A stretch of DNA of 23,508 nucleotides from a virus. Its lineage: Duplodnaviria > Heunggongvirae > Uroviricota > Caudoviricetes. Of the stretch, positions 1 to 23,508 are shown piece after piece. Every line of letters begins with the position of its first letter. Position 1 is the first letter of the stretch. The notes under the pieces are model-generated. The model searched no databases and was not told the origin of the DNA. It worked only from the letters and a program-made list of their open reading frames with translations. The position numbers were made by a program, and so were the translations under genes. The DNA lies in the IMG/VR virus record IMGVR_UViG_2663763227_000016; one strand, written 5' to 3'.

Positions 1-1131
1 TCAAATGACCAGTTTTTTCCATTCCTTACCGCGTGCGTCGTTGTAAATATCGGTCATTTTTTGATTCGAATGGCCTAGCAAAATTTTGGTATCAACCCCC
101 TGCTCTCTGAACAATCGCTCTGATAAAGATCTCTGCTCATGGAAAGAGGGAGGGGTGCCATTAGCACGCCAGTTGTAATCCACAGAATCCCGGGCTTTTT
201 TAAATGCAACGGTTAATGTTGCTGGCTTAACCATCCCGCCGCGCTTAGCTGTCCCTTTCGCGTGATGGTGGTGCAATAGCCACGGACTAAGAACGCAATC
301 GCGGCAGGATGACACCACATCATCTAGGGTGAGATTTAATTTATCGCAACGCAGAGCCAGAGGGATGGCAATCCGGGTTCCTGTTTTTTGCTGTTCGACA
401 TGAAGATAACCATCCCGGATATCCGAAAATTGCATTTTGCAAATATCTGAAAGGCGCTGGCCTGTCATCAGTGCCAGCAGCATACCGCGCTGTAAAAAGT
501 AACCATCCTTTTCCGCTGCGTTATAAATCATCATCCACTCATCAAAAGTCAGTCGCTGTCTTGATATCCGCACCTGCGGTTTTTTTGCCGATTCTGCAGG
601 GTTAAAGCCTGGCGGGACATCGCCCGTTTGCTGAGCTTCCCGGAAAACATCGATCAGTACTTTCCTGAAAATTTGTCCCATTCTGTTATGTCCTCTGGCC
701 TTGTACTCTTCCAGTACTGATACCACATCTTTTACGGTTATGGCATCTAACGGTCTGGTGCCAAAACGTTCATCAAATACCCTGAGAGGGGCCGCTTTCT
801 GTTTCAGCGTGTTGAGTTTGATCTCGCCGTTTTCATATCTTTCCTGTTGAATTTTTCTGTAATTATTCAGAAAAATGGTAACGGTTGATGAACCGCCGGT
901 ATCACTAATAATTTTCTCCTGCAGACTGAGCATTTGTTCCATTTGCTGCCGGGCAAGACGGCTGTTCGCTTCTGCTGCAATAGTTTCTGCCAGTTTCTGG
1001 TCAATACTGCCGAGACCGTGATTTTTGCCTGTTATGGGATGCCTGTAACGCCAGTAAACTTTGTTATTTCTTTTGTCAAAATACGGAGATAATCCCGGAA
1101 CATCGGTTTTATATTTTCGCGGGCGCGCCAT
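1..1131 (-). CDS. int: Phage integrase, tyrosine recombinase (complete; stop codon at 1-3)
   Basis: 376-aa ORF on the minus strand. Its C-terminus (HEQRSLSERLF...LLGHSNQKMTDIYNDARGKEWKKLVI) closely matches the lambda Int catalytic region as I recall it, including the tyrosine-containing motif. An overlapping Xis-like gene lies immediately upstream, as in lambdoid int-xis modules. Confidence 0.88.
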   Translation of the reverse strand: MARPRKYKTDVPGLSPYFDKRNNKVYWRYRHPITGKNHGLGSIDQKLAETIAAEANSRLARQQMEQMLSLQEKIISDTGGSSTVTIFLNNYRKIQQERYENGEIKLNTLKQKAAPLRVFDERFGTRPLDAITVKDVVSVLEEYKARGHNRMGQIFRKVLIDVFREAQQTGDVPPGFNPAESAKKPQVRISRQRLTFDEWMMIYNAAEKDGYFLQRGMLLALMTGQRLSDICKMQFSDIRDGYLHVEQQKTGTRIAIPLALRCDKLNLTLDDVVSSCRDCVLSPWLLHHHHAKGTAKRGGMVKPATLTVAFKKARDSVDYNWRANGTPPSFHEQRSLSERLFREQGVDTKILLGHSNQKMTDIYNDARGKEWKKLVI

Positions 1132-1357
1132 CTTCCAGTATCCTCTTCAAAGCAGGGTGATCTGTGGCGATCACCTCCGGCTTGTTTACCATTCCGACAA
1201 AGCGAGCTTGCGGATCCACTCGCCAGCGTCTTCCAACTTTTTTGGGGAGAGGAAATATCATTCCGGCTTTAGCGTATTTACTTAACGTACTCGGAGTAGG
1301 GACCGGTTCACTGAATTCCTCTTTTGCCCACTCAGTGAGCAGAATAAGTCTTGCCAT
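1109..1357 (-). CDS. xis: Excisionase-like protein (Xis)
   Basis: 82-aa basic ORF whose 3' end overlaps the int start by 23 nt, the classic int-xis arrangement. The ribosome-binding site is weak and the call rests on position and size, not on a recognised motif. Confidence 0.5.
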   Translation of the reverse strand: MARLILLTEWAKEEFSEPVPTPSTLSKYAKAGMIFPLPKKVGRRWRVDPQARFVGMVNKPEVIATDHPALKRILEDGAPAKI

Positions 1358-1421
1358 GAGCGTCGTTCGCTAATCATGGTCGCCGCCACTATAGCTGGTG
1401 GGCAACGACCGGGGTTGAACA

Positions 1422-3893
1422 TTAAAAATCAGCCTGATTCGGGATCAGTTTTTGCCAGATAGCTGAAACGTATTTTGCCTGGTAACGGGCATCATCCAGC
1501 GCATTGTGGCGCTCACCTTCGAATGGGATAGCAGTTCTGGCATCGAAGTCTACGGCTTTCCCCAGCTCAACGATTGTGCGTACATCGCGATCGTTGCAGT
1601 AGCGCCACGGGCAGGGGATACCCTGTCGTTCGTATGAACGGCGCAAAATCGTGTTGTCGAAGTTGGCCCCATTACCCCAGACCTGAACAAAAAACTCACC
1701 GGAGTTTTCGTCGATAAATTCCCGCAATTGCAGTAGTGCATCATCTAACGGGATTTCATCGGTCATAATGGCAGACTGCGCTTCACGTGATTGCTTCAGC
1801 CACCATTTAATGACGTCACGATCAATGACTCCGCCAGCAGTATCCAGATCGATGGTCTTGCTAAATTCTGGTCCCATATCTCCGGTTTGCGGATCGAAAA
1901 ATATTGCGCCTATTGAGATAATCGGGGCATCGGGATTTTTTCCCATGGTTTCAAGGTCGATCATCAGATGAATCCCCGCTCTGCTGGTGGATGTGAGATT
2001 ATGATGACTGTTCGCCTTAATTAAGGGATCTGACGCCTCGCCAGTTTCACTATCGCTGGCATGATGCTGATTGCCGCCAGTGTTCTCCTTGTGCTGATGT
2101 GCAGTACCTTCCATTTCCTCCGGATCATTTTCCTGAACTTCAGGCTGATTCTCTTCATCGAATATTTCCTGGTATGTTGCGTCGCCCATCACCGCGCCAC
2201 AATCAGGGCAGTTGCCGCCGCCGGTCTGACCGCAGGCGGTGCAGACTTTTTCCGGTTCCTGTTGCGCCACTGGTTCAGGCTGTTTCGTTTCTGGCTCGTT
2301 TTGTAACGCATTTGGGCTGTTTTGTTCCGCTTTCTGGTCGTTCTGTTCCGTTTCTTGCTGGTTCTGGTTCACAGAATCGCGGGTTTCAATCCCCTTCACC
2401 CATTTCGGATCATTCGGGTCGCTAATCCCTGCAACAAATTCACCACGTGATGCGGCGAGCAACTGATTGGCGTCAGGCTGGCTGATATTGGCTGCCTGCA
2501 TAATTTTCTTTACTTCGTCAGCGGTAACTTTTACCGGTTCTGGTTGTTCAGAATTTTGTGCGGTATTTGCATTTTGCGGTAAGCCTGTGTATGTGCCATT
2601 TTTTCGGGCAAAATATTCTTCTTTTGTGATTTCAGTAGCCCCGGCAGCCAGCGCCTTATCCAGACCAGAAAGTTTGTTTGCGCGACCGTATTTTTCGCAA
2701 TCCTTGTCGGTGAAGAAGAAGTAGAACGGCCCCTCACGCTCTACAGATGGTTCGACTTCCACTTTGCATTCGGTTTTTTCGTTGTCCGGAATTGCCGTTT
2801 CCACTGCATCAGTTTCTGGTACTGGCGACGAGAGAGTGTCAGTTGCGCTCTGATTTGTTCCTTCATCTTCAAACACGCCCTTTGTAGTCAGGTATTCAGT
2901 AATGTATTTGTTCAGTGCCACAGGGTCTTTGTGAATGTCGATCGGACGTTCACGGACAAGGCCAAAAATAGTCTGGCGGTCGTAGCGAAGGGCATCAGGC
3001 TGTTTGCGCATTGATGCCGAGATACGCTTCCAGTCTTCGCGGTCGTTGTCGATAACTTCATTTTTTGCCCAGCGATGGATGCTGCCGTCAATGTTTCCGG
3101 CATCCACATCACCAGGCCAGAGAGCGTAGGCCAGTTCGTCATCCAGTGTTTTCCATGTCTGCTTATATTCGCGACGAATGACTGCAGTGACAGGGGGGAT
3201 TTTTTCTGCTGAGTTTTCAGTGTGCTGTCGGTGGACTCTGGCGCGGGCGAGATCAACAACAGACGTGTATTTTCCGGTTTCCTTGCGTTCACCTTCGCGA
3301 CGTTTTTTCCAGATGCGCATCTCTGCCTGAATTTCGGGCCATTTGGCACCAGGCTTACATTTATGCTTAACCCACCCGATGGCATGCAGCTTAAGCTCCG
3401 GATACATGGCGTTAACTTCTGGCATTTTCATCAACGCTTCAACGATATGTCCGTCGAATGTTGCCATGTCTTCCTGCAACAATTCCTGCGCGCTAATCAC
3501 CATATCAACGGTGATGTTTTCACATGTGTCGAACTTAACCATGACAGCGTTCTGTACTTCAGGGGCCAGCTTGTCAAAAGCGACGTTCATCGGATCTGAT
3601 TCAGTCTCAACCGGGACAAAGGAAGTAGCCCCCTCATCCCAGCGGTTTTCCTGCATATATTCAGCATCCCATGAATCGAGGGCAGGGCGGGGTATACCGG
3701 GTTTATCCTCGCAAACAAGAAATTTATAAGCGCAGTCCTGAGCAGCCGGATAATGCTCCAGGAATTGCCAGTGAAATTTTGCGCGGGCGCGACGTTCATC
3801 ACCGGCTTCAATGGCAGTGGCTACAGCGACTGCACCTTCTTCCTTTATTGCCTGTTCGTCCGGAATGGCGGCGCAAATAAAGACTTTACTCAT
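1422..3893 (-). CDS. Large phage exonuclease with a C-terminal DnaQ-like (DEDDh) 3'-5' exonuclease domain
   Basis: 823-aa ORF with GAGG ribosome-binding site 9 nt upstream of the ATG at 3893. The C-terminal third carries Exo I/II/III-like motifs (MIDLETMG, WGNGANFDNTIL, HNALDDARYQAKY). A central acidic Q/E/N/P-rich linker contains a CxxC...CxxC element. K-12 ydfE is probably an N-terminal fragment of this family. Confidence 0.75.
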   Translation of the reverse strand: MSKVFICAAIPDEQAIKEEGAVAVATAIEAGDERRARAKFHWQFLEHYPAAQDCAYKFLVCEDKPGIPRPALDSWDAEYMQENRWDEGATSFVPVETESDPMNVAFDKLAPEVQNAVMVKFDTCENITVDMVISAQELLQEDMATFDGHIVEALMKMPEVNAMYPELKLHAIGWVKHKCKPGAKWPEIQAEMRIWKKRREGERKETGKYTSVVDLARARVHRQHTENSAEKIPPVTAVIRREYKQTWKTLDDELAYALWPGDVDAGNIDGSIHRWAKNEVIDNDREDWKRISASMRKQPDALRYDRQTIFGLVRERPIDIHKDPVALNKYITEYLTTKGVFEDEGTNQSATDTLSSPVPETDAVETAIPDNEKTECKVEVEPSVEREGPFYFFFTDKDCEKYGRANKLSGLDKALAAGATEITKEEYFARKNGTYTGLPQNANTAQNSEQPEPVKVTADEVKKIMQAANISQPDANQLLAASRGEFVAGISDPNDPKWVKGIETRDSVNQNQQETEQNDQKAEQNSPNALQNEPETKQPEPVAQQEPEKVCTACGQTGGGNCPDCGAVMGDATYQEIFDEENQPEVQENDPEEMEGTAHQHKENTGGNQHHASDSETGEASDPLIKANSHHNLTSTSRAGIHLMIDLETMGKNPDAPIISIGAIFFDPQTGDMGPEFSKTIDLDTAGGVIDRDVIKWWLKQSREAQSAIMTDEIPLDDALLQLREFIDENSGEFFVQVWGNGANFDNTILRRSYERQGIPCPWRYCNDRDVRTIVELGKAVDFDARTAIPFEGERHNALDDARYQAKYVSAIWQKLIPNQADF

Positions 3894-3985
3894 TTTGTTT
3901 TACCTCATTACAGATTTAAGGGTGAACAAATCCCTGCCATTGCTGGCATATAAGAATGAAATCGGATGTTTATTACGGAACTGTT

Positions 3986-4177
3986 TTAAAGACCTGCCGG
4001 GATTTCGCTATTATCCTGGTGAATAACTTTATCGACAGGGTAACAGTTACCGGGAATTTTCTGTTCGGTTGCTGCAGTCACACACTCCTGCATTGTCCTG
4101 TGAACACTGACTGCAATATCAACTGGCTCTCCGGAAACAAGAAAAACTGTCAGAACAAGTGCAAATGCTGTATTCAT
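3986..4177 (-). CDS. ydfD: YdfD-like small membrane protein (reported prophage lysis protein)
   Basis: 63-aa ORF (MNTAFALVLTVFLVSGEP...) with a hydrophobic N-terminus. Its ATG overlaps the dicB stop in an ATGA junction (4174-4177), indicating translational coupling. Gene order matches dicB-ydfD of the K-12 Qin prophage. Confidence 0.65.
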   Translation of the reverse strand: MNTAFALVLTVFLVSGEPVDIAVSVHRTMQECVTAATEQKIPGNCYPVDKVIHQDNSEIPAGL

Positions 4178-4362
4178 TGCCAGCATCCTTTTTGTATCGG
4201 TCGTAAACGGGCCAGCATTGAAAGAATGCATATTTTATTTAATAACTCCCGTTCGTGTTTTCTCTTGTTAATGGCATCTTCAGTAAATACAGGGTTACTG
4301 ATAGTGACACCAATTTCAAAACAACCTTCAGACGTATTAACGTTTGGTAATAACGTTTCCAT
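4174..4362 (-). CDS. dicB: Cell division inhibitor DicB
   Basis: 62-aa ORF METLLPNVNTSEGCFEIGVTISNPVFTEDAINKRKHERELLNKICILSMLARLRPIQKGCWQ, which I recognise as DicB. GAGGA lies 7 nt upstream of the ATG at 4362, and the gene sits directly downstream of the DicF sequence. Confidence 0.85.
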   Translation of the reverse strand: METLLPNVNTSEGCFEIGVTISNPVFTEDAINKRKHERELLNKICILSMLARLRPIQKGCWQ

Positions 4363-4528
4363 TATCGCGTCCTCAACAATGAATTTTGTGATGCGGTGCC
4401 TGGTGCCTCCAGGTGACGTTAACCAGTTAACAATTAACGCCGGATACAGAGAATCCACCCATAACACTGTTTTTGGTTTTAACTGTTCCGCGTGCGCTTA
4501 GCCGCATTCACTGCATCACAAAATTCAC

Positions 4529-4586
4529 TTTAAAAAGGGTGGCAGAGCAGTCACGGAGTAGAACTGATGCCACCAAAGACTACACA
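4529..4586 (-). ncRNA. dicF: DicF small regulatory RNA (ftsZ-targeting), processed from the operon transcript
   Basis: The minus strand reads ...GTAGTCTTTGGTGGCATCAGTTCTACTCCGTGACTGCTCTGCCACCCTTTTTAAAG, nearly identical to my recollection of K-12 DicF. It has the long-range stem GGTGGCA/TGCCACC followed by a U-run. Ends are approximate (+/-5 nt). Confidence 0.8.
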
Positions 4587-4911
4587 TGGATATTGTGGCG
4601 GGGCTGTCACTTAAGCGTATGGTCAGCCTGACAACCCGGTGTCCTCAAGGGGAAGGAATAACCCCGCCATACTTACCGCCGCGCCATTTCGCGGATTGCC
4701 ACAACCGGAAGCGCACGGTCGAATTAAATTTAACGACAAAGTACAGAGAGACGAGCTTCTCCGTGTGCTTTCGCGTTATGCTCTGACTTTTCAGAGAAAT
4801 ATCCTTTCAGTAAACTGTCAGTGCCGGATGTTCACCCGTGTCCGGCGCACGCACTCCACTTCACCCGTGGAGAACTCCTTAATTACCAACCTTAGCTTCG
4901 TTGGTTAGCTA

Positions 4912-5130
4912 TTAACGCGGGTATGTAATCATTCTGGCAATGCTTAATGCCGCTGCTTTTTCCAGATTGGTGATATCCTGCTCCAGAGCGGACAGATTTT
5001 CAGCCTGCTTAGCCCTGGCTTCATTGGCCCATTTCAGATCCTGCGCTGCATTAATTTTCTGGCGCATCCACTCATAAAGTTCATCATCGGTATAGTCTGG
5101 CGCGATGATGACGGGTTCTCGTTTCTGCAT
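4912..5130 (-). CDS. YdfC-like hypothetical protein (first clear gene of the dicB-type operon)
   Basis: 72-aa ORF with a strong AGGAG ribosome-binding site 5 nt upstream of the ATG at 5130. Length and position match ydfC of Qin; identity is from position only. Confidence 0.6.
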   Translation of the reverse strand: MQKREPVIIAPDYTDDELYEWMRQKINAAQDLKWANEARAKQAENLSALEQDITNLEKAAALSIARMITYPR

Positions 5131-5201
5131 GTCGGCTCCTTGTGGTTAGCGTTGCCTGCTTTTAACCACGTCAGGCGAGGTGGTATCCTCTGAGGGGTCT
5201 G

Positions 5202-5558
5202 TTACTCGAGAGGAAATTGGTTATGAGTACAATCAAGTTTTCTTGCCCAGAATGTGGTGGCGAAGTCTTTGACACATCCTTTAAGCCGCAGGGCTCTGAC
5301 AGTTTCGCGGGAGCCATCTGCAAAAATTGTGGTCACCTTGTAACTGAAGATGAGTCCTCGCAGTTCGATGACGAAATCGTTGACAATATCTTCGGTGCAC
5401 TCACCAGAGACTTTCTGAAGTAAAGGCGCATACCGCTTAGTTACCGCTCTGATAATTCTTACCTGTCCGGCAATGGCGCTGATGTCAATATAAAGCGCCA
5501 TTGCTGCTTCTTTGCCGATCCCGGGATGCCTTCCATTCTGATGTTTGACTTCGCCCAC
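5202..5558 (-). CDS. Hypothetical protein, possibly the ydfA/ydfB-equivalent of the dicB-type operon (alternative to the plus-strand zinc-ribbon ORF)
   Basis: 118-aa ORF starting at GTG 5558 with GAGGA 7 nt upstream, in the operon orientation. It sits in the codon-aligned antisense frame of a plausible plus-strand gene, which often stays open artefactually. Confidence 0.3.
   Translation of the reverse strand: MGEVKHQNGRHPGIGKEAAMALYIDISAIAGQVRIIRAVTKRYAPLLQKVSGECTEDIVNDFVIELRGLIFSYKVTTIFADGSRETVRALRLKGCVKDFATTFWARKLDCTHNQFPLE
5223..5423 (+). CDS. Putative small zinc-ribbon protein (CPECGG-x18-CKNCG), antisense to the early left operon
   Basis: 66-aa ORF with GAGAGGAA 7 nt upstream of the ATG, paired CxxC motifs, an acidic C-terminus and ordinary E. 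coli codon choice. It conflicts with the in-register minus-strand ORF 5202-5558; only one of the two is likely real. Confidence 0.4.
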   Translation: MSTIKFSCPECGGEVFDTSFKPQGSDSFAGAICKNCGHLVTEDESSQFDDEIVDNIFGALTRDFLK

Positions 5559-5739
5559 TGAGAAATCCTCTGTTTCCCCTTAACGCCGGGGTAGCGGAAC
5601 AAAAACCTGCTGCATAGTTATTAAAGTTGAACCCTGCCGTCATGTTCTTACGCCTCGGGCTGGCTACTTAACCCCTGACCACTGCTTGGTAACTCGAAGT
5701 ATTGCCCTGCATTCTGTGGGGCGGGGTGGGTGGCAGGTA

Positions 5740-5790
5740 TATAATGTACTTTGCGTTCATTGTTGTAAAGTACTTTTAGTACATTTTGTG
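5740..5790. promoter_or_regulatory. Candidate repressor operator / early-left promoter region (ATGTACT and inverted AGTACAT motifs)
   Basis: ATGTACT at 5744-5750 and its reverse complement at 5779-5785 within AAAGTACTTTTAGTACATTT, overlapping a TATATAAT box. The same 7-mer recurs twice in the repressor/cro intergenic region. Confidence 0.4.
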
Positions 5791-5859
5791 TGTAAAAAAA
5801 TGAGATGGGATAAAGTGAAGCACAAACCCGGAGGAAGGCGCTACCGGATTTATGCTGGT

Positions 5860-6279
5860 TTAAGAGGCTTTTTGTTTTTTCTTTCGTGCTAACTCTTCGT
5901 AAATTGCATTGTACTTCTGTTTTTTCTCTTCAAGAGTTTTTAAAAGTTCATCTGTCTCACTGTCAGGGAGCTCGTCCAGAAGGTCAATGATGATTTTTTG
6001 TCTTGGATTTAACTCCTGATAGAAACGTACCTGTCCACTTTCTTCTGTATCCTCTCCCAAAAGATAGGTTGGTGTTGTTCCTATTAGTGTTGCTAATTCC
6101 CTTAATTTCTCCCGGCGAGGAATTGTTTCGCCATTAAACCATTTGCTAACCGCTTTTGGTGTTAATTTCATTCGACGGGCAATTTCTGCCTGCCTTCCAT
6201 GTTGTTCATAACCAGCGTTTTCACAGGCTAGCGCAAGCCTACTGGCGAACTCTTTACGCGCTTTATCTTCATGAACCAT
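5860..6279 (-). CDS. Prophage repressor, XRE-family HTH (DicA/RacR-like, CI analogue)
   Basis: 139-aa ORF with an N-terminal helix-turn-helix (QAEIARRMKLTPKAVSKWFNGETIP) and an acidic/coiled C-terminal domain (LLDELPDSETDELLKTLEEKK). It is divergent from a Cro-like gene across an 80-bp intergenic region containing repeated ATGTACT motifs. Confidence 0.8.
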   Translation of the reverse strand: MVHEDKARKEFASRLALACENAGYEQHGRQAEIARRMKLTPKAVSKWFNGETIPRREKLRELATLIGTTPTYLLGEDTEESGQVRFYQELNPRQKIIIDLLDELPDSETDELLKTLEEKKQKYNAIYEELARKKKQKAS

Positions 6280-6358
6280 AAGTTCAATGATATTCGCTCT
6301 TGAATGTACTGTCAGTTCTGTTATAGCATGTACTCAAAGTTCACATTGTGAGGGTGAT
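6280..6358. promoter_or_regulatory. Divergent promoter/operator region between the repressor and the Cro-like gene
   Basis: 80-bp intergenic region carrying two direct copies of ATGTACT (6304-6310 and 6328-6334). Confidence 0.45.
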
Positions 6359-6613
6359 ATGAACCAGAAAACACTTGAAGATGTAATCAAAACTGTTCGC
6401 GTTGCTGTTGTGGCCGACGTTTGTGGTGTCAGCCAAAGAGCAATCTATAAATGGATGGATAACGGAAAATTGCCTCGCACAGAATATACCGGCGAAACAA
6501 ATTACGCTGAAAAAATCGCTCTTGCATCAAACGGATTATTTTCTGCCGATGCAATTTTAACTATTGGCAGGAATAAAACTACTACGAAAAAGCTGATGGG
6601 AGTTGATTCATGA
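6359..6613 (+). CDS. Cro-like HTH regulator (YdaS/DicC-like)
   Basis: 84-aa ORF MNQKTLEDVIKTVRVAVVADVCGVSQRAIYKWMDNGKLP..., with GAGGG 5 nt upstream of the ATG. It is divergent from the repressor, and its stop overlaps the next ATG (ATGA at 6610-6613). Confidence 0.7.
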   Translation: MNQKTLEDVIKTVRVAVVADVCGVSQRAIYKWMDNGKLPRTEYTGETNYAEKIALASNGLFSADAILTIGRNKTTTKKLMGVDS

Positions 6614-7035
6614 AAATCAAGCATGAACACATCCGCATGGCGATGAATGCCTGGGCGCATCCGGACGGCGAAAAAGTACCGGCTGCGAAAATTACCAAAG
6701 CGTATTTCGAGCTGGGAATGACGTTCCCGGAACTGTATGACGACAGCCATCCGGAAGCCCTGGCCCGTAATACCCAGAAAATTTTCCGTTGGCTGGATAA
6801 AGACACCCCTGATGCTGTTGAAAAAATGCAGGCTCTGTTACCGGCGATCGAAAAGGCGATGCCGCCTTTGCTGGTGGCCCGTATGCGCAGCCACAGTTCT
6901 GAATATTACCGTGAGATCGTCGAACGGAGGGATCGGCTGGTGAAGGATGTCGATGATTTTGTTGCGTCAGCGGTTGTTTTGTATGACCAGATGAATCGCG
7001 GCGGCCCGGCAGGGAATGCTGTGGTGATGCACTAA
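6610..7035 (+). CDS. YdaT-like protein (proposed CII functional analogue / toxic when overexpressed)
   Basis: 141-aa ORF beginning MKIKHEH, which I recall as the YdaT N-terminus. It is translationally coupled to the Cro-like gene; the order repressor / Cro-like / YdaT-like matches racR-ydaS-ydaT of Rac. Confidence 0.6.
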   Translation: MKIKHEHIRMAMNAWAHPDGEKVPAAKITKAYFELGMTFPELYDDSHPEALARNTQKIFRWLDKDTPDAVEKMQALLPAIEKAMPPLLVARMRSHSSEYYREIVERRDRLVKDVDDFVASAVVLYDQMNRGGPAGNAVVMH

Positions 7036-7057
7036 AAGCACGGTGTTCGGGGGGGTT

Positions 7058-8020
7058 ATGAGCAGCAAGCTTCATGGTCTTGTCTGGGAAGGGTGCGCCT
7101 TCACCGGCATGATCTTATCCAGGGTGGCGGTTATGGCCCGTCTTGCAGACTACAGCAATGACGAGGGCGTGTCATGGCCTGCCATTGAAACTATCCGGCG
7201 TCAGATCGGTGCAAGAAGTGAATCCACAGTGAAATCGGCTATTGCAGAACTGGCGAAAGAGGGCTGGCTGACGAAGGAAGAGCGTAAGGTCGGTGGGCGT
7301 AATGTAAGCAATATCTATCGGCTTAATGTGGAAAAACTCGAAGCAGCTGCGGCGGCGGCGCGTGAGTCATATAAACCGAAAAGAAAAATTAGCCCGGCAA
7401 AAAATGACCCGTTAACAGTTGACCCGTCAAATATTGACCCCTCAACGGTTGACCCGTCAAATTTTGATGGATCAACTGTTGATAAAAAACTGCCGATTAG
7501 GGGGGCGATGATTGACCCCGATCCGTCAGTATTAAAACCTGATCCGTCAGATAAAAGATCTTCTTGTCCGGACGCTTCGCAACCGGACCCGCAGACGGCT
7601 GAACAGGATTTTTTAACCCGACACCCTGACGCGGTTGTGTTCAGTGCGAAAAAACGCCAGTGGGGAAGTCAGGAAGATTTGGTGTGCGCACAGTGGATCT
7701 GGGGACGAATCGTGAGTCTTTACGAGCAGGCGGCCAGCTATGATGGCGAGATCACTAGACCGAAAGAACCCAACTGGACAGCATGGGCCAATGACGTTCG
7801 CACAATGCGGATGCTGGATGGCAGAACTCACAGACAAATTTGTGAAATGTTTGGGCGTCTCCAGCGGGATTCGTTCTGGGTAAAAAACATCATGAGTCCG
7901 GCAAAACTCCGGGAAAAATGGGATGAACTGGTTATCCGCCTGGGGCGTTCGCCTGCGCAGCGTTGCGTGAATCACATTTCTGAACCGGACACTGAAATAC
8001 CGCCGGGATTCAGGGGGTGA
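7058..8020 (+). CDS. Replication initiation protein (O-like / YdaU-like) containing the origin iterons
   Basis: ORF with an N-terminal winged-helix-like region and a central pentapeptide-repeat stretch (TVDPS NIDPS TVDPS NFDGS TVD) encoded by 15-bp direct repeats. It is followed by a DnaC-like loader. Start chosen at ATG 7058 after a G-run; the six-frame ORF track begins the ORF at 7043. Confidence 0.7.
   Translation: MSSKLHGLVWEGCAFTGMILSRVAVMARLADYSNDEGVSWPAIETIRRQIGARSESTVKSAIAELAKEGWLTKEERKVGGRNVSNIYRLNVEKLEAAAAAARESYKPKRKISPAKNDPLTVDPSNIDPSTVDPSNFDGSTVDKKLPIRGAMIDPDPSVLKPDPSDKRSSCPDASQPDPQTAEQDFLTRHPDAVVFSAKKRQWGSQEDLVCAQWIWGRIVSLYEQAASYDGEITRPKEPNWTAWANDVRTMRMLDGRTHRQICEMFGRLQRDSFWVKNIMSPAKLREKWDELVIRLGRSPAQRCVNHISEPDTEIPPGFRG
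7404..7490 (+). repeat. Replication origin iterons: about six tandem 15-bp units (TTGACCCGTCAAnnn), followed by GATC-containing repeats
   Basis: Direct repeats at 7404, 7419, 7434, 7449, 7464 and 7479, all inside the replication gene. GATCCGTCAG occurs twice further downstream (about 7517-7550). Confidence 0.65.
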
Positions 8021-8026
8021 CGTGTC

Positions 8027-8773
8027 ATGAAAAACATTGCGGCAGTTGGGGTTCTTGAACGTATTCGCAGACTTGCACCACAGGGGTCGGTTCCACCGTA
8101 CCGGACGGTGGAGGAGTGGCGGGAATGGCAACTTGCTGAAGGACGAAAACGCAGCGAGGAGATTAACCGCCAGAATCGCCAGTTGCGGGTGGAAAAAATC
8201 CTGAATCGTTCGGGCATCCAGCCTCTGCACAGCAAATGCTCGTTTGCAAATTATCAGGTGCAGAACGACGGGCAAAAATACGCGCTGAGCCAGGCCAAAT
8301 CCATAGCTGACGAACTGATGACCGGGTGCACGAATTTTGTGTTCAGCGGTAAAACCGGCACCGGGAAAAATCACCTTGCAGCGGCGATGGGCAACCGGCT
8401 GATGGTGAAGGGGCGCAGCGTGATTATCGTCACCGTGTCTGACGTCATGAGCGTGTTGCATGACAGCTACGACAACGGCAAATCCGGGGAAAAATTTTTA
8501 CAGGAGCTTTGCGGGGTTGATTTGCTGGTCCTGGATGAAATAGGCGTTCAGCGGGAGACGAAAAACGAGCAGGTGGTATTGCACCAGATAATTGATCGCC
8601 GGACAGCATCACTGTGCAGTGTCGGGATGTTAACAAACCTGAATCATGCCGCAATGAGTACGCTTCTTGGTGAGAGGATTATGGACCGCATGACCATGAA
8701 CGGTGGTCGATGGGTGACGTTTAACTGGGATAGCTGGCGTCCAAATGTCAGCAATATGAGGGTTGTGAAGTAA
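8027..8773 (+). CDS. DnaC-like replicative helicase loader (IstB-like AAA+ ATPase)
   Basis: 248-aa ORF with Walker A (FSGKTGTGKNHLAAAMG) and Walker B (LLVLDEIG) motifs, immediately downstream of the replication initiator. Confidence 0.85.
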   Translation: MKNIAAVGVLERIRRLAPQGSVPPYRTVEEWREWQLAEGRKRSEEINRQNRQLRVEKILNRSGIQPLHSKCSFANYQVQNDGQKYALSQAKSIADELMTGCTNFVFSGKTGTGKNHLAAAMGNRLMVKGRSVIIVTVSDVMSVLHDSYDNGKSGEKFLQELCGVDLLVLDEIGVQRETKNEQVVLHQIIDRRTASLCSVGMLTNLNHAAMSTLLGERIMDRMTMNGGRWVTFNWDSWRPNVSNMRVVK

Positions 8774-8794
8774 TTTTGTCCGGAGGAAATTTTA

Positions 8795-9565
8795 ATGGAA
8801 ACCGTATCTGACGCACTGAAAGCACTGAAAAAAGCCTCTTCACATGTGGTGGCAGCTCGCCTTGGAATCAGTCGTGAAGAGGCTGTCAACGAGCTGTGGG
8901 AACTCAAAAGAAAAGGCGTCGTTGATAAAACTGGTCACACCTGGTTTCTGGCTGGCGAAGGTGAATCCCGGGTAACCGAAGAGCGGCCAGTAAAATCTGA
9001 AGCACAGGATATGCTGACCGGGGAGGTCGAACAAAAAGTTACCGCAGACATGATGATTGAGTTTATCGGTCAGGATGGGGCTAAAACGTGTGAGGAACTG
9101 GCGGGTAAGTTCGGTGTCAGTACTCGCAAGGTTGCTTCCACGCTGGCGGTGGTAACCGCAACGGGGCGGCTGGCACGCGTTAATCAGAACGGTAAATTTC
9201 GTTACTGCATGCCGGGCGATAATTTACCAGCAGAGCCGAAAGCCGCGCTGGTAACGGAAAGTGATGGTAAGGCCTTTCCTCAGCCAGCAGGTGCTGCGTT
9301 ACCAGGCCGGGAAGCCGCAACACAGGAAGAAATTAAAACAGAAACTGTGGCGGACATTGTGCAGTCGTTGCCATCGTTTACCGAAACGCAAGCAGATGAG
9401 CTGATTTTTCCGTCCCTGCGCAGGGCAAACCTGGCGCTGCGCAGGGCGAAAAGTGATGTTCAGAAGTGGGAGCGAGTCTGCGCCGCGCTGCGGGAGCTGA
9501 ACAAGCACCGGGATATTGTTCGACAGATTACTGATTCTTCCCGCCGTGTTGTATCGGAAAAGTGA
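8795..9565 (+). CDS. Hypothetical phage protein with two winged-helix-like repeats
   Basis: 256-aa ORF with GGAGGA 7 nt upstream of the ATG. Two internally similar segments resemble each other (LGISREEAVNELWELKRKGVV and CEELAGKFGVSTRKVASTLAVV). No function recognised. Confidence 0.6.
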   Translation: METVSDALKALKKASSHVVAARLGISREEAVNELWELKRKGVVDKTGHTWFLAGEGESRVTEERPVKSEAQDMLTGEVEQKVTADMMIEFIGQDGAKTCEELAGKFGVSTRKVASTLAVVTATGRLARVNQNGKFRYCMPGDNLPAEPKAALVTESDGKAFPQPAGAALPGREAATQEEIKTETVADIVQSLPSFTETQADELIFPSLRRANLALRRAKSDVQKWERVCAALRELNKHRDIVRQITDSSRRVVSEK

Positions 9566-9580
9566 TTGCCGGAGGCGCTT

Positions 9581-10006
9581 ATGGCAAAAGTATTTACACA
9601 AGAAGAGCGGGAAAAAATTAAAGGGCAGGTTGTTGAACTTGTACGTCTGAGCGGTCGCGAGACGTTACGGCAACTGGAAGCCAAGACAGGTGCGACAAGA
9701 TATCTGATGAGCGTTCTTGCCAGAGAGCTGGTTGCCAGTGGCGATGTATACGACTCTGGTTACGGGTTATTCCCGTCTGAACAGGCGCGTAAGGACTGGC
9801 AAAATGCTCGCAAAAAACTCTCAAGGGCAAAGGTGAAGAAACCTGCAGTGGTTGATCCGGACCTTATCTGGTCGTTACCAGACGGCGAAATACGCCGCTA
9901 CGACAGGCGCCTGAATATAATCTGTCGCGAGTGCCGGAAGAGCGAAGCTATGCAGCGTGTACTGGCATTTTATCAAGGAAATGTTAGGTATTTTAGACGT
10001 TACTAG
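9581..10006 (+). CDS. Hypothetical protein
   Basis: 141-aa ORF with GGAGG 7 nt upstream of the ATG at 9581; the six-frame ORF track starts 15 nt earlier at 9566. Basic C-terminus with a CRECRK motif. Confidence 0.5.
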   Translation: MAKVFTQEEREKIKGQVVELVRLSGRETLRQLEAKTGATRYLMSVLARELVASGDVYDSGYGLFPSEQARKDWQNARKKLSRAKVKKPAVVDPDLIWSLPDGEIRRYDRRLNIICRECRKSEAMQRVLAFYQGNVRYFRRY

Positions 10007-10159
10007 ATTAAAGAGCATTAGTTCAGATGTGAATTGACATTTTCATGGCGCAGGGTAGAGCCAGCGTGGTTGTCCGCTTTGCGTCAAAACCAGATATTAC
10101 CAGATTTAGACATATATTCCCGATAGACCTGCTCTGATGCTACACTCTGTGCTATTTTC

Positions 10160-10846
10160 ATGACCCCAATAAAAATATTTATGACTATTGCTGATTTCAA
10201 ACGGCCTAAATTGGAGCTCCCAAACGGGGCAAACAAACTACTACTGCACTCTTGCTGTGCTCCATGTTCCGGTGAAGTGATGGAGGCGCTTCAGGCCTCG
10301 AGAATCGACTACACCATCTTTTTCTACAACCCGAACATTCATCCTCAGAAAGAGTATTTAATTCGTAAGGATGAAAATATTCGCTTTGCTGAACAACACG
10401 GCGTGCCGTTTATCGATGCTGATTACGACACCGACAACTGGTTTGAACGTGCCAAAGGAATGGAATGGGAGCCTGAGAGGGGGATCCGTTGTACCATGTG
10501 TTTTGACATGCGTTTTGAGCGGACAGCGTTGTACGCTGCTGAAAATGGTTTCAGTGTGATCAGCAGTTCACTGGGCATTTCACGCTGGAAAAATATGCAG
10601 CAGGTTAACGAGTGTGGGCGGCGAGCTGTTGCGCATTATCCGGGTATGGTGTACTGGGATTATAACTGGCGCAAGCAGGGCGGCTCGTCCCGTATGATTG
10701 AAATCAGCAAGCGCGAAAAATTCTATCAGCAGGAATATTGTGGCTGTGTGTATTCTCTGCGCGATACCAATCTACACCGCAAATCTCAGGGACGCCCTCT
10801 TATCAAAATTGGCCAACTCCACTACGGAAAAGAAGAGAAGGAGTGA
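10160..10846 (+). CDS. QueH-like epoxyqueuosine reductase (DUF208 family) moron
   Basis: 228-aa ORF with the N-terminal [11 protein letters not shown] motif I recognise from DUF208/QueH, plus further Cys residues (CTMCFD, CGCVY). There is no clear ribosome-binding site at either candidate start (10160 or 10181). Confidence 0.6.
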
Positions 10847-11083
10847 TTTTATGGATCACCTTTCTGATTGATTTCATATTGGCGAGGTGACGTGAGTTAA
10901 GTAGAATGGCTGCGGGTGCTTGAGGCTATCTGTCTCAGGCATGAACACTGAAAGGCAGATAGAGAAAAGCCCCAGTTAACATTTCGCGTCCTGCAAGACG
11001 CTTAACATTAATCTGAGGCCCAATCTATGTCTCACAAATGTAGGTTAGCCTCTTACGTGCCGAAAGGCAAGGGGAAGCAGGCT

Positions 11084-11239
11084 ATGAAGCAGCAAAAGGC
11101 GATGTTAATCGCCCTGATCGTCATCTGTTTAACCGTCATAGTGACGGCACTGGTAACGAGGAAAGACCTCTGCGAGGTACGACTCCGAACCGGCCAGACG
11201 GAGGTCGCTGTCTTCACAGCTTACGAACCTGAGGAGTAA
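11084..11239 (+). CDS. hokD: Hok/Gef-family type I toxin (HokD/RelF-like)
   Basis: 51-aa ORF MKQQKAMLIALIVICLTVIVTALVTRKDLCEVRLRTGQTEVAVFTAYEPEE, near-identical to Gef/RelF as I recall them. GGGGAAG ribosome-binding site; an in-frame upstream extension (from 11027) resembles a mok-type leader. Confidence 0.85.
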   Translation: MKQQKAMLIALIVICLTVIVTALVTRKDLCEVRLRTGQTEVAVFTAYEPEE

Positions 11240-11308
11240 GAGACCTGGCGGGGGAGAAATCCCTCGCCACCTCTGATGTGTCAGGCATCCTCAACGCACC
11301 CGCACTTA

Positions 11309-11337
11309 ACCCGCTTCGGCGGGTTTTGTTTTTTTCT
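11309..11337 (+). terminator. Rho-independent terminator downstream of hok
   Basis: ACCCGC-TTCG-GCGGGT hairpin followed by TTTGTTTTTTT. Confidence 0.7.
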
Positions 11338-11406
11338 GGCATTCTGGTTTACAATTCGCACGTCAGCCTGAACACCTGACACCTGCTGCGCCAGCAGAGA
11401 AAACAG

Positions 11407-11679
11407 ATGGCGCACAAAACCAAATTTCACAATTCTGATACCGACCTTGCCATCCGGCATGGGCGGCGTTCACACGCATTTAAAACCGACTGGTACCAAC
11501 ACCCACCATGTACTGAAGAACAGGCCGAATGGCTAATTCATAACTACCGCAGACGCGGATACGAGATTAAGAAAGCCCTCAGCCTCGATTATCGTCACTG
11601 GATAATCTCCGTCAGGCTTCCTTACTCTGAACGCCCACCGCGTCCGTCCCGCACATTCCAGCAACGCATCTGGAGGTAA
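11407..11679 (+). CDS. Hypothetical small protein (possibly rem-like by position)
   Basis: 90-aa ORF lying between the hok gene and the DUF968-like gene, as rem does in Qin. Weak ribosome-binding site; identity not recognised from sequence. Confidence 0.45.
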   Translation: MAHKTKFHNSDTDLAIRHGRRSHAFKTDWYQHPPCTEEQAEWLIHNYRRRGYEIKKALSLDYRHWIISVRLPYSERPPRPSRTFQQRIWR

Positions 11680-11680
11680 C

Positions 11681-12736
11681 GTGCGGGTATTACTTCGACC
11701 TGTTCTGGTACCGGAACTCGGGCTGGTGATCGTTAAGCCGGGCCGTGAATCCATGCCGGTATTCCACAATACCCGGGTACTGGTGGAGCCGGAACCGAAA
11801 AGCATGCGTAATCTGCCGTCCGGGGTCGTTCCTGCCGTTCGCCAGCCGCTGGCGGAGGATAAATCATTACTGCCATTTTTCAGCGACGAACGAGTGATTC
11901 GTGCTGCTGGTGGCGCTGGCGCATTGTCTGACTGGTTACTGCGCCATGTTAAATCCTGCCAGTGGCCACACGGCGATTATCACCACAGTGAAACCGTCAT
12001 TCACCGTTATGGTACCGGCGCAATGGTGTTGTGCTGGCACTGCGACAACCAGCTGCGCGACCAGACCTCCGAATCACTCGGGCAACTTGCTCACCAAAAC
12101 CTGTCTGCATGGATGATTGACGTCATACGCCATGCAATGAATGGCTCGCAGGAACGGGAATTATCGCTGGCTGAATTATCCTGGTGGGCGGTCCGCAATC
12201 AGGTGGCGGACGCGCTACCGGAAGCGGTATTACGTCGTTCGCTGGGGTTGCGTGCGGAAAAAATCCGCTCAATGTACCGTGAAAGCGACATCGTACCGGG
12301 AGAGCAGACCGCCACCAGCATACTGAAGCAGCGCACAAAAAATCTTGCGCCGCTGCCTCACGCCCACCAGCAAAACCCGCCACAGGAAAAGACGGTGGTC
12401 AGCATTGCCGTTGATCCGGAGTCACCGGCTCAGTATCTCCAGCGCCAGAAATCACAACGGGAAGAGATGCCTGTATACACGCGTTGGGTAAAAACGCAGA
12501 AATGCATGACGTGTGGCAATCAGGCAGATGATCCGCATCACATCATTGGTCATGGACTGGGAGGGATGGGAACAAAGGCTGATGATTTGTTTGTTATTCC
12601 GCTGTGCCGTAAATGCCATAGCGAACTACACGCCGGGGTAAAAGATTTTGAAGAAAAACACGGCAGCCAGCTGTTGTTGCTGAGTCGTTTTTTAATGCAC
12701 GCGAGAAATTCGGGTGTTCTGAAGTGGAAAGCATAA
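11681..12736 (+). CDS. DUF968-like phage protein (YdfU-like) with a C-terminal HNH-like Cys/His cluster
   Basis: 351-aa ORF starting at GTG 11681 with GGAGG 5 nt upstream. C-terminal CMTCGN...HHIIGHG...CRKCHSELH motif. Its stop abuts the rusA ATG (TAAATG). Confidence 0.7.
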   Translation: MRVLLRPVLVPELGLVIVKPGRESMPVFHNTRVLVEPEPKSMRNLPSGVVPAVRQPLAEDKSLLPFFSDERVIRAAGGAGALSDWLLRHVKSCQWPHGDYHHSETVIHRYGTGAMVLCWHCDNQLRDQTSESLGQLAHQNLSAWMIDVIRHAMNGSQERELSLAELSWWAVRNQVADALPEAVLRRSLGLRAEKIRSMYRESDIVPGEQTATSILKQRTKNLAPLPHAHQQNPPQEKTVVSIAVDPESPAQYLQRQKSQREEMPVYTRWVKTQKCMTCGNQADDPHHIIGHGLGGMGTKADDLFVIPLCRKCHSELHAGVKDFEEKHGSQLLLLSRFLMHARNSGVLKWKA

Positions 12737-13102
12737 ATGACTGAACGCATAGAATTTGTTTTGCCTTACCCGCCAACGGTGAACACTTACTGGCGACGTC
12801 GTGGCAGCACATATTTTGTATCAAAAGTCGGTGAGCGTTATCGCCGTGATGTGGCGCTTATTGTTCGCCAGCAGCAACTGAAATTAAACCTGTCCGGAAG
12901 GCCGGCAATAGAAATTATTGCAGAGCCACCGGATAAGCGCCGTCGTGACCTGGACAATATCCTGAAGGCACCACTGGATGTACTGACGCATGCGGGGCTG
13001 CTCATAGACGACGAGCAGTTTGATGAAATTAATATTGTGCGCGGTCAGCTTGTTCCTGGTGGGCGGTTGGGGATAAAAATCACAGAACTGGAGTACGCAT
13101 GA
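12737..13102 (+). CDS. rusA: Holliday junction resolvase RusA
   Basis: 121-aa ORF containing YPPTVNTYW...RRRDLDNILKAPLDVLTHAGLLIDDEQ...GGRLGIKITELE, closely matching RusA as I recall it. Confidence 0.9.
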   Translation: MTERIEFVLPYPPTVNTYWRRRGSTYFVSKVGERYRRDVALIVRQQQLKLNLSGRPAIEIIAEPPDKRRRDLDNILKAPLDVLTHAGLLIDDEQFDEINIVRGQLVPGGRLGIKITELEYA

Positions 13103-13788
13103 ATAACCAGTATTTACAGTTTGTTCGTGAGCAACTCATGATTGCCACCGCCGATTTGAGTGGATCAACAAAAGGGCAGCTTGAGGCCTGGCAGGAGAAT
13201 GCCATGTTTGATACAGGGCGTTACAGGCGTAAAAAAATCCGGTACCGCGATGAAGTGACTGGAAAAATGATAACGCGGGATAATCCACCAATCCCGGGAA
13301 AGCAATCGCTGGCGAAGGGGGTGTCAATTCCTCTCGTCAGTCCGGTTGAGTTTTCGACATCATCGTGGCGGCGGGCTGTTCTGTCTCTTGAAGAACATCA
13401 TAAAGCCTGGTTGTTGTGGTGTTACAGCGGGAGTATTTGTTGGGAATATCAGATCGCGATAACGCAGTGGGTGTGGAATGAATTTAAAACCCGGTACGGC
13501 ACCAGAAAAATTGCAGGGAAAACGCAGGAGCGCGTGAAGAAGTTGATCTGGCTGGCGGCACAGGATGTCAGAGGATGGATTACCGGGTGTGAGGTCTACC
13601 AGAGACAGGAGCTTGCCAGACTGTGTGGAGTTAAGCCTGATAACTGGAGCCATAATTATGCGAACTACTGGCGTGAGATGTGCGATATTTTTAAGAGTCT
13701 CGATAGAGAATCTGTGATTTGCACCGTGAAAATAAGAGCGCAACAAAAAGCGACTTTTTCACGACGAGATATTGCAAAAGTCAATTAA
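13099..13788 (+). CDS. Putative late-gene antiterminator (Q-like), by position
   Basis: 229-aa ORF overlapping the rusA stop (ATGA), the last gene before a promoter-like TATAAAT box and a strong terminator. I could not match it to lambda Q by sequence. Confidence 0.4.
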   Translation: MNNQYLQFVREQLMIATADLSGSTKGQLEAWQENAMFDTGRYRRKKIRYRDEVTGKMITRDNPPIPGKQSLAKGVSIPLVSPVEFSTSSWRRAVLSLEEHHKAWLLWCYSGSICWEYQIAITQWVWNEFKTRYGTRKIAGKTQERVKKLIWLAAQDVRGWITGCEVYQRQELARLCGVKPDNWSHNYANYWREMCDIFKSLDRESVICTVKIRAQQKATFSRRDIAKVN

Positions 13789-13849
13789 ATAGCGTACGTT
13801 TCGTATAAATCTGATATTTTGCCGATTTTGTACGCGATGGCAAAGTAAG

Positions 13850-13882
13850 AAAAAAAACTGCCGTCAGGCGGTTTTTTTTTAT
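13850..13882 (+). terminator. Intrinsic terminator (tR'-like) downstream of the Q-like gene
   Basis: A8-CTGCC-GTCA-GGCGG-T9: a short GC stem flanked by an A-run and a T-run, so potentially bidirectional. Confidence 0.65.
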
Positions 13883-14002
13883 GCCCAAAATCGCGTCAGT
13901 ACAGTAAACACGCTGGTGGTTGCGAATACGGGTCTTTCAGCTTGCTGGCTTTTTCGACAAGAGTTATTGGTATGTCACGTTAACCGGAAAAAGGAAAAAG
14001 AC

Positions 14003-14200
14003 ATGCTAAAACAGCAGGATATGACAGAAACCGCCAGAGTGGTGTTTAATGAATTAAGCGTTACCGAACCGGCGACAGTCGGGGAGATAGCGCAGAATAC
14101 TTACCTTTCACGCGAACGCTGCCAGTTAATACTGACTCAGCTGGTTATGGCGGGTCTGGCAGACTATCAGTTCGGTTGTTACAGACGCCTTCCGCAGTGA
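14003..14200 (+). CDS. Small hypothetical protein, possibly winged-helix, upstream of the methyltransferase
   Basis: 65-aa ORF MLKQQDMTETARVVFNELSVTEPATVGEIAQNTYLSRERCQLILTQLVMAGLADYQ... with AAGGAAAAAG upstream of the ATG. Confidence 0.45.
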   Translation: MLKQQDMTETARVVFNELSVTEPATVGEIAQNTYLSRERCQLILTQLVMAGLADYQFGCYRRLPQ

Positions 14201-14350
14201 AGGCTTTTTTATTTGTGGTAAATGGGCGGCTGGTGGGTGTTAGGGGCACTTACCAGCCATCTGCTCATGCGTTGGGTTCACAAGCAAACCTCAGGCCCAC
14301 TGCTTTGCGCAAAAGCAGAATGAGCCTATCAGAGACAGGCTTAATGATCC

Positions 14351-15400
14351 ATGCTTAATACTGTAAAAATATCCAGTTGTGAGTTAATCAACGCCGACTG
14401 CCTGGAATTTATCCGGTCGTTACCCGAAAATTCTGTTGACCTGATAGTCACGGACCCGCCGTACTTTAAAGTGAAGCCTGAGGGCTGGGATAACCAGTGG
14501 AAGGGCGACGATGATTACCTGAAGTGGCTGGACCAGTGTCTGGCGCAGTTCTGGCGGGTGCTGAAACCTGTCGGAAGTCTTTACCTGTTCTGTGGTCATC
14601 GCCTGGCATCTGATATCGAAATCATGATGCGTGAACGCTTCAGTGTGCTGAACCATATTATCTGGGCGAAGCCGTCCGGACGCTGGAACGGATGCAACAA
14701 GGAAAGCCTGCGGGCGTATTTCCCCGCCACAGAGCGCATTCTGTTCGCGGAACATTATCAGGGGCCGTATCGTCCGAAAGATGCCGGGTATGCGGCGAAG
14801 GGCAGTGCACTGAAACAGCATGTGATGGCCCCGCTGATTTCTTACTTTCGTGATGCGCGCGCTGCCCTGGGGATAACGGCAAAACAGATTGCAGATGCCA
14901 CAGGAAAGAAAAACATGGTGTCGCACTGGTTCAGTGCCAGTCAGTGGCAGCTACCGAACGAAAGCGATTATCTGAAATTACAGTCGCTGTTTGCCCGGGT
15001 GGCAGAAGAGAAACATCAGCGCGGTGAACTGGAAAAGCCCCACCACCAGCTGGTGGATACGTATACGTCACTGAACCGGCAGTATGTGGAGCTGCAGAGT
15101 GAATATAAGCATCTGCGGCGGTATTTTGGTGTGACGGCGCAGGTGCCGTACACGGATGTGTGGACACATAAACCGGTGCAGTTCTATCCCGGGAAACATC
15201 CGTGCGAAAAACCGGCAGAAATGCTGCAGCAGATAATCAGCGCAAGCAGTCGTCCGGGTGACCTGGTTGCAGATTTTTTTATGGGCTCAGGTTCAACGGT
15301 AAAAGTGGCACTGGCGCTCGGGCGTCGTGCGATTGGCGTTGAACTGGAGACCGGACGTTTTGAGCAGACAGTCAGGGAAGTTCAGGATTTAATCGTTTGA
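14351..15400 (+). CDS. DNA methyltransferase, beta-class amino-methyltransferase (N6-adenine or N4-cytosine), no restriction partner
   Basis: 349-aa ORF with the catalytic DPPY motif (LIVTDPPYF) near the N-terminus and the AdoMet-binding FxGxG motif (DFFMGSGST) near the C-terminus, the beta-class order. No endonuclease gene is adjacent. Confidence 0.85.
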   Translation: MLNTVKISSCELINADCLEFIRSLPENSVDLIVTDPPYFKVKPEGWDNQWKGDDDYLKWLDQCLAQFWRVLKPVGSLYLFCGHRLASDIEIMMRERFSVLNHIIWAKPSGRWNGCNKESLRAYFPATERILFAEHYQGPYRPKDAGYAAKGSALKQHVMAPLISYFRDARAALGITAKQIADATGKKNMVSHWFSASQWQLPNESDYLKLQSLFARVAEEKHQRGELEKPHHQLVDTYTSLNRQYVELQSEYKHLRRYFGVTAQVPYTDVWTHKPVQFYPGKHPCEKPAEMLQQIISASSRPGDLVADFFMGSGSTVKVALALGRRAIGVELETGRFEQTVREVQDLIV

Positions 15401-15449
15401 AACGGATGAGATTGCAGAATTAATTACGCACCATTATTATTCTGCTCCC

Positions 15450-15525
15450 GGCCCTTTAGCTCAGTGGTGAGAGCGAGCGACTCATAATCGCCAGGTCGCT
15501 GGTTCAAATCCAGCAAGGGCCACCA
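15450..15525 (+). tRNA. tRNA with CAU anticodon (Ile2-lysidine type or Met; ileZ-like)
   Basis: Manual cloverleaf: acceptor GGCCCTT/AAGGGCC, D-arm GCTC-AGTGGTGA-GAGC, anticodon loop CTCATAA, T-arm GCTGG-TTCAAAT-CCAGC, encoded CCA. Confidence 0.85.
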
Positions 15526-15532
15526 TCACATA

Positions 15533-15609
15533 CCGCCATTAGCTCATCAGGAAAGAGCGCCAGCTTTCGAAGCTGGTTGCGCGGAGTTCGGGTCCCCGAA
15601 GGCGGTCCA
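15533..15609 (+). tRNA. Possible tRNA-Arg (anticodon UCG), degenerate or pseudo-tRNA
   Basis: Manual fold: D-arm GCTC-ATCAGGAAA-GAGC, perfect anticodon stem CCAGC/GCTGG with loop TTTCGAA, encoded CCA. It has mismatches in the acceptor and T stems, a non-canonical T-loop (TTCGGGT) and starts with C. Confidence 0.45.
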
Positions 15610-15622
15610 TTATCTGTATCCT

Positions 15623-15699
15623 GCGTTGTTAGCTCAGCCGGACAGAGCAATTGCCTTCTAAGCAATCGGTCACTGGTTCGAATCCAGTACAACGCGCCA
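15623..15699 (+). tRNA. tRNA-Arg (anticodon UCU, reads AGA)
   Basis: Canonical cloverleaf: acceptor GCGTTGT/ACAACGC, D-arm GCTC-AGCCGGACA-GAGC, anticodon stem ATTGC/GCAAT with loop CTTCTAA, T-arm ACTGG-TTCGAAT-CCAGT, encoded CCA. Confidence 0.9.
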
Positions 15700-15743
15700 C
15701 ACTTATTTTCCCTGGCTCGCTTTTGCGGGCTTTTTTTAAATGT

Positions 15744-15958
15744 CTCACAATTCAGGCGGTTGACTGTTGTCTGGTTTGCGGGGAGTTTGTTAAAAGAAAC
15801 TGGCATGGTGAATCCCCCTGTGCGGAGGGGCAATCAGCGAGTAGGTATATGGGATAATCGCGGATTCAGGTGCTGGTACTGAATTCACCGGGAGGCACCC
15901 GGCACCATGCAATGGCACATAGCGCCACTCTCCAGCCCCTCTCCGGAGGGGCTTTTCT
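15744..15958 (+). repeat. Structured non-coding module, copy A (TTGACT box, two hairpins, terminator-like GCCCCTC-TCCG-GAGGGGC-TTTT)
   Basis: Shares with copy B, at a 468-bp offset, the blocks CTCACAATTCAG, CATGGTGAATCCCCCTG.GCGGAGGGGC, CACCGGGAGGCACCCGGCACCATG and CCCCTCTCCGGAGGGGCTTT. Confidence 0.6.
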
Positions 15959-16147
15959 GTGCCGGATACATCACAGTTTCTGGAACCTTAGGTACTACAG
16001 TATCAGTCAGGGTGCTATATTTTCAGATGTGATGAAAGCCTGTCAGCAGGCAGGGCGTATCGGAAATGACCCAGTAGAGAAAACGTTGACTCAGATACCG
16101 GTGCTGAGTTACCGGGAAACCGGCATCACATGACCGCTATCCTTCCA

Positions 16148-16174
16148 GGCCCATCCGCTCCGGTGGGCCTTTTT
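16148..16174 (+). terminator. Terminator-like hairpin between the two repeat modules
   Basis: GGCCCA-(10-nt loop)-TGGGCC followed by TTTTT. Confidence 0.5.
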
Positions 16175-16211
16175 ACTGCAGAAAACAGGTTCCCCGTTAA
16201 ATGCTATGTTG

Positions 16212-16444
16212 CTCACAATTCAGTAAGTTGACAGTTGCCTGTCAGACTGGGCATTTGTTAAAAAAATTTCGCATGGTGAATCCCCCTGAGCGGAGGGGCG
16301 ACTGGTGACGGTATAATCTCTGATTATCAAAACGAGAATGACGCGGGTTTAGTGGCACCGGGCTGAACTCACCGGGAGGCACCCGGCACCATGTGCATGA
16401 TGATACAGATACGCGGCTTTAGCCCCTCTCCGGAGGGGCTTTCT
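16212..16444 (+). repeat. Structured non-coding module, copy B (TTGACA box, GGTATAAT, hairpins, terminator-like hairpin)
   Basis: Diverged tandem copy of module A. It contains TTGACA (16229-16234) and a consensus-like TATAAT (16309-16314). Confidence 0.6.
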
Positions 16445-16673
16445 TATGGACAAAAAAAGCCCGCGCTGGGAGACGCGGGCGGCAAGGAATAAACAATAAA
16501 ACGTGAAGTAATATTTCAGCTGGCGAATAATACCCCATAGTAATCACTCTGCGCAACTGCGCGGTCTTTTTCGAATTGCGGGCTGTAGTCTCCCTTCTGC
16601 CATTGTCCTGTAACTTCCGGACTTCAGCCTGCTCCTTATCTGACTCACAACATTATCCCGCCCGGGAGGATTC

Positions 16674-18527
16674 ATGGCATTTAAACACTATGACGTGGTC
16701 AGGGCGGCATCGCCGTCAGACCTTGCGAAACGACTGACACAAAAACTGAAGGAGGGCTGGCAGCCGTTTGGTAGTCCGGTGGCCATAACCCCTTATACCC
16801 TGATGCAGGCGATTGCAGCAGAAGGTGATGTGGTCGTCAGTGGTGCAACTGAGCCGGAGTGGTACTACGTCATCGTACTGGCCGGGCAATCCAATGCCAT
16901 GGCTTACGGTGAAGGGCTTCCGCTTCCGGATTCATACGATGCGCCCCATCCGCGCATTAAGCAACTGGCCCGTCGTAACACAGTGACTCCCGGTGGTGAA
17001 GTATGCGTATTTAACGACATCATTCCTGCTGACCATTGTCTGCATGATGTTCAGGATATGAGTACGATTAACCATCCCCGGGCTGACCTGAGCAAAGGGC
17101 AGTACGGCTGTGTCGGACAGGGCTTACATATTGCCAAAAAACTGCTTCCGTATATCCCTAATAATGCGGGGATCCTGCTGGTACCATGCTGTCGTGGTGG
17201 TTCGGCATTCACCCAGGGCACGGAGGGGACATTCAGCGAGTCCACGGGAGCCAGTCAGGATTCGGCTCGCTGGGGAGTGGGTAAGCCGTTATATCAGGAT
17301 CTGCTTTTCCGCACGAAGGCAGCATTGCAGAAAAACCCGAAAAACGTTTTGCTGGCGATATGCTGGATGCAGGGGGAATTCGATATGACGAATGCCAGTT
17401 ACGCCCAGCAGCCAGCAGCATTTCTTGCAATGGTACAGCAGTTCCGTGCTGACCTTGCCGGGCTGGCGGCGCAGTGTCACGGTGGAAGTCCGGCATCAGT
17501 CCCCTGGATTTGTGGCGACACGACATACGCGTGGAAACAAGAACACGGTACGCAATATGAAGTGGTATATGGTGCATATAAAGGTAAAGAATCCCAGCAG
17601 ATTTATTTTGTTCCCTTTATGACCGATGGTAGCGGAGTTAATACACCGACAAACAACCCGTCAGAAGATCCTGATATTGCCGGGTCTGGTTATTACGGTT
17701 CGGCATCCCGAACGAACAAAAACTGGGTATCATCAAATCGCCCGACGCATTTCAGCTCATGGGCGCGTCGTGGCATTATTCCCGATCGTATGGCAACTGC
17801 TATTCTGAACGTAGCCGGTCGCACCTTAGCCTTCATTAGTGGTAAGGCACCGGAAATCAAACCCTCGCCCGGCGGCGACACGCCATCGGGGCCGTCTGAA
17901 GATGCATCCATACGCACAATCTCCCTGTTGCCGACAGCCGGAGACGCTGCTGCGCAGGGCTGGAGCATTAAGAATGGCGGAATTCAGTTGTCAGATGGTG
18001 TATTTAAGATCACCAAGCAGAGCAATAAAGCCTGGTCCCTGACGCGCCCGGTGGATGACGCAGTCTCCCTGCTGACACGGGGTGGCAGACTGAGCTGTAA
18101 GTTTCGACTGTCAGGCGCACTGACCAACAACCAGTTCGGTCTGGGAATTTATCTGTATACCGATGTAGCGTTACCTGACGTCGTGGCGATGACCGGGACT
18201 GGTAACCCGTTCCTGATGTCGTTCTTCACCCAGACCACAGACGGCAAACTGAATCTGATGCATCACAAGAAAGCAGGAAACACAAAGTTGGGCGAGTTCG
18301 GGAATTACAGTAACGACTGGCAGACGCTGGAGCTGGTGTTCACCGCCGGCAGTGCCACGGTTACTCCGAAACTGAATGGAGTGGCTGGCCCGGCATTCCA
18401 GGTCATAAAAGACAGTCTGACACTGGGGCTGAATGCGCTGACGCTGACGGATATTACCAAAAATGCAGCGTATGGCGTTGAGATAGAAAGTCTGGTGCTG
18501 GAGATAAATGCACCGGCATCATCATAA
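16674..18527 (+). CDS. Prophage sialate O-acetylesterase (NanS-p-like; SGNH/SASA esterase with C-terminal domain)
   Basis: 617-aa ORF with GGGAGGA ribosome-binding site. It carries the SGNH-hydrolase GQSN block (VIVLAGQSNAMAYGEG), and its position (after tRNAs, before the lysis genes) is that of nanS-p in Stx-phage-like prophages. Confidence 0.75.
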   Translation: MAFKHYDVVRAASPSDLAKRLTQKLKEGWQPFGSPVAITPYTLMQAIAAEGDVVVSGATEPEWYYVIVLAGQSNAMAYGEGLPLPDSYDAPHPRIKQLARRNTVTPGGEVCVFNDIIPADHCLHDVQDMSTINHPRADLSKGQYGCVGQGLHIAKKLLPYIPNNAGILLVPCCRGGSAFTQGTEGTFSESTGASQDSARWGVGKPLYQDLLFRTKAALQKNPKNVLLAICWMQGEFDMTNASYAQQPAAFLAMVQQFRADLAGLAAQCHGGSPASVPWICGDTTYAWKQEHGTQYEVVYGAYKGKESQQIYFVPFMTDGSGVNTPTNNPSEDPDIAGSGYYGSASRTNKNWVSSNRPTHFSSWARRGIIPDRMATAILNVAGRTLAFISGKAPEIKPSPGGDTPSGPSEDASIRTISLLPTAGDAAAQGWSIKNGGIQLSDGVFKITKQSNKAWSLTRPVDDAVSLLTRGGRLSCKFRLSGALTNNQFGLGIYLYTDVALPDVVAMTGTGNPFLMSFFTQTTDGKLNLMHHKKAGNTKLGEFGNYSNDWQTLELVFTAGSATVTPKLNGVAGPAFQVIKDSLTLGLNALTLTDITKNAAYGVEIESLVLEINAPASS

Positions 18528-18612
18528 AAAGTGAGCCAGCCAAATGGAAGGTATCGTTAAACTCACCGGTAGTGTCAGTGGGTCGTCTGAGATGCCTGCA
18601 TGAGTTATCAGA

Positions 18613-18642
18613 GCCATCAGTACTTAACTGGTGGCTTTTTTT
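18613..18642 (+). terminator. Intrinsic terminator upstream of the lysis cassette
   Basis: GCCATCAG-TACTTAA-CTGGTGGC stem-loop followed by TTTTTTT. Confidence 0.6.
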
Positions 18643-18677
18643 ATTGTTGTCAGCTTCCGGATAACGGGAGACGGGGT

Positions 18678-18893
18678 ATGTACCAGATGGAAAAAATCAC
18701 AACAGGTGTGTCATACACCACGTCAGCGGTGGGAACGGGCTACTGGTTCCTGCAGTTGCTGGACAGGGTTTCCCCGTCTCAGTGGGCGGCAATAGGCGTG
18801 CTGGGGAGTCTGCTGTTTGGGCTGCTGACATATCTGACTAACCTGTATTTCAAAATCAGAGAGGACCGTCGTAAGGCTGCACGGGGAGAGTAA
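18678..18893 (+). CDS. Class II holin (phage-21 S21-type pinholin) with dual start (antiholin from 18678, holin from 18687)
   Basis: [71 protein letters not shown] matches S21 as I recall it. Two transmembrane segments and the M-x-x-M dual-start motif; the ribosome-binding site is a G-rich run (GGGAG/GGGG) just upstream of the first ATG. Confidence 0.85.
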
Positions 18894-18897
18894 TTCA

Positions 18898-19242
18898 ATG
18901 ACTCAAAACTATGAACTGATTGTGAAAGGGATCCGCAATTTTGAGAATAAAGTTACGGTAACTTTAGCGTTACGGGACAAAAAACGCTTTGACGGTGAAA
19001 TTTTTGACCTGGACATCTCGCTGGACCGTGTTGAAGGTGCCTCGCTGGAGTTTTATGAGGCAGCAGCCAGAAGGAGCATCAGACAGGTCTTCCTGGATGT
19101 TGCTGCCGGGTTATGTGAAGGGGATGAGCAGTCGCCGGAAAAGCGCCCCGTAATTTTAGAGGCGCAGGATGTGTTGATAACCTACAGAGGAAAACTACCG
19201 GGAATAATTACGGGTTCTCTGAAGAGTCCGCCGAAATGGTAA
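18898..19242 (+). CDS. Hypothetical protein inserted between holin and endolysin (possibly YdfR-like)
   Basis: 114-aa ORF starting 4 nt after the holin stop with GGAGAG upstream. Qin carries ydfR at the same position; the family assignment is from memory of gene order only. Confidence 0.5.
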   Translation: MTQNYELIVKGIRNFENKVTVTLALRDKKRFDGEIFDLDISLDRVEGASLEFYEAAARRSIRQVFLDVAAGLCEGDEQSPEKRPVILEAQDVLITYRGKLPGIITGSLKSPPKW

Positions 19243-19480
19243 TTTTACCAGCATATTTTTCATCCAGTAATACGGCAAGCCGCCTGAAAGAGTCTTGTTG
19301 TTCCTGAGACCATTTGGGATTGCATGATTCAAACTGGATTGATGCCAGCGTTGATTGCATCTGTTCCCTTGGAATTGAGAATGCCAGATATGAGAAGGCG
19401 ACGGTAAGGGTATTCACGTCTTCCCGAAGCCTGGAAATGCTGTCGAGCAACTCCTGTAGAGAAATGGTGTTATTGTCCAT
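19208..19480 (-). CDS. Hypothetical protein, antisense within the lysis cassette
   Basis: 90-aa ORF with GAGGA 8 nt upstream of its ATG (19480). Its 3' end overlaps the convergent 114-aa gene by 35 nt. It is divergent from the endolysin across a 105-bp region. Confidence 0.4.
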   Translation of the reverse strand: MDNNTISLQELLDSISRLREDVNTLTVAFSYLAFSIPREQMQSTLASIQFESCNPKWSQEQQDSFRRLAVLLDEKYAGKITISADSSENP

Positions 19481-19585
19481 AAATAATCCTCATGATTGTA
19501 TTGACCTGTTAGCAGCCTGAGGCAACAGGCTGGAACTGATAAACATATCTAGGGCTCAGAAACCGATAAATCCTGATAAATATCC

Positions 19586-20119
19586 ATGAACGCAAAAATC
19601 AGATACGGCCTGTCGGCTGCCGTTTTGGCGCTGATTGCCGCTGGTGCGCCTGCGCCTGACATTCTCGACCAGTTTCTGGATGAAAAGGAAGGTAACCACA
19701 CCACGGAATACCGTGATGGCGCGGGTATCTGGACCATCTGCCGCGGTGCCATCCTGGTGGATGGCAAACCTGTCGTTCCGGGCATGAAGTTGTCGAAGGA
19801 AAAATGCGACCGGGTTAACGCCATTGAGCGTGATAAGGCGCTGGCATGGGTGGAGAAAAACATCAGAGTGCCATTGAGTGAACCCCAGAAAGCGGGGATC
19901 GCGTCATTCTGTCCGTACAACATTGGTCCCGGTAAGTGTTTCCCGTCGACGTTTTATAAACGAATTAATGCAGGTGATCGCAGGGGAGCGTGTGAGGCGA
20001 TTCGCTGGTGGATTAAGGACGGTGGCAGAGACTGCCGTGTCCGCTCAAATAACTGTTATGGTCAGGTATCCCGTCGTGACCAGGAGAGCGCGCTGGCGTG
20101 CTGGGGAATCGACAGATAA
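19586..20119 (+). CDS. SAR endolysin (phage-21 R-type lysozyme, GH24)
   Basis: 177-aa ORF with an N-terminal Gly/Ala-rich weakly hydrophobic signal-anchor-release segment (LSAAVLALIAAGAPAP) followed by the lysozyme catalytic E-x8-D-x5-T triad (EGNHTTEYRDGAGIWT). Confidence 0.85.
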   Translation: MNAKIRYGLSAAVLALIAAGAPAPDILDQFLDEKEGNHTTEYRDGAGIWTICRGAILVDGKPVVPGMKLSKEKCDRVNAIERDKALAWVEKNIRVPLSEPQKAGIASFCPYNIGPGKCFPSTFYKRINAGDRRGACEAIRWWIKDGGRDCRVRSNNCYGQVSRRDQESALACWGIDR

Positions 20120-20211
20120 GCAGAATATTTTGCTGAAAAATAAGGTATGGCCACGCGGGCGGATAACACGAAATCCTGCGAACTGGCGAAACGTAAGTGA
20201 ATAAAAGTAAA

Positions 20212-20248
20212 AACCCCGTTTGTTGGCACCAAGCGGGGTTTTGTGTTT
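20212..20248 (+). terminator. Terminator-like hairpin between endolysin and Rz
   Basis: CCCCGTTTG...CAAGCGGGG stem followed by TTTTGTGTTT. Confidence 0.5.
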
Positions 20249-20278
20249 CCTGACTCCGGAAAAGTCAAAGGAGAAAGT

Positions 20279-20416
20279 GTGTTTGATTTTAGCAAACTGA
20301 TTCGGGAGATTCGAGTGATGGCTGAAAAATTATCCACCTGGAAGTTCATTCTTATCTGGCTGGTGTTTGTGATTATGGCCTCCGGTTATTTCATCGGTCA
20401 GATACGCTGGTGGTGA
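20279..20416 (+). CDS. Small single-pass membrane protein ORF (45 aa) coupled to Rz
   Basis: GTG start with AAGGAG 5 nt upstream, product [45 protein letters not shown]. Its stop (20414-20416) lies 1 nt before the Rz ATG. It is below the size cutoff of the supplied ORF track. Confidence 0.35.
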
Positions 20417-20417
20417 A

Positions 20418-20885
20418 ATGAACCGCGTACTGTGCGTGGTCATCATTGCCCTGCTGGTGGCCTGTGGTGCGCTTAGTCTGGGGCTGAATCATTACCGTGA
20501 TAACGCCATTACCTACAAAGCCCAGCGCGACAAAAATGTCAGAGAACTGAAGCTGGCGAACGCGGCAATTACTGACATGCAGATGCGTCAGCGTGATGTT
20601 GCTGCGCTCGATGCAAAATACACGAAGGAGTTAGCTGATGCGAAAGCTGAAAATGAAACTCTTCGCGCTGACGTTGCCGCTGGTCGTAAGCGCCTGCGTA
20701 TCAACGCCACCTGTCCAGGTCCCGTGCGTGAAGCCACCGGCACCGCCCGCGTGGATAATGCAACCGGCCCCCAACTGGCAGACACCGTTACACGGGATTA
20801 TTTCACCCTCAGAGAGCGGCTGATGACGATGCAGAAGCAACTGGAAGGGGCGCAGGAATATATCCGTACTCAGTGCCTGAAATAA
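20418..20885 (+). CDS. Rz: Rz i-spanin
   Basis: 155-aa ORF with an N-terminal transmembrane segment and coiled-coil-like periplasmic domain, containing an embedded +1-frame lipoprotein ORF. Confidence 0.85.
20638..20823 (+). CDS. Rz1: Rz1 o-spanin lipoprotein, embedded in Rz in the +1 frame
   Basis: 61-aa ORF with GGAG ribosome-binding site, signal peptide plus lipobox (LVVSAC) and a proline-rich mature region ([16 protein letters not shown]). Confidence 0.8.
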
Positions 20886-21508
20886 GTTTTGTTGATGCGC
20901 CGTATCGTCGCTGTATTCCCTCATTAACAGAGACCGCAGCCCGACAGGGAGACTCCTCTGCGCGAGTGTGCGGGGATAATCAAAAACGATACACACCGGG
21001 GTTTACCGCGTTAACGGAGCGCGGCGTTGTCCCCTCATAGTCGCCTGTCCGGTGCGATGGTGGAAGAAACCGGATGTTTATCACTATTAATTGATGACAC
21101 AGAAATGGATTCATTGAATTTCAGCACGTTTTTGTATTCGTGTTATTGAACATCTGTTTATTTTACTTTTAACATATTGATAATAAAAAGAGCTGTAAAT
21201 CTTTAGATGAGTCGATTTTGTCCGGGGAAGTTCAAATGGATTTTATGCTGACGGTTTCTGGTGTGGTTATCCTGTCCATTGCTTATACTGCAGATAAATA
21301 TGGCTGCCATTTGTTATCACGTATTGGCGCTTATTGTTCGTTGATGCTGATTTTCTCGTCGCTTTTTTTTGAGTAAGTTATATTAATTATAACAAATAAT
21401 TTTCTGTGTTATTTTTTCAGGCTATCCCGTCAGAGGGGAAGCCTGTACTGCCGGGGAGCGAATGGAAAACTGATGTGTCCGGTAACTGCGTGTTCTGTGA
21501 ACACCATG

Positions 21509-21694
21509 TTACTTAATTATGTAATTCATACCCGAACTCTCTGTTGACAGCCTTCTTCTGCAGGCTTCAATAACCCACGCTGAAAAGTTTCCTGAACCTT
21601 TCAGATCAAGAGCGATGTTAATTTGTTCAATCATCTGGTTTGGAAATCGGATGTTGCGGGTTGTTGTTCTGCGGGTTCTGTTCTTTGATGACAT
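21509..21694 (-). CDS. Putative ribbon-helix-helix (Arc/MetJ-like) DNA-binding protein
   Basis: 61-aa ORF with a basic N-terminus, a beta-strand-like RNIRFP segment and two helices (QMIEQINIALDL, NFSAWVIEACRRRL) in the ribbon-helix-helix pattern. GGGGAAA upstream of the ATG; it lies in an AT-rich island. Confidence 0.4.
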   Translation of the reverse strand: MSSKNRTRRTTTRNIRFPNQMIEQINIALDLKGSGNFSAWVIEACRRRLSTESSGMNYIIK

Positions 21695-21879
21695 AATGTT
21701 TCCCCATATTCAGTGTTGCTGATTTGTATTATCTGAAGTTGCTTTTACGTTAATTTGATGCAGATCAATTAATACGATACCTGCGTCATAATTGATTATT
21801 TCTCGTGGTTTGATGGCGTACACACATGTTGTGATAAACCTTATATAGATGATAATCATTATCATTTTCGTGGGTCCTT

Positions 21880-22050
21880 TCCGGCGATCCGACCGGTTAC
21901 GGGGCGGCGACCTCGCGGATTTTCACTATTTATGAAAATTTTCCGGGATCCATGTCCGGTTTCTCTGCAAGTTAACCATATGAAAAATATAAAAACATGC
22001 TTTCCATGAACCGGACATGCGCAAAAAATAGACACTAAAACCGGACATGA
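21880..22050 (+). other. cos site: lambda-type cosQ/cosN (12-nt cohesive end GGGCGGCGACCT at 21902-21913) with a cosB bearing three CCGGACATG repeats
   Basis: 21869-21947 is near-identical to my recollection of the lambda cos junction (GGTTACG|GGGCGGCGACCTCGCGG.TTTTC.CTATTTATGAAAATTTTCCGG). Downstream repeats: CATGTCCGG (21951-21959, inverted) and CCGGACATG (22011-22019 and 22041-22049). Confidence 0.75.
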
Positions 22051-22097
22051 CCGGTTTTGTTGTGATTGTGAGGTGAGAGTTTTTTGCGAGGTGAGGA

Positions 22098-22607
22098 GTG
22101 GCTACGCAGACTGAAGTTGCCAGGCATTTAAGTCTGACCGATCGCCAGCTTCGCAGATTGCAGAAATTGCCGGGTGCCCCGATATCGAATAAGCGAGGGC
22201 AACTGGATCTGGATGCCTGGCGCGATTTTTACATATCGTATCTGAGAAGAAGTAAAAACGATGTGCCTGATGGCGATAGCGAAGACGACTATGAGGAGAA
22301 ATTGCTTATTGCCAGATGGGAACTGACAGCAGAACAGGCTGTTACACAGCAGTTAAAAAATGAGGTGTCAAAAGGAAAACTTATTGACACCGGGTTCTGT
22401 ATTTTTGCCCTCAGCAAGCTGGCAATGGCGTTATCCAGTACGCTTGATTCCATCCCTTTATCCATGCAGCGACAGTTTCCTGATTTAACACCGCGCCATC
22501 TTGACCATCTGAAAACCCTTATTGCGAAGGGGGCAAATCAGTGTGCGCGGGCGGGGGATAAATTACCGGATTTACTCGATGAATATATCAGAGCAACAAC
22601 TGAATAA
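22098..22607 (+). CDS. Terminase small subunit (Nu1-like)
   Basis: 169-aa ORF with an N-terminal helix-turn-helix, alignable by eye to lambda Nu1 (ours ...LPLSMQRQFPDLTPRHLDHLK vs lambda ...LPLSVQRRFPELENRHVDFLK). It sits immediately after cos and before the large subunit. The GTG start has a poorly spaced ribosome-binding site, so the exact start is uncertain. Confidence 0.8.
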   Translation: MATQTEVARHLSLTDRQLRRLQKLPGAPISNKRGQLDLDAWRDFYISYLRRSKNDVPDGDSEDDYEEKLLIARWELTAEQAVTQQLKNEVSKGKLIDTGFCIFALSKLAMALSSTLDSIPLSMQRQFPDLTPRHLDHLKTLIAKGANQCARAGDKLPDLLDEYIRATTE

Positions 22608-22608
22608 T

Positions 22609-23508
22609 ATGATGAGTGCTGTCACAACAGCATTACAGCCCCTGATAAGGGCATTGCCGGTGACGCCAGTTGAATGGGCTGATCAAAATTATTATCTGCC
22701 TAAAGAATCTTCATATGGTGAGGGAGAATGGAAAACGCTGCCGTTCCAGATCGCCATCATGAACAGCATGGGGAATGATCAGATCCGGACTGTTAATCTG
22801 ATTAAATCTGCCCGTGTTGGCTATACAAAGATGTTGCTGGGAGTCGCCGGGTATTTTATTGAGCATAAATCCCGAAACAGTCTGCTTTTTCAGCCCACGG
22901 ATTCTGCCGCTGAAGATTTTATGAAGTCTCACGTGGAGGCGACGATTCGCGATGTTCCCTGCCTGAAAAAACTTTCTCCCTGGCTGGGACGTAAACATCG
23001 TGATAATACCATCACGCTGAAACGCTTTTCATCGGGTGTGGGCTTCTGGTGCCTGGGCGGCGCTGCCGCCAAAAACTACCGTGAAAAATCCGTGGACGTG
23101 GTCTGCTATGACGAACTTTCCTCGTTCGAGCCGGATGTCGAAAAAGAGGGCTCGCCAACCCTGCTGGGGGATAAGCGTATTGAGGGCTCGGTATGGCCAA
23201 AATCCATTCGCGGCTCGACGCCTAAAATAAAAGGCTCCTGCCAGATCGAAAAAGCGGCCAACGAGTCGGCGCATTTCATGCGTTTTTATGTGCCCTGCCC
23301 GCACTGTGGGGAGGCGCAGTATCTGAAATTTGGCGATGAGTCCACGCCTTTTGGCCTTAAATGGGAGAAGGACAGCCCCGAAAGCGTTTTCTACCTCTGT
23401 GAACATCATGGCTGCGTGATCCATCAGTCTGATATTAGACGTCAACTAGTTTTGCCGACTCGCGCCAACTATACTGGCCGCCCCCTTCAGTGCGACATCA
23501 AGTCGCGC
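22609..23508 (+). CDS. Terminase large subunit (gpA-like), 3'-truncated by the window edge
   Basis: Open frame from ATGATG at 22609 to the window end (300 codons, no stop). Strong similarity to lambda gpA N-terminal blocks as I recall them (VEWADQNYYLPKESSYGEGEWKTLPFQIAIMN; WCLGGAAAKNYREKSVDV; GDKRIEGSVWPKSIRGSTPK; FMRFYVPCPHCGEAQYLKFGD). Confidence 0.9.
   Translation, partial: MMSAVTTALQPLIRALPVTPVEWADQNYYLPKESSYGEGEWKTLPFQIAIMNSMGNDQIRTVNLIKSARVGYTKMLLGVAGYFIEHKSRNSLLFQPTDSAAEDFMKSHVEATIRDVPCLKKLSPWLGRKHRDNTITLKRFSSGVGFWCLGGAAAKNYREKSVDVVCYDELSSFEPDVEKEGSPTLLGDKRIEGSVWPKSIRGSTPKIKGSCQIEKAANESAHFMRFYVPCPHCGEAQYLKFGDESTPFGLKWEKDSPESVFYLCEHHGCVIHQSDIRRQLVLPTRANYTGRPLQCDIKSR

Follow-up and report, generated by a model that had tools for sequence, protein, structure and literature searches.

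What do the 298 nt encode that separate the lysozyme stop codon from the Rz start in this prophage? The initial annotation had remarked that the endolysin and Rz genes are normally contiguous, and indeed R and Rz overlap in phage Perceval and in the Qin prophage of K-12, where the site is empty. In the window (the whole stretch of 23,508 nucleotides that was analysed) the interval holds a hairpin, the Shine-Dalgarno (SD) sequence AAGGAG and a 45-codon ORF. The window is a lambdoid prophage which carries DicF, a hok/sok-type locus, three tRNAs and two copies of STnc100, and which also encodes a DNA methylase and a SASA esterase. Its lysis cassette is of the phage-21 type. The features of the late region and of the interval itself are the following:

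10914-11089: sok match from the Rfam search of the window
13099-13788: Q antiterminator, which gives the 45-codon ORF its late-operon setting
18678-18893: class II holin (pinholin), matching PF04971 and phrog_20
18898-19242: YdfR/DUF1327 gene of the lysis-cassette region
19208-19480: small convergent gene of the lysis-cassette region
19586-20119: SAR-type Phage_lysozyme (endolysin, R)
20120-20205, plus strand: spacer of ~90 nt 3′ of the endolysin stop, outside the mobile unit and shared with ant-carrying phages
20203-20250, no strand assigned: hairpin P1, with its stem at 20210-20222/20230-20242 and its loop at 20223-20229
20268-20273, plus strand: Shine-Dalgarno sequence AAGGAG, read from the sequence
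20279-20416, plus strand: gene of a 45-aa inner-membrane protein (phrog_6632), with a GTG start and TGA at 20414-20416
20409-20420, plus strand: Rz junction, TGG TGG TGA with the SD-like GGTGGTGA, one base and the Rz ATG
20418-20885: Rz (PF03245), with its ATG at 20418
20638-20823: Rz1, embedded in Rz

The hairpin that had been placed at 20212-20248 is the same object as the stem at 20210-20242, as read from the sequence. The AAGGAG ribosome-binding site and the ORF, running from GTG 20279 to TGA 20416, were likewise confirmed, and Phage_lysozyme and PF03245 matches identified the neighbours as endolysin and Rz. The ORF stop indeed lies a single base ahead of the Rz ATG (20418). All of this describes one sequence, in which the ORF is within chance (68 ORFs of at least 25 aa occur in 5.5 kb) and a scan for terminator-like sites gave three against 3.0 expected in shuffles. 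The ORF and the hairpins are taken as real here because they are conserved or covary among relatives, and not from the single sequence.

The protein matched phrog_6632, a PHROG without known function, over 45/45 positions (E = 1e-29), and this was the only match: no family of Pfam, NCBIfam or PADLOC was hit by the peptide or its distant relatives, the Pfam toxin families showed no similarity to it, and no holin or spanin family matched the 45-aa protein. PGAP annotates the ORF in some records as WP_000459345.1 (hypothetical protein), most phage records leave it unannotated, and database entries of the family are named just ‘hypothetical’ or ‘phage protein’. Homologues occur in E. coli, E. albertii, E. 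fergusonii, Salmonella, Citrobacter, Trabulsiella, Edwardsiella, Yersinia, Izhakiella, Sodalis, Brenneria, Pantoea, Symbiopectobacterium and Serratia; Pseudomonas phages and a T7-like element of an Azoarcus MAG carry them as well. At E≤1e-3 the family comprises 40 representatives among 1.84 billion proteins. Its wider members are 42-54 aa long and share SK(L/I)IRE(L/I)RxMxE(K/R)LPxW(K/R)F followed by a hydrophobic transmembrane (TM) segment; this architecture is retained in distant relatives with 40-60% identity, and the family as a whole conserves its hydrophobic core.

In a codon comparison across 12 genera, the ORF had exactly 45 codons and zero indels. Pairwise dN/dS values were 0.01-0.29, with dS near or beyond saturation in all pairs except one that differed at only 4 sites. 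The initial annotation had named a frame disrupted in close homologues over conserved nucleotides as the mark of an untranslated structure. The opposite was found, with an unchanged frame and length and with saturated synonymous sites in the 3′ half. AlphaFold predicted a helix at residues 4-17, a break at 18-19 and a second helix at 20-44 (mean pLDDT 85.8), that is, an N-terminal amphipathic helix followed by a TM helix encoded by nucleotides 20336-20410. The charge distribution points to an N-in topology, and the protein has no charged C-terminal tail. The suggestion of a mostly unannotated gene for a small single-pass membrane protein is borne out by the phrog_6632 match, the conserved frame and the predicted TM helix. 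Judged from these comparisons and from its distribution, described below, the ORF is almost certainly a genuine protein-coding gene and the unit that carries it almost certainly mobile.

The start codon of this gene is GTG in 22/23 close members and TTG, rarely ATG, in others. It is preceded by a leader with two hairpins. In P1, AAAACCCCGTTTG and CAAGCGGGGTTTT form a 13-bp GC-rich stem with a 7-nt loop, followed by the tail TTTTGTGTTTCC. The left flank is A-rich and the right flank U-rich, so that P1 is intrinsic-terminator-like on both strands. The left flank, TAAAAGCGAAAG, is conserved and would give a U tract in a minus-strand transcript; two members, L023 and L193, have a U-rich tail of P1 on the minus strand only. 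Among 24 sequences, 93% of the P1 cells were paired and 9/12 pairs had changes on both sides. The fold of 20195-20290 had a z-score of −2.7, and the minimum-free-energy fold contains the second hairpin:

20246-20274, plus strand: hairpin P2, with anti-SD/SD pairing

The outer stem of P2 pairs the anti-SD UUUCCU (20246-20251) with AGGAGA (20269-20274), and its inner stem consists of GACU/AGUC (20252-20255/20263-20266). The inner stem covaries (CCUUG/CAAGG, CGUUA/UAACG, GACU/AGUC), and the anti-SD tracks the SD, with UUCU facing GGGAGAA, UUCC facing GAGGAA, UUUCCU facing AGGAGA and UUUUCUUC facing GGAAGAA. When P1 and P2 were taken together in 24 copies, 92% of the cells were paired compared to 82% in column shuffles, a value reached by 0/500 shuffles, and 13/21 pairs had changed on both sides. 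In a control in which the 3′ partners were slid by 1-3 columns, pairing was at most 59%. From this pattern, P2 is predicted to sequester the SD of the ORF. Counts of G-U and A-C cells did not distinguish on which strand selection acts on the hairpins, and the Rfam search found nothing at the locus on either strand apart from a chance-level rimP match (E = 0.67). In addition, a promoter scan of the plus strand found no sense promoter in the ~36 nt between P1 and the start codon. Transcription of the ORF would therefore have to come from upstream, through P1.

Homology across contexts has a left end at TAAAAG, just before the hairpin, and a right end at the stop codon, and the sequences 5′ of it differ between contexts. 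By this measure the hairpin, the 5′ leader and the ORF are a self-contained mobile cassette of ~215 bp (window ~20203-20416). The spacer that follows the endolysin lies outside of it. This spacer aligns to the post-R segment of an ant-type Stx1 phage and of phiSTEC1589 up to GTGAATAAA, where the homology stops just 5′ of the hairpin. 933W-like Stx phages, which carry ant instead of the cassette at the R/Rz site, share the ~90 nt after R (20120-20205) and diverge exactly before the hairpin; in the Salmonella copy the spacer after the endolysin is partly similar. Ant-type Stx phages also have small TM ORFs just 5′ of Rz, which form a second family unrelated to this one. GC content is 0.40-0.47 across 20120-20419 compared to 0.51-0.56 in R and early Rz; for the unit itself the values are 40-46%, and for its flanks 51-56%.

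Between R and Rz, the cassette was found next to endolysins of at least four or five types that are unrelated to each other (Phage_lysozyme of two types, GH19, a GH108-like and one further type) and to two Rz families (PF03245 and DUF2514). All R-to-Rz copies examined have the 1-nt gap (stop-N-ATG), including those with a DUF2514-type Rz, as in E. fergusonii. The cassette also lies between gpV-like spike and gpW-like wedge baseplate genes, for instance in Salmonella phage SEN34, downstream of DUF2612, tail-fibre, LPD38 and major-tail genes, between head maturation protease and decoration protein genes, between T7 gp14-like and SLT-domain internal-virion genes, and in the tail cluster of Pseudomonas phage YMC11/02/R656. 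In every case it has the orientation of the surrounding late genes. The first viral scan returned 80 near-identical E. coli copies, and the scan was repeated with distant subfamilies. In 871 of 5426 complete E. coli genomes a copy spans 80% or more of the query, and genomes with any match have it in a median of 2 places and in up to 10. Identical copies occur in E. coli CE10, APEC O18 and S88, for instance. H-19B and many Stx1a, Stx2a and Stx2c phages carry the cassette too; it was not located in O157 Sakai or EDL933.

These contexts bear on three functional suggestions of the initial annotation. A role specific to lysis is not supported, as copies also lie among baseplate, tail, head and T7-like internal-virion genes. 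Nor is that of a leader peptide, given that the ORF begins 37 nt downstream of the hairpin, that purifying selection acts at the protein level and includes the TM helix, and that the ORF travels with the hairpin into contexts without Rz. Translational coupling to Rz fared better: coupling or re-initiation is plausible because the junction is kept in every lysis-cassette copy, even with an Rz of a different family.

The two halves of the ORF evolve differently. Third positions of codons 23-43 vary nearly freely (entropy 1-2 bits), while those of codons 1-22 are nearly frozen, often in rare codons (GAT, TTT/ATT/CTT, AGC, AAA, CGG/AGG, GAG, TTG, CGA, AAA, TTA). Read on the minus strand, codons 3-6 are TTTGCTAAAAT, an extended −10 element (TGnTAnnnT). 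Two further features are predicted from it:

20286-20314, minus strand: predicted antisense promoter, with the extended −10 TGCTAAAAT (20294-20286) as the reverse complement of codons 3-6
20200-20281, minus strand: predicted cis-antisense RNA of ~80 nt, deduced from the promoter and the two-way terminator

TGnTAnnnT occurs at the same position in 28/28 distinct members compared to 2.0 expected from synonymous resampling, and it is kept even where the amino acids differ (N-F-I-K, D-I-I-K). The match is unique in the window, with 0.02 expected. At a spacing of 17 bp lies the −35-like TCGAAT (20314-20309), which is the reverse complement of the frozen codons 11-12. The −35-like element among the members (TCGCAA/TCGAAT) is a poor match to the consensus, and a simple promoter scan did not call the predicted promoter. 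Such a scan did list a minus-strand promoter-like site at 20401-20372, which was dropped as it is not conserved in Salmonella. Other causes of the frozen sites were considered. A 95-aa minus-strand ORF (20062-20349) was rejected, since its frame crosses P2, P1 and unconserved, context-specific DNA, and mRNA structure was rejected since RNAalifold gave no consensus structure in codons 1-25. The frozen region partly overlaps an internal SD, so the antisense promoter is not needed to account for all of the synonymous constraint.

The predicted antisense RNA would begin with the single-stranded 5′ end CACACUUUCUCC, complementary to the start codon and the SD, continue with a stem-loop and end in the P1 terminator with the tail UUUUUACUUUUAUU; its fold has −23.2 kcal/mol (z = −3.1). 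We consider it likely that the cassette encodes this RNA. P1 is then probably first of all the terminator of the antisense RNA, and termination on the sense strand, as the pattern of its flanks suggests, a second effect that depends on context. If P1 ends the antisense RNA, this would explain why the mobile unit begins exactly there.

The internal SD belongs to a second putative signal in the same codons:

20304-20320, plus strand: candidate internal start, with GGGAG at 20304-20308 (codons 9-10), a 9-nt spacer and AUG14 at 20318-20320

Codons 9-11 read GGGAG, AAGGAG or GAGGUG, 6-9 nt 5′ of an invariant AUG14, and an SD core precedes AUG14 in 29/30 distinct members compared to 5.0 expected from synonymous resampling. 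Moreover, three independent 5′-degenerate copies (Serratia L024, L139 and L136-138) have all lost P1, P2, the GUG start and the minus-strand −10, and have retained an intact hydrophobic ORF together with the internal SD and AUG14. AUG14 is also chosen as the start by some gene callers (P0022, P0023). On balance, the internal start can be expected to yield a second product of 32 aa beginning at Met14. The overlapping signals suggest that the conservation of residues 3-12 is partly that of regulatory DNA and RNA and not of amino acids.

Taken together, we propose the following mechanism. The ORF would be transcribed only by polymerase arriving from upstream, in this prophage on the Q-antiterminated late transcript, and this polymerase would have to read through P1, which would act as a two-way terminator. 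Four layers would dampen the GUG start, namely P1, the anti-SD of P2, the weak GUG/UUG codon and the cis-antisense RNA, which would start at the promoter in codons 3-6, cover the start codon, the SD and P2, and end at P1. In the lysogen these layers would keep the long form off. In the late lytic phase the mRNA would outnumber the antisense RNA, or convergent transcription would silence the antisense promoter, so that the protein would then be made and inserted in the inner membrane; the 32-aa form from AUG14 would probably be made too. Small toxic membrane peptides are usually kept under this degree of repression. From the layered repression we would therefore expect a membrane-active, toxin-like late protein, a property to which we give slightly less than even odds. 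It could serve in the timing of lysis through the proton-motive force (PMF) or in the exclusion of superinfecting phages. What the comparisons show are the gene and its family, the mobility across contexts, the covariation of P1 and P2, the frozen synonymous sites, and the conserved minus-strand −10 motif and internal SD; production of the antisense RNA, termination at P1, use of the two starts and a toxic or membrane-active protein are our inferences. The whole picture of a promoter-less late gene for a probably harmful inner-membrane peptide, silenced in layers and overridden by Q, has in our estimate a probability of about 0.55. A point against it is that a terminator in a baseplate or head operon would cut off essential downstream genes unless these phages antiterminate.

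A more far-reaching version of this model is that the cassettes form an undescribed class in temperate phages of Enterobacterales and Pseudomonas: promoter-less, terminator-first, type-I-toxin-like units encoding a 45/32-aa pair. The long form would be antisense-silenced in lysogens, and the ratio of the forms would set a late membrane event, either the PMF collapse that times pinholin/SAR-endolysin lysis or superinfection exclusion. This version is tentative, and we think it rather unlikely in its full extent.

Three other explanations compete with layered silencing of a late membrane peptide. The simplest, an ORF that arose by chance over a spacer or an untranslated RNA structure, could draw on the abundance of short ORFs in this DNA and on the missing annotation, but it would have to produce the same length and frame in 12 genera, saturated synonymous change with the dN/dS values given above, a 3′ half that varies synonymously yet conserves a hydrophobic protein sequence, and a common architecture in relatives at 40-60% identity; we give it almost no weight. 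A much better candidate, though still an unlikely one, is an ordinary moron without antisense RNA, in which a membrane protein, for superinfection exclusion or lysogenic conversion for example, follows a plain terminator or insulator and the frozen sites are translation signals, that is, an AU-rich start region and the internal SD. Insertion relative to an empty site, a GC content below that of the flanks and the many late-operon positions would all be expected of it, the −35 is weak, and the internal SD does account for part of the constraint. However, an AU-rich start does not explain the invariant C of AGC/ATC at codon 5, and it leaves unexplained that codon 4, whether it stands for Phe, Ile or Leu, always ends in T; it is these codon 4 and 5 bases that together preserve TGnTAnnnT in 28/28 members. 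Nor does this explanation cover why the left flank of P1 stays A-rich, or why two members have their U tract on the minus strand alone, and the cassette has no sense promoter for expression from the prophage.

An accessory specific to lysis, our third alternative, is less probable again. The protein would regulate the spanin, the pinholin or the SAR endolysin or be a partner of one of them, for example as a modulator of the Rz TM domain or as one half of a holin/antiholin-like pair, and the hairpin and the tight junction would set Rz expression. Endolysin-to-Rz is the commonest context, and stop-N-ATG is kept there across endolysin and Rz families. The candidate dual-start arrangement of the 45-aa ORF also fits, a dual start being a hallmark of lambdoid holin genes, and pinholin/SAR-endolysin lysis is triggered by membrane depolarisation. 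The unrelated small TM ORFs of ant-type Stx phages, likewise just before Rz, would be a parallel. Yet at least nine contexts (baseplate, tail, head, T7-like internal-virion and operon ends) have no adjacent lysis gene, and a holin or spanin family match and a charged C-terminal tail are both absent from the protein. The prevalence of the R/Rz site has to be read against a sampling heavily skewed to E. coli prophages, and recombination within the conserved cassette could explain its persistence at this junction.

The literature covered, which included EHEC ribosome-profiling papers, the PMC5597208 supplements and papers on EcOnc and Pas sRNAs, contained no mention of the cassette, its leader structure or an antisense RNA, and no transcript, ribosome-profiling or phenotype data for the locus. 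The Pas sRNAs map between the esterase and the holin and not to this locus. The copies in Stx phages sit inside the operon that releases Shiga toxin. If the proposed mechanism is true, a regulated membrane-active peptide and a small RNA expressed from the prophage would be added to the late programme of medically important phages, and ~215 bp would contain a compact layered silencing by terminator, SD sequestration, weak start and antisense RNA. It would also mean that what looks like amino-acid conservation in a small protein can stem from regulatory signals of the opposite strand. We suggest that phrog_6632 ORFs are annotated from their GTG start and that the minus strand is examined in lysogen RNA-seq.

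The ingredients of the cassette, namely cis-antisense control, small hydrophobic peptides and morons, are known. Its arrangement is new: terminator first, no sense promoter, a predicted antisense promoter in the codons, a possible dual start and free movement among late operons. Morons of lambdoid phages, such as HK97 gene 15 or lambda bor and lom, offer a first comparison; PMC4104026 cites the concept from Juhala et al. 2000. Like morons, the cassette separates two genes that are direct neighbours in related phages, it deviates in composition, and the same junction can carry alternative cargo (ant) or nothing. A classical moron, however, is expressed from the prophage, with a promoter of its own upstream and a terminator downstream. 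In contrast, the cassette has its terminator in front and no sense promoter, the only promoter-like element points backwards, and its stop codon abuts the next gene.

Dual-start holin genes, such as those for lambda S105/S107 and phage 21 S68/S71, offer a second comparison. The cassette resembles them as a gene for a small membrane protein of the lysis cassette with two candidate in-frame starts, and the ratio of the products could depend on the RNA hairpin at the upstream one. Unlike these holins, the protein has one TM helix in 32 or 45 aa, no charged C-terminal domain and no holin family match, it is also found outside lysis cassettes, and the window has its own pinholin at 18678-18893.

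With type I toxin-antitoxin loci (hok/sok, symE/symR, ibs/sib, tisB/istR), the cassette shares a hydrophobic single-TM peptide of less than 60 aa with predicted membrane insertion, an SD occluded by mRNA structure, a predicted cis-antisense RNA over the start, and frequent occurrence in prophages with several copies per genome. Cis-antisense loci of this kind, for example symE/symR, have the same architecture as is predicted here, and the window that carries the cassette also holds a hok/sok-type locus. The differences are that the unit has no toxin promoter and a terminator ahead of the gene, that it shows no similarity to Pfam toxin families or Rfam antitoxin RNAs, and that its expression is tied to the phage late operon.

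In the immI region of P22, the short antisense RNA sar has its promoter within the 5′ part of its target ant, covers the ribosome-binding site of the target and stops at an intercistronic terminator, while ant itself is transcribed from further upstream in the operon. The cassette has the analogous three sequence elements, all conserved, around an RNA that is predicted here. There is no sequence relation to sar, and the likeness is one of analogy and not of membership. Here the target would be a 45-aa membrane peptide and not an antirepressor, and compared to sar/ant the cassette is mobile among late operons and has in addition an SD-sequestering hairpin and possibly a second start.

Several relatives carry 5′-truncated or 5′-degenerate copies of the cassette, the mobile unit that in this window lies between the endolysin and Rz genes. 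These copies were located at:

L024:2995-3100
L139:2480-2640
L136-L138:2489-2626

Both hairpins are missing from all of them, as are the GUG start codon and the −10 of the predicted antisense promoter on the minus strand, whereas the internal Shine-Dalgarno (SD) sequence, the candidate second start AUG14 and the transmembrane (TM) ORF are retained. Upstream of the cassette copy in L136-L138, the frame continues open into unrelated sequence. A different leader was found in the copy of phiSTEC1589-Stx1c (L202:1440-1500), where a GGCAG/CUGCC hairpin is formed around a GGGUGG SD-like loop and its end abuts a TTG start. This copy retains P1, the terminator-like hairpin at the left end, as well as the minus-strand TGCTAAAAT. 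P2, the hairpin that pairs an anti-SD with the SD of the ORF, is therefore replaceable by another SD-proximal hairpin.

We also found a single protein sequence from E. coli (P0025) representing a cassette variant with altered residues 22-34, the pattern expected if a +1 frameshift were later compensated by a −1 frameshift. The TM helix is scrambled, while both ends are in frame. P0025 may reflect an error in sequencing, or else a copy of the cassette that has been inactivated, as a rare case.

In two Stx1-type phages, a further family of small single-TM ORFs (~43-49 aa) lies directly 5′ of Rz:

L200:1557-1706, Stx1 converting phage NC_004913.3
L202:1638-1769, phiSTEC1589-Stx1c

The products start with M(I)SDKLITLxKxLCVxVGISF... 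and are unrelated to the cassette ORF; neither is annotated in the NC_004913.3 and phiSTEC1589-Stx1c records. The ORF is located downstream of ant, the alternative cargo, in ant-type Stx phages and downstream of a cassette copy in phiSTEC1589.

Phages with differing cargo (cassette or ant) share a segment of ~90 nt 3′ of the endolysin stop (window 20120-20205), with CGGATAACACGAAATCCTGCGAACTGGC as its conserved core. It contains a 17-codon ORF (ATG 20147 to TGA 20200) that lacks conservation, as its start codon varies between ATG and TTG among the copies.

Elsewhere in the lysis region, we found:

18610-18638, terminator-like hairpin within the SASA esterase-holin gap (18528-18677)
19208-19480, minus strand, 90-aa gene (phrog_2411; RefSeq annotation WP_000369850.1)

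A 2026 preprint locates the prophage sRNAs PasA and PasC between sialic acid esterase and holin/lysozyme genes; Rfam gave no match in the gap 18528-18677. The 90-aa gene, whose product had no Pfam match, is convergent to the lysis genes between the YdfR-like gene and endolysin, and overlaps the 3′ end of the former.

Searching the window against Rfam at the gathering score, we obtained the following matches:

4537-4588, DicF
10914-11089, sok antitoxin RNA
15450-15696, three tRNAs
15774-16451, two tandem STnc100 copies, downstream of the antiterminator gene Q

The sok match places a hok/sok-type type I toxin-antitoxin system in the same prophage as the cassette.

Follow-up and report, generated by a model that had tools for sequence, protein, structure and literature searches.

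The window analysed here, the whole 23,508-nucleotide stretch of a Caudoviricetes virus record (IMG/VR IMGVR_UViG_2663763227_000016), contains a segment resembling the lambda cos site and, downstream of it, two overlapping terminase genes. Positions are given in window coordinates and, where useful, in virion coordinates (v), which are the window coordinate minus 21901 and take the first base of the cohesive end as v1. The features at this locus, named by their likeness to lambda, are as follows.

21872–21878, plus strand: cosQ, GGGTCCT, the packaging-termination signal, seven of seven bases as in lambda.
21900–21915, unstranded: predicted cosN nicking site, with the 12-nt cohesive end GGGCGGCGACCT at 21902–21913.
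21916–21946, plus strand: cosN-to-cosB spacer of lambda likeness, with the lambda I2-type CTATTTATGAAAATTTTCCGG.
21951–21961 (v50–60), minus strand: candidate R3-equivalent TerS box, an exact 11-mer, reading CATGTCCGGTT on the top strand.
21973–21985 (v72–84), minus strand: I1-equivalent IHF-like site TAACCATATGAAA, two mismatches to YAANNNNTTGATW.
22009–22019 (v108–118), plus strand: candidate R2-equivalent TerS box AACCGGACATG, an exact 11-mer opposed to R3.
22039–22049 (v138–148), plus strand: candidate third TerS box (R1'), an exact 11-mer in the R2 orientation.
22046–22056 (v145–155), minus strand: fourth box of uncertain role, one mismatch, reading CATGACCGGTT on the top strand, in the R3 orientation.
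22098–22607, plus strand: terminase small subunit TerS, 169 residues, GTG start, Phage_Nu1 match.
22098–22259, plus strand: TerS residues 1–54, winged helix-turn-helix DNA-binding domain by predicted fold.
22140–22163, plus strand: TerS residues 15–22, the putative recognition helix RQLRRLQK, with the Arg20 codon at 22155–22157.
22579–23508, plus strand: terminase large subunit TerL of the gpA type, overlapping the end of TerS and running off the window.

A lambda-like E. coli prophage has its cos site, by homology, at 21872–22056, where a lambda cutting site is joined to non-lambda recognition repeats; the whole of this explanation rests on homology and on comparison of the window with its relatives. 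CosQ begins 30 bp ahead of position 21902, where the cohesive end starts; this is about the distance upstream of the nick expected for a cosQ, and the motif is unchanged across 26 unique E. coli variants and found in nearly all relatives. The cohesive end GGGCGGCGACCT matches lambda at 12 of 12 positions and sits in the context ACG/GGGCGGCGACCT/CG at 21899–21915, with the flanking CG dinucleotides retained. When the window was aligned to the joined lambda ends (NC_001416), 71 of the 75 bases from cosQ to virion bp 45 (21872–21946) were shared with lambda and 69 of 75 with phage 21; for 21902–21946 the figure for lambda was 43/45. The original prediction, which described the cosQ–cosN sequence as lambda almost base for base, was therefore accurate. 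It had also set the start of the mature genome at 21902, which is indeed the first base of the lambda-identical cohesive end; cleavage at cosN, as judged from homology, would make 21902 the first base of virion DNA.

The likeness to lambda extends upstream, with 88% identity to the lambda right end over about 250 bp (21598–21850). A 61-residue ORF of the YlcI/YnfO family (21509–21694, minus strand) lies in this stretch just upstream of cos; in the DLP12 prophage of K-12, ylcI is placed likewise, before nohD. Farther upstream, the genes for the Q antiterminator and a DNA methyltransferase are followed at 15450–15699 by three tRNA genes, whose anticodons are CAT, TCG and TCT; the CAT tRNA is annotated as tRNA-Ile in RefSeq and called tRNA-Met by ARAGORN. 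On the other side of cosN, the spacer contains an IHF-like match at 21931–21943, as it does in lambda and phage 21. Similarity to lambda then breaks off abruptly at 21946/21947. Between 21947 and the start of TerS, the window shares 53–55% identity with lambda, phage 21 and phi80, against 49.5 ± 2.3% for shuffled sequence; being so near the shuffled level, this cosB segment is effectively unrelated in sequence to those of the three phages. Consistent with this, no lambda-form R boxes, CGTTTCC(G/T)TTCT, were found in cosB. Alignment with the lambda and phage 21 cos regions, the check that had been proposed, thus gives a site that is lambda-like through virion bp 45 and unrelated after it, in agreement with the claim of a non-lambda cosB. 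A GATC (Dam) site at 21947–21950 abuts the 5' side of the R3 box (GGGATCCATGTCCGG). Many relatives share it, L016, L018, L020, L026 and L028 among them, and it is missing in L014, L022 and L038.

Three exact copies of CCGGACATG lie beyond the break, at 21951–21959 on the minus strand and at 22011–22019 and 22041–22049 on the plus strand; direct reading and a pattern search confirmed exactly the positions and orientations that had been reported for them. Every copy extends to the exact 11-mer AACCGGACATG (21951–21961, minus; 22009–22019 and 22039–22049, plus). A fourth copy, AACCGGTCATG, with one mismatch, overlaps the third box on the minus strand at 22046–22056 and had gone unnoticed. At a tolerance of one mismatch, all four matches fall inside 106 bp, and the search of both strands found no further copy elsewhere in the 23.5-kb window; 0.43 matches would be expected by chance over that length and both strands, and none of 100 shuffles reached four.

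The three exact boxes (v50–60, v108–118 and v138–148) stand where lambda has its R sites, as had been proposed. In lambda, R3 occupies bp 50–65 and the order is R3-I1-R2-R1, with R2 running opposite to R3 and R1 (Murialdo and Feiss, PMC9026076); the phage 21 annotation (M81255) places R3 at v50–65, I1 at v72–86, R2 at v107–122 and R1 at v150–165. The present site has a box near bp 50–65 and a second, opposed box with an IHF-like site between the two. Measured between motif-core centres (7-bp cores, 6-bp for phage 21), the opposed R3 and R2 motifs are 62 bp apart here and 61 bp apart in lambda and phage 21. The IHF-like site TAACCATATGAAA, after which an A-rich tract extends to about 21996, falls at the I1 position, in keeping with the suggestion that the AT-rich spacer may bind IHF. 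The same consensus scan places I1 at v74–86 both in lambda (TAACTTAATGTTT, two mismatches) and in phage 21 (one mismatch), and the sites of the relatives, at bp 70–73, have no or one mismatch (for example TAACCAATTGATT) and are perfect in several. From these matching positions of box, IHF-like site and spacing, we conclude that the cosB architecture is, as far as its sequence tells, of the complex lambda type with the order R3-I1-R2. One difference concerns the register, as the motif lies 3 bp nearer cosN (CATGTCC at v50–56) than in lambda and phage 21 (CGT(T/G)TC(C/G) at v53–59). Since 3-bp changes in spacing affect lambda (PMC9026076), the docking register of the terminase may be unlike lambda's.

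The right-hand part of cosB is less uniform. The third and overlapping fourth boxes together form the near-palindrome AAACCGGACATGACCGGTTT. The fourth box resembles R1 of lambda and phage 21 in orientation and position; several close variants and relatives (L014, L042, L065, L087) lack it or have it in degraded form. Of these two boxes, the exact, conserved third one runs in the R2 direction, and the poorly conserved fourth copy in the R3 direction, which is that of lambda R1. A slightly longer near-palindrome, 22036–22059 (TAAAACCGGACATGACCGGTTTTG), is followed by a T-rich tail and, on either strand, scores like the hairpin of an intrinsic terminator. A hairpin also lies between R2 and R1 of lambda. 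A direct repeat close ahead of the TerS GTG (TTGTGAGGTGAG and TTGCGAGGTGAG, spaced by 18 bp, 22066–22095) carries a Shine-Dalgarno-like GAGGTGA in each copy; the E. coli variant L033 has a single copy. Two minus-strand ORFs that cross cos (21862–22035 and 21926–22048) are probably not genes, given indels and length variation among close variants; the latter, of 40 residues, is annotated as a hypothetical protein in the phage record PhiR12_1.

The boxes are followed by genes whose products belong to the lambda-type terminase. TerS matches Pfam Phage_Nu1 at 67.9 bits (gathering cut-off 30) over residues 49–150 only. By BLASTP, residues 64–166 align with phage 21 gp1 (40% identity) and residues 73–164 with lambda Nu1 (46%), and the N-terminus remains unaligned. 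The N-terminal domain had no sequence match to lambda, 21, N15, phi80 or Gifsy-1 by BLASTP or by tblastn against 50,697 phage records, and a profile search against PDB sequences returned chance-level hits only. A model of full-length TerS (pTM 0.34) gave nothing significant in Foldseek, and the fold comparison was made with a model of the DNA-binding domain only. On that basis, the N-terminal domain represents a separate sequence family that is predicted to adopt the same winged helix-turn-helix fold as Nu1-type small subunits. All members of the family start with MATQxEVA and are called MATQ-type below. TerL is 71% identical to lambda gpA across 262 residues and is labelled terminase large subunit in identical E. 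coli genomes. The combination of a Phage_Nu1 match, a predicted N-terminal winged helix-turn-helix and an overlapping gpA-type TerL is that of the Nu1 family.

To follow the boxes beyond the window, we assembled enteric loci together with distant ones from genome and viral collections into 83 unique combinations of TerS N-terminus and upstream sequence. A first scan of viral contigs yielded 80 near-identical loci and three more scans used divergent queries; a scan of genome contigs returned six distant loci, none of them enterobacterial. TerS homologues of 60–99% identity occur in E. coli, Klebsiella, Salmonella, Citrobacter and Enterobacter, with the boxes persisting upstream. All enteric relatives keep cosQ, an I2-like TATGAAAATTT, the inverted box, the IHF-like site and the opposed box. 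In these relatives the inverted core TCCGGTT begins 82–84 bp past cosQ (within ±1 bp) and the opposed box lies 53–55 bp downstream of the R3 core. A constant distance of the core from cosN was likewise seen in Escherichia, Klebsiella, Salmonella, Citrobacter, Enterobacter and Aeromonas relatives. The genes upstream of cos vary from relative to relative (lysis genes, KilA-N, an autotransporter, a peptidase) while the boxes persist, indicating that the boxes move together with TerS rather than with the left flank. Among the 26 unique E. coli variants, which share essentially one DNA-binding domain, the R3-equivalent box is unchanged in 11 of 11 columns and the third box is invariant in nine of 11; the most variable stretch is the spacer between the second and third boxes. 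Conservation of the boxes over so many genomes, read from their sequences, implies continuing selection.

The number of boxes is less constant than their position. A third box lies 28–42 bp past R2 in some relatives (L014, L016, L024, L029), and relatives with a short cosB (L018, L020, L026, L028) have two boxes and no third, the TerS start falling at v148 in two-box loci. In non-enteric relatives cosB is simple, its sole element being a tandem TTCCGGTTCCGGTT at the R3 position, with no opposed box. In such simple-cosB relatives from Pseudomonas, Aeromonas and alphaproteobacterial MAGs (L008–L013, L200–L253, L261:130–165, L262:50–70), TerS begins 75–100 bp from cosN. The record of the Aeromonas phage phiARM81ld opens with GGGCGTTAGACC, an end like lambda's; at bp 52–68 it shows CATTTCCGGTTCCGGTT, followed by a MATQ-type TerS with Asn20. 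The cosN sequences themselves differ widely within this one TerS/cosB family, as seen in L029 and L016 (both at 1290–1335) and also in L216–L228: L029 and L016 contain CACCGGGGGTCGTAGGACGCGCAAAAACG, L022 has the N15-type GGGCGGCGTCCG, L020 shares GGGCGGCAGCGT with Gifsy-1, and L028 has GGGCGGAAACCA. From these sequences, the module made of cosB and the TerS DNA-binding domain seems to recombine independently of cosN.

Across the relatives, the boxes take two forms, ..ATG/TCCGGTT and ..(T/C)T/TCCGGTT, that differ at the base immediately 5' of the core (base −1). This base tracks residue 20 of TerS, in the putative recognition helix. Boxes that accompany the eight distinct DNA-binding domains with Arg20 have G at −1 in 87 of 88 exact-core cases; those that accompany the 21 distinct domains with another residue (Asp, Asn, Ser, Thr, Glu, Lys or Ala) have T in 40 of 40. 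The locus L210, with Arg20 and G, is 64–66% identical to proteins with Asn, Ser or Lys at position 20 and 52% identical to the window's domain. Its place among the Asn/Ser/Lys20 relatives suggests that residue and base switched together at least twice; independent lineages behind the co-variation are few, numbering at least two. Because base −1 follows residue 20, TerS is the likely reader of the boxes. Arginine with guanine and asparagine with an A:T pair are standard recognition pairs. When the helix is aligned to those of lambda and phage 21 by its hydrophobic pattern (L18/L21 with I19/W22, our own alignment), residue 20 corresponds to residue 21 of both proteins, an asparagine in lambda and an arginine in phage 21. 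From these sequence comparisons we infer a direct contact between residue 20 and base −1. The original prediction had named repeats that are not conserved alongside the same TerS as a finding that would count against it; the boxes proved to be conserved and to co-vary with the protein.

The same observations bear on whether the repeats have anything to do with packaging. They might instead be operators of another regulator, such as the YlcI/YnfO-like protein, whose small ORF at 21509–21694 is ribbon-helix-helix-like, or the palindrome at 22036–22059, terminator-like in its score and T-rich tail, might terminate or attenuate transcription ahead of the terminase genes. Either arrangement appears very improbable, as the boxes stay with TerS despite changed upstream genes and keep a fixed distance to cosN, and one of their bases co-varies with a residue of the TerS helix. 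The inverted half of the palindrome is, moreover, the least conserved copy, and late transcription has to cross cos to reach the head genes. We therefore retain the reading of the repeats as TerS boxes.

Comparison with lambda places the novelty of the site in its recognition elements. The two sites are nearly identical in cosQ, in the cohesive end and over the first 45 bp, the layout is shared, and identity amounts to 46% over the C-terminal two-thirds of TerS and 71% for TerL. In contrast, the box reads CATGTCCGGTT here and CGTTTCC(G/T)TTCT in lambda, the conserved third box runs in the same direction as R2, which lambda R1 does not, and sequence comparison detects no similarity between the DNA-binding domain and residues 1–70 of gpNu1.

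The original prediction had assigned TerS a phage-21-like specificity, under which the two terminases would package each other's DNA. Architecture and cosN are shared with phage 21, and a global alignment of the cosB segments puts R3, I1, R2 and R1 in the same order; yet identity over cosB is 53.6%, against 49.4 ± 2.3% for shuffled sequence. The boxes of both have CATGTC and GG in common; those of phage 21, however, are CATGTCGGnCCTT (CATGTCGGnCC, M81255), whereas the box here has an extra C in the core and another 3' half, and stands 3 bp nearer cosN. Two base pairs, bp 56 and bp 59, are reported to be critical for specificity (PMC4669245). In a motif alignment, the box agrees with phage 21 at bp 56 (G, where lambda has T) and with lambda at bp 59 (C, where phage 21 has G). 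In the protein, Arg20 aligns by eye with Arg21 of gp1, but the recognition helix (RQLRRLQK here, RTIERWQS in gp1) shares only three of eight residues, the DNA-binding domain is unrelated in sequence and aligns neither with gp1 nor with any solved TerS sequence, and the 40% identity to gp1 is confined to the C-terminal part. A specificity shared with phage 21 is thus very improbable, and this part of the earlier claim was not supported, given an alignment limited to residues 64–166, the dissimilar helix and the different box core and register. By their sequence, the boxes look like distant relatives of the lambda and phage 21 R boxes that match neither.

Further systems have been compared in the same way. 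In N15 and Monarch, one TerS/R-box specificity goes with either a simple (one-site) or a complex cosB (R3-I1-R2-R1), and the MATQ family splits alike; the DNA-binding-domain sequence of the N15/Monarch proteins, however, is unlike that of MATQ-type TerS. N15 R3 is GAGGTTGTTGTT at bp 48–59 (PMC4669245); this type of R3 is absent at bp 48–59 of the present site, and a box pattern search found no remote rR2-like copy inside the TerS gene here. We considered GGACATG at bp 42–48 of N15 (L006:42–48) as an R box and rejected it because of the published R3 position, bp 48–59 (PMC4669245); it adjoins R3 in the orientation opposite to the window's R3 box and is probably a coincidence. Gifsy-1 also has a lambda-like cos with three R boxes, but these are of the AGATCCGTTCTTCTT type and its TerS has a lambda-family DNA-binding domain starting MNVNKKKLAEIF. 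A PICI-type cos, as in the Rpp–TerS system of EcCICFT073, was rejected as well, since the window has no rpp gene, carries its own TerS and TerL downstream of cos and has phage lysis genes upstream.

Taken together, we put at roughly 85% the probability that this is a lambda-type cos whose non-lambda cosB boxes are read by a MATQ-type TerS with its own packaging specificity. By analogy with lambda, IHF would bend the DNA at 21973–21985, and a dimer of the TerS DNA-binding domain would dock on the opposed boxes at 21951–21961 and 22009–22019. The C-terminus of TerS would hold the gpA-type TerL over cosN, where nicks 12 bp apart would generate a left end starting at 21902. The third box may contribute affinity, and Arg20 of the recognition helix would read the G:C pair just 5' of the TCCGGTT core. 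The combined outcome would be a packaging specificity unlike those of lambda, phage 21, N15 and Gifsy-1. The packaging groups in the literature are lambda/phi80, 21, N15/Monarch and Gifsy-1 (PMC4669245, PMC9026076). We lean, by a modest measure, towards regarding MATQ-type TerS with TCCGGTT boxes as a further such group, orthogonal to lambda, 21, N15 and Gifsy-1 and equipped with a natural switch between sub-specificities, in which a single residue and a single base pair change together (Arg20 with G, Asn20 or Asp20 with T). Since the N15 terminase packages lambda DNA (PMC4669245), some cross-packaging between phage 21 and a MATQ-type cos could nevertheless occur. No description of a MATQ/TCCGGTT group was found in the packaging literature (PMC4669245, PMC9026076), which is weak evidence as it covers the searchable literature only; searches with the box motif strings returned p53 response elements and primers only.

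A separate question is whether the window's copy of the site is still in use. The segment 21947–22270, comprising cosB and the DNA-binding domain, is present at ≥80% coverage in 1,163 of 5,426 complete E. coli genomes, frequently as two or more copies. Among 50,697 phage records it occurs in five isolated phages only, PhiR12_1 to PhiR12_5. The cos site could therefore be an intact relic in a defective prophage, unused save perhaps with the matching terminase of a related helper. The APEC O18 prophage, 100% identical over the queried 1 kb, fits this picture: its portal gene is frameshifted and the genes past the tape-measure are fragmentary. In that copy (L260:22995–24588 and L260:35968–39668), the portal frameshift and a fragmented tail-fibre region accompany an intact cos and terminase, and the prophage is probably defective, as judged from its sequence. 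Against a relic, the four boxes, cosQ, cosN, TerS and the visible part of TerL are all intact in the window, and selection on the boxes appears to continue. The head and tail genes lie outside the window, and the defects described are those of the APEC O18 copy. The PhiR12 records, whose hosts are E. coli K-12 or C, have the same module, with cos and TerS at 99% identity, so deposited phage genomes do carry it; no paper on these phages was found in the searchable literature. We consider disuse a possibility with the smaller share of the probability, and by sequence comparison the window's copy may be unable to package on its own.

For the lambda-like phages as a family, the machinery and the architecture are known and the recognition pair is new; the mechanism would be the well-known lambda one, and the finding extends a known system. 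The co-variation of residue 20 with base −1 offers a directly testable protein–DNA contact for a class of terminases. Lambda's own TerS is difficult to study in vitro. If the proposed pairing is correct, the MATQ TerS and its box would be usable as an orthogonal, tunable cos/terminase system. Packaging specificity sets which co-resident prophages, plasmids and islands a terminase mobilises, and the joining of differing recognition sites to lambda cohesive ends predicts which elements can and cannot be cross-packaged. Prophages with common lambda cohesive ends would, if this is true, still be unable to package one another's DNA.
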